Origin: Guillardia theta CCMP2712
Taxonomy: Eukaryota > Protista > Cryptophyta
NCBI RefSeq assembly: GCF_000315625.1
Contig: NW_005434625.1
Location: 203,726-267,725 of the forward strand
Direction of reading: 5' to 3'
DNA length: 64,000 bases
The position numbers and the translations under genes were made by a program. The notes under the pieces are model-generated. The model had not been told where the DNA came from. It did no database searches and saw only the letters and a list, made by a program, of their open reading frames with translations. Below, piece after piece: positions 1 through 64,000 of the stretch. Every line of letters begins with the position of its first letter. Position 1 is the stretch's first letter.

Positions 1-200
1 AGAAGCATGTTGGTCGTGTTGCGATGTGAGTTCCTTCTCTGAGGAGAGTGGAATTTTCGTCTTCACATCGTCACAAGGTCGACAAAGACTCAGAGGTTTA
101 CTCGCTGAGATGTAGAGGAATGAAGAACTCAGTTCTAGTCTCCCTCGTTCTCCTCCTCCTCCTCCTCCTCCCTCACTCCGAGCCCAGAAGCTCCTGGTCC

Positions 201-258
201 ATGCTCAATCGGCTCTTCCCCGCGCTTTGCGTTTCAGGGAGAAACGTCACGAGAGCAT
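201..258 (-). promoter_or_regulatory. Type II SECIS element (copy 1)
   Basis: Minus strand reads atgctc-tc-GTGAC-gtttctccctg-AAA-cgcaaagcg-cggggaagagc-CGAT-t-gagcat. This gives helix I (atgctc/gagcat), an RUGA/GA quartet, an 11-bp helix II with one C.A mismatch, unpaired AAA and an apical mini-helix cgc/gcg. It lies ~85 nt downstream of the SelO-type stop at 343-345. Confidence 0.9.
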
Positions 259-342
259 CTAGAGCTCCTCTCTCCCTACATCTTCTCGGCAGTCTCCAGC
301 TGCGCCCCAGCACATGGAGCACGTGCTGTAGCTGGAAACTGC

Positions 343-905
343 CTACGAAGATCCTGCCCACACTTTCAGCTGGAGGAAAGCAGGAGAGCATATCTTACAG
401 GTCATCGAGGCCGTGCCCAGCTTGGTGAAGGCCTCCTTGGGCGCGAGCTTGTAGTACTTGTCGACGAGGCTCTGCCGATGGCACTTGACCGTCACCGTCA
501 GGAGGCCCAAGTGGAGACGAACCTGATCCACGTTGACGCCGTATGGATCTTTGAAGAGCTCGTGGAGCTGCAGACAAGTAAGCCGGAAAAGAAGAAAAGG
601 CAAGAGGATGACGCGATGATGCTTCAGACGACTATGACCACGGCCAAAATGATAATGTAATATTGATATGATGGTGATGGTGGTGATGGTGATGATCATG
701 GGATGATGATCATGGGGGATGATGATGATGATGATTAGGAGGAGGGAGAAGGGAGGAGGAGGAGGAACTTCGGAAGCCTTGAAGATATGGAGGAGGAGGC
801 CCCCGAGGATCAGGAGGAGGAGGAACTTCGGAAACGAGGAGAAGAAGATTTGACCTCTTGCACAAGAGAGAAGTCTTCTTTTTCAGCTTGCTTGTACGCC
901 TGCAG
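343..905 (-). pseudogene. 5'-truncated duplicate of the last four SelO exons (copy 1)
   Basis: Exons AYKQAEKEDFSLVQE / LHELFKDPYGVNVDQ / SLVDKYYKLAPKEAFTKLGTASMT / U-SS* match the intact gene at 5916-6425. Homology breaks at ~905. Confidence 0.85.
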
Positions 906-1980
906 GCTTCAAGGCTTGTACGCCCTTGCCAGGCTTGTACGCCGGCCCGGTATCAGACGGACATGGCGGACTCCGAGCCTCGGCGGGGCTAGGCCTGGCC
1001 GGGCCCAAGCCCGGCGGTGCCGCCGGCCGCTGGCCTTGCTCGGAACTTGCCTTCCGAACCGCCCCGGGGACGGTCGTGACCTTCTGATCGCCAACTGGCA
1101 GATCCGTCGGAGCCAGCCGGTCCGAGCCTCGAAGTGGACTTGAACTTGTAAGGGTCAACTCACGCGGGTCAACTCGGCAGCAACAAGGCTGACCGTCATT
1201 ATTGGCTTCGTGTAAGGCCTTGTGACAGGCCACGAGGCGGGCTCGATATAGTCGCACGTGTTTTTAAAAGGAGATATACCCGTAGGGCCCGCTGAAAGGT
1301 CGTTGCTGAGGCGGGTTGCCTGGTGCCTTCGGAAATGAGTCTGAAGCGATGCATTATTGAAACTGAGTATATCCAAAAGTCGAGGTTTCGGAAAATATGT
1401 TTTTTTCGATGGATATGCAGTGGAGGGGATAAAAAAATAGTCCTCAGGATCAGGCGAGAAGTGGGGAGAGGAGGAGAGGGGAGGAGAGGAGAAGAGACAT
1501 CAGGGGAGAGAAGTGGCTCAGAAGCAGGACGTGGAGTCAGAGAAGGAGAGGACAGAAGAGGAGATGAGACATCAGGGGAGAGAAGAGAAGAGGAGAGGAG
1601 AGACGAGGAGAGGAGAGGAGAGCGACAGACTCGAGACAAAAAGGGCTTATTTCACTCCCAAGCAGTCAGGAGATACACGGAAGAGTAGGGTGCGCTTCAA
1701 GATATGTTGGAAGAAGAACACAGTAGCAGCAAGAAGCACGTCTCTTCGTCACATTGTTTGCTCAAAATCGCTCCAAGGAAGTGGTGGTTGTACTTGTTGT
1801 TAGCAGAGGAGGCAGCAATAGGGAGCATGTGTCTACAAGAGAACCATAATCGATGAGTGCCTTTTGTCCACTCACAGCCGCTGATTCTCACGGACTTTCA
1901 CTGCATAGGTTTGACTGGGCAGGCTGAAGGACCGTAACGAAAGGTCCGCCCCTGACTTGCTCAGCTTCCGACGCCCTGGC

Positions 1981-2640
1981 ATGGAGGGGCATCCGTCAGA
2001 TACCCTGACGAGTCACGAGGGTCAAGCTTCACGCGGAGAGGAGGGGCAGAGCCCTGCTCTGCCAACTTACGCCCCCCCGCGACCAGAAACACTCGTCGAT
2101 GCCATTGAGAACATCTTCTCTACAGCAGAGGATGAGGACGCCAAGTTGGGAGCTGGCGCTCATGCTGTCGACCCCTTCCTCGAGGACTTTCACTCCTCCA
2201 AGTGCACCATAGCCAGCAGAGAGTTGGAGTTGGTGCCGGCAGCCCTCACGGAGGACATGGCAGGAGACGAAGGCAGGAGCTTGCACCGATGCTCAGGCGC
2301 ACTGGTGGCGAGCATGACTCGAAAGAAGGGGGACGTGGGGGGGCACGGTAGAGCATGTTCGTCAAAGGATGCAGCAGCAGTAAGGGAGGCGAAGTCAAAG
2401 AGGGTGAGGAGGCAGTGGACGAGTGTGGAGCACGGGACGTTTGTGGAGATGTTCGAGAAGCTGCGAGACAAGAGTTTGACTGATGATCCTCCTCTTGGAC
2501 TAGGTGCTGGAGTGGCAGAAACAATCTCCCTGGTGCTGAAAACTCGCACACCAGCCCAAGTGCGTTCACATGCGCAGAAGTACTTCACGAAGATCCGCAA
2601 AGAGAAGGAGAAGAAGCAGGAGGGAGGCAACTGTGATAAT

Positions 2641-2671
<31 letters not shown>

Positions 2672-2763
2672 TGGAGGAGCAGGGGATCGAAGAGAGGGCT
2701 AAAGATAAGGGAGGGAGAGGAGGGAAGGGAGGACATCAGCGCAGTGGTCGACCGGCTGCTTGA
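1981..2763 (+). CDS. MYB-related (SHAQKYF class) transcription factor, copy 1
   Basis: RRQWTSVEHGTFVEMF...KTRTPAQVRSHAQKYF followed by an acidic/basic tail. First ATG at 1981; upstream exons not excluded. Confidence 0.88.
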
Positions 2764-2985
2764 AGGGAAGCGAGACAGTGAAGGGCAGAGAAGCATGTTG
2801 GTCGTGTTGCGATGTGAGTTCCTTCTCTGAGGAGAGTGGAATTTTCGTCTTCACATCGTCACAAGGTCGACAAAGACTCAGAGGTTTACTCGCTGAGATG
2901 TAGAGGAATGAAGAACTCAGTTCTAGTCTCCCTCGTTCTCCTCCTCCTCCTCCTCCCTTTCTCCGAGCCCAGAAGCTCCTGGTCC

Positions 2986-3043
2986 ATGCTCAATCGGCTC
3001 TTCCCCGCGCTTTGCGTTTCAGGGAGAAACGTCACGAGAGCAT
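2986..3043 (-). promoter_or_regulatory. Type II SECIS element (copy 2)
   Basis: Same sequence and fold as 201-258. Confidence 0.9.
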
Positions 3044-3127
3044 CTAGAGCTCCTCTCTCCCTACATCTTCTCGGCAGTCTCCAGCTGCGCCCCAGCACAT
3101 GGAGCACGTGCTGTAGCTGGAAACTGC

Positions 3128-3690
3128 CTACGAAGATCCTGCCCACACTTTCAGCTGGAGGAAAGCAGGAGAGCATATCTTACAGGTCATCGAGGCCGTG
3201 CCCAGCTTGGTGAAGGCCTCCTTGGGCGCGAGCTTGTAGTACTTGTCGACGAGGCTCTGCCGATGGCACTTGACCGTCACCGTCAGGAGGCCCAAGTGGA
3301 GACGAACCTGATCCACGTTGACGCCGTATGGATCTTTGAAGAGCTCGTGGAGCTGCAGACAAGTAAGCCGGAAAAGAAGAAAAGGCAAGAGGATGACGCG
3401 ATGATGCTTCAGACGACTATGACCACGGCCAAAATGATAATGTAATATTGATATGATGGTGATGGTGGTGATGGTGATGATCATGGGATGATGATCATGG
3501 GGGATGATGATGATGATGATTAGGAGGAGGGAGAAGGGAGGAGGAGGAGGAACTTCGGAAGCCTTGAAGATATGGAGGAGGAGGCCCCCGAGGATCAGGA
3601 GGAGGAGGAACTTCGGAAACGAGGAGAAGAAGATTTGACCTCTTGCACAAGAGAGAAGTCTTCTTTTTCAGCTTGCTTGTACGCCTGCAG
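3128..3690 (-). pseudogene. 5'-truncated duplicate of the last four SelO exons (copy 2)
   Basis: As 343-905, offset by 2785. Confidence 0.85.
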
Positions 3691-4765
3691 GCTTCAAGGC
3701 TTGTACGCCCTTGCCAGGCTTGTACGCCGGCCCGGTATCAGACGGACATGGCGGACTCCGAGCCTCGGCGGGGCTAGGCCTGGCCGGGCCCAAGCCCGGC
3801 GGTGCCGCCGGCCGCTGGCCTTGCTCGGAACTTGCCTTCCGAACCGCCCCGGGGACGGTCGTGACCTTCTGATCGCCAACTGGCAGATCCGTCGGAGCCA
3901 GCCGGTCCGAGCCTCGAAGTGGACTTGAACTTGTAAGGGTCAACTCACGCGGGTCAACTTGGCAGCAACAAGGCTGACCGTCATTATTGGCTTCGTGTAA
4001 GGCCTTGTGACAGGCCACGAGGCGGGCTCGATATAGTCGCACGTGTTTTTAAAAGGAGATATACCCGTAGGGCCCGCTGAAAGGTCGTTGCTGAGGCGGG
4101 TTGCCTGGTGCCTTCGGAAATGAGTCTGAAGCGATGCATTATTGAAACTGAGTATATCCAAAAGTCGAGGTTTCGGAAAATATGTTTTTTTCGATGGATA
4201 TGCAGTGGAGGGGATAAAAAAATAGTCCTCAGGATCAGGCGAGAAGTGGGGAGAGGAGGAGAGGGGAGGAGAGGAGAAGAGACATCAGGGGAGAGAAGTG
4301 GCTCAGAAGCAGGACGTGGAGTCAGAGAAGGAGAGGACAGAAGAGGAGATGAGACATCAGGGGAGAGAAGAGAAGAGGAGAGGAGAGACGAGGAGAGGAG
4401 AGGAGAGCGACAGACTCGAGACAAAAAGGGCTTATTTCACTCCCAAGCAGTCAGGAGATACACGGAAGAGTAGGGTGCGCTTCAAGATATGTTGGAAGAA
4501 GAACACAGTAGCAGCAAGAAGCACGTCTCTTCGTCACATTGTTTGCTCAAAATCGCTCCAAGGAAGTGGTGGTTGTACTTGTTGTTAGCAGAGGAGGCAG
4601 CAATAGGGAGCATGTGTCTACAAGAGAACCATAATCGATGAGTGCCTTTTGTCCACTCACAGCCGCTGATTCTCACGGACTTTCACTGCATAGGTTTGAC
4701 TGGGCAGGCTGAAGGACCGTAACGAAAGGTCCGCCCCTGACTTGCTCAGCTTCCGACGCCCTGGC

Positions 4766-5551
4766 ATGGAGGGGCATCCGTCAGATACCCTGACGAGTCA
4801 CGAGGGTCAAGCTTCACGCGGAGAGGAGGGGCAGAGCCCTGCTCTGCCAACTTACGCCCCCCCGCGACCAGAAACACTCGTCGATGCCATTGAGAACATC
4901 TTCTCTACAGCAGAGGATGAGGACGCCAAGTTGGGAGCTGGCGCTCATGCTGTCGACCCCTTCCTCGAGGACTTTCACTCCTCCAAGTGCACCATAGCCA
5001 GCAGAGAGTTGGAGTTGGTGCCGGCAGCCCTCACGGAGGACATGGCAGGAGACGAAGGCAGGAGCTTGCACCGATGCTCAGGCGCACTGGTGGCGAGCAT
5101 GACTCGAAAGAAGGGGGACGTGGGGGGGCACGGTAGAGCATGTTCGTCAAAGGATGCAGCAGCAGTAAGGGAGGCGAAGTCAAAGAGGGTGAGGAGGCAG
5201 TGGACGAGTGTGGAGCACGGGACGTTTGTGGAGATGTTCGAGAAGCTGCGAGACAAGAGTTTGACTGATGATCCTCCTCTTGGACTAGGTGCTGGAGTGG
5301 CAGAAACAATCTCCCTGGTGCTGAAAACTCGCACACCAGCCCAAGTGCGTTCACATGCGCAGAAGTACTTCACGAAGATCCGCAAAGAGAAGGAGAAGAA
5401 GCAGAAGGGAGGCAACTGTAATGACGACGACGACGACGACGATGACGACGACGACGACGAGATGGAGGAGGAGGGGATCGACGAGAGGATAGATAAGGGA
5501 GGGAGAGGAGGGAAGGGAGGACATCAGCGCAGTGGTCGACCGGCTGCTTGA
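4766..5551 (+). CDS. MYB-related (SHAQKYF class) transcription factor, copy 2
   Basis: Protein matches copy 1 except in the poly-Asp/C-terminal tail. Confidence 0.88.
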   Translation: MEGHPSDTLTSHEGQASRGEEGQSPALPTYAPPRPETLVDAIENIFSTAEDEDAKLGAGAHAVDPFLEDFHSSKCTIASRELELVPAALTEDMAGDEGRSLHRCSGALVASMTRKKGDVGGHGRACSSKDAAAVREAKSKRVRRQWTSVEHGTFVEMFEKLRDKSLTDDPPLGLGAGVAETISLVLKTRTPAQVRSHAQKYFTKIRKEKEKKQKGGNCNDDDDDDDDDDDDEMEEEGIDERIDKGGRGGKGGHQRSGRPAA

Positions 5552-5732
5552 AGGGAAGCGAGACAGTGAAGGGCAGAGAAGCATGTTGGTCGTGTTGCGA
5601 TGTGAGTTCCTTCTCTGAGGAGAGTGGAATTTTCGTCTTCACATCGTCACAAGGTCGACAAAGACTCAGAGGTTTACTCGCTGAGATGTAGAGGGATGAA
5701 GAACTCAGGTCTAGTCTCCCTCGTTCTCCTCC

Positions 5733-5854
5733 NNNNNNNNNNNNNNNNNNNNNNNNNNNNNNNNNNNNNNNNNNNNNNNNNNNNNNNNNNNNNNNNNNNN
5801 NNNNNNNNNNNNNNNNNNNNNNNNNNNNNNNNNNNNNNNNNNNNNNNNNNNNNN
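5733..5854. other. Assembly gap (122 N) covering the expected native SECIS position (~5774-5831)
   Basis: N run; expected position inferred from the 2788-bp offset. Confidence 0.95.
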
Positions 5855-5915
5855 CTTCTCGGCAGGCTCAAGCTGCGCCCCAGCACATGGAGCACGTGCT
5901 GTAGCTGGAAACTGC

Positions 5916-8731
5916 CTACGAAGATCCTGCCCACACTTTCAGCTGGAGGAAAGCAGGAGAGCATATCTTACAGGTCATCGAGGCCGTGCCCAGCTTGGTG
6001 AAGGCCTCCTTGGGCGCGAGCTTGTAGTACTTGTCGACGAGGCTCTGCCGATGGCACTTGACCGTCACCGTCAGGAGGCCCAAGTGGAGACGAACCTGAT
6101 CCACGTTGACGCCGTATGGATCTTTGAAGAGCTCGTGGAGCTGCAGACAAGTAAGCCGGAAAAGAAGAAAAGGCAAGAGGATGACGCGATGATGCTTCAG
6201 ACGACTATGACCACGGCCAAAATGATAATGTAATATTGATATGGTGATGATGCTGATGGTGATGGTTGATTGTTATGGTGATGGAAGGTGATGATGGTGA
6301 TGATCATGGGGCGATGATGATGAGGAGGAGGGAGGAGGAGGGAGGAGGGAGGAGGAAGGAGGAGGAGAAGAAGATTTGACCTCTTGCACAAGAGAGAAGT
6401 CTTCTTTTTCAGCTTGCTTGTACGCCTGCAGGTGCCATGAGCTCGTCGCGCGCTAACAGTTGACCTACCTCAACCAACATCCACTCACGTGGGATGAACA
6501 TGGGGCTCTCTGGTGAAACATCAGCAAGTCTCCTCCTCACCCTCTCCCCCCCCCCTACTCCCCCCACCCCCCTAGTCTCTCTCTCCTAATCTCACCGCTT
6601 CTTATCTGTTCTGCTGCCTGCTGCGCGGTGGTTCCCTCGTTGGCTAGCTCGTTCCTGTCACTTGAGTCACGAGCTGCAGGCTCCCTCGCCTTCTTCACCT
6701 CCAGCGCTTGAGGAACTTGATCCAGCTCTCCTTCAGCTCGTCTACAGCAGGGTGAGAAGCTTTCCACCTCCAGCCTTGTGCACCCGTCAGCGGCTCGTAG
6801 AAACCAGCCAGCAGGGGCGCCAGGAGCTTTTCGTCCTCTGCCGACAAGTCACGTGACTTCATTGGAGCAGCCTCGAGGCTCGACCTGCCCCGTCCTCGAC
6901 CAGCACCACCTCTGCAAGCTGACGGAGGTGTGAGACGGAGTGATGGCAGGTAAGAGAGGAGAGTCACCTGTCTCCAGATGATGGTCCAGTCGCCGCACGA
7001 GCGGCGGAGCAAGTCCTCATAGGTGTTGAACAGATCCTGAGCGACTGCAAGAGGTTTCAGAGCTCCGCAAGCGCTTCCGGGAGTTCTCACGTTCATCGTT
7101 CTGCTGCCTCAGTCCAAACTTCCTCCTCCACACGTCTTGGACAGATGAAAGAACAGAGCTGCTCCCAACCGCGTCAACCTCATTTTTGATGTACACACTC
7201 GCATACCGCTTCGCGTATGTCAACACCTCACGCACGTCGTCCAGCCCTCCGCTCAGGACGGGCGAGAGCGACACAGCGAACTAGAACAAGGTGAGGGAGG
7301 AGGAGGAGAGTGAGGCAAATACCGTCTGAGACGAGGAATGCGGCAGAGAGCAACAAAAGGCAGACACCAAGGTCAGCACACTGTGAGGCAAGTTCTTCTC
7401 CCGCGCACCTGCAAGTTGGCGAGGATCGCGTTGGGCTGGTTCATGAAGGCATAGTGATCTCCGCTGCCAACCCACTTGGCAAAGAGAGGGTCATAGCAGT
7501 CGATAAAGCCGAAGGGCCCGTAGTCCATCGTCCTCCCGCCCACCAGGCAGTTGTCCGCATTGAAGTTGCCCTGACAGAAACCAACACGAAGCCAGTCGGC
7601 CACCAGCCGTCCGAACCTGTCAGCAGCTGCTCGCAACATCTCCTTGGCTCGGGCGGGGAGAGGAGCGTCGGGCGAGACGTCAGGATACTCTCTGAACAAG
7701 GCATGCGAGATGAGCTGCTCAAGCTGACGCAGCCCGTCAGGGGTCGGAGCGACCTCCGCCCTCCTGGCGAAGAGGTCGAGATGCCCGACCCTCAAGAAGC
7801 TGGGGGATACGCGGGTTGTGATGGCGCAGGACTCGCGGATCATCACGTCCGGCTCAGCTAGCTTCAACGCGATCTCCCGCATGTACATCTTCCTCTCGTG
7901 GGCTGGTAGGCTCGCTAGCCTCGGATGATCTTCTGACGGCATCCGATCCTCTCCGCTGTACCAGGGACGGCGAGCTTTCTCAGTCTCGCTCTTGATGAGG
8001 CAGAGGGCGCGGGTAGTGGGGACGCGCAGATGGAACATGGCCTCTGAAGCAAGGAACTCCCTGATGGACGACCGGAGCACTGCCCGGCCGTCGCCTCCCC
8101 GACAGAAAGGAGTAGTCCCCGACCCCTTCATCTGCAGCTCCCAGCGCTCTCCGTTCACCACCACCTCCCCGATACTGATCGCTCGCCCGTCTCCGTATCC
8201 GTTGCCCGTGCCAAAGGGGCAGTTGTGGGTATACCGATTCCCCATGATGGAAAGAGCGTACGGGGTACACCACGACTCGAGCTCCGGGACCAGCGACTGC
8301 TCTCCGCTGAAGAACCTGACGAACTGATCCGACTGCACAACCTCCTCGCTCAGCCCCAAGTGCTTGCTCATGTCCTCTGAGTGGATGATCAGCTTGGGAT
8401 CCGGCAGAGGCGTCGGCAGGACCCTAACGTAATGCCCTGACTTGACCTCTCGAGATTTCCTGTTGGGAGCATGGAGCTCTGTCTCTGGATCTGCTTCTAA
8501 CTGCTCCAACCACGAGTGGCTCGCACACTCCCCCAACTTTGCGAGAGTCTCCATGCCGGGCAAAGTCGCGAAGTTCCTCGCGCTGCACCTGAGGTCAAGT
8601 GCGTTTCTGGGTGTGCCCGCGGTTCTGAGAAGCAACCTGCTGCTGGAGAAACAAGCGCTTCGAGAAAGATGCCCGAAGATGAGAGCAGATAAGAGATTAC
8701 AACACCTTGACGAGAGAAGTCGGTGTTGCAT
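5916..8731 (-). CDS. SELENOO: Selenoprotein O (YdiU/UPF0061 pseudokinase-fold AMPylase), multi-exon, C-terminal Sec, probable mitochondrial presequence
   Basis: Motifs YGDGRA, ELQMKGSGTTPFCRGGDGRAVLRSSIREFLASEAM, FLRVGH, GFCQGNFNADN and MDYGPFGF, then WRRKFGL, DWTIIWRQ and SPMFIPREWMLVE. Terminal exons 6509-6469, 6425-6381, 6140-6096, 6044-5972 and 5926-5916 join to end ...GTASMT-U-SS*. N-terminus is R/S/L-rich. Confidence 0.93.
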
Positions 8732-9429
8732 CCGAGATTCACCAACAGCCCTAGACGAAAGGAAAAGTTGTGGCGAACGAGTCTACTCTCCTAAAGCCCA
8801 ACAAACATCGTGGCGATGAGGCTTGGAAGATGATATTCGCTAACCTACGTAGAAGAACTGTCAGTCATCGAGAAGACCATCATGATGGTCTCTTCTACTT
8901 CTTGTTCAGGTCTGGGTCGACATCCTACCATTGCAGGGTTCCTTCTTCCTCCTTAAAATCCTCGATGTTCTGCACCTAGACAACCATGGCATGGACTTGA
9001 TGCAGGAGTCCTGCTCCTCCTGCTCCTCCTGCTCCTCCTGACAACTCTATCTCCTCATCGCCCTCCATCGCCGCCGCCTCGTTCTTCTCTCTGATCTTCG
9101 ACTGCCATCGTGCATTTATGCATGGAACTTCGTCCATTGTGCTACCCCTCCTTGGGACATCCATCAGACCCGTACCTCTACCACCCCACCCCCTCGTTTG
9201 CGGGGGTTGGGTCTTTGAATGTTGCACAAAGACTGTCACTGACCTCCGAGGGCCCGGGCCCGGTGCCGGCCTTGACTGACCTTTGATGGGAACAAGTCTG
9301 CCTCAGATAAGTATGTTAGGAAGACGTCAAGACATCAATCATAATCTAGCGATTTCCTCCAATCCAAATTGGCGGCTGCCTTGAACATCCGGATTTAGCA
9401 ATGCTGGTGCGGTAGGGAGGGGAGGGAAC

Positions 9430-10632
9430 ATGAGCAGCAGAGACGAAGAGGCGCTCCATGCGCTGGTGCTGGTACCTACCTCTAGCACATTGCAAGTGAA
9501 GCAGCCATGGCGAGCTGTAGTAGCAGGCATGCTAGTGGCGGTTCTTGTCCTGTTTGCCGTCAGGTACGTCCTTATGTCAGCCCTCACCCCGGCGACCGCT
9601 GAAATGCTCCGCTAGCACACCCTCCAGCAGCAGAGAGAAGGACGAGCTTACCCTCCGTAGCGCAACCTTGACGATCAAGGTGACAATCAGCGCAGCCGCC
9701 CGTCGTGAACGTGACGATTTCGTAGGATCTTGCCAACGAGTATGACCTGGAGAATCACTTTGGAGAGGGTCAAGAAGACTCCTTCTCCTTCTGCGGGAAG
9801 AGCGTGCTAAACCAGGTCCGTCGAGCTTGCATGCTTGTTGAGCCGCCGCATGCTGACGGTGCCTGAAGAGGGAGGTGCGGCTGTGCGCGGAGAGATTCCT
9901 TTCTCTGCTATCTGGGCACACACAGGGCCGGGTGAAGGAACATAGCAGTCAACTGTGGGGCCTCCCCCACCTCACGGCGTACAGCCGATGCACACGGGCA
10001 AAGACGATCGACCAGGTGAGCAGTAGGACCCTCCTGGAGTCGGCGCTCACCAGCTGCTGCCTTGCAGGTGAAGGGATGCATACGGTCCGTGACGGCTGCT
10101 CTGTCCAAGAGGGCCATCATCCAGCACCAGGTGGGCGCGAGGAAGGACTGCGGGAGAGGTGACGCGAGAGATGGCAGAGACAAGGGACCTCCGAGTTCGA
10201 CAAGGGCCTGGAGGAAGTCGCCGAGGAGTCCGTGAAGAGAGTACAAGGCAGCGACCCCATTGAAGGGCTGAATGGAGGTAGTGCTGGAGAAGTCGCGGGA
10301 GAAGAGCGAGAGGTGCTGATGATTTTGGCGATCAGGCATGAACGGTGAGACCTCGGAAGGTTCCAACTCAAAGTATCTGCAAGAGAAGGCGAGAGGAGCG
10401 CAGGAGGGGATGGGTGAGGACGCAGTGCCTGCGGTGGTGCGACGGACTGAAGTGCTGCTGCAGTCCCAGGTTGCGAGAAGCTGGGGATCAGCGGTTGTGC
10501 GAGTGTGAAAGATGGAGGACTTCGTCCTTCGGTGAAGGTGCGAGTGTAGAGCGCTCGTGGACAGGATCTTCTCACGTCTGGTCGATGCAGGAAAGAGCTC
10601 TCGATGCTATTCGGGAAGGGAACGAGCACTGA
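9430..10632 (+). CDS. Hypothetical multi-exon protein with N-terminal membrane anchor and Cys-rich C-terminus
   Basis: ATG at 9430, hydrophobic AVVAGMLVAVLVLFAV, a series of short GT-AG intron candidates. No recognised domain. Confidence 0.45.
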
Positions 10633-11066
10633 TGGTAGACCGGGCGCTACGGGACAAGTCTCGGAGATCTGTTTGCTTTCAATTTCCGTCACGAAAGATG
10701 ATCTAACGACTAGTTCTTTCATGTATCACAACGTGTATGCCATGTTTGATACGACATAGCTGATTCTCTGTAAACGATCGCTTCAACTTGCTCTCATATG
10801 AACGCTGCAAGTTCCTCACACTGACACCTGATGGGTCATAGAGATGTCTTGAGGTTACCAACATGTCCCGCTCTCGCTCCTTCCCCTCCCTCCGCCAGCA
10901 TCAGCACTGCTGTACGGTTCTGTATCCGTTCTCACCTCAGCCCACCCACCCATTCTGAGGAGTACCCCTCGTTTAATCATTATGAGTACCCCACTAATCC
11001 CAATGATCAGTACCCCATTCGCTTTTCGGACCCCTAAAGTCTCAGCAAACTCGGGACTCCCTAGCA

Positions 11067-11847
11067 ATGGCTGACAGCAAGGAAGACCCGCTGAGGGGTA
11101 AGAGTCAGCAGGAGGAGGAGGAGGAGGAGGAGGAGGAGGAGGAGGAGGAGATCTACATAGAGGATGGCGCGGTGAGAGGGAGAGGCTGAGTCTGACTTCA
11201 TCCAGGCGTGCAGCGGTTCAGCCCATCGGAGGCGAGGAGGAACGAGCTGATGGAGATCCGGAGGAGGAATGACGAGAAGCTGTCGCAGCAGAAGGAGAAG
11301 AGGAGAGGTAACACACCGGCAGTATCTGCAAGTTGCTGACGCTTGTCGAAGGGGATGGAGGTGTGGTTGCCGGAGGAGGGGTGTTGGGGGGAGGAGCACG
11401 TGAGGTTAATCTCGGACGATTGCATTCAGCGAGGATTCGTGCCGATCAAGCTGAAAAAGACCGACAACATGCACTCCTGTGTGAGGAAGCAAAGAAGAAA
11501 GAGAAAGAGAAGCTTGAGATGAAGAAACAGATCCAAAGGATGAAGGTAGCTTGTGGCTTCACACACCTGGGGTGGTCATTGTTGTCACAGAGTATGAAGA
11601 ACGAGCAGCTGGAAAATAAGAGGAACCAAGATCTTTCGGAGACAGTGAGAGCAGCATGGAGTTCGCGAGATTCTGCAGGAAAGGTAAGAAGAGACAGCAC
11701 GGGACTCAGAGGTGGAGGTGAACGGTTCGAAAAGGACTTGGCCGACGAAGCAGATAGCGAGGAGCTTGCACTTCAGAAGGTGAACGACAGCGGCCTCTCA
11801 TATCGAATAACATCTCCTCCTTGCAGGCGCTTGAAGAGTCCATGTAA
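11067..11847 (+). CDS. Coiled-coil protein with C-terminal UIM-like motif
   Basis: K/E/R-rich exons; spliced end reads DSEELALQK|ALEESM* (TAA 11845-11847). Confidence 0.5.
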
Positions 11848-12532
11848 TCCGTGAACAAGCCGTGTCGTGAGCTCTGAAACTCCCCTTAGGAAGATATCTT
11901 CAGGCGAGCGAAAGGCGACGGCTCCGGCCAATCGGTTTTGAATTTCGGAGATGAAATGTTGTGAGATTGCGTCAATCAGGATAAAACGTTGCGAGTGGTG
12001 TGATAGCATCCTCATGCAAGACTGGAAAACAAGCTGTTGTGCCGCCTGCAGTGCAATCCGTGAGGACAGCATTGGTATGCCTTGATAGCTGCCGCCAGAT
12101 GCACTCATTGTCTCCTGCAGCAGATGCTTTCTCAGAGCAGAGAAGTTCTCCTGACGACCAGCGAGGGACAGCACCGACTAGCCATGAGAAGGCACCTGCC
12201 GGCACAGAGGCTGATGTTGACGAGGACTATGAGCTGCTGGAAGAACCTCCGACGACAGCTGACTGCATCGTCGTGCGGTCAGCCAGCCGTCTTAGCAGTT
12301 GCATTGCATGATGAAACTCTCGATCAGATTTCGTCTTCCTTCTGAGAAAGAGATCACAAGGAGGTTCCGGGCATCAGACCCGCTGCAGGTCTCGTGAGAT
12401 CGCGCTTTGGGTTCCCGATGACAGGATCCATCAGGCACTCTACAGCTTCCTGCCAACCCACGGGCTCGACCCAATAGCGCATGACGTGTGGCTCTCGTAC
12501 CCGCGGCAGGTAGGCAGGAAGACCGGGGCAGT

Positions 12533-13750
12533 CAGAGAGGCTCAGTCGCTCCTTGCAGGTCATCCCGCGAGTCCGAGATGTCGCCATCCAAGACTTGCAA
12601 GGAAGCGCCGGAGGGTTCAAGGTACATGTGGTCAGAAAGTGAGGGCCGGCAGCGGGCGAGGAGCCCAACGCGGCTCATTCAGCACATGGGGACAACACAG
12701 ACATCAATTTTACTCGGGCATCAGGTCCAGCTTCAATCCCTCAAAATCAGCCAGAGCCTCTGAGAAACTCCTGTCGGCAATGGTCAGAGCTCGGAAAAGT
12801 AACGAGGGACGTTTCCAACCATGCCTCGTTGCAATTAGACACGTCCTTTATCTTGTCAAGAAGAGAAACTGCCTGTCAATCCAAGCATTCAGCATCGAAG
12901 CATCGAAGCAGGTTTTTTTTAGAGTTGAAAAGGCACCTTGGAGTAAAACAACTCCAAATCACTGTCAGCGTCCTTCAAAACGGTCTGGATTTCTGCCATA
13001 AGGGCCTGCCACATTCATGTCACTCAGGGTCATATCATACGTTTACATGAAAGATACATCAATCGCTGAGCTCTTTTGTGCGAACCCTCCCACGTCTTCC
13101 CGGAGGGTCGAAGTTCTCTGCATGAGCGTTAGTGAAGGCCCTCGTTACTAAACAAACTGTGACTGACTTTCTGCATCTCGTCTTTGATGCATTGGACTGC
13201 TTGAGTCTCTTTGTTATCAAGGACGCTTCGTAGCCTGTCAACTTGCTCCTGATTCTCTCTCAGAAACAGGATGCTGCCTTGAAGTGGCTCAAGCACCTTG
13301 ATGTCGTTTGACTTGCTTGTGGCCGCAGCCTTGAGGCTATCAATCCCCTTCAGACAACTACCGAGAAATTCATCAGCGGTTGCCGTCAGAGGTCTTGGAG
13401 GAGATGAAACTGACCTCTTGTAGATCTTGGCGATGTGTCTCTTGCCCCTCTTGAGGGCGTTGAGAGCGTCACCCAACTCATCGACACTTTCCCAAGGCTG
13501 TCATCTAACGGCAGGGGGAGTTTGCTACTCACAGAGCATCCACACATTGAGAGTAGCCACTCTTGGTGTCCTCCAAGGCTGACTTTGTCTGCCTCTCGAG
13601 AAAAGCGACCTATCATGAGAGCGAACTTTTTCAGGCGAACCAACGCATGCGGCATTCTCTAACACACCATTTCAGTGGTGATTTGAATGTTGTCTTTGGA
13701 GGGGAGGACTTGCATCTCCTTACGCATCTAACGTGCATGAATCCACATTA
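12533..13750 (-). CDS. Hypothetical multi-exon helical protein, boundaries uncertain
   Basis: Coding-like minus-strand segments (e.g. 13129-13476) separated by short intron candidates. Confidence 0.3.
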
Positions 13751-15204
13751 GCACTTGCCGTCAGCAACTGTGAGCGAGACCTGCGCTTCTTGGGAATCAA
13801 GAGAAGGGTTTACAAGAATCAGGTTGTTCTGGTTTCCACGCCCATCTGAGGATAGCTGGAGCTCTGGGTGGCATTTCCACCTGTTCTAGGTTTACATGTC
13901 TTGATGTTGATTGAAAGAGAAATTACTCGTTGCCATTGAGGATGAACTTGAACTGCAAGATAGAATCTTTTCACATAATTGAATCCACGCACCCAAGTAC
14001 AACCTGATGTTCTCCCTTGGGAAGCTCCAGTTGCACGTCCCAAGAACCTCCGTCCCTGGTTCTCTTCCTGATGGACGCAAAGTCACAAGAACAATTGATT
14101 TCAAATAGACGTACAACGCATGGCGAGTTCCAAAGCCCGACCAAGATCCTGCCACCTGGACAAGCGTCACATACCAAGGTTTCGTTCGAGATCATGGGTG
14201 CACCTCAACAGAGTCATAAGTCTCCGCTGGATTCAATTTCTTCCATGAGATTCTTGTGAGCTTCGAGCTCTGGAGGTTATCCGACCTGTAAACGGCGAAA
14301 ATCTTTAGAAATATGCAAGCAGTCGCGATCAACCATGCCCACTTTTGCGCTTGTTGATACATCTTTGGCATCGCTCCTGCATTTGTCGGGCCGAACCCTC
14401 CTCTCAATCCCGTCATTTTTGAGCTGATCAGACGGTCTGAAAATCCAATCATACACCACCAATGCCACGTCCTCTGGTTACCACTTTCCATGCTCCCAGC
14501 CACCAGATCGATGTAGCAACTGGAAAACGCTCAATGAATGGATCGAAGAACGGAGATAGATTGGCAGCAGTACCCCATTGCCATAAGTAGAATGAACGCA
14601 AGCATGGCTCGTTCGCCTGTGATACAAGAAATCACTTGGTAAGCATGTGATTGCAGCCTGACTCTCATTGCCATGGAGCATACAAGGTCATTCTCTGCAA
14701 GGGGTGTGGCACGCGACATAATCGTTAGGAGCTCTCCTGTGACATGCCCGACCATCACTGGTAGAGCTCGTCTACCTTACACTCATCTTGTATGAAGCAT
14801 ACAATGGCAGGTCTATCACAAGGGCTCCGTCACAGTCTATTCATGGCTTCCTCTTGCGAATCTCTCTATCTGTTCCAAAAGGAGACCTTGCACATGGCTG
14901 CATCACGACGACATTTCTGTCTTCCTCCTCCCATGTTCGTCTTGTCTTCTCTTTTTGGCTTGCGGCTTCGTCTGCGCTCTTTCTATTTCTGCCCTTCCCA
15001 AGTCCATTGCGACTCTTGCCTTCAATTCAGAGTCAATTGGCGTGAGCTACAATTTTGATACTCTAAATATTGGAATAAATTTCAAAATATCAGTCAAACT
15101 TTGAAAGTTTATTCCATAATATTTTCAACATTATATTAGTTTTTAGATATTTCAGCCAACTTTCGTTGGATCAGTCCATGAGTCCCATGCCCTTTTGCAA
15201 GGAT

Positions 15205-15875
15205 GCACTGAGGGCCGCACAGGTAGTAGCCGTTACACAACTTGTAACGTCCGATATTTCTGGTGCTGAAGGGCCCAGGCCCGGCACCGTCAGTGTCCAC
15301 CGTCACCGTCGCGGCCGCGCGGCCGCACGGTCACACGGTGCCAGTCGGACTCGGAGGTCTCAGGACTGCCAGGGCCCGATTCATGAGTCCCGCCTCTCCG
15401 AGGCTCACGCCGACGGAGTCCGACCCGGCGAAAGTACGCCGGCCGCTTCGGCGAACCGCGAGGCTCCGCTGAGGGACTGTCCGTTGACGGAGCCTGGCAC
15501 AAGTTTGTTAGACAGTGTACTATGATTAGTTTGAAAGTCACCCGATCCGATCAACTCACTGTCACCGGGCCGATACGGTCAGTGACTCGTTCACTGCCGT
15601 GAGACGGTCGGCAGCCGGGCCAGTGATTACCGAGCCTGGCAGGCTGTGCCCGAGTGAGGCCAGTGAATTTCCAAGTTCAGCAGCCTCGTCACAGACTGAA
15701 CGGCTCGCCCTGCCGACTCGCCCCATGAGAGACACTGGCTGTGACGGTGGTCAGTACGGTACCGGCGGTCTGAGTCCCCGGTGATCACGGCCCCGGCGGC
15801 CGGGGCCCGGGCCCGTCGGGCTCGGGAACTTCGCCCGGGGACTCCATCGGACGGCACTGAACTAAGGGCCCCGGA
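15205..15875. other. GC-rich palindrome-word intergenic island
   Basis: Dense ggcc/ccgg/gtcac/gactc/cggtacc words; ORFs are only R/G/P/A low-complexity. Confidence 0.7.
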
Positions 15876-16717
15876 TATGAGATCTCTGACAACGAGAAAA
15901 CAAGGGTAGGGTGATCGAGCACCAAGGAGGGGTGGTATGAACGAGAAAGATGAAATTCCGAATAGGGTAGGGTCCAGGTATTTGTTGTGGGTACGGTGGG
16001 TGGTAATTGACGGGTGGGTAGACAACCGGGGTAGGAATACAGCCCAGTGTAGTGGTAGGGTATCAATGTTACCCCTTGATTTATGTCTTGTGTACTATCA
16101 AAAATTGGGTAGGGTCATACGAAGCTGGGGTAGGGAGTGTGGGGGTGGGGGGAATCGCGTCATATTTGTTGAGGGTGAAGCAGCAGCGATACCAAGAGGA
16201 GAACATGTAAGAAATGGCGGCGAGGAGATGTACCTTGCGATCTTATTGACGATGATATGATTTTGACTTTTGAGTTGATGTTGATAATATCCTCCTCCTC
16301 TTCCTCCTCCTGCCTCTCATTTTCTGCTCCTCCTCCTGACCTGGTGTACTCTGAACACCGGCTCTCAAGTCATTCTGTTTTCTGTTTTCTTGCATTTCCC
16401 CTCGATCCTCTTGCTGTTCTCTCGAAGCCACTCACTGAAAGACACGTGGGGCCTTGGAAAATCTTATTGTGATGATTTCCATCTGCATCTTCTTCGCATA
16501 ATCATCAGCCCTGTCGAACATTTTTGTTCTCTTGACCCACTTTCGTTTTCCTGTGTTCCGTTCTTATGGTACGTTTGTTAACGTCCAAGATACCATTGCT
16601 TCTGCCATGTTCTGCTGGATTTGGTCGAATTTCCGTCGTGTATCGACTTGTTGATTCTGTTCTTCATTCTCGATGTGGGGCTCTCGTCGTCCTGTTCATA
16701 ACCGTCTCCTCAGGTTC

Positions 16718-17345
16718 ATGGCTAAGACTCTCGCTGCCGTCGCCGTCCTTGCCGGATCGGCTTCCGCTTTCGCCCCCACCGCGATGCCCTTGAGGGCCCA
16801 GCGCTCCGGTGCTTCTGCCATGAACATGCAGGCCGAGCAGGTTTCCCGCCGCTCCGTCTTGGAGGGTGCCGCCCTCGCTGCCCTCGCTGCCCCCATGGCT
16901 GCCAACGCCATCGGCGAGGGACCCAGCAACACCTTCTCTGGACAGAACGGCATTGCCACCAAGACCGCCAACGGTCTCCTCGGAACCTCCATTGTCGGAG
17001 TCGGCAAGAACGGAGCCCCCAAGGTCAGTTTGCAAGGGCATGCAGGATGTTTGTGCATGACTGTGCCTGCAGGGTAAGAACTTCGCTCCCATGATCACCA
17101 TCTTCGATGCCCGTGGCTGCGATCGCGGTACATCCTGAGCAAGTGCCACCTTGGAACTGACGAGAATCTCAGGCGGAGTTGAGTACAAGGGACCCAAGGC
17201 TGGCACCACCGACGACGAGATGCTCGTCAAGGTCGAGCTCATCGGCATCAAGGTGCCCGAGTACCAGGCCGCTGCCTTCACCCGCGAGCAGCTCGGCTAC
17301 ACCTACCCCACCACCCGCTACCCCAAGAGCACATCCGGAAACTAA
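16718..17345 (+). CDS. cpeA: Cryptophyte phycobiliprotein (phycoerythrin) alpha subunit with tripartite targeting presequence
   Basis: Exons 16718-17023, 17073-17127 and 17173-17345. Signal peptide ends ASA-FAP, followed by a transit peptide and twin-Arg lumen signal SRRSVL...AANA. Core APMITIFDARGCDR-GGVEYKGPKAGTTDDEMLVKV includes the bilin-binding Cys. Confidence 0.93.
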
Positions 17346-17389
17346 ACAATGAAATAAACGGGGAAAGAGACAGTTACGCCTTTTCATAC

Positions 17390-20300
17390 TTACTCAAGCT
17401 CCTCAACATCACTCTCCTCCTCCTCCTCCTCCTCCTCCTCCTCCTCCTCCTCCTCCTCCTCTTCTACTTTCTCCTCCTGGCCCAGGTCCTTGTCTCGACT
17501 TGAATCCTCAGAGCATTCATCGACGTCTCGTCCAGCGAAGCTGTCTCTACTGGTGTCCTCGTCTTCCAGCGTACAGCTTCGCGCATGGTGTCCTTCCATG
17601 TCTGTGTCTGGTATAGAGCACGAGTCGCTCTCGTCCTCTATCCCAGTGAGGTCTATGATCTCGTGGGCAACCTGCTTCTGGCCCGCCTTCGCGTCCATCC
17701 GTTCTGCTGAGGGGTCAGCTCGGCAGCAACTGGGTCGCAGGTCAAGTCAAGACGTCTCACGTATCGCCTCGGGGTGCTTGTCAGAGCACTGATCGCAGAT
17801 GATATACTCCGCCGACCGAGCGATCTCCCCGCGCTGCCAGGCCTTCAGTCGAGTCGAACAGCAGGCTCAGCGACCTCGGCACAGATGTCGTTCCAGTCGA
17901 GGGGATGAAAATCGGAGGGCAGGTGATCATAACAGAAGACACGCTGGGGCTTAGCAGTCAGAGCATGCCCGCGACACCAGCTCGCACGACAGCACCGGGC
18001 AGAGGTTGCAGCGGAAGAGAAGCGATCCTTTCATGACGGCTGCCAGCAAGGATGATCGTCAGCGAGTTTCCAGCCAAGCTCTGAGACTTCACCGTTGCAA
18101 GAACAGACGGAGCAGCGATGTTGAGGGCAAGACACAGAGGTGACTGTGCATATCCCACACTTGCGATGAACTTCTGTTGAGTTACGAGCGTCAGAAAGTT
18201 GCCAGCGGTCAGAATCCTCTGCTTCTGCTCCTCCTGCTGACCCTCCCTGCTCTCCCTCCTCTCCATGTCGCCCGCACATCCCCACCCTCCATCTTACGGC
18301 GAAAGCATCCCATCAGCGAGCACTGCACGAGATCTCCACTCTTCTTCCTGCATTTGACGCAGAAGTCGTCAAAAACGAGAATTTTCTTCTGCTTGCTGGG
18401 CTGGCTGCTCTTCTCGTTCGGCATCGACCTGCCACCAGCTCGTTACCTCCTCCACTCTCCTCCTCATGAGCTTCTCATCTCACCGGTTGACGATCTTCAC
18501 AGGGAAACCATCGACCTGCACGGTAGTGGGCACGGACTTTCTCTTGGACACCTCCCGAGACTGATGGAGAAACCATTTCTCAGCGATGTTCTTCAGGCAT
18601 TCTTTACTGGTGAACTTCTTCCCCTCGAACGAGCGAGTCTCCCACAGTTTGGTGTCAAGGATATCCTCGGGGGGAGGTCGCTCCTCCAGCTTCCCTTGCT
18701 TGTTGTGGGTGTCCTCAATCATCTTATCGATGTCCTTCATCGTCAGCGGCCGCTCGCTCGAGCAGTCAGCCAGCAGCACCTGCTTCACCCCACAGCTCAA
18801 CACATCTCTCACCCTCCCCTTGGTCAACGAGTGGTCAGGATCGTCCTCGGGGAAGCAGAAGTCGTCTTGCAGCACGATCTGATTTAGCGCCACCTTCTGC
18901 TGAGCACGTTGAAAGATCCGCTCTTCAACCGTGTTCGCGGCTAGCAGCTGGTAGATCGTAACCTCCCTCTTCTGCCCGATCCGATGCACCCGATCCTGCG
19001 CCTGCTTGTCCCAGGTCGGGTTCCAGTCAGAGTCCATCATCACCACAGTATCTGCTCCTGTTAAGGTGATGCCGAGAGCCCCAGAGCGCGTGGAGAGGAG
19101 GTAGACGTAGGCGTGCGACTTGCCGCTGTTGAAGAGCTGGATCTCGTACTTCCTCCTGCAAGACGCGGTGCTTCCGTCGAGCCTGAGGTACTTGTGGCCC
19201 ACCAGTTCGCAGTAGTCCTGGATGACATCGAGCATGCGAGTGAACTGCGAGTAGACCAGGAGCTTGCGGCCTTGAGCGTGCAGCTTGTCGATGAGGCGGT
19301 GGAGGACCATCATCTTGGTAGAGTTGGTGACGATGTTCGCGTCCGTGCTCGTCGGGTCTGTCTCGGCGTCGGGGAAGAGGTAGGGATGGCAGCAGACCTT
19401 CCTGAGCTGCATCAGCAGGTTCATCAAGCTCTGCATGCTGCTGGAGCTGATTCGAGCATCCTTGAGGTGCGCGATGGAGCCTTGGTTCAAGAGGAGGAAC
19501 TGCTTGTACCAGAACTTCTGCATGCTGGTCAGGGGGCACCAGATGGTGTAGACCGTCTTCTTCGGCAGGGCCTGCTGAACATCCTTCTTCAATCTCCTCA
19601 ACATGAGCGGCTGCAGCAGCTTGTGTGCGGCTCGCATGAGCTCGAAGTCGAACTTGACGCCCTCCCACGTGCTGGAGAAAGCAGCATCGAAGAGCTCTGC
19701 GTCTGCGAAGAGGTCGGGAAACAAGAAGTTGACGAGGACCCACAGCTCGTGCATGTTGTTCTGGAGGGGCGTCCCGGTCAGAAGAATCTTGTTGACGGAT
19801 CGAATGTTGCTGCAAGGTGAGGCGAGGTCAACGAAGAACAAGAAGATGAGATGTGAGCTTTGTTCATGAGACGTGGGAGACATGGCAAAGACTGGGAGAG
19901 AGCACAGTAAGGTGAGAGGGGACAGGGCAGAAGACACGAGAGGGAGCAGAGATGGGCGAGGAGGTTGGAATCAAGAGCTAGTGACACCTGACAGCATGGA
20001 AGGCGAGCGAATTGTCGTTCTTGATCTTGTGGGCTTCATCCAGGATCAAGTAGTGATACACTGTCATGCCGATCCTGCCGAGGGCAACCAAGTCAGAACC
20101 GTGGTCGCGCGCTCTCACTCCAACACGCGAACCTTCTGCCTTCCGCTACCATCATCTCATAAGTTGTGATCATGACGTCGCACGTTCCTCCCTCCTCATT
20201 CCTGAGGCCTTCTAACACCTTGTCCCGGCACGGTTTCGCTCCGTGCAGGACCCGGACGTTGAGCGAGGGGCACCAACGACGGAACTCACTTTCCCAGGTC

Positions 20301-21676
20301 CCCAGCACAGAGAGAGGACAAACTACGAGATGCGTCCCCTTGGTCTCCTTCCTCTCTGCGAGCACTGCGAGCAGTGAGATTGTCTGGATGGTCTTTCCCA
20401 GTCCCATCTCGTCTCCTAAGATCATACCAACCCCGTTGTCGTTCATCCTGACAAGCCATTGCAGTCCTTCCAGCTGGTATGGGAACAAACTAAGTCCAAC
20501 AATGCTTGCCGGCTGCTTCTGCTCCTTCTGCTGGTTCGTATCCAGTGGGGAAGGAACAGCGTCCCCTATCAGCTTCCTCGCAAAGTTGCTCTCCTTCGAT
20601 CGCGACTCTGCGGGCAGAAAGGGAGCGACACACTCCCAGTTCTTATCCAGCCATCTTGACCTCCTTCGTTTGAACTCAACGGCAAAGGCAAGCACAGCTT
20701 CGTTATGGATGCGAGTCTTTGACTTGTGCGGCTCTTCTGCTGCAGGAGGCTTCAGCGCTGGCTTCTTCACCTTGGCCTTGGCAGCCTCCACGATCCTTTT
20801 CCGTTTTCTGTCCTCTCTGGTCTCCAACTCAACAACCCTGGATTCAAGGAACTCTGGCAGTCCCAGGAGTCAGCTAAATAGCAGCCAGCAAGTATCATCT
20901 ACCTTCTAAGAAGGTTGCCCACTCTTCACTGACCGTCTCCTCCGCCTCCTTCTCCGAGCTGGCGATCTCCTCGTAGATCTTGTACTCTTCCGTGGCTTTG
21001 AATGCCGCCCATGACATTCCCATCTCCTTCAAGGCCGCCGAGCCGAGCTTCCCCTTGTCCAGTCCAAAAAGCTTATACGAGTTCCTTCCCTGGGGCTCCC
21101 ACTGCGCTGCAAGCACCTCCTCCCTACTGCAGCCCACCTTTGCACAGACCTCCTCCTCGCAGATCTTGTCTGCCTTGAGCCGGATGATCTGCTGTATGTC
21201 GCGCTTGCAGAGAGGAGAAGCCAGCAGCACAGACTGATGCCTCCTCATCTCTTCCCGCAGGCTGTCGATGGAGCGACGGCTGATCGAACTCATCTTGTTC
21301 CTGTGAGGAAAACCCTTATCAGCTTGCAGACCTCTGGGGCCTTTCACGTCCCTCCCCCTTCCCCAACACAGTCAGTCCAACCAAGGTCCTCTTCCTGCCC
21401 TATCTGCTCCCTCCCTCCCTCCCTCCCTCTCATGATTCCAGCTACAGCGAAGTCTTTGAAGTGCTTTGCAGCAGCCACCCTTTTGCTCACCCACCCTCAG
21501 CGTCTTCCTCCTGTACATCTTCTTCCTTGTCTTTTGCCGTCCTCCTCTGCTGAAGTAGTTCCCTACCTCATCTCACTCCTCCTCCTCCTCCTCCTCCTCC
21601 TCCTCCTCCTCATCCCTCTTTCGCATCTTTCTGCCTCGGCATTTTCGGGGAGCTCATTTCGCGCGCCCCTAGCCAT
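17390..21676 (-). CDS. SNF2-family chromatin-remodelling ATPase with C-terminal Cys/His (PHD-like) fingers; start approximate
   Basis: ATPase motifs LFPYQLEGLQWL, LGDEMGLGKT, VCPLS, ILDEAHKIKN, LLTGTPLQNN, QLRKVCCHPYLF, RLDGST, LLSTRSGALG and DWNPTWDKQAQDRVHRIGQ. Downstream FCVKC, HRKC and CPQHRCSVC; acidic tail. Confidence 0.9.
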
Positions 21677-21739
21677 TTGTCGCCTTCCCTCTATGGAGAG
21701 TGGTCACCCATATTCCCGGATGCCAAGTTCCCTCGACTC

Positions 21740-22500
21740 GTCGGTCAGACCGACGGGCGGCGCCCGGCCGGTGGCGGCTGACTGGCAGTGTGACCGTTTG
21801 ACTCAGTACTGAGTTTTTTAACTTAACTTTGAGTAAACCGTGAGGTACGAGCACCACACTAGTAGAGTGCCTCACAGAGTCTCCTCTCCTGATTACGGTG
21901 CCCGGCCCGCGGCCCCCGGCCGGGGCAGCGTATTATCCAGTGAGTAGCCTCACTGACCTATAGCCGGGCAGGACTCTGGCCGGGCGCCCGGCGCCATACG
22001 GAGTAGTACTACCGCGTCACGGTCACGGTAGTACGGTATCATGAGTCATCATGATCATACCGTCGGTATACCGGGGCGTACCGTACCGGCGTATCACCGT
22101 ACCGTACGGTACGGTGCCACCGACACTCCGGTGACTCCATAGCGTTGCCTTTCTCAATTGACCTTGGAGCTCTAAAACGTTTCGCGGTGAGGGTGGTAGA
22201 TTCAAATCCACGCATACCACGCCTCATGTGGGGGCGGGGTGGGTCTTCCGACCGTGTTACGGTAGTACTGAGTGCACTGGGAACATTACGACGTCATGAT
22301 CTTGAAATTTCAACCGGTCCATTTCTTTCTGAACCGGGGGCCCGGGGGGGTACGGGACGGTACCGTGCGCGATAGTGACGGTTGAAGGCGGCTGGTCGGG
22401 CCCGGCCCGGGGGCGATTGAGTTGCAAGCCTCGGAACTTTATGGCAGGCTGAGGGCTGACTCGGATCATAAGGCGGCTTGCGGGTGCGTTTGAATTCATT
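21740..22500. other. GC-rich palindrome-word intergenic island
   Basis: Same vocabulary; contains a perfect 22-bp palindrome caccgtaccgtacggtacggtg at 22095-22116. Confidence 0.7.
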
Positions 22501-24310
22501 GAGGCTGAAGAACTATGGTACTACATGACGTTAGTACAACAGTTGGGCAAGAACAGTCGAATCTTCAGCTAAAGAGAGTTGCAGGCACGGCAGTGTCGAG
22601 TCCTGCCAGCATGGCACTCAAGTCTTCAGCACTGTTTCGGCTCAGCACCGACGAGGAACGGGAGCAAGTCAACAGGCAGTAGAAGAGCACTAGGCAAGAA
22701 TGCATAACAAATGGATCAGGAGCAGGGATTCTCAGCGACGACAAAGGACAGAAGAAGGAACACGATCGCTTCAAGAGAAACCTTGAGAGGAAGAGGAGAA
22801 CAAATGCAACAGGAAACGAACAATTTCACCAAGAAGCAGCCGCCAACAACATTAGTGCAACTAGCAAGCTACATCATGGGAAGAGTACACGCTCGAACAG
22901 CTCAAGACGAGCTGGAAGGGTTGGAGCACGATCCACGTGAGCTACATGACTTCATCATGCAAAGGAAGCATGCAAGTTGAATCAGCGAAGGAGGAAGGGA
23001 CAAAGTCAGGGGAAGAACGTGATCGAGTAATGATGAGGAAGATGAGAACCCGATAAGGCAGAGGTGGTTCTGGAAAAATGGTGATCGTCCATCGCATGGT
23101 AAATGTAGCATCATCAACAGTATCAGGCAGTAGAGTCGGAGGATCAAACTTTAGATTAATGTGATTATGATATGAAGCGAAGGGAAGAGGATGGGTATCA
23201 GACACGACTTGAGGAAAACAGTGTAATCGAGGATGAGAAACAGCTTGATCACGATGAACGTACTCAGTAGCAGCAGCAGCCGCATCAGCATCAACATCTG
23301 CTAGCATTTCAGGTTCCATTGCAATCAGTGTTGTTGAGTAAATCCTCAAAGGGATCTACTACACGCGGAGACCACCCCCCTACCCACACTCCTAGATCCC
23401 CACCCCACCTACATATTACCCTACCCCTCCCAAACATGTTCTACCCCCACAAATCGTCATAGCCAACCAACCCCACCTCTATACATTAGATGGATACCCG
23501 CCACCTCAATCGTTCTTTGTATGACCCCACCCCTAGCTGGGTAAGAGGGCCTGTAACCCTTATGTATAAATTGATCACCACCCCCACCTGCTTATCGTAG
23601 ACCACTTGCTGTGACTACCTTAAGTTGGACCATTCACCACCGGTTTGTGCTAGGTACCCTACCCCTGTAAGCTAATACCCCCTACCCCAAACTCGCCCTC
23701 TGCAGCCATGCACGTTCAGGTTCGCTACGCCGCCATACCACCTCTTCCCCTTGCCGTGCGACTTCTTGCCCGACCCCGCTCTTCGCAACCTCCTCCTCCT
23801 CCCACCTGTTGCTCTACGAACTTGGACCCCAACTCCAGTCCAATCTTTTCATCTATGCCTCATTAACTTGTACAACCCGCTTCCCTCGCTGTTGTCTCCC
23901 TCGTGGTTGTTCGAAACCGTCTCCTCATCGTCAGTACACTCTTACCATCCTTTCCCCCTCGAACTTGAAGTCATACTTGCATGCTTGGACCTTTTAATGG
24001 TCATCTTTGCATCTCTGCAAATCGTTTGCTTGGCCTTCGACCTCTCTCGCCACACCTCGTGCTCCCAACTGATTTCCAAAGATGCTTATAGTCCCGTGTA
24101 ATGATTCAGCTAGCTAGTGTGAGACATGTATTGTCCCTGTTATTCGTAGGCAGTTGTTCACCTCCTCTGAACCAGGCTCACCTGTCTTCTTCCTAAAATC
24201 CTTTTCAGTTGCAGATTGAGTAGGATTCAGGGGCTTGGAAGAAGACAGGCATGACTGATTATCATTTCTTTTATCGCCGCATGTGCGAGAGATCAAGAAC
24301 AACACCTGAA

Positions 24311-25861
24311 ATGCTCCGTCGCAAGGACGTTTCGAAGTCCACCAGTGCTACCATGGGAGCAGCAAGCGAACGTCGAATAGTGATTCCGCATGCCGAAGAA
24401 GGGGAGTATGGGGAGGACGGATTGAACTACATGGGCCACATGGTTGCTGGCAGCATAGCGGGCATGTCGGAGCATGCGATCATGTACCCAGCTGATACGA
24501 TCAAGACTCGGATGCAAGTCACTGCCAGCAGACACCAGCCGCAGTACGGCGGGGTCTACAACGCTCTATCGCTCATCCTCAAGAACGAAGGCGTCTTTGG
24601 GATTTATCGAGGGGTTGGTGCAGTTCTCTTGGGCGCTATTCCAGGTCTTGTGGCATGTGGGGGGGTGTACATGCCATAAAGGGTTTCGTAGGACATGCCA
24701 TGCATTTCGCTGTTTACGAGGCGGCAAAGCAGCGACTGGGAGGCTCGCACACGTCGTCTGGACGAGTAAGGAGAGGAGAGAGTTGTGGGTGTTCTGAGAG
24801 CAGCACCAAAGGGAAGCAGTCATCTTCAGCACATGGTAGCTGACATGATGTCTGGATCTGCGGCTACTCTCGTTCACGATGGGTGAGAAGCGTCGGAGGT
24901 TTGGGCGAGTCGCTCACTCCGGTTCTCAGGATCTCCACGCCTGTGGACGTGGTGAAGCAGAGGATGCAGCTCTACGGCTCCAGGAAGATGTACGGAGACA
25001 GACTGTTCGAGTGCATCCAGAACATTTACAAGTGAATACTCATGGATGCTCCATTGCTGTTCTTTGACTGGGTTGATTCGTGACGACAGAGAGGGAGGAG
25101 TAAGGCAGTTTTACCTTTCTTACCCCACCACCGTGGCGATGAACATTCCCGTCTTTGCCGTATACTTTGCAACCTATGAAAAAGTGATCAGCAATCGTGG
25201 TGATGCCCCGAACTAAACGAGCAAGCGCAGGTCAAGAAAACCATCGCTCCTCATATTGCAACAAATCTCGACGAAGGAACTTTCAACCCTCAGGTTCTTT
25301 TGAAGCTGATGATCCTGCGGAGGTTCCTGACCTTCTCTCAAGGTCCATTGCGTGGCCGGAGGCATGGCAGGCGCTATTGCTGCAGCTTGCTCGAACCCCC
25401 TCGACGTCATCAAGACAAGATTGCAAACGCAGGTGACGGAAGCACTTGGAATGACTTTGAAGTCTGACGTTGGATCCGATCGACTGGATCAGGTCACGAG
25501 TTACGAAATGAGTGGAGAAAAGAAGATGGAGTTCTCGGGCCCACGACAGGTGACGCTTGAGAGGGAGGAAGGAGACTGAGAAGCCTTGCAGGTTGTTCAG
25601 CATCTGATGAAGACTGAGGGCGTACGAGGATTCCTAAGAGGAGTTGGAGCAAGAGTGAGTTGAGGGCGGGGAAATGGGTTGAGCTGATGCGGTCCTACGA
25701 AAGATGCTCTATCAAGCTCCGGGGGCGGCAGTCTGCTGGGTCACATACGAATACATGAAGTGAGCCGTCCTGTGCGCACACCGGAGCTCATGCGTTATGG
25801 CAGGCACATCCTCGAATCATCGCTATTCGGAACTTTCTTCTTGGACGATGATGACGACTGA
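24311..25861 (+). CDS. Mitochondrial carrier (SLC25), mitoferrin/MRS3-4-like iron transporter
   Basis: Three PxDxxKxR signatures (PADTIKTR, PVDVVKQR, PLDVIKTR). Mitoferrin-type EHAIMYP, PGHAMHFAVYE and SYPTTVAMNIP. Stop 25859-25861; start could be 24352. Confidence 0.9.
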
Positions 25862-25952
25862 GTCAACCTACATGTTGTGATGGAAGCAGGCAGGAGTTCT
25901 CATCCTTTACAAGATGTTCTTACATATGCGAAGACCTCTTCCTTTGACACCC

Positions 25953-27354
25953 TTAAGAGAACATCACGAGGACTTGTTTCTGAGTTGCCATCACAGGATC
26001 GTCTACCGTTAGCTCAACTCCGCTCGATCGGATCCACGAGCTAATGGGATGGTCCAAGTTCTCCCGCGTCCTCTCGTAGATGCTCTTCACATGAGGGTTG
26101 TAGATGGTCTTCATGCCGGAAGTTGTGTCCGCCGGAACTGAGATCGCCGGGTTCTTGAGCCGCAGCCGCGAGTCTTCCTTCATCAGCTCGATGAGCTGAG
26201 CGACGGTGATGTCCTCATGCACATGGATCTTCACCGCCTTCCGTCCGCAGACAGGACAGTCATCCTTCCTCTCGTGAGAGAGTGTGTTGGTGTAGATCGC
26301 GTCTCCTCCCTGGTACATCATATAGTGCCCTCCACTCTCCGTGCTCATGTGCCTCGACACCGCAGTCGCAAGCTTGAGAACTTCGTTTGCACAGGCCGCA
26401 GCGACGATGGCGTTAGTGGCAGCGATGGCTGGAATGATCCTCTTGGCAACGCCCTGGGTGAACTTGAGCGTCACCCCCTCGATCCCGAACTGCTGTGCTC
26501 GTTTCAGCGCCGTCTCGTAGAGCCACTGCATGTGCTTGGGGTCGTCGCACTCGAGGTCGGTGTCGTCACCGAAAGGCCTCACACGGTCCCACTCCAGCTG
26601 CTTCGCCCACTCCACACAGTGCGCGGGGGTGCGCGGGATGTCGGCGAGGGTGCACATGGGGAAGTTGACCTGAGGGGGGAAGAGGGGGAGGATGCACTCG
26701 AAGCAGGGAGTCACGAAGGGGTAGATAACATTGACGTGGCCGGCAAGACCCTCCGTCCCTCCGTCGACCATCGGGATGTTGGTGCCTGGCTCTATGTTCC
26801 CGTCATCGTCGAACTGCGCGAGGCTGCAGACCATGTCATTCATCCACCTCCTCGCCTCCAGCGAGTCCAGCCCGAGGACGATAATCTGGAACTGCTGGTA
26901 AAAGTCAGCGTCCTTCTCCTGGATCTTGCAGAAGTGCGGGGTGACGCTGGCGCCGGGGACGCGCTTGTTGATGAAGTTGGCTGCCACAACGGCCTTGGAC
27001 TGACCCACGTCGCACTTTCTGAACAGGAACTGACGGTTCAAGTTGGTGACCTCAATCGTGTCCATATCGATCACGTCGATGTTGAGAAAGCCAAGGAGGG
27101 TGAGATCTTTCAGCAGCTCGCATCCCAGCCCTCCAGCTCCAACCACAAGCACTCGGATCAGGTTGTGCAGGAGCTCCTTGGTCTCATCGCCAGGAAAGAA
27201 GTTCGGGCCCGCGCTCGGACCTAGGACGGCCCAGGATCAGTCGTGTCCTTGCTGCCAGCGTTGCCTCACCTGGTCGGGAGAGCAGGCGATACAGATCCTC
27301 CCACCGACGATCAGGATCGATGTCAACTCGCATCTCGACGTCAGTTGATGCCAT
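25953..27354 (-). CDS. UBA3: NEDD8-activating enzyme E1 catalytic subunit
   Basis: LVVGAGGLGCE, DMDTIEVTNLNRQFLF, DGGTEG, catalytic PMCTLADIPRTPAHC, IIPAIAATNA and a C-terminal E2-binding region. One 5' intron; ATG at 27354. Confidence 0.93.
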
Positions 27355-27949
27355 CTCGACCACCTCAAGAGTCTAGCGAGCATGACAGGTCAGATCACAG
27401 CGGCGGAGCGCTATAGCCTCCCTACGCACTATTGGAACCAGATTGGCCCGCTTCCTTACAGTCTTCTGATCTCATGATTGCATTACCAGACCCATGGCAA
27501 TGAAGCTCTGGCTACGAGATCATTCTCGGATGCTCGCTCGCTCCCTGAACCCCTCTATCTACAACTTCCTTGACCGTCAACTCCCTGCTCCAACTAATCT
27601 TCCTGTCAACCTCCTGTGTTGTTTCGAGCACGCCGATCAGAACAGCTCCCCTCCTCCTCCTCTCTTGCCACCAGGTTCTTCGCCTGACATTTTGCCCCTC
27701 TTCTTGTTCCCTGCACTCCTTCCTCTCTGGATCCTCCCCTCCCTCCAGTCCTCTGCCTTTGCTCCCTCCTCCCATTCATCTTCTGCTCCTATGAGTCTTA
27801 TTCGTCAGCTCCCAATATTCCCCTTCCCTTCTCCTCTTGCTCTTCTTCTTCCTGCCTCCTCTCCTCCCCCCCTCTCCTTCATCCTCCTCCTCCTGCCTCT
27901 TCCTCTCCCCTGACGCCTAGCATGTCTGTGAGGATGCTCTGAGTGACCT

Positions 27950-28680
27950 GCACATGTAACCGCCCATAACGGCTCGAATCAGGCGGGCCTGAGTGACCAC
28001 TGCCGATCGTCAGTGACGCCGGGGCCGGCCGGGCCCAATCCGAGTCGGCCGAGGGCCGGGCATTGGCAAACTGTTAACTTAAGTTACGCAGGCTCGCCGG
28101 CCTTGAGCCTCTGACTCAGGTCCCGCCATTCACCAAGCTCAACTTGCGTGAAGTTTAATGCCGGTTGCACTTCGGAACTACAGCACTAGTGACTCAGGCT
28201 TAGTAGGCTCAGTTGAGGCCGGCCGCCCGGCGGCGCCCGGCGGCGCGCGGCGCGGCCCCCGGGCCCCGGGCCCCGGTGAGTCCCGGTCGCTCGGAACTTT
28301 CGAAGTTCCGGCGGGCCGCGACCGTCCGACCGTTCACATTGAAGGCTAACGTCGGACCGGGCCTCCGATACTGCGCTCAGCCTGGCGCAAGCCGCCATCG
28401 TGACCGCCGCGCCATGCAATCATGAATGATTGGCCGGGTGTCACAAGTATGACCGGCCCGGTACTCGCTTTGGCGGCCACCGTGGCACTGCCCGCCGAAC
28501 AATCCGATTTAAGGCCGCGCTCACCGTCACGCCTGAGCCCGGCGGCGGCTGAGCCTGAGCCTGGCACGGTTCACGGTTCATGCAACTCAACAGCCGCCGC
28601 CGCTGGCAAAGTGCCGCTGTGCGCCGGCTGCTGTACGGTACCCGCCAGCCGGCCGGCCGTCGGGTTGGCGGCGCGGCGAG
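27950..28680. other. GC-rich palindrome-word intergenic island
   Basis: Same vocabulary as the other islands. Confidence 0.7.
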
Positions 28681-28759
28681 GCTTGTTCACCAACAATTCC
28701 CACTGTGCTCATCGGATGAGGCAATCGCCGTCTTGGCATCAACCTGCTCCGCCCTCACT

Positions 28760-30994
28760 CCCAGAACACTTACTTCACATACAGAGCAGTCAGGTGTACT
28801 GCAAGTCAAAAGGAGCCGCTGGTTGGAGGCCTCAAAAGGCTTCCTGCTCTCAGACTCTGCCAGCATTGCCGCTGGCTGGATTAATAGCTGAGTCTCCAGC
28901 TGTCAGAGTCTCCTCGGTACAATGCTCGGTCTCTCCAAGGGCAGCCTCCACGTCTACAGGCGTTGCGGCTGGTGCTGGTGCTGGTGCTGCGACCTGCAAG
29001 CCGACTGCCGTTGAATCAGGAGCCGATGGCGTGGCTCCATGTACGACAGCGAGTTCAACATCGAATTCGCGCTTCAACCAAAAGTAGTTGGCATACACTG
29101 AAACAAGATGTCAGGCCTTTGCATGCAGATCAACAGCCGCACTGACCAATCCAGAAGCTTCCAACGAAAGAGATGACGGCGCTGGCGATCGCTACTCCAA
29201 ACCCAGATCTGCCAGTAAGGGTAAGAGGATCGAATGACGCACAGCAAGCGTAGTGGCAGCGACTCACCCTACTCGAGCTACTGCAGATTTGCTGCTTGTA
29301 GCACCCTGGCACAGTGCATCAGTATCTTCACAACGGAACACGCACTGAAAACGTACAAAGAAATAGGCATTCACTTGGCCCTGAAAGTTGAGCTCCTTCC
29401 AAGCTCGTGAGGAGAAAGAGTTCAAAAATTGCAAAACGTGATCACACCTGCCAAGGGTATGTCGATGAGATGGCAGCACCATATGCGATCACTGCGATGA
29501 TGTTGAGAAGTGAAGAGAACAAGCCAGGAATCAACATAAGCTATAGACAATCAGTTCAGAATGCAGCCTCTTTTAGCAAGGTGCATACCTTCATTTTGGT
29601 GCTGCAGAAATGGCACAAAGCAAGGGCAACAAGCGCGGAAAATGATGAGATCACTAGTAGACTCAGTACCCCTTTGCCTCCTGTTCAGTCGAGAGAGCTC
29701 TTGAATCAGCTCCGTGCCAGGGTATCACACAGCAATCGTTTACCAACACATACAGACTTCACGCGCCAATTGGCTTGCATGTCATAGAAAGCTTTTGAAG
29801 TCATGGCTTCAAGCGCCTGCAAAGAATTAGAGAAACACGAAAGTTTCTTGACTGTAGACCGAGCAGCTGTAGGTCTGCTGTTCTTGACTCGCCTTGAAAG
29901 GGTCGCACCAAATTTGTTTGCATACTTGACTGAACGACAGTCACGAAGCTACAAGAGACTAGCTCACTGGAGACCTGCTGACATCTTCCGCATTCTTCAC
30001 GGCAGGGAACTCATCTACTCCACCGACTTGGCAGGACCACTGTAGCAACAAACAAACTTCAGCGAAAAGAAAAACGATCTCTTTGTCTTGAAAGGCAGAA
30101 GAGGGCACCTTGTTTGCGGATATCCAGTAGTTTGCTTGAAATACTGATGCACAGCTTGCCGTCTGATTTTGATTGTTGTTGTTTTGCACTAGCCGACTTG
30201 TGAGTGCGTTCGATGGTCGTCAGAAAGCAATGTTTACATATCTGAATCATGTCTTCATACTTGACGACTCCATGCACAGAATAGTCCTCTGCGCTGAAGA
30301 TCGTGAACGACTGCGGGATAAATGTCCGATCTCCAAAGTAAAGTGTTTGTTCAACTCTGCAGAGAGATGAGTCTTCACTACTTGAAGAAACAAAGTCACG
30401 ACCTGAACCAGGTTAAAGCTCCAATCGATACAAAATTCAAGAGAGCCACGAGTGTAAAGAGGAGGGATGCCACCAGTTTAATGAACCTACAGCCCTCAGT
30501 CCCTATGGGTCCAACTCAGATAGGTTTGGCACACCTCGACCTCTGCAATTCGCTGCTCAAGCACGCCATGGTCGCAAGTGTGAGGTGGGAGAGGTTGTTT
30601 CAACCACGTCCGGCCTCAACAAACTAACCAAGCAGGCGACATCAAGGCCTACAATAGGGAAAGAAAGTGTCAAACACTCATATTAACCCAATGGAGCAAT
30701 GGAGCACAGGTCAAAACAATGTCGCCGTCATATCAGCATTGTTTGGATCGTGAGTGTCAGGCCCTTCATTCTTGCAAGCATATACGCACGTGTTCTTCCT
30801 CTGCAATTTGATTTTGTTCCCTGTAAAGTCCTAAAGGACCCTCCCATGTTTCTTGACATCCGAAACGAATCCCCCCATTCCCCAGGCCTCCCTTGACACA
30901 CCCTTCCTTCCACCATGTCCCCTCTCGATGCACCGTAGTTCGTGTGAGTCACTATCTGCGCTCGTTCCTCTGCTCGTTGCTCAGCCTCCATCAT
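28760..30994 (-). CDS. Probable multi-exon hypothetical (membrane) protein, boundaries uncertain
   Basis: Coding-like minus-strand fragments including hydrophobic GFGVAIASAVISFVGSFWIG and an A/P-rich tail. Confidence 0.3.
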
Positions 30995-32122
30995 CGTCCA
31001 GCCATATCAGCCGGATAGCCTCCCATCCCCGCGTCACGTCCCTCTGCGTCCGGTTGTATCCCCGGCATCAGTGCTGTAGTGAATTTTTCACTTAACTTTG
31101 AGTAAAAGTGCAACAATGGCCCGGGGCTCCCGGGCAGTAGTGATCGCCCGGGAGAGACGGGCCCCGGGCCCTATCCGGCGAGCCGTGCTCATTTGGTCTG
31201 CCAGCGACCCTGGTACTCTTTCCTCATATCCGTGAGTGTACGGGGATGTCAGCAAGCTAAAAATGCTTCAGTTTTTATTTGGCACGGGTCAGACCTTGAG
31301 CTGTAAAATTGGTACTAAAAATTATTGGCTGACACTTCTGTTCCCATACAATGTTTTAAAGACAGGAGTTAATGGTCTCAAAAATTGAAAAAGAAAGTGT
31401 TGGATTATTACTACAATTGTACAGTGGCATCCGTGAAATGGAGGACCCCAGTTCTGAGGCTCGATTATCGGGTGGTTTATACTGGTGGCCGTGCGCTACG
31501 TATCGCAACGGTTCAGGAGAAGTAGGACAATTATCCATAAGTTCTTGAAGCAACTATTATGGGGGTCGAAATGTACAGTCGCTCCTCTCGTGAAGTTTCA
31601 AATATACCACATATTTTCCCTACACTCAAAACCATTTCGGATTTTGAAGAAAATTCCAATACGAGCTTTTGAAGGGCAGCAGAACTTCTCAGAGGGAACA
31701 TGGAATACAACCACCCGTCGGTCTTCCCAATTGGCCCATGACAAGGTAGGGTAGGGTGGGTCAGGGGATTCGTCAGGGTGGATCCCCTGACCCACTCCGA
31801 GAGGTAGCTCGGGTAGCCAAGATCATGGCGTTGAAGCAGCCGATCTCCCGACAGCCAGTCTTGTGATCGCCTTCCCTGCACCCCGCCAGTCTTGTGCTAG
31901 CCCTTGGCGGTCTTAAGCTCCTGCTCGCTACCGGCCTTACAGCCCGCAGTGTCTGACTGCTCTGCCTTGCCCTCTCCGCTCAGCATTGTGCTGCAGTGGT
32001 TGCGTGTTGTATTCTTTCTAGCCCTCTCGAACAGACCCTGGAGTAGTCTTAGGTGGGTCAGTTTTCCTGGCTGGTTGCTTACCTGCTAATCTGGGAGTCA
32101 ATCTTGACAGCTGTTTAGTCAC

Positions 32123-33028
32123 ATGTTGCATACTGGCACAGAGACGAGGCATTCCTTCGCTTCGATGCCGGAGAAATGTCAAAGTTCTTACCCCCCGCCT
32201 CCTTTCAAACATCTAGAGAACCGATCGAGGATAAAAGAGATCACATCTGGATTCAGATTCCGTTCTGAAAACAATTTTGAAGCAAAACCAACTTATCGTA
32301 AGGTCTCCCCAGTGAAGAAACATGGTTCATTCAACTGCGTGCCATTAAGAAGAGCGCTGGATTCAGCTTTGTGTCCAGAGAGTGCAAAAGGCGATGCTCA
32401 AGCACAGACAGACTTGAATTACACGGGGTCCAAGGTCAATGAACGAGGGGATCAAGCATGGGACGTCAGTCGTACCATTCAACAGTTTCCGATTGAGGTG
32501 CTTGCGAAGCGTGGAAGACTGACGGTTGAGGCAAATGAGCCCTTCTTCATTGTTAGTATTGACGGACCTGGAACTGCGCTTCTCGGCAAGTCTTCGTCTG
32601 CTGTAGTTGGACGTATGGTCAAGTCTGTGAACTGGGATAGTGATCGAAGCAACCAGATGTATGAAGCGGCAAAGCTCACAAGGAGGAATCCATCGAGCAA
32701 GACGTTCTTGACTCTTCCAAGGCAAGGGAAACCCACGTTAATGGTAGCATTCCAGCCAAGTCCTCACTTGGTTGGGGATGGAAGACTTGAGATTCTGCTA
32801 TTTCCGATGCCAGCTGATTGTGATCTTGACTTGGCGGAACCAGTGGTGGAAATAGATCGCGACCCTTCGCCTGCGAGCCGTGGAGAGCATCGAACCGATG
32901 AAAGAGACAGCCCGGACTTGTGCTTGTGGATTTCGGATGAAGAAGTCTGCGAGTTAGAAGGTGATGAAAGAGAGTTTGACTACGTAGCAGAAATCTCAGT
33001 AGACTGCGAGGGGTATTGCTCTAGTTGA
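32123..33028 (+). CDS. Intronless protein with divergent PAS-like domain (paralogue A)
   Basis: 301-aa ORF that aligns by eye with 33146-33784; EPFFIVSIDG...LLGKSSSAVVGR resembles PAS cores. Confidence 0.7.
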   Translation: MLHTGTETRHSFASMPEKCQSSYPPPPFKHLENRSRIKEITSGFRFRSENNFEAKPTYRKVSPVKKHGSFNCVPLRRALDSALCPESAKGDAQAQTDLNYTGSKVNERGDQAWDVSRTIQQFPIEVLAKRGRLTVEANEPFFIVSIDGPGTALLGKSSSAVVGRMVKSVNWDSDRSNQMYEAAKLTRRNPSSKTFLTLPRQGKPTLMVAFQPSPHLVGDGRLEILLFPMPADCDLDLAEPVVEIDRDPSPASRGEHRTDERDSPDLCLWISDEEVCELEGDEREFDYVAEISVDCEGYCSS

Positions 33029-33145
33029 TGTAAAACAACTACTTTCTGCCTGTACATGCTTTTTTTTATTTTCCTTGGATCTGGCATACATCATGCATAT
33101 GTAACTTGACCGAGATTAAGGCATCATAGAGAAATCCTGATCGTA

Positions 33146-33784
33146 TCAGATAGTTTTGCACGGAATTGTAAGCCCAGCTGAGAACTGTTCCGCATAATCA
33201 AAGGCTGCCTCGTCCCCACTGTGGGAATCCATCATCTCTTCGTCTGATATTCCGAGGTCCTTGTCGGGACTGTCTCTCCCTGAAGCTCTGTTTATCTGTG
33301 ACTCATGCTTCGAACAGGATTCCTCCGGTTCACCATCAACTCTTGGGTAAGGGATGCTCATTTTGTTTCTATCGTCCATCGGAAATAGGAGGATCTCCAT
33401 TCTTTTGTCGCCCACCGAGGACAAGCACGACTGAAAAGTGAAAATCAAGTCTTCTTTCTTACATGATCTTGCCATCGTGAGGAATACGCGTCGTCCTGAG
33501 CTGCGTGCCAAACCAGCAGCGGCTATAAGCTTCTGCTCCCCATTCAGCTCGGTATCGATCGACTTCAAGCGACGGCCACTGAGTGCTGACGATGATTTAT
33601 AAAGGAGAGCAGATGCAGGTCCATCGACACTGATGATAAAGAAAGGTTCTGTGTTCTCGAGCACGATTCGTCCACGTCGACATAAGAGATGCATGGGAAG
33701 TCCGGCTACAAATTCTTCCACCTTTCCCTTACTTATTCTCGTGTTCTCCATTTTCAACCCGTTGATGTATAGAAATCTCTGCAA
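33146..33784 (-). CDS. Intronless protein with divergent PAS-like domain (paralogue B); start uncertain
   Basis: EPFFIISVDG...LLYKSSSALSGR, VGDKRMEILLFPM, RDSPD and ISDEE are shared with paralogue A. Confidence 0.7.
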   Translation of the reverse strand: MQRFLYINGLKMENTRISKGKVEEFVAGLPMHLLCRRGRIVLENTEPFFIISVDGPASALLYKSSSALSGRRLKSIDTELNGEQKLIAAAGLARSSGRRVFLTMARSCKKEDLIFTFQSCLSSVGDKRMEILLFPMDDRNKMSIPYPRVDGEPEESCSKHESQINRASGRDSPDKDLGISDEEMMDSHSGDEAAFDYAEQFSAGLTIPCKTI

Positions 33785-34129
33785 AAGCTTGCCCCTCCTT
33801 ATTCTCTTCTGTTTCTTTGAGCTTATAGACTTTGATTCTTCTCTCTTTGCCTTCTAGTTCCTCCTGTTTGTTGTGCTAGGTTTATCGCTTTCGAACACCA
33901 CTACTGGAGTAAAAAAAACTCCGGTCATCCTTCAGTCAGAATTCCACTCATAAGACTTCTTTTCGAGCTAAGAGTATCTAGGTCACGTTACCTGATGACC
34001 CAAAATGCGACCTGGCGTAGACCCCTGCTGACCCCACCCCTCCCCATGTGACGAGATATGGAGGTAGGGCAGCGAAGGAGACAGTAGGAGGCCGCGACGT
34101 CTTGACGCGAAAAGTCAGCCTTCCATGGC

Positions 34130-34839
34130 ATGTCTTCGACGATCGGGCGAGGGGCCCGGCCAGGCCCGGCCCGGGCGGCTGGGCGCCGGAATGCCTGGCG
34201 ACAACCGTCCGGCGATCAAGTCACTGTCAAGTTGCCGCACTGCACTCACGGTGCGCGGCCCGGCCAGCCTCAGGCACAAGAACTAACCATTTGAGTTAAA
34301 AATCAGTAGTATCATGTTACTCCGACACCGCCGTCGCGTCTGTCCCGGCCGCCCGGCGGACTCCTGGCGACCGGGCTGAGTGTCACCGACCGTCCCGGGA
34401 CTCGGGAGGCTCCCTGACCGCCGGTCGACGAGTCGAGCGGCAATGATGAGTGGCGGCCTTGGAAAGCCGCCGACACGGCGTCCGGTACGGTCCGATCGGC
34501 GCGGCTGACCGTACCAGGCTGCCCGGCCCGGCGCCCGGCTCATCAGTGAGTCTGGCAGGAGCCTGGAGCCTGCCGCGAAGGCTCAGTACTTAGTAGGGCC
34601 CGTGACCCGGCGTACCGTACGGCGCCGGGGCCTGCATGGTCGGATCGGACATCAAGTCACAAGTTGAAAGATTTTTTAGTCTTCATTCATTCATTACTTA
34701 CAGTACCGTGACTGCCCTGGCCGCAGTGGCAGCGGCCCGGCCCGTCACGGTCGACCGCCGCCCGGCCCCTTCAAGTTCAGTGCCGGGCCGCGTGCGGCCC
34801 CGCGCCGCGCCCCGGCGCCGAGCCACGGTAGCCTGCGGT
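34130..34839. other. GC-rich palindrome-word intergenic island
   Basis: Same vocabulary; abuts the stop codon of the ART gene. Confidence 0.7.
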
Positions 34840-37688
34840 TCAACCGGCTGCATCAGCACCAGTTACTTCAGCATTTCTCAGGAATTCGGCGACTTCCATG
34901 TGAGAAAGTTCTCTAGCAAACGTCTCTGCCGTCCTCCCTTTCTTGTCTGTGATGGTAGCCAGCTCGGGATGCGATGACAGCAGCAAGCTGACAACCCTGA
35001 GGTGCCCTCGTCCTGCGGCATAGTGCAAGCAGGTCTTCTGGCTCTCGAAAGCCACAGCCGCGAAGAAGTCAGGAACTGCAGCATGCCGGCAGAGCTCCTC
35101 GATCACGCTGACTTGATCGTTGTCTGCGGCAAGGTGAAGGCACGTTCTCCCCTTCTCGTCTTTGTCTGCCAGGCGGTTAAGCTCCCCGCGCTTCTGCAAG
35201 TTCTCGATGAGTAACTTCGCACAGGCCAGGCGCCCGAACTTGCAGGCGAGCATGAGAGGAGTCTCGCCCTTCGAGCTGCGGAAGTGAATGTCTGCCTGCC
35301 TGTCGATCAGCAGCTGCATGCAAGCCACGTGCCCGTTCTGCGCAGTCAGCGAGATCGCAGTGTGCTCGTCGTTGGCAATGCTAACGTTGCAGCCAGAGTC
35401 AAGAAGAACCCCAACCATGCGCTTGTCCCCAGAGGACGCAGCTGCGAGCAGCGAGCTTCGGTCGACCTCAGAGCATTCCTCACCCGAGATTTCATCTTCA
35501 ACCTTGTAACCCAAGAAGCGGCAGACATTCAGAGCCGCTCGCCGGACCTCGTCTTCGTCGGCCCGAGACGCCTTCTTCGTGTAATAATCCTCCCACATGT
35601 TCCCTGCGATGAGCATCCGGACGTCGAAGAGCGACATCTCACTGATGTTTGCTGGCGTCACTCCCTTGGTGTGCTTCCAGAAGTGCAGCTTGCTCATGGC
35701 CGCCGAGTGCAGGTGAGAGAGCTCGTCGACCTTCTGCCGGAAGAAAATCTCCATGTTGAAAGATGCCACCGGCTTCTGCTCGTGTGCCACCCTGAAGTCG
35801 CAGCACTCCTGGAGGATCTGGTCGATGACTTTCTTGCTGTTCTCCTGGTCCCTGAAGAACCTGTCTGCGCTCGGCAGGTCCTCCACCTGGGCATGCAGAT
35901 CTCTCTCGATCTCCTGGACCACAAAGTCCAGCGACTGCAAGTAGAGGAACTTGCGCTTCCCCTCCACGTACTCCCGGGCCGTGCTCTTCAGGTTGATGTT
36001 GACCCGCACTGAGATCATGATCACCTCATTCGTCTGGATCAGCTCTGTCCTCAGAGGGCCGATGATCTCCAGGTTGGACAGGGGAGGATACAGGATCTCG
36101 TTCTCTGCCGGGTACTGGGACAACCAGGCCACCTGCCCCAGCAAAGTTAGCCAAGGATTCGCCGATGCTCCTCTCGCACTCACATCTGCTCCTCGGTCGA
36201 TCTGCCCGACCTCCATCTCGAGGATCTTCGGGGAGACATCATGTTTGAGCTGAAGGTACTGGATCGCTACTTCCTTTCTTGTAGTCGTCGACATGAAGGC
36301 AGGCTCAACCGCTCCCCGGAACCCGAGATGGTCCGAAGATACCATGAAGACAGGGAGCTTCACGTTGGCGAGCCCTCTGTACACCTTGCGATTTGGCGGG
36401 AGAGAGGAGAGCTTCGAAAGTTTGAGAATCCCCGACGCTATCATTCGAATTGTGGTGACATAGTTCATTTTCTTCCTCACACTTCGTCTGTGTTCCGGCA
36501 CTGCTGTGTCAGACCCCTCCACACACGGCAGCGCAGCTCATCACCTGGAGGGACTGGAGCTCTTGTGCTTGCTGAGGTAATCCCTGCAGATTCGTCGAGT
36601 CAGGACATAAGGAGGAGGTGAAAACCAGGACACCTCAGCGACTCGTTGTACAGCATATACATCGGTCCTGTGTAAAGCCTGAGGCCAATGAGCTCTTCCT
36701 TGGTGAGCTTCGAGCTCTTGTACTCGTCTCTCTCCATCAGCTCCCCGAGGCTTATCCTCGTCCTGCAGTCAGCACCCTCTCCCTCCCCCGAGTAGGTCGA
36801 CGTAGGGTCAGGATCCACCACAAACTTCCACTCGTTCAAGGGAGTCGTGGTATCCTTCAAGTGCCCCGCACAGAACACATCGTGTACGTTGTGTTCTGCC
36901 TTCATCGCCTCAAACACATCTTTGTTCGGCAAGCCGATCATGTTATCAATCCCCTCCAGGAAGGTATCTGACTCGAGAAAGATTCCTTCTGCGTTCTGTT
37001 CATCGTTGGCCAGGAACTTGGAGGTGTTCAACTTCCCTGTCTGCCACCCTTTCCTCCTCTCCTCGTAGTAGTCCGTCATTCTGCCTTGGATCTTCTCAGC
37101 TATCACAGCTCCCAAACCAGCCATGGACTCAGCAAGGTCTCCCTTGGACCGGCGCCTCAAACTCTCTATCGGGTCATCGTCCACTGAGAAGTCGCCTGCG
37201 ACCTGCTCGGCAATGATCTGACCCAACGGTAGTTTGTCGAGGAAGTGAGCCAGACGACGCAGATATCGCCTCCTCTTCAAACACTCGATGAACTCCTTGA
37301 AATCGATAGAGTTGTTCTTGTTTGAATCGAAGTAGTCGAACAGAACCCCGATCTCCGCGTCGTTGAGGATCTTGGCATTCTGGTTAAGATACTTTTTGAA
37401 CTCTTCCCTTGTCAAGTCTGCACTGGAGTCGAAGTCAATGTTGTCAAACCACGTCGTGATGTCCTTCCCGCATGAAGCAAAGGCGTCATACTGATCTAGA
37501 AGATATTCGACATCGTTTTCTTTCGATGAACTTGGCGTCGCTGGTATCACAGACGAGTCAGACGAGCTTGCCCGGTTGAAGCCTAATGAACTGACGACAT
37601 TGTTGAGGACCCGCTCTTGCTGCTGTAAGATGAATTGAGCTTGATTTAGGAAGCCAAGCCTCTTCGGCGTCTCTTGGACCGACTTCAT
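34840..37688 (-). CDS. EF-hand + R-S-E-type mono-ADP-ribosyltransferase + ankyrin-repeat protein
   Basis: EF loops DFDSSADLTREE and DSNKNNSIDFKE. ART motifs LRLYTGP..YN, KVYRG, FMSTT and SQYPAENEILYPP (after removing a 51-nt in-frame intron). Ankyrins GETPLMLAC, GRTCLHLAA and TCLHYAAGRG. The two long ORFs join through short introns near 36500-36630. Confidence 0.85.
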
Positions 37689-38544
37689 CTCAAGATTTTA
37701 GTTTTCCAGATTTACAATCAAAGCGTTGACACGGGATAGCTAAAGGATGTTGACAGTTTGTTCACGATGATGCGTACAGACTGCACAAGAAATGAAGCCA
37801 ACAAATCATCCAAGGAGATTGTCTCTTCTTCTTCGTCTCCTTTGCCACTGGAAGCGATGTTATCTTTTCGACCGGTCTGAATCAGCTCCCCCCTCTCCCT
37901 CCCTACCGCATCCCCGCTGCTTCATCTCCTCACTTCCTCTTCTCCTCCTCTTCTCTTCTCCTCGTCGTCCTCTCCCCCCCATCTCGCCTCCTCTTGCTCG
38001 CGTCCCAACCAAACGGCAACGCTCATTCCTGTACTCCAGCGACTCCCTCGTGACTACCCACCATATCCAATCAAAATTGGGGGTAGGGGTAGTCTTCGGG
38101 GCTGGGTGAGTCGCCCGACAGCCGACACTGAGCTGCCACTGAGAGTGAGGACTCTGAGGGCGGCTTGCTCGCACTACCAGGTCGAGGGAGTTGAGCGAAG
38201 AAATGGCGCGAAGTCCGGGACAGGCACCGGCAGGTGATGCAAGGAGACGCGTCGGCCCATGTCGCCTGGAAGATCGTTTCATCCGCTTCCCTCCTGTCTT
38301 ACCTCCTTCCCTTCTGTCGTCTGAGCAGAGATTGTCTCCACTGCTTTCCTGTTGCCTCAATTGCTTTCCTCGTTTCCTCCTTTCGTTCCCATAGCCTTAC
38401 CCCATACCCTCTGGATTCAATCGCTTGCCTGTTGTTCCCTGCCTGCTCGCACTGATAAGCTCATGCTCTCGGATTCTCGTGTTTGAGATGTCGCCATTGC
38501 TGTATGGCGAAGTCGTGACCGCAACATCTTGTAACAGGGCTGAA

Positions 38545-40968
38545 TCCTCACACGCATTTCCATCAAACCCTTCCTACCATGCATCAGCAACCCCCGTCTA
38601 GCACCAAGGGCGACAAAGAAGCTGCTGGGTGATAGGGGAGCTGCAAATGCCGACAGCACTGATCATGACTACAGTCTTGAATGGGGATCTCTGCTCAGAG
38701 ATGGGACCGTCCTGCTGAGGTTCTCAGATCATGAGGCCGTGAGTGTCGCGTCTGCATGTGGGGAGAGAGGCTGGCAGTGACGCTGCTCTCAGCTGATGCT
38801 CCATCCGCTTGGTTCGAGGTTTGTCATCGAGGTCATCCTTGCGCTTGACGGCAGAGCCCTGCACTCATGCGGTGCCTGCAGGACTCGAATGGAAGGAGGA
38901 GGAGCCACCTGTCAAGGTTCTCAACATCGACGACCCGCTCTAAGGTGTGCCAACTGACCTCTAGCTCGACGCTCTCTAAGCAGCATGCAAGCTCCGTTCA
39001 GCTGTCGACTTCCGGAACTTCTACTCTTCAGCAGAGCCGCGCTTGTGCCCTGAAGTAGTCTTTGACTCGGATCTGCACGTTATCTTTGAGGTCGCTTGAG
39101 CTTTCCGCAAGTTTTTCCTGTCGCTGATTCGGTTTGAAAAGGCGTCAACGGCTATTCAGATGCATCATTGGAGAACGAGAGATTATGATCAATTTGTAGA
39201 AATCCTGCAGGATGGCTCTCTGTCTCTTTCATCAGCTGACAAAATGGGAAGAATAGTGTTATCTTCTAACCTCAGGTCAGTTGATCACTGTGAAAGAGAT
39301 GCCGGACGCTGACTTGTTCTACTCAAACTCAAGAACGTTCACTGTGTACTATGCATCACCATTGCCATTCCCGGTAGTCAGTTCTAAACAAATTGCAAAC
39401 AGAAGATGGTATCTTCCTGATCTTTCGAACAAACGATGTGATTTTGGTCTTCAGTGAAGATATGTACCAAACGAAGAAAGTAGATCATATGTGGATAATT
39501 CGATCTTTCTCTACAGAAGCAGGAGAATATCCTCAATGCTGGCAAGATGTCTTGAATCTTGCTATCAACATTTTCAAGCAGAATAAGCAACGTAGCTTGC
39601 TTGAGTGAATATTCGTGTTCTTTGAGAGCTTGAATGTAGCAGATGATTCTTGTGAGAAGACTTGGGACTCAAAATGGATGTCGTCTATGCCGCAACAGGT
39701 AATTCATATGAGCAGCCAGTCAAAGAATTTAGGTCTGAAATCTCTACTTTCTAAGGTCCAAGAAATCAGCACAACTGCATCTGAATCAACGGGCATGTTT
39801 CGGGACAACTCCCTGCTCTCAGCGTAATTTTTCTTCTTATGATACAGACAACACTTATTGTAGAGAAGTGCTAGATTTCAAGGTTGCAGCTTGTTGTCGA
39901 AGGTTGAGTGGACCCCCGACTACCTCCTGCGGTATCTAGGTTGCGAAAAGTTTGGATTTTTCATTTGTCTTTCTTATTGTGTTTCCCAGACAACAAGAAA
40001 ATCGTAGAGATTACTTGTTTTGAGAGCTCGAAGACTTTCATTCTCACAGAATGTGGAGAATTCTTGCAAGAGATCGTTGGCTTGACAACTGTATCAACAT
40101 ACGTGGGGAACATCTGTCATCTTGCAAACAAGTACAAAGATTTCTCTCTGGAGGAACATGACATCGAGGCTGTAAAAGCTGCTCTCCCGCGGGAGATCCA
40201 ACTGGACATTTTGCTTCGTGCTAGCAACTTACTGCTGGAACATAAGAAATATTTTGCCAGCAATGCTTGTGTTTCTTCTCAACTTGGTACGTCAATCAAA
40301 AGCTGGAACTCAAGAAAAGAGACCGCTACCACGTCAAGCAAGCTCAAGATCGAATACTCCTCTGATGTGCATTGCGAATCAGAGGTAGATGGCATTGGAA
40401 GGTTCACCGCGTTTTGGTCCTTGCCTACTTGTGTTCTCTCACTTTAGCCTGACTTCATCTCCAGCGATGGCAGAGTGAGGGCTGTCTTTCGGGATAGGTG
40501 CGACTATCGTGAGAGAGGTCGGTCGCGAGGTCGATTGACATGACAAAGGTGCATCGGAGAGCTTGAGGCGACCAGGCAACATTGTCGTTTTGTTCTTCCA
40601 AGTGGGAGGGTAAAAAAGCAGGAGCCTCCAGAGTCGGTCTTGATCATCTTTCGAGCAGCAGGTAGATGTGAACGTCCGGGACCCTTTCGAGCTGGACGGC
40701 TATGTCTCCCTTCTGCAGCAGGTTTGAGTTGGCATGCCCTACAAGCACACTGACAGTGTGAGTCTAGTACTCGGAATGGGCCTTCCTCTCTGAAAACCAG
40801 CGTTACGAGCTTCACGAGGAGCAGGTGCTTTCCTGCTTGCTTTTAGTCACCTTTTCCGTTGCGATGACCATGACGAATCCTTGATAGAGGCGGAAGCAAA
40901 TCATGGTGGAGCAAGAGCTTCGCAAGATTCATATGTTTACAACTTCTAGGAGGCTTATCAACAATTAA
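38545..40968 (+). CDS. Multi-exon protein, C5orf34-like (tentative); start uncertain
   Basis: LLRDGTVLLRFSD..LMLHPLGS near the N-terminus, EVDGIGRFTAF|SDGRVRAVFRDR, and terminal VEQELRKIHMF...* recall C5orf34-family blocks (from memory). Confidence 0.5.
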
Positions 40969-41002
40969 AACTTCAAAGATGTCCTCTTCCTATCCGAACG
41001 CT

Positions 41003-41689
41003 TCAATCTGCATGAACATGATATGCTCTGAAAATCTCGAACTGAGGATCAGGATCCGGGGAGATGGCGCGGGGATCTCTTTCTCTGCCAGCAGCTCTTG
41101 ATGCTTGCCCAACGGTCGAGTTGTCCCGGGCAATCGAGGCTATCAGAGGAGCCTTGGCCTCAGCCTCAGGTGGGTTCGTCGCATAGTTGAGATGTTGCTT
41201 GAGAGAGATAGAAACCTCTCCACACACCCCTCCTCCCCCTCCCCCTCCCCCTTCAGCCTCCCCAAGACCATGTTGAGGATTAGCCTCCGGCTCTGCCCCG
41301 TTTCCGTGCACCTCGCGCTTCTCAAGTTGCTTGTACGTGATGTGGTCGCGGGGCACGGCGTTGACGGTGGTGAAGGAGGAGCTCTTACCCGCGTGCAAGA
41401 TGGTCTCAGCACGTTTGAGGTAGTTGAAGCACTGCATGTGCTTCTGCTGGAACGCCAGCTGGCTCGGGCTGTGCCCATCGCGATTTCGAATCAAGACCTT
41501 TGCGCCATACTGCAGCAAGTACGAGCAAGACTTCATGTCGCCGAGGAGCGCCGCCAGGTGTAATGGCGCGTTCCCGTTGTGGTCTTGCTGGTTGATGTTG
41601 ACATCCATCGCCTCATGGTTAAGAATCTGTCTCAGCTCTGCGTGATTTTGCCTTTCTACAGCTGCGTGTATGGGAAGCGGCTGATCCAC
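41003..41689 (-). CDS. Ankyrin-repeat protein; start uncertain
   Basis: PIHAAV, DHNGNAPLHLAALLG, NRDGHSPSQLA. Confidence 0.8.
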   Translation of the reverse strand: MDQPLPIHAAVERQNHAELRQILNHEAMDVNINQQDHNGNAPLHLAALLGDMKSCSYLLQYGAKVLIRNRDGHSPSQLAFQQKHMQCFNYLKRAETILHAGKSSSFTTVNAVPRDHITYKQLEKREVHGNGAEPEANPQHGLGEAEGGGGGGGGVCGEVSISLKQHLNYATNPPEAEAKAPLIASIARDNSTVGQASRAAGRERDPRAISPDPDPQFEIFRAYHVHAD

Positions 41690-42349
41690 GTTGTGTCAGC
41701 ACGGAGCGCAACCAGAGCAAAACAGGGACATTACCGCTGAAAGGTGCAGGGAGGGAAAATCATGACCGCAGCACACGCTGTAGTCTTGACCCATCACAGG
41801 CGTTGGACGTCGCTCAAGATCGTTTCGCCTGCCAGCATCAACGTCACACCCGGGGGCTCCCTGACCGCAAGATCTATCTACAAGTCAAACATGCGAGGAG
41901 AGGAGGTATCGAACACAGTCTGGGGGGCTTCTTGTTCTTGCTTCATTCCTCCTCTCCTCCTCTTCTTCCTCCCCTCACGTTCCCTGTCCCTTCTTGTTGA
42001 AATTACAACATCTTATCCGCAGCATCATAATAACCTTTCGGGGCAAAATGTGTCCCTCCCATACTCAATTATTTGCCTCACATTTCAAATAGTGATAAAA
42101 CAGTATTTCGAATTTTGGACGAACCTGCTGTCTTGTGACTGCAATGCAGTCAATGCTGGTTGTCATATGAAGGATGAGATTTGGTCCGCGCACGTGGTTA
42201 CACCATGCAAGAATGACTCTTGTGATTTTATTGACAACAAAGCTGTGAATCGAGAGACTGAGAGAGGAAGTTTCATTGGGCTGTAAGACATGAATCGAAC
42301 AAACAGAATCAAACAACGCGCTGTTTGTTGAAGGAGAGGACGAGGAGGA

Positions 42350-43166
42350 GGGATCAGGGCAGACAGGAGAGAGTCGAACAAGAACCAAGGTATGCGAGTA
42401 GGGATGCGGGGACAGCAGATCCAGGGCCTTGCCCGTTGCGGGAGCTTCACTTGAAAAATCCTGTGGAGGTGAAGGGAACAGGAGCTGTGGGCTTCTGCAG
42501 AACTTGCGAGTCAGAGGCATGGCAAACAGATAGGCTCCGTTCACCTGCAGGATGGTACTCATGATCCTCTTCTGTCGCTCCATGTCGTATCTAAGCTTCT
42601 TGATCGCGCTCTCTTCCCTGGTACACGTCACACGCCGACGGAGGGCCTCGAAGACTCACTGATAATCTTTGTATCTGCTCCATTGGTCGTTACCAGTATG
42701 AGACATGTCCCGGTTTTCTTGTCTGCATCCGGGCGTCAGAGAGAAACATGCTAGCATTGCGCTGCATCACGATAATCTCATGCTCTTCACAATCTTGTTC
42801 ATCCTGGACATTGCCGGATCCTATCACACCATGAGAAAATGAATACAATGCATCTCAAGGACTCACAGAGTTTCGATCTACAAACCCAAAGCGATCTCTC
42901 AGCGCTCCTCCCTGGCCTCAGTGTCACTGCTGAGTACGGAGGAGCAGGGCGAGCAGTAGGATGAAGGATTGAGAGGAAATATGATCATTGTAGGGACAGG
43001 AGGGTGGGAGTGATGAAAACAAGGAGACAGGAAGGGGAGAGGGAGAAAAGGAGGATATGACAAATCGAATTTGTCCCCCCTTCACCTGTAGCAATGCCGT
43101 TGGCGATCGGCCCATAACCACTAGAGCCACCAACACCCCACTGGAAAGCAGAGCTCCAAACCACAC
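42350..43166 (-). CDS. Hypothetical multi-exon protein with hydrophobic N-terminal segment
   Basis: WFGALLSSGVLVALVVMG then short exons (e.g. REESAIKKLRYDMERQKRIMSTILQ). Confidence 0.35.
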
Positions 43167-43440
43167 GGCGAGCTAGTGGGTTTAAAAAAATCAGATACGT
43201 TGCAGCTGCAAATTTTACATAGATGCTCTTTCCTCGAGACAGCTTTACAAATGAGAGGAACGGCGGATTTACCAACAAGATTGAAGCGAGATTGAAGATA
43301 TTCATCATGTTTATCAGGGGGAAACGGAATGCTGAGTCGAATGTACCACATTCGAGTGCGGGTTGAAACAAAGGCATGCATCCAAGCATGTACGTTAGGG
43401 GAGACACATACATACCGAGGAACTGAATGAGCGAGAGAGG

Positions 43441-43660
43441 CAGCAAGATAAGACATTGAGACATCAACAATCTAAGATATCGAGATATCAACAACAAGAC
43501 ATTGAGATGTCAACAACATAAGACATTGGGATATCAGCAACAAACGACATTGTGATATCAGCAACAAACGACATTGTGATATCAGCAACAAACGACATTG
43601 GGATATCAGCAACAAACGACATTGGGATATCAGCAACAAACGACATTGGGATATCAACAG
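43441..43660. repeat. 24-bp minisatellite (ggatatcagcaacaaacgacattg), ~5 near-perfect plus ~4 degenerate copies
   Basis: Direct tandem units with no spacers. Confidence 0.92.
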
Positions 43661-44068
43661 ATCTCGCATCGTGTATCGCTTATTAGCATCGGACGCCGCC
43701 CGCACCTTGGTATGCATCATGAAGAGCCGAATCGCTATCCTTGCCTACCCCACCCCCAAAGTTTCACAGTGTACCCATGTATTTGTCTAGGAAATAACCG
43801 GTATCGAGGGATACTAAAGTAGTACCCACCCTCATCAAGTATGATGCCTATTTGCAGTTCTTGGGGCAGCAATGGTCTTCTATCATTCTGCTAGCCATGT
43901 AAATCTGCTGTCTTCGCATCTCCCGCGGTTCGGACGCATGGTCAGGGGAAGCGGGGGAGGGAGGAACAAGCAAACAAAGACGTTGGGGGAGGAGGAGGAA
44001 GCGGATGCCTTGATCTCATATCAGCATCATTGCATGATCCATGTACGTGGTGGAGCGTGACAGGAGCC

Positions 44069-44767
44069 ATGGATCTTGCAACAGACTCAGCGGTATCAGC
44101 CGTGGTTCCTCCTTGTCAACCGGACGGGGCCGCGAAATCTCTTGCGATGGCTGAAGAAACCATCTCCTACCTGCTGAACACTCGTGGGTATGACTTTGCA
44201 GGTGGTGGTGGCAGCGTCTTTGACTTAGGAGTTCTGACTGAGAGTTTTAGAGCGAGGCAGCACTCAAGAGGGAATAACCCACGTTCTGTTCGGTCAGAGC
44301 GCCCGGACATGCGCGGCCTGTCGCTCACTGCCGTCGGTTGTGACATGGTACCCGCCGTCCTCCTCAAAGACTCGAACAAAGTCGGAGAGCGGAAGCTCGG
44401 GGGGCAAGAACCTGAAGCGCAGGAGGAGGGAGCAACAAGACGACTGTACGTTGCACATCACAATCCCGGTGAGCTCGTCTTGCAAGCTGAGCAGCACGTG
44501 GCTGGGTCAGGCCTTGTCCTCTCTGCGGATGAAATATCGAAGCCGCTTCGAGCTGTTCAGCAGTGGGGAGAGCTCGAGCCTGGATGTGGAAGACCAACGC
44601 AGTCAAAGCTCGCCAACCAGGGATCACGTTTGCAGAACGGTCTTGATGACACTTTTATTATGAGATGTTCTCTTGACGCTTCTGCTCTGCAGGTGATCAC
44701 GATCGTAGTGGTTGACATGGGAAGAGATTTTTTGTTCTACGAGCTCGGCGACCACCTGGGCCTTTAA
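44069..44767 (+). CDS. Hypothetical protein
   Basis: ~230-codon ORF with ordinary composition; no motif recognised. Confidence 0.4.
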   Translation: MDLATDSAVSAVVPPCQPDGAAKSLAMAEETISYLLNTRGYDFAGGGGSVFDLGVLTESFRARQHSRGNNPRSVRSERPDMRGLSLTAVGCDMVPAVLLKDSNKVGERKLGGQEPEAQEEGATRRLYVAHHNPGELVLQAEQHVAGSGLVLSADEISKPLRAVQQWGELEPGCGRPTQSKLANQGSRLQNGLDDTFIMRCSLDASALQVITIVVVDMGRDFLFYELGDHLGL

Positions 44768-46073
44768 GGTTTCGAAAATGTGAATCGGTGCAGAACGAAG
44801 AAGTCGTTGTCCGGTCCTCTTTGCCTGCCTATGATAGATGGTGCGTCTGTCTGCTCAATTAAATCATCCTCACATTGTGTCTCTACATGTCCAAACCCTC
44901 AACCATGTATGTGCTGCAACAGTTGCAAATTCACAAGCAAGGATGCCTCACTAGGTCGGAGAAGCGATTGAACATACATTTACAGAAACATACACATAGC
45001 AAGATGAAACACCTCAATGTCTCGAAGACAAGATGGCTTCAGTACCTCACAACAAGAGAGAATGTCACTTCTTGGATGCTCAACAAGACTAGACGGTATT
45101 CCCGAAATCAGTGCACCCAGGATCGCTGCAAGAAATTCTGTGAGACTGTGCGATTATTCCCACCATAACATCTTCAACCACACATCATCTCATCACATTG
45201 ACACAAGGCCTGCCTTGCTCTTGCTCGCCAGTCCCTCCCTCCTCGCCAGTCCCTCCCTCCTCGCCAGTCCCTCCCTCCTCGCCATCGCCGCCACCTACAC
45301 ACCAACTTCGCGAACTACTTTGCGACTCTCCTCTTGCAGGCAGGGACGGGGCCGTGTAGATGATCTCTTGGGGTGGGGGTGGACTTAGGGGTGGGTACTT
45401 AAAGTAAAAAGCACGGGTAGATAGGGATAGATATTTTCAAAATAGGGGTTAGGGGAACTGTTCTCACGGGATATAAGAGGAGCAAAGTTGGTGTGAAGCG
45501 CAGGGAGTGGAGACAACGGAGGAGGAGGAGAGGAAGGAGGGGAGAGGGAGGGGAAGGAGGGGAGAGAAGGATAGGATGGAGATAGAGGAAGGTAGAGGAA
45601 AAGAGAAACAAGGGATGAATGAAGTACAGACGGTGCCAGTGTCCAACTGCAACACCGTCTTGAAAAAGCCGACATGTCGGAAGGGGCAGGATGAGTGGGA
45701 AAGAGACTGGGAATGGAAGTGAGGTCAAAGGAACTGGTTTCATCCTTCTGTGGATAATTTCAGACCATTGAGAGAGATTCGCTCAAGGTATGGGAATGAA
45801 GATGTAGGGAACGGGAGTGCTGGATTGAAAGTAAGATGTTGATTCGCATACGTACCTATGGGTGGCAAGCAAACAGAAAGTTTAGCTCACCGTGCCCTTG
45901 TGATTTCCAGATGCATTTTGATCATCTGATTGTAAGCTGAGCAGTGTGTGCTGCAGGAAGGCTCTCACTCGCTCTTGGACGAGGATTCAATTGGATTGGG
46001 GGAGGTATGCCAGAGGGCAGAGGATTTCCCTGACTGCATCCAACTGCCTGCATCGACACGTTCCACCCTTCCG

Positions 46074-47403
46074 ATGACATTCAAGCTGATTCTGGTGAGA
46101 TTGACTTGACTTGAACCCCCTGCCTTAGCTCTTCGCTCTCAGAAGATAGCCCTGGCTGCCCATCAGGCTGCCGTCGCCTGGTCATTCAGCCACCTTCCAC
46201 CATCTCACCTCACCCCAGCAAGGTAGATGTACCAGCCGAGTCTCTTTGAGTGAATCAGCTCATCTTCGGCAAACACAGCACAAGGAATGAGCGCATGCTT
46301 TGCCAACAGACTGCTCGTCGGCGGGATGCCGTCAGGTTCTTATTGGAGCTCCCTTGACCTTCTTGCCATGACTCTGTCGTCTCAGGCTATCGCAGCATCG
46401 TCATGAGACCAAGATGGTTGTACAAACTCAGCAAGACAACCCCGACAAGTTCGTCAGGTCTGCACGAGCTGTGTGTCAAGTGGGAGGAGGTGACAGGAGT
46501 GGCAAGGTCGACCAGGGCAACATCGACGCTCTTCCTGGTGGGCATGAGCTGAAGGAGTGAAGCTTTCGCTCTAGAGTCTCACTGCATGCTGCAGGTAGAA
46601 GACTTGACCACTGACGATGGGCTGCAACTGTGGGGGAAGGAGCTGCGGAACGCAAGGTCGGAGGAAGAGGAGGAGGAGGAGCTTGAGTTTTGATGGCTGT
46701 TGGTCGCAGGTCAAACTGGGTCAGCGACATCATGACAACAGGAAGATCGAGGGTCTTGAGCAAAGTCAGACTTTTTTCTGATTTGTGTACATGTGTCCCA
46801 TGCACCTGATGGTGATGGTGTATGTACATGTTCCCGCGTTATGCTCTGGGTCCACGTGATTTTTGTTGGTCTTCTCAGATTTCTGGTCGGCTCGCCATAT
46901 CGACGCTCTGGGCCAGTGCAGGTGAGATGGAGTGGGTCGATAGGATGTGCAAGTCGCTGAAAGAGGATTAGTTGCTGTGTTCTTCTCGCTGTCTCCTCAA
47001 GAGTGGAGGATTCAAGAAATCTTCGAGGTCCCCGGGTACTTCTCGTACTGCTGCGCCGCCTTCTTGTCTCACCAGCTGATGGACAGGTGGCCCCACGAGC
47101 TCGTCGGGGGATTTCTCGCCATTCTGCTTGTCTTCAGGACAGATCAGGTGGGCAGACTGGCGACAGTGAGATGGCGATGAGGGGAGGATGCGAAGAAGAG
47201 AACTGTGATGCGGACGCTGGTTGTCGCGTCGGGGTGAAAATTGAGCCTGTGGTTTGACAGGCGTACGATCGCTTCTGGGAAGGCAGACAGCAGTGGGCAA
47301 CTCTTGCTGGAGAACTGAGGTGAAGGAAGATGCGATCGAGGAGGACTTTGAAAGATCGGGGGAGATAGTTAGAGGAGGAGAGCTCCAACTCGGAGACCTG
47401 AAG

Positions 47404-47436
<33 letters not shown>

Positions 47437-49051
47437 GCAAGGGAGGATGACGAGGGCTGCTCTGAGGGGGGGTCAGAGAATTGGCCGTCGGATTGACAGC
47501 AGGAGCAGATCTCTCACGAGAATCGCTGTGTCAAACTTCGAGGGTCAGCGGCTCGACGAGGTGCTGGGACCGCTACTCCCCCTCCTTCCCCTCCTCCTCC
47601 TTCCCCTCCTCCCCCTTCCCCTCCCCCCCCTTCCCCTCCTCCCCCTTCCCCTCCTCCCCCTTCCCCTCCTCCTCCTTCCCCTCCTCCTCCTTCCCCTTCT
47701 GACTCGCGCGCAGGTGCTGGCTCACTTGTCAGCGCTTCCTGTTGCCCTCAAGCAGCACTGAGAGGGGAACGAAACCCTGTGGAGCTGGAGGTGGAGGCGG
47801 GAAGGGCGTCTGGGATGGGCGGGTGACGGGGCAACAGGTGGTTTTTGAAACCTTCGACGTGAAGAGAAGCAGGAGCACGTTTTGGTACGACACGATCGAC
47901 AGGTGAGGAGGACGAAGCTGCTACACTTGTTGTCGTCATATCGAGAGCTTCTTTTGATAATGTTGAAGAAGAAGACGATGACGACAACGATTGATGAGTG
48001 GTGATGATGGTGATGGTGATGGTGATGGTGATGGTGATGGTGATGACGATGACAGTGCTGGCGGTAGTGGTGGTGATGCTTCTTTTCAGCATCATGGGAG
48101 CAAACAACATGCCTGTCACGCTTCTCACTTCATTGTCGGTCAGAGCGTCTCTCTTGTTTGCATCCAAGGTTGTTCTTCTGACGAGTTTATACAGTGCTCC
48201 ATCAAAGACCTGCTGCAGGAAGAGGATGCGAGCAGGGGGTGAAGTCTTGGACGTTCTCCTCCACCTCCACCTCCACCTCCTCCTCTTCCTCCTACTCCTA
48301 CTCCTCCTCTCTGCCTCCTCTTCCTCCTCTTCCTCCTCGTCCTCTTCTGCCGCCCACAATGTCTTCCTGCTCATACCTGATCCCCCAGACAAATATGGGA
48401 TCGGATGGAAACTTCAATCTCAGGGCTTGCTAATGTAATTCTTCCGCTCCCCTCCCCCCTCCTCCTCACCCTTCCTCTCAGGTCATCTCCGAGTGCGAAA
48501 AGCTCAAGTGTACTCCCATCCCTCTTTCCTACAGCCGCCATACTTCCAGGTGCCTCCTCTCAACGATGACAACCCTTCTCTTCCTCGCCTTCGTCCTTCG
48601 TCCTTTCCCCTCCTCCTCCACCATCTGCTCCTCCGCCTCCAGCACCACTTCCTATTCCTCTTCTTGTTCCCTTCATCCTCCTCTCCTCCTTCCGCCTGCC
48701 TTCTCTCTGACATGCTTGCAGGTTTTTCACGCTCTTCTCCCTCACCCTCCCTTTTGCTCTCGTGGAGACAACAACTCCTTTCCTCGTCACCCCGATTGTC
48801 GTGAGTATCTACTGTCTCTCCTTTACACCTTCCTCTCCTCTCCTCTCCTCTCCTCTCCTCTCCTCTCCTCTCCTCTCCTCTCCTCTCAAGCTGATACGTG
48901 CCTGGCAGGCGGGAGTGTCGTGGATTTTGTTCTCGGTGGAGGAGATCGGGCATGTGATTGAAGAGCCTTTCGGTGACTAGAGCTGAGGCCCTTGGAGTTG
49001 ATGACATGAAGTTGAGGGAACGGTCTTGCGCAAGAGACGCTTGCTACGGCG
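46074..49051 (+). CDS. Bestrophin-like (UPF0187/RFP-TM, VCCN1/BST-type) anion channel, possibly plastid-targeted; 3' end runs into a gap
   Basis: Spliced motifs WVSDIMTTGRSRVLSK|ISGRL, LLVFRTDQ|AYDRFWEGRQQW, ALKQHLRG, CEKLKCTPIPLSYSRHTSR, LTLPFAL and VEEIGHVIEEPFG. Possible signal peptide ending AVA-W. Confidence 0.85.
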
Positions 49052-49151
49052 NNNNNNNNNNNNNNNNNNNNNNNNNNNNNNNNNNNNNNNNNNNNNNNNN
49101 NNNNNNNNNNNNNNNNNNNNNNNNNNNNNNNNNNNNNNNNNNNNNNNNNNN
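49052..49151. other. Assembly gap (100 N, true size unknown)
   Basis: N run. Confidence 0.95.
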
Positions 49152-50059
49152 GGGAGGAGGGAGGAGGGAGGAGGGAGGAGGAGGGAGGAGGGAGGAGGGA
49201 GGAGGGAGGGGAGGAGGGAGGAGGGAGAGCACAATCGATTCACCGTGTATATATGACAGAGGGAAAGAACTTTCGATAGCGACGAAGGCGCGTGATGGAC
49301 AGAGCTGCAAGAGAAGAAGCTCAACAACAGAAATCAGAACAACGAACAATACTTGTCGATGACTGCAATGTTGGGAAAGAAGGAATCTTTCGTCAATGCT
49401 TTCTTGATGTACCTACGTTGCCATCACTGCCGTCCTAGCAGGTGCAGGTGCGGAGATGAAGAATTTGAGGCGGCGGCTGTGGATGAGGAGGAAGACAGAG
49501 AAAAATGTTGGAGATCGCATGAAAGAGGGAGAAAGGGAGAAGATCGAGGGAGGGCAAGGAAGAAGCGGGAAAGAGAGAAGCAGGAGCAAGTGGTGGTGGA
49601 GTAGGAGTAGGAGGTGGCTGTGGAGGAGGTGGAAGAGGAGAAATGGGAGTTATTCATCTCACATGTAGAAAGCGGCAGTGATCGCAACCGAGGAGAAGCG
49701 CAAGAACGCTCGGCACCTCGAGACTAAATGGGCAGGTACTGTAGCTTCAAATAGGAAGAAGAACGCCTGGAGGCGGGGGGGTCAGGGAGAGTTGGAGGGA
49801 GAAAGGAGGGGTGTACCATCATCGTCAGCCCGCTCTCTTTGCTCAAGATGGCTAGCTGCACGTTGAAATGAAGTGAGACGTGAAGGAGAGAAGGTAAGGA
49901 GGGAAGCGTTGGGATGGGAGGATGAGGGGAGAGGAATGGGATGATGAGAGAGGGGAGGTGCGGAAGGAGGAAGACGAGGAGGAGGAGGAGGAGGAGGAGG
50001 AGGAGGAGGAGGAGGAGGAGGAGGAGGAGGGTGTGTGGGTGGGTGTTTGTGTGCTTGCA

Positions 50060-51420
50060 GAGGAGGGGATGGAAGAAGACGAGGGAGAAGAGCAAGTTGA
50101 ACCTGAGCGTGTTCAGCATTCTAACCCTGATGCCTCGAACAGAGCGGTGTTTGATTTCTTCGATCTCGACAAGTCTGGCAGCATTGACAAGACCGGTAGG
50201 AGCACCACCATATTGCTCATCTGGTTACTAACGGCATGTTTAGAATTCTTTCTTGCTATGCAGGTTGTTTTCCTACCCTTATTCTTTTGGCTACTCTTAC
50301 TCCTTCTCCTTCTCCTTCTGATTATCGTCACATTACCTCCATCACTCTCACATTGGCATCAACGTCATCTCACTTTCCTTTCCTCACCATTGTCGTTTCC
50401 ACTCACTCCGTTGCTTCTCCTCCTCAACCTCCGATCGCTCCCCCCCCCTTCCTTGTGATTTCTCACATCCTCTCACTCTCCTCGAGAAACTTGGGGTTGC
50501 GATGCCGGCGAGCGAGGTCAACGACGTCGTCTCCAAGTTCGACACCAACGGGAATGAGGTAAAGGAGAGACAATTCAAGCACACAGAGACAACCAAGAGG
50601 GCAGCAACAGGAGGGAGGAGGAGGAAGCGGTGGCGGTGGCGGCGGCAGAGGTGGTGGTGGTGGTGGCGGTGATGATGGAGGAGGAGGAACGGGGACGAAG
50701 AGACAAGGAAAGAAGGCAGGCTAGGCTGTGAGGAGGAGGATGGGGCCTCTGCTGACGATGCAACAGTTAGTTGAGTTTGAAGAGTTCAAGGCTCTGCTCA
50801 CTTACTATGCGGAGAGAAGGTGAGATTCATTCTGTCTCCTCCTGTCCCCACCTGCTCTCCTCATCTCCATTCATTTGAACTTCACTTGCTGTTCTATTGA
50901 GTGCACAGTTGCACAAATGCCCTTTCCTCATTTCTTCTCCACTAACTTCTTGCTTCCTCTGCAGACGGCTCTCCGCTAATGGAGACGGGGACGACAAGGA
51001 CGAGCTAGATGTGATGCTTCTCGTCCTCCTTCACCCATCTCTCCCCTTCCCGCTCCTCCACTTCCTCCGCTTCCCGTTTCCTCTCCCGCTTCCTCTCCCT
51101 CGTTTCTTCTCTCCGTCACCCCCATCGCTTGCAGATCTCTGGCAGTTTCGCCAATGCCCTAGGAAGCATTCTCGTCGATGGAATCAAGGGCTTCTATATG
51201 GTTGTCGGTAAGAGGAGGAAGAGCAGGATGAGCAGGATGAGCAGGAGCAGGAGCAGGAGCAGGGAGGGGAGAAAAGGGGGGGAGGGGAGAAGGGGAGAAA
51301 GAGCAACAGCAGCAGCAGAGGAGGAGGAGGATCAGCAACCCGAACTGACTGATGCAGGGATGATCTTCGGGATCAACAGCAGCTCATCGGGCGTAAGGCA
51401 GCTCGAGGTAGACGCGCACA
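50060..51420 (+). CDS. EF-hand (calmodulin-like pair) exons; gene boundaries uncertain
   Basis: AVFDFFDLDKSGSIDKT|E and EVNDVVSKFDTNGNE|LVEFEEFKALL, separated by microsatellite-rich introns. Confidence 0.7.
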
Positions 51421-51890
51421 CACTGCCCTGGCTCCTCCTCCTCTCCCTCCTCTTCCTCGCTGCCATCTCTCGCCCCCCCCTCACCTCCCGGCCAGGTCCT
51501 CCCCCTTGCTCGCTACTGCCGTGCCATCCAGAAGGTAAGTCGGTGTAACTCATCAGTACGAGGAGAGGGGGGGAGTAATCTTTGACTGGTGGGAGCAGGA
51601 CATTCTGCAACAAGCTGTCTTCGTTGCCGCAGGTTTCTTGACCTCGGGGGACGTTAAGGGCCCTGTAACACCCGGCAGGTTCCAGCAGGAAGCGATATAT
51701 GACCATGGCGCGAGAGGTAGCTGGCGCTGTTGTGTGTTCGTCAAGTGACCAGTAGGGCAGCTCGGGAGAGCGGGGGGACGACAAGGGCTGCAAGATGAGA
51801 TCATGCAGTGAAGAGCTTCGTCATTTGTAAAGTTCCACGTAACATACACACCCACACTTGTTGTTCAACTTGCACAATCAACAGATGACG

Positions 51891-54526
51891 TTAGAAATGA
51901 CTTGAGAAAGGATCGTCACAAAAGTGCGTGTCGTCCGCCAGAGTCGGCGAGTCGACCAGGGGCGAGGCATGCCATGGCTCCTCACTAGAGTCAACACAGT
52001 GAGGACGCAATACAAGGGGTCGATGACGTTCAAACCTCTTCGTGCTGCATATCGAGCTCTCCATCCTGCAGAGCTGATGTCAGCAGTTGTACGAGATGGG
52101 TTTGAACTTCACCTCTGCAGAGCAGCCTTGAGCGGAGCAATCTTCCTCCGCAGGAGTTCCGAGAACTTGAAGAGGTTGTTCACTCCCTGGGTGAGAAGAT
52201 CAAAAGCGAAGAGGCAACGAGGAGAGACGACTTGTTCGCTCTTCGTCCAGGACTCAAAGCATTCGTTAAACAGACAGTCTCTGTTCGAATCCGACAGAAG
52301 CTCCTCTCCCGTTCTCATGTCTCCTATCTCAGACAGGAAAGGACGGCAGATCTCCGGTTTTTCCCTGCCCAACAAGAGTGACCCATCGCAAGGCCCTTCC
52401 TTACGTGACACACCTGAGCGCCTTGTTGTACTCTGAGACATCAACGTTCTCCATAAAGTGGGAAGTCTTAACGAGCCTAAAAGTCTTTCCATCAGCGCAG
52501 ACATAGCAACGAAATAGAACCACTCTAGCTCACCTTCCAAAACTATCTAGCTCACGGCTGGTCGTCATTCGAACAATAAGAGGCTCAACGAACTTTCCAG
52601 TCTGCGGCGCAAGTCATGCGAGCCACACAGCTGAGAGCAGGTCGAATCACCTTCGGACAGCAGCGAACCAACCGATGATAACGATGCTTTGCTACCCCAT
52701 CAGTACGGAACAATTCGACTGCGCCTCGAGTCAGCAGACAGCAAGATATCGCGAGTGAACGCACTGAGGATTGCCCCCATGAACTCGATCTCCGAGTTGG
52801 GCAGCTGCGAAACGAATCAGTCCCGCCATGGCGCAATGAAATCTCAGCTCACGTAATGGTCACTGTGACCAACGCGCGCCATGACCTCCTCAGGATGCAT
52901 ACTAAGAAATCCTGCAAGCCCTTGGCTGACCTTCAAATTGAACGTTTCATGTCAGAGTCCAATCGACTGGGAAACATCTTTGTCTGCGAGCTATCAAATA
53001 CACAACTCATCCAACATTATGATGGGGTAGGTTGGAATCAGAAGGAGAGAGACTTCTAAAACAGGGACCAGTCGATCGCAATCTCACAACGCCAGAGACG
53101 GAGTGGAAAATAGACTCGAAGAAAGAAAGCCGGTAAAGTTGAGTTTGAGGTAGAAAACGGACCAGGAACAAGACAAGAAAAATGTTGAGGTCAAAACAGA
53201 CAGAAAGATGTAAAACCTGTACAGATTTTCTTCGCTGTGTGCTGGGCTCCCATTCATATGCATAATATCCAATATAGGTGCCGTCTTGACGGCTGATAAA
53301 GTCTGTGAAGTGTCAAAACACCAGCGTTGAGTTCATAATAGAGCAAACAACCAGGAACTTCATCGTCAGTCATCTGAATGATTGACGGTTCACTGTCCAT
53401 GTCCACTGGAACTGCCTCGGCGCATCCACCTTCAATATTCCTCCTATCGAACGAGTATAATGTCAATTTGGTGTCCAGCCAAGCTGCTAGTTCATACAAT
53501 TGTCGAAGTCGTTCTAAGGTGAAAAGTCCATCATCTAGAGCTTGCCTTATACAGTAGGGTAGTTTGTTGAATAACCGGGTTAGACTGCATTATCATTCTC
53601 AATCAGCTCAGGTCGTAGAACAGGCAATGCTTAAAAACAAACCTTGAGATATTATACCCAGTTTCCCAGACTCGTCGGAACACTACATGTTGGAGTTTGA
53701 GGGATTCACGCATGCGAAACTTGAAAACAAAATTGGTTATCACACAACAAATTTTGAATGACGAGGAATACCTGGCTCGTATCGGGGAATACAATTTTGA
53801 GCGGGGAATGTAGCGGTCGATCAACTGCGTTAAAGATAGGAGATATATCTGCTTGGTTCGAAGGCATCATGGCAAAAGTATTTTCATCGACTGAGTGCTC
53901 GGATGAAGGAGTGTCAGGTCCTTTTGCCTCGGCGACCGCGGGAGTTCGAATCTCTGCTGTACAGCAATCATCCCCCCTCGATCTCTTCAAACATTGATCG
54001 CCTGGACACGTTTAGATGCAAATGAAGTCAAGGTAATATTGGATTTCGTACATGGACGCTGCTTGTTGCATTTGAGCTTCTTTTGTTTGCAGTAAAGACA
54101 CGAGCCCTAGAAGTCATTCAGCCTTTCGATCTTCTGAACCAATATGCAATAACCTGGTTCTCATCTTCTTTACAGAGCTCTGGACAGCCTCGCTTGAAAC
54201 AAGCCTGATCATCAAATATAGTAAATAATCGTTGTAGTCAGAGACTGCAAAAGAATGCCATGAGCTCACCGTGCAAGGCTTCAGGAGATCGCATTTAACT
54301 TTGCTAGATCGACACTGAAGGCAGGCTTTCATCCTGGCATATACGATCACCATACTTGCATACATTCGTGATGTACCAACCGGCGCGGTCTTGATGAAGA
54401 CCGAATGTCGGTTGAAGCATCGTTAGAAGATTGAATGAAATGCGGATCGTCAATGCTGATGTCCAAATTCTCCCCAAAGTCGAATGCGTCAGCTAAACTG
54501 GGAAAGCTTGCCAGAGCAAGACTCAT
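51891..54526 (-). CDS. Transcription factor with two tandem Zn(II)2Cys6 clusters; linkage of the 3' exons is tentative
   Basis: ATG at 54526. Spliced exons give RMKACLQCRSSKVKCDLLKPCT|ACFKRGCPELCKEDENQ|GSCLYCKQKKLKCNKQRPC|DQCLKRSRGDDC. Confidence 0.75.
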
Positions 54527-55779
54527 TGGAGAGAAACCAAGAATATCTGTGTGAAGGGCAGAAATTCAATTCTTCTTCAGCGGTGGCTTCAAGATTGACC
54601 CAGACGTAATGCTTTCCCGCACAGATTGTGAAACCTAAACTTATGTTCAGCTGGAGAAAAAAGAAAATTGTGACGAAATCGAGTAATCGAACTCAGTGCA
54701 TCCAAAGAACATCAAGAACCAGCTGCTCCTTCGTGTCTAATTGGACCTGGTTGGCGGAAGCTTACTGTCTAGGATTGACTGCAAAGAAACTTTGCTGATT
54801 AATATTCTATCGCTCCTGCAAAATCCTTGAACACCCAATCTCCCATGCGTAACCCCCGTTAAATCCTATCTACACTCGTTTCCCAAATAAATTTCTGATG
54901 CTCGCATTCACAGCCTCTGCTTGCTTGCCGGCATGAGAACCGATGAGCAGTCATTGTCTACTCTCCTGCTCATGACACCGCTCATGTTATCGGACCACCC
55001 ACCCACCCACCCACCCACCCCTAGGAGTTTCGACATTCCTCGTTTCAGGAGCACCACCCCCTTTCCCCCAAAGGAACACTACCACCTTCTCATTTAAAAA
55101 AGTTATAAACGAAAGGTTTTTCCGGCGCCACTACCCCCCGGGGGTAGATACGGTTGAGACTCCTGTACCCCTGCCTCCTTCCAACTTTCCGCGGCTCTGC
55201 GCTAGAAGTAGTGGGAGACCTTATCAAAAATTACTGGGGATGACATATGGAAATGCGGACCCTTACCCCTGACCCCTCCATAGGTTGTTTTCTACGACAT
55301 CAGCCCCTTTACTACGCAACGAAGGTCCTTTACTACCTCTACCACCCCACCTCCCCTGTCAAGGTTTATCTTCGTCCACCAGCGATACTGGAAAGGGTTA
55401 AGTTATATATATAAATGCAAGAGGTTTGCTTGCGGTGCACAGTGGGGGTAGTGCATTTTGGGAGGCCAAGGAATACAGGAGAGCATAGGAGAGAAAATAT
55501 ATATGTATGACTATAAGTAAATAGTTGCAGGCTCATTACTCGTGCGGATACACTGCGGGTCTCCAGGATTTACGATACAATAGGAGGTCAGTGGGGGGTA
55601 GAGAGCTGAAAGGGTAGTAAACAATCCGGCAATAAAAACAAAAAAAAAAAAAAAAAGGATTGGTATTCAGCTACAATATTATAATTTACTTAGTTTACTA
55701 AAAAGTTAAAGCCAGGGCATGTCCCGACTTCTATTAAAATTATAATTGTTTTTTCCCTCCATCACTTTCCCTTTCAAAC

Positions 55780-56420
55780 CCGGCGCCGCAGTCACGGCCG
55801 CCGGGCAGGGCCCGGCCCGCCGCCTGGCAGGGGCCCGGCCGACTGAGGCTTCCGAAGTTCCAGGCCGGGGGCGAATCCGAGCCCTCCGAACTGCGCAGTG
55901 CTTCCCGGGTCACGGGTTCCTCCGATGCGCCGGGCCGGCGGCCGGGGCTTCCGGGTCCGACGATTCGGTCACCGGGTACGACGCCGCCGCCTGGCGCCGC
56001 TCGCCGGACTCTCATGGCGGGGGCCGGCAGTCCGGTCTGACGGAGCCAGGCGTGACCGTAGTGCAGTGCCCGCTGCTCGCCGGATGACTCAGTGATGTGC
56101 CGCTCAGGCAGCCTCGCCGGATGGCCGGCCCGCCCGGCCGGGGCGCGGCTCAGCCTCGGATGGCAGTCACGCCGGGTCTCAGAGGCTTCACGGCAGTGCG
56201 ATCCAAACTTGAATGGCAGGCTGGCGAATGGGATTCAATTTGATTGTTCGGAGTTCCTAAGGCTCAAGTTCAGTTTGCGCACTGCCCGGCGTGGCACTGA
56301 GGCAGTCACCGTGGCAGTGGCATGATGCCGCACCCGGTGACCGATAGCCCCGGCGGCACGGTCCGGTCGTCACACCTACCACTGTCACACCATCGCGTCC
56401 GGAGGCGTTCCGAATAAACT
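55780..56420. other. GC-rich palindrome-word intergenic island
   Basis: Same vocabulary; preceded by an AT-rich tract and an A-run at ~55633-55656. Confidence 0.7.
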
Positions 56421-57444
56421 TCCGAAGTATGAGGCACTCACCGTCTAGGCTTCGGATCGTACTGAAACAGTGAAAAAGACACAGTGCTGCCGCACCATTA
56501 TTCACAAACAATTTGGATGAGGCGCTAGGGCGTCACCGTCGGTATCCCCCCGGTGACTGAACTCTTACTAATTAGCCTAGATTTTCATCATCCCCTCCTG
56601 GGCTCGAAGTTCTATCATGTGCACATACATTGAACTTATGGCTTGAAAGTTTGGGATTTTGCCTCTGAGCCAACCGTTTATGTGATTTCGTACTGCAGGC
56701 TGGCCAACTTGCTTGGCAACCGGGGGGCCACGGCTACGGCCTGTCAAGCCACCAGTCGGGTCATGTTTGACGAGTCAGCAAGTTCCCGGATTCTTGAGTT
56801 TGAGTGTTGTCGAATATGTATATTGCCTCAGCATAGTGGGAAACCATAGTGACCGGTAAGCGGCGGTATTGTAGTAGTTCTCTGAATAGGCTCCTGACCA
56901 CTGAGAGTGGCGCCATGGGCCGATGACTCTCTGTTAGGCGCTTCGAAGACCGCTTCGAAGACACTGCCGCTAATCACCGATCCAAGTGAATCTCTTGGAA
57001 TTTTACTGTCTAATAGGTTACAGCGAGCAACCATCACCCATCATATGAAAACATGAAAACGCAACTGGAATGTATGGTGGTCAATCCATTTTCTCAACAC
57101 AAGAAATTACACGATGTCTCTTTCATGTTATGAACATCAGGGTCAGTCTGGGGTCCGGTGGTAAGGCAACAACTGCAGACAAGAACAGCAATCCATTTGC
57201 TCAGAGTCCGTATGGGAAAACGTGTCCCACGTTGCATTTCATGTTTCGGAACCCTACAATTGGACAATAACATGATGTTACTCAGAAACCATCGGCACAG
57301 CTGCACTCATGCACATTAAGTAACACAGCGCGCTCATGAGCTGTTCTGTTAGGAGACAAATTAATCAAATATCAAAAGGGAATCGTGAGGAAAGAGAGCT
57401 TGGCAGAATCGAACTGCCCATGAATGCACCAGCAGCCTCAGTTT

Positions 57445-57460
57445 GGTGTTCAAAGACACC
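57445..57460 (-). promoter_or_regulatory. Putative histone 3' stem-loop
   Basis: GGTGTC-TTTG-AACACC lies 30 nt after the H2B stop, with 6-4-6 geometry, a GG start and A/C-rich flanks. The top pair is C.A rather than U-A. Confidence 0.5.
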
Positions 57461-57490
57461 AGTTGGGTCCTTAAATCAGAAAGGACTCGT

Positions 57491-57868
57491 TTACGAAGAG
57501 GAAGTGTACTTGGTCACGGCCTTGGTTCCCTCGGACACAGCGTGCTTGGCGAGCTCACCAGGAAGGATAAGACGCACAGCAGTCTGGATCTCACGAGCAG
57601 ACAAGGTTCCCTTCTTGTTGTACCTCACAAGCTTGCCGGCCTCGTTGGAGATCTTGTCGAAGATGTCCGAGATGAACGAGTTCATGATCGACATGGCCTT
57701 GGTGGAGATACCGGTGTCAGGGTGAACCTGCTTCAACACCTTGTAGATGTAGATGGAGTAGCTCTCGCTCCTCCTCTTCTTCTTCTTCTTCTTATCGCCC
57801 TCAGCCTTGGGCTTCTTCTCCTTCTTGGGCTTCTTCTCCTTCTTGGGTGGCATTCCTCCGAACCCCAT
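57491..57868 (-). CDS. H2B: Histone H2B, intronless
   Basis: [31 protein letters not shown]...[33 protein letters not shown]. Confidence 0.98.
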
Positions 57869-58389
57869 GGCTCTTGTTGATGAAAAAGATCTCCGCCATT
57901 CCCTCAGTTATATACCCAGCTCCCTGTCTTCCCCTACCCCACCCTTAACGGCAGCTTTCTCACCATGCTAGGAGAGTACCGGTGCTTCATCGTCTATTTG
58001 TGGGGGAAAGACTCAGTGTCGAGTACCCCCAACCCTATGCTAGCAACATGTTGATGAGTTTTTTCGGATCCCCGCCCTGTTGGCTTCCGCCGTGTTGTTT
58101 TCCAGTTTGTGTCTGCGTCTTGTGGGTTCATTGAAAGGAATTATTCTGGAATATCAGCTGTCCCAAATCATTCATAATAAGATGTTCTGAGGCGGATTTA
58201 AAATTCGTAGTGAGTAAATTTGTGGGTGGAAAGGTAAATTTTCAGTGGTGCTGCCCGGGCCTTGGACCTCCCCGGCCCCGATCACCGGGGGTTTAGTTAG
58301 TTCGCTTGATTCAGTTTTCTATATCGGGGAATTCACGACATCATTGCGTAGCGAGAAGGAATGACGTGTGAGGCGGGAAAGAGAGTGGA

Positions 58390-60490
58390 ATGATCCCACT
58401 CACCAGTGAGGACGATACAATACTGCAAGAAGACGTCATCCAAGTTGACATTCAGAGATTGCGCTTATGAATGTTTGTTTCTTCGTGATGGCTGAGCTTT
58501 TTAGATAGCAACGTGCAAATATCTACCAGAGTGTGACGATTTGCGTTTTCAGTCACCAGAATCCATGGTGGGCTCTTCGCAAGATCATGGGATTATGAGG
58601 GTGATTGTATGAGCCCTGGTGTATACTTTTGGGGTGACGCCTCAATGGTTTCAGCGTGCAGCCCTGACCTCGTTGCTGCTTGTTGGAGTTGGTCTGGTCG
58701 CCATGGTTGAATTGAGCGAGACTTTATTTATTCAACTCACTCGTATGGCAGGTTCTCGTAGCCCAAAATGACTCAAAATCAACCCTGCTTACTGTGGTAT
58801 TCCTGCCTGCGTCGTAGAGTTCCCACTGTGACTCGTCGACCCAGATAGGGTCTTGGGCGGCAGATCATTCGTCATCTGCTGGATCCAAACTTCAGGTTGT
58901 GCTGTTGAGTTTCTTGGCTCCGTCTCACAGATACTCAAACGTTGGGCTCAGATCACACACAATCTTCTTTCTGCTGTGGAGGAGCGTAAAGATGAAACTA
59001 GCTTTTACAGCGGTGAAGCCAACAAAGATATTGGGAAATCGAGGTATTCGAGGCGCTTGGTGGAGAGGAGGAACATTTATGTTTGATTCCAGCACAACCA
59101 GGACAAAATCTGTAGCCAGCAATATGTTGAAAGTGGTACACAAAGCACCTTGGTAGCCTTTAGAATGACCCGATCGAAACTTCAGCAACAAAGCACCTTT
59201 TCTTCTGGATCGGCAATGCAGGTGAATCAACTGAAATTTTGGTCTGTCAATTTGATGTGTAATATCTTACGCTAGATGCTACCTCAAGTGAATGTTGCGA
59301 ACCCCAGCCAGGTAAAGATATTATGGGTTTCGTCTTGGCGAGGATGACAAAACCTTGTTGTGCAGTTCATCCAATCAGGGACGAAGTCGGCATCAAAAGG
59401 GTCAAACAGCAAACCTGAGGTTCATCATCGCATCCAATACCAACACAATCACTGATGTTTGCCATGATGATAGTCCAACAGTGATCACTTCTATCATCCG
59501 CAAGCTATCCGCGAAGTCCAAGAAGCAGTCGTGGAACATGAAGGAAGAAAACCAGTGGGCAAGGTTGTCATCAGTTGCCCACATTTCCATGCCTCATGAA
59601 ACTTGAAAAGGTCACCATCGGGTCTTGGGCTGCAGACCACCCAAAGACAACTCAATCGTTGCAGGTTGCTTGTGATTCTGTTCCATCTTGCATTCTCATA
59701 ATTGTGTAGCAAGGGAGGGTTCTCGATCATTTACACAAAGTTGCGGTTGTACAGGCTCTATCAGGTCTGAAACCATTGTGTTTGAATGGTTTTGATTTGG
59801 ATATAACAGCCAAAGCGGTGGTCCCAGAGAACAACATCCAACAGCTAGTGAACAATGCTGGAATGCAACAGGTAGCTTTTACGGACTTGTTGGTCTGTTT
59901 CCTCAGGAGATTGGCAGCCTCGAGTAGTCAAGTCACCTGCGATTGGCTCATGGGCTTTCGATCACTCCAGTAAGCGCTAAGTGGAAGCTGTTTGTGTAGT
60001 TCGAATCCAACACCTTGGGGTCTCCCTTTCAGGCTTGCATCAAGTGGTTGAAGACGCTAAACAAAAGGCTCTGCAGGCTCTCAAGAGTAATTCGGCTTGT
60101 TGCTCGATATGCATTGACTCTGTGAGTGCAGACAAGTTTTATCACACACCAGATGTCAGCGAGATAGCGACAGCCATCGTTTCCCACGACCATACGAAGT
60201 GATAAGCTTCAGTCCGACAGAAAATCCAGAAAAAGACGTCTTTCATCAACATTGCATCCATGAAAGAAATCGATGATTGAAGCTACTCGATGGACGATGT
60301 GAGGCAAAAACTTGTGAAATTGTGTATAAAAAGCTCGTTGTACAAGACAGGAAATCTTATTAGTTGAAAACTTTTTTGGAATGAAGGCGGTTGGGATCAC
60401 ACAACACTACGGCAGTACTACAAGTTTCTCTGCAAGCTATCAAGACTTGGCACCTGCATTAGTGTCCTTCTTTACTCAAAGTCAACTGAG
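58390..60490 (+). CDS. Probable multi-exon hypothetical protein, structure unresolved
   Basis: Short coding-like segments with intron candidates; no motif recognised. Confidence 0.3.
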
Positions 60491-60962
60491 TCATGGAGGT
60501 TGATCCGGACCGTCTGTCGCACACCCGCCATACGGCGCGAGAAGAGCAATGACAGTGAGGCTCCAACCGTTGCACCCTTCTAGTGTCCGGCCCACGCGGC
60601 TGCCCCCCCAACTTAGCTCGGCAGCGCCCCGCGATGATGCCGGGCAGCGAAGGACCGTCGCCTTAAGCGCTCAGTTGCCTCATCATGGCTGGCAGTCCTG
60701 CATTGAAGAGTGAGAGTCCATCATGCTTTGCTAGGCTGGTCTGCCTCGGGTCTCGGCGTGTTCTAGTTGACGGGGAAGGGCAGCAACGTCGCTGGTAGCG
60801 AACCTAAGGCCGCCAGTCTGTCTGTCTTTTTGCTGTGCTAGCCAGTGCTTTTACTTACTGGGGTACCCCCCACCCGTCTCTTCCCGGCCCAGGCATATAA
60901 TATAACAAGGGCGGTGGGTACTTTCCCGCCAATAGGGTCCACAAACTCTTGATTCTTACTTG

Positions 60963-61965
60963 ATGGCCGCGGAGAGAGGGGAGACCGTGGGAAGCATGAT
61001 GAGAGCCGGGAGGGGGGAGGAAGAGAGAGCAGAAGATCGTCCTCGCAGAAGCCATGAGTCGCTGATTGCCACCGCAATGCTATTGCTGGGTGAGCAGGCG
61101 AAGGCTGATAAGATAGCCCTCCTGGCCATGTTGCTCCAGGAGGAACACAAGGAGAAAGAGCTCGCTCTCAAAGATAATGAGCGAGAGCTCGCTCTCAAGG
61201 ACAAGGAGCTCGAGATACAACTAGTGATGAAGGAGAAAGAGATGGTTATCAACAACAAGGAGCTCGAGATGCAGCTCGCTATCAACAACGCTGTCAACAA
61301 CAAGGAGCTTGAGATGCAGCTCGCTATCAACAACGCTGTCAACAACAAGGAGCTTGAGATGCAGCTCGTTATCAGAGATAAGGACATGGCGCATGCCATT
61401 CAAATGAACAAGTTCAAACGTCAGTTGTCCTACGTGACTCGAAGGTGAGGTTCCTTGCTGCCGCACCTTGTGGTCTTAAGGCGGTGTGAGGGGATGACTG
61501 GAGTGGGAACACAGGTATCTCCTCGAGAAGCTTTTCTTCGAAGTATTTTCGCTGGTCGACTCACAGGATCTACTAGCACAGCAAGCCTTAGCTAAGCTGT
61601 CCACATCACAACGGAAGAGGTTCAAGCCGAAGAGCATGTCGATGACGGAGCTGAACAGGCTGCTGCTCGCCAATGATGACCTACGGATCGCAGCATGGAA
61701 GTACATGGGACTGCCTCAAGACCTCCGATTGCCTCACTTCGATGAGAGCCCGGAGCTCCTCTATGGCATCTTGTCCGAAGCGATGCACTCTTCCAACGGA
61801 GCTTACGTGTACATATCAGATCAGGCGCCTGCAGTGGAGGCAGAATTCTTCAAGAATCTCGCCAGGGTGTTTCGAAAGGAGTTAGAGATCTACAACCAGG
61901 ACTTGGCAGAGCATGCAATACAGGAGGAGGGAGTCCAGGCTCGCGTCGCCGATGCTTCAGCCTAG
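60963..61965 (+). CDS. Coiled-coil repeat protein with C-terminal globular domain (LYGILSEAMH)
   Basis: Two exons joined by intron 61445-61514; 45-nt internal repeat encoding NNKELEMQLAINNAV. Confidence 0.7.
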
Positions 61966-62399
61966 GAGGTTTGTTTGGCGGACCTGAAGGCTTCGATGGA
62001 GCTGAAAGGCTTCATTGCCTCGGAATCGTCTTGCCACAGTGTTGCTCTCTGAGTACGGGTTGTCTGCGGTCGACGCGAGCCAGCCGGTTGTAGACGATGC
62101 GGGGACATTTATCATTAAAGTGTTGTATACACAACCTTGCGTAAGACCTTGAGCTCAGATGATCTTAGGATCTCTGTCTATTAGCGCACACACTCATCAG
62201 ATCAGCAGCACCACTGCAGGAATCTGCATCGTCATCCATTATCCCAAGGCTACCGTCGCCAAGGCGCGTCCGGTATGAGTCCAGAATACAACATAAAGTA
62301 AGAACTGCCTCAAGCCCTCGATCAAGTAGGAAGCAAAGCCTCGGAGTCAGTGATGAAGATAGCGCGTCGAAGACAGCAGCACCAAGAGGTCACGTGGTA

Positions 62400-62990
62400 T
62401 GTCACGGTCGTGCACTCAGTCTAACAGCGGCGAACTCGAAAGCAAACTGGGCCCGTGAGTTTACTGCACCCCCTCGTCAGTGATCAGAACATCTTACAGC
62501 TTCAAGTTTTTAAGTTACTAGGCATACCAAGCGCGACCGGACACTGGCCCGACAAAGAGGCACTCGGAACTCGGAAAGGGTAGTGAGTCGCGGGCGTGTC
62601 AAGTTCAAGTGATTTTGACACCCGGTGACCTGGAAAGCCTTGGAGCCTCCTCGGAGTGACTCATGATACCTCCGAGTGCCGTGTTCGGCCGTAGCCCGGC
62701 CGCAGGCGTGAACGGCGTATTACGGGACTCGGGACGGCACCCGGCCCCGGCGGCCGGCGCCGAGTCGGGCCGGCGCCGAGTCGGGCCGGCGCCGAGCCTC
62801 GGAGTGACTCACCGTCTGTCATCCTGAGTGAGAAGGCTTCCCGGGCCGCCGGGGCGCCGCCGGGCCTCAGGCCCGATCGGGCCCGCCGTGACCCGGAGAT
62901 TCAGCCGGAGATTAATGAGCGCGCGGGAACCGCTAGGGCCCCTCTCGCGTTTACTCAAAGTTAAGTTAAAAATCAGTACGAGGACAATCA
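62400..62990. other. GC-rich palindrome-word intergenic island
   Basis: Same vocabulary; short tandem ggccggcgccgagtcg repeats; conserved AT motif at the right edge. Confidence 0.7.
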
Positions 62991-63102
62991 GGCCGTCATG
63001 CTATAGGCGAGCAGACAAGAGCGCTGAGGTGGTAGGATGTCATGTATGCATGCATGAAAACTTGATGGAAGATATTTCTCTGTGAGGGACAGGCGCGCAA
63101 TC

Positions 63103-64000
63103 ATGTCCAAGCTGACCCGCGACTCCGCATTGGACAGAGGTACATCTCGATGATTCTGTTGTGTTGGAGACCAACTGAGTCTTGTCACCTCGCAGTGCTT
63201 TCCAGGTATTGCTCCAGTGGAGAAGGGGAGCATGACGATGATTTGAATGTTGTCAACTCTGCACTTGAAGTTAGATCTGTCATCGAGAACGCAGACAAGG
63301 CCCGCAGGGCAGCACATCGACTTCTCCGAAGTTCCGAATCGCATGCTTTCCCCGCAATGGCAGATCGTGACAATGCTGGATCTATACAGATGATAGCACT
63401 ACGTCAAAGAGATTGGATGGATGAGACAGTTTTGGACAGTCACGTCACCCTTCCCTTGCACTCGCCGAGTCCTATCTCAAAGTTTGCAAGGAGTTCAGTT
63501 TATCGAGAGCCTGATCCGAGCCTTCATCTCTCCTCAGAAACAAGGCCCACTCCGAAGCGTTGGGAGAGAGATCTCTCGAGCTCATTTCACCCGTGGGGAG
63601 CCAACACCCTAACCGATGAAGAAAGACCCAGCACATTGAAAACTGATTTGTCCCAACCTCAAAAGCTTCCTTGGAGGTCCAGTGACCAACAAACAACAGC
63701 CTCCCATGCCAGCTTGCAGGAAAAAGCCGCTATTTCCATAAACAATGATCTAAAGACTTCAAGCATCATAGCCAATGATCTAAAGACTTCAAGCGTCATC
63801 GGTTATTCAACTACAGTACAACATAGAAACACAGATGGCCAGGAAGTGGAAAGCGATCTCAGTTGCGATACCCACCAATTGAATGATGTTCGATCTTGCA
63901 TCTCTCGTCTCCAAAAGCGCATAGCTTCATTGGATGCAAAGAATTGCTCTCTTCAGTATGAGAACCTGTTGCTCAAAGCCGCCATCGATACAGCGCACGC
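63103..64000 (+). CDS. Hypothetical protein, 3'-partial (absent from the ORF track because no stop falls in the window)
   Basis: Exon MSKLTRDSALDR|V, then an uninterrupted frame from 63196 to the window end, ending in coiled-coil-like RLQKRIASLDAKNCSLQYENLLLK. Confidence 0.6.

Follow-up and report, generated by a model that had tools for sequence, protein, structure and literature searches.

The stretch of DNA analysed here (the window) comprises 64,000 nucleotides from Guillardia theta CCMP2712 (contig NW_005434625.1, positions 203,726 to 267,725). Its minus strand carries a gene for selenoprotein O (SelO, SELENOO). The open reading frame 7373–8731(-) matched the SelO domain PF02696 with an E-value of 3.3e-61 and 207.9 bits against a Pfam cut-off of 22.8. 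Its exact database match is GUITHDRAFT_95515 of G. theta CCMP2712, which bears the UniRef name Selenoprotein O, and the homologue search returned 7980 SelO homologues at E <= 1e-30. The exon map was obtained by exact spliced alignment of a polyadenylated transcript contig, L005 (JGI sample 3300017164), to the window. The coding sequence runs from the ATG at 8731 to the TAG at 5916 and contains 649 codons, including a selenocysteine codon (Sec647). Introns 1 to 13 measure 83, 42, 48, 46, 49, 47, 42, 44, 86, 43, 240, 51 and 45 nt respectively. All features are summarized in Table 1.

Table 1. Coordinates of the SelO gene, the tandem repeat and associated elements in the window.
Feature	Position	Strand	Description
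Tandem repeat of 2788 bp, two units	1–5732	.	1–2944 equals 2789–5732 at 99.2%; third partial unit to ~6432
Myb-like ORFs	1954–2763, 4742–5551	+	one per repeat unit
SECIS, tandem copy 1	about 201–258	-	alignment of three copies; sequence same as copy 2
45-nt intron, copy 1	354–398	-	identical sequence
SECIS, type II, tandem copy 2	2986–3043	-	Rfam SECIS_1 full-length model match, 20 bits, E 0.19
45-nt intron, copy 2	about 3139–3183	-	identical sequence; reference for reads
SelO (SELENOO) transcription unit	5657–8846	-	14 exons, 13 introns; PF02696 and spliced alignment of L005
SelO exons 1–7	8846–7409, 7325–7323, 7280–7207, 7158–7091, 7044–6968, 6918–6885, 6837–6784	-	L005 alignment
SelO exons 8–13	6741–6699, 6654–6596, 6509–6469, 6425–6381, 6140–6096, 6044–5972	-	L005 alignment
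SelO exon 14	5926 to poly(A) site ~5657	-	L005 alignment; L005 poly(A) tail begins at the equivalent of 5657
Intron 12	6045–6095	-	51 nt, phase 0, length a multiple of three, stop-free
Exon 13	5972–6044	-	ends ...GGC ACG GCC TCG ATG ACC T; last T (5972) is base 1 of the Sec codon
Intron 13	5927–5971	-	45 nt, phase 1, GTAAGA...GGGCAG, inside the Sec codon
Exon 14, start	5916–5926	-	GA (completes TGA, Sec), TCT TCG (Ser Ser), TAG stop at 5918–5916
Assembly gap, 122 N, in SelO 3'UTR	5733–5854	.	begins 61 nt after the stop; hides the copy 3 SECIS

The second exon is a microexon of 3 nt (ACG, Thr442; 7323–7325, minus strand), flanked by ...ctcag and gtatttg.... It was found both in L005 and in the MMETSP protein P0121 (ANLQTFAV), and is missing from the GenBank model. 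At the other end of the gene, only ~105 nt separate the poly(A) site (~5657) from the end of the convergent Myb-like ORF (stop at 5551).

The last intron interrupts the Sec codon. On the minus strand, the segment 5916–5972 reads ...TCG ATG ACC T at the end of exon 13, then the intron gtaagatatgctctcctgctttcctccagctgaaagtgtgggcag, then GA TCT TCG TAG. When read through, this intron is a multiple of three in length and free of stops, and gives C-KICSPAFLQLKVWAG. The unspliced frame is thus open: the translation of ORF 5916–6176(-) ends with ...GTASMTCKICSPAFLQLKVWAGSS at the same stop as the spliced form, and the C-terminal peptide of an intron-retained form would be ...SMTCKICSPAFLQLKVWAGSS. 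A sequence-only reading of this DNA had proposed exactly this intron/exon layout and had pointed to intron 12 as another stop-free intron of the same kind; the minus-strand sequence agrees with the former in every position, and the exon map with the latter.

In order to evaluate splicing at this site, RNA contigs were placed on the gap-free tandem copy 2 (window 2799–3398, which is copy 3 minus 2788), exons 11–14 and their introns being identical between copies. Contigs from all three RNA studies (X1, X7 and X11) contained an exact 45-nt skip at about 3138–3183, equivalent to 5927–5971. The skip reads CT..AC on the plus strand, that is GT..AG on the minus strand. The word depth of the spliced contigs was 466 in X1, 78 in X7 (contig of 2282 nt) and 2541 in X11 (contig of 1983 nt). 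The same contigs also skip the 51 nt of intron 12 (3257–3307, equivalent to 6045–6095) with no further differences, and the intron bins had zero depth in the placement of all three. The polyadenylated transcript L005 reads ...GGC ACG GCC TCG ATG ACC TGA TCT TCG TAG. At the protein level, MMETSP protein P0121 (646 aa) and JGI protein P0124 both terminate with ...KLGTASMT, and in the sister cryptophyte Hanusia phi the SelO deduced from a transcript (P0125) terminates with ...KIGTASMT. Together, these results show that the TGA is absent from the DNA and present only in the spliced mRNA, which is the assembled form in every RNA and protein set covered.

The in-frame UGA of the mature mRNA aligns with a Sec or a Cys of the homologues. 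Nearly all of the best 120 SelO homologues stop at ...[AG]-x-M-[ST], which corresponds to the point where a gene caller would take a Sec UGA for a stop. By contrast, the Cys forms P0061 and P0109 continue further and end with ...GGTAFMSCSS, their C-S-S aligning exactly at the UGA-Ser-Ser position. Moreover, a TGA followed by Ser-Ser-stop is found in eight loci of diverse lineages (L001, L005, L036, L039, L040, L041, L042 and L043), in which the Ser codons vary between TCC, TCT, TCG, TCA and AGC. Ser-Ser-stop is hence kept with synonymous codons, which points to selection at the protein level and to translation beyond the UGA. The conserved tail is ...M-[ST]-[U/C]-S-S-stop, and the spliced mRNA of G. 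theta fits it (SMT-UGA-SS-stop). The U/C-SS homology and the SECIS element described below, taken with the spliced contigs of the three RNA studies, L005 and the proteins ending in ...SMT, bear out the proposal that splicing creates the Sec codon.

A putative type II SECIS element is readable in the 3'UTR of tandem copies 1 and 2. It has a GUGA core, an AAA apical bulge, a 3' GA and an apical mini-stem CGC/GCG. The element of L005 is identical to that of copy 2; its core lies at L005 2168–2171, 102 nt after the UGA. With 20 bits, the copy 2 element remains below the Rfam gathering score of 35 for SECIS_1. For calibration, the canonical AUGA...AAA...UGA SECIS of a homologue (L036) was scored with the same model and obtained just 17.6 bits, which indicates that the Rfam model under-scores algal SECIS. 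The SECIS claimed earlier downstream of the split codon can therefore be read in copies 1 and 2 and in L005, but not at the 5916–5972 locus itself, where the corresponding segment is inside the N gap. For this reason the Rfam scan of 4000–7000 returned no SECIS match. When four whole transcripts were scanned with Rfam at E <= 1, again no SECIS was reported, the model being weak on algal elements. A SelO homologue with 66% identity (L039) has in its 3'UTR, at ~1930–1990, a SECIS-like element GUGA...AAAA...UGA that is unreported by SECIS_1; GUGA cores may be common in this SelO group. A hairpin at ~5610–5650 (GATGTGA...TCACATC) was considered as a SECIS and rejected, being located past the poly(A) site and lacking a UGA/GA quartet.

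We read the locus, with a probability of about 0.85, as the 3' end of a nuclear SELENOO gene with a constitutive intron in its Sec codon, producing a SECIS-bearing mRNA in which the UGA would most likely be decoded as Sec. Removal of the constitutive 45-nt phase-1 intron yields an mRNA reading ...ACC UGA UCU UCG UAG, with the junction after the first U of UGA. The type II GUGA SECIS located 102 nt downstream would then allow this UGA to be read as Sec. The predicted product is a SelO (protein adenylyltransferase) of 649 residues ending with ...GTASMT-U-SS, like other eukaryotic SelO selenoproteins. Splicing, the mRNA sequence and the conserved U/C-SS-stop are direct observations; Sec insertion and the function of the SECIS we infer from sequence. 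If the splice-made UGA were instead a plain stop, the protein would end at ...GTASMT and the SelO of G. theta would be no selenoprotein. The SECIS score under the Rfam gathering threshold and the database proteins, all called as ending at SMT, could be taken that way. Against it stand the Ser-Ser-stop kept after the TGA in the eight loci despite synonymous changes, the Cys forms that place C-S-S at exactly the same site, and a SECIS that has all core features and outscores the canonical element of a homologue. In addition, a selenoproteome of 14 selenoproteins in 12 families has been reported for G. theta (PMC7539508). A plain stop is thus improbable, and decoding of the G. theta SelO UGA as Sec is most likely on this comparative evidence.

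A different concern is raised by the tandem repeat in which the 3' end of the gene is embedded. Each repeat unit contains a Myb-like ORF on the plus strand plus SelO exons 11–14, the 3'UTR and the SECIS, and the repeat boundary falls in SelO intron 10, 7 nt before exon 11. In the alignment, exons 11–14 and introns 11–13 are identical in all three copies. The exon set at 5916–5972 might nevertheless not be the one transcribed as assembled, either because the array and its gap are mis-assembled or because the exons and 3'UTR of another copy are used. In the 3'UTR, all RNA contigs and L005 are identical to copy 2 (0 differences). Relative to copy 1, the transcripts show two mismatches and one indel. 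Relative to copy 3 they differ at 5870, 5866, 5709 and 5695, four sites at which copy 3 stands apart from copies 1 and 2 as well as from every transcript contig. The GenBank model, moreover, continues from exon 11 into a 3'UTR that is of the copy 1/2 type. On the other hand, none of the four sites is more than ~40 nt from an edge of the gap, where poor base quality is to be expected, and a transcript using copy 2 would have to splice out an intron of ~2.8 kb, the introns of this gene measuring 42–240 nt. The four-site mismatch is most simply explained by low-quality bases or a mis-assembled array. The assembly at copy 3 and the gap is uncertain, and we regard a departure from the assembled arrangement as unlikely, though the most serious of the alternatives weighed here. 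Since the copies share the same exons and introns, the conclusion on the split codon is independent of the copy used.

The sequence-only reading had gone further and suggested that retention of the 45-nt intron is regulated, for example by selenium limitation, so that one gene would make a Sec or a Cys enzyme. The retained form would carry a Cys at the Sec position followed by a 15-residue C-terminal insert, and would not need the Sec machinery. If true, such a Sec/Cys switch, operated at the level of splicing in one gene, would matter for coping with selenium scarcity. Several observations are compatible with it: the unspliced frame is open to the same stop, a Cys codon occupies the Sec position, and natural Cys-form SelO homologues exist (P0061, P0109, FMSCSS ends). 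Background unspliced RNA is seen in the libraries, as an X1 contig across intron 11 and as a Hanusia transcript (P0122) that reads into intron 1. There is also a precedent of a similar kind in the Ciona SPS gene, whose alternative exons give a Sec and a Gly isoform (PMC4561486).

These coding features are, however, at the level expected by chance. Among the 13 introns of the SelO gene, six have a length that is a multiple of three, and four of the 13 are in addition stop-free in frame (7206–7159, 6783–6742, 6095–6045 and 5971–5927). Shuffling intron 13 left this frame free of stops in 63% of cases, compared with 68% of random 45-nt introns of the gene's intron composition. The Cys codon is forced by the T preceding the GT of the donor, and the shared stop by the intron length being a multiple of three. 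A second Cys at +3 would occur by chance in ~3.5% of cases and was spotted post hoc. As for the proposed new CxxC, it has no homologous basis, the algal SelO family being without a Cys at -3. The donor GTAAGA, which by eye looks closest to consensus among the 8-nt donor strings of the gene, argues for efficient constitutive splicing. The TGA is unsplit in four genomic homologues, so that the arrangement is not conserved outside the lineage. Being in the last exon and preceding the stop by three codons, the UGA is not expected to trigger nonsense-mediated decay; there is consequently no obvious need for a rescue isoform.

Searches for the retained form gave the same picture. No contig of X1, X7 or X11 retained intron 13, with the reservation that contigs drop rare variants, so that low-level retention may have escaped. 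No retained protein was present in the five-member protein cluster or among the matches to the C-terminal half of the spliced form, and the read-through ORF 5916–6176, used as a query for related proteins, yielded no candidates. The raw-read run X23 (60-nt reads) reached a depth of ~9 on the 3'UTR and 0–1 over the last coding exons, and contained no junction reads. Regulated retention leading to a functional Cys isoform finds no support in these results, and we consider it the least probable of the readings: everything that speaks for a Sec/Cys switch here amounts to features common to a quarter to a third of the gene's introns. That intron 13 is a multiple of three, stop-free and Cys-starting when unspliced is coincidental. 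The proposal thus stands for the splice-built Sec codon and is unsupported for the regulated Cys isoform, and its own caveat that the read-through may be chance (four of 13 introns, 63–68% of shuffles, T+GT) was the better reading.

In study X1, a contig of 17.7x extends unspliced into the 240-nt intron 11 (3325–3398, equivalent to 6113–6186) beside the 466x spliced contig. That library therefore contains a few per cent of unspliced RNA, or else of DNA.

Comparison with known relatives places the gene among ordinary SelO orthologues. Like vertebrate SELENOO, it has PF02696, a predicted antepenultimate Sec followed by Ser-Ser-stop and a predicted SECIS in the 3'UTR. In human SelO, Cys664-x-x-Sec667 is found close to the C-terminus and is followed by Ser-Ser (PMC3994087), whereas G. 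theta has a Ser at -3 (S-M-T-U) and hence no CxxU. It also differs from the vertebrate gene by its intron-interrupted Sec codon and by a GUGA SECIS core with apical AAA. The resemblance to algal and protist SelO is represented by the marine eukaryote contigs L001–L004 and by L041, L042 and L043, with 60–66% identity for the nearest, and their C-terminus ...G-T-A-F-M-[ST]-U-S-S-stop is of the type shared by the G. theta tail. Unlike in G. theta, the TGA is contiguous in the DNA of all four genomic homologues, namely an intronless marine contig (L001), an ENA contig (L041), Pelagophyceae sp. CCMP2097 (L042) and a 20-kb multi-exon gene of Effrenium voratum (L043). The TGA is therefore split only in G. 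theta among the genomic loci compared, Hanusia phi being known by transcript alone.

As the retention hypothesis would have it for SelO, the Ciona SPS-ae gene makes a Sec or a non-Sec isoform by alternative RNA processing, in its case Sec and Gly isoforms via alternative 5' exons (Mariotti et al. 2015, PMC4561486). For both Ciona isoforms there is cDNA evidence, conservation among ascidians and a functional test, and they arise from alternative exons without intron retention. The second isoform of G. theta SelO is, by contrast, hypothetical, none having been observed.

A metagenome scan for split-codon orthologues (GTAFM[ST], then T/GTRAG) gave 0 matches, a blank that is not evidence of absence. 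A scan of metagenomes with the exact exon 13 end produced 29 matches, all of them chance occurrences in GC-rich bacterial contigs, and was discarded. A literature search for an intron-split Sec codon found no relevant paper, which is no proof of novelty. By our own rough estimate, an intron falls in any given codon with a frequency of ~1% (13 introns in ~650 codons), so split Sec codons must occur among intron-rich selenoprotein genes. The G. theta gene is an ordinary SELENOO orthologue whose sole oddity is the constitutive intron inside the Sec codon, and it is mainly an annotation curiosity.

Its practical value lies in annotation. The C-terminus of the GenBank/UniProt model GUITHDRAFT_95515 (L1J3R7, P0001) is wrong, as the model passes from ...SLVQE straight into 3'UTR sequence (AVSSYSTCSMCWGAAGDCREDVGREEL). 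The model is without exons 12 and 13 and the coding start of exon 14, so that the last 39 residues and the Sec are missing. As the Sec codon is absent from the genomic DNA, it is invisible to searches for an in-frame TGA. The locus thus offers a clean, transcript-verified case for selenoprotein gene finders applied to intron-rich protists.

A 2656-nt genomic contig from the metagenome ENA ERZ930064 (L006) was 96.7% identical to window 6761–9408. It ends at 6761, short of the split codon, and its identity indicates that a close Guillardia relative is present in that environmental sample.
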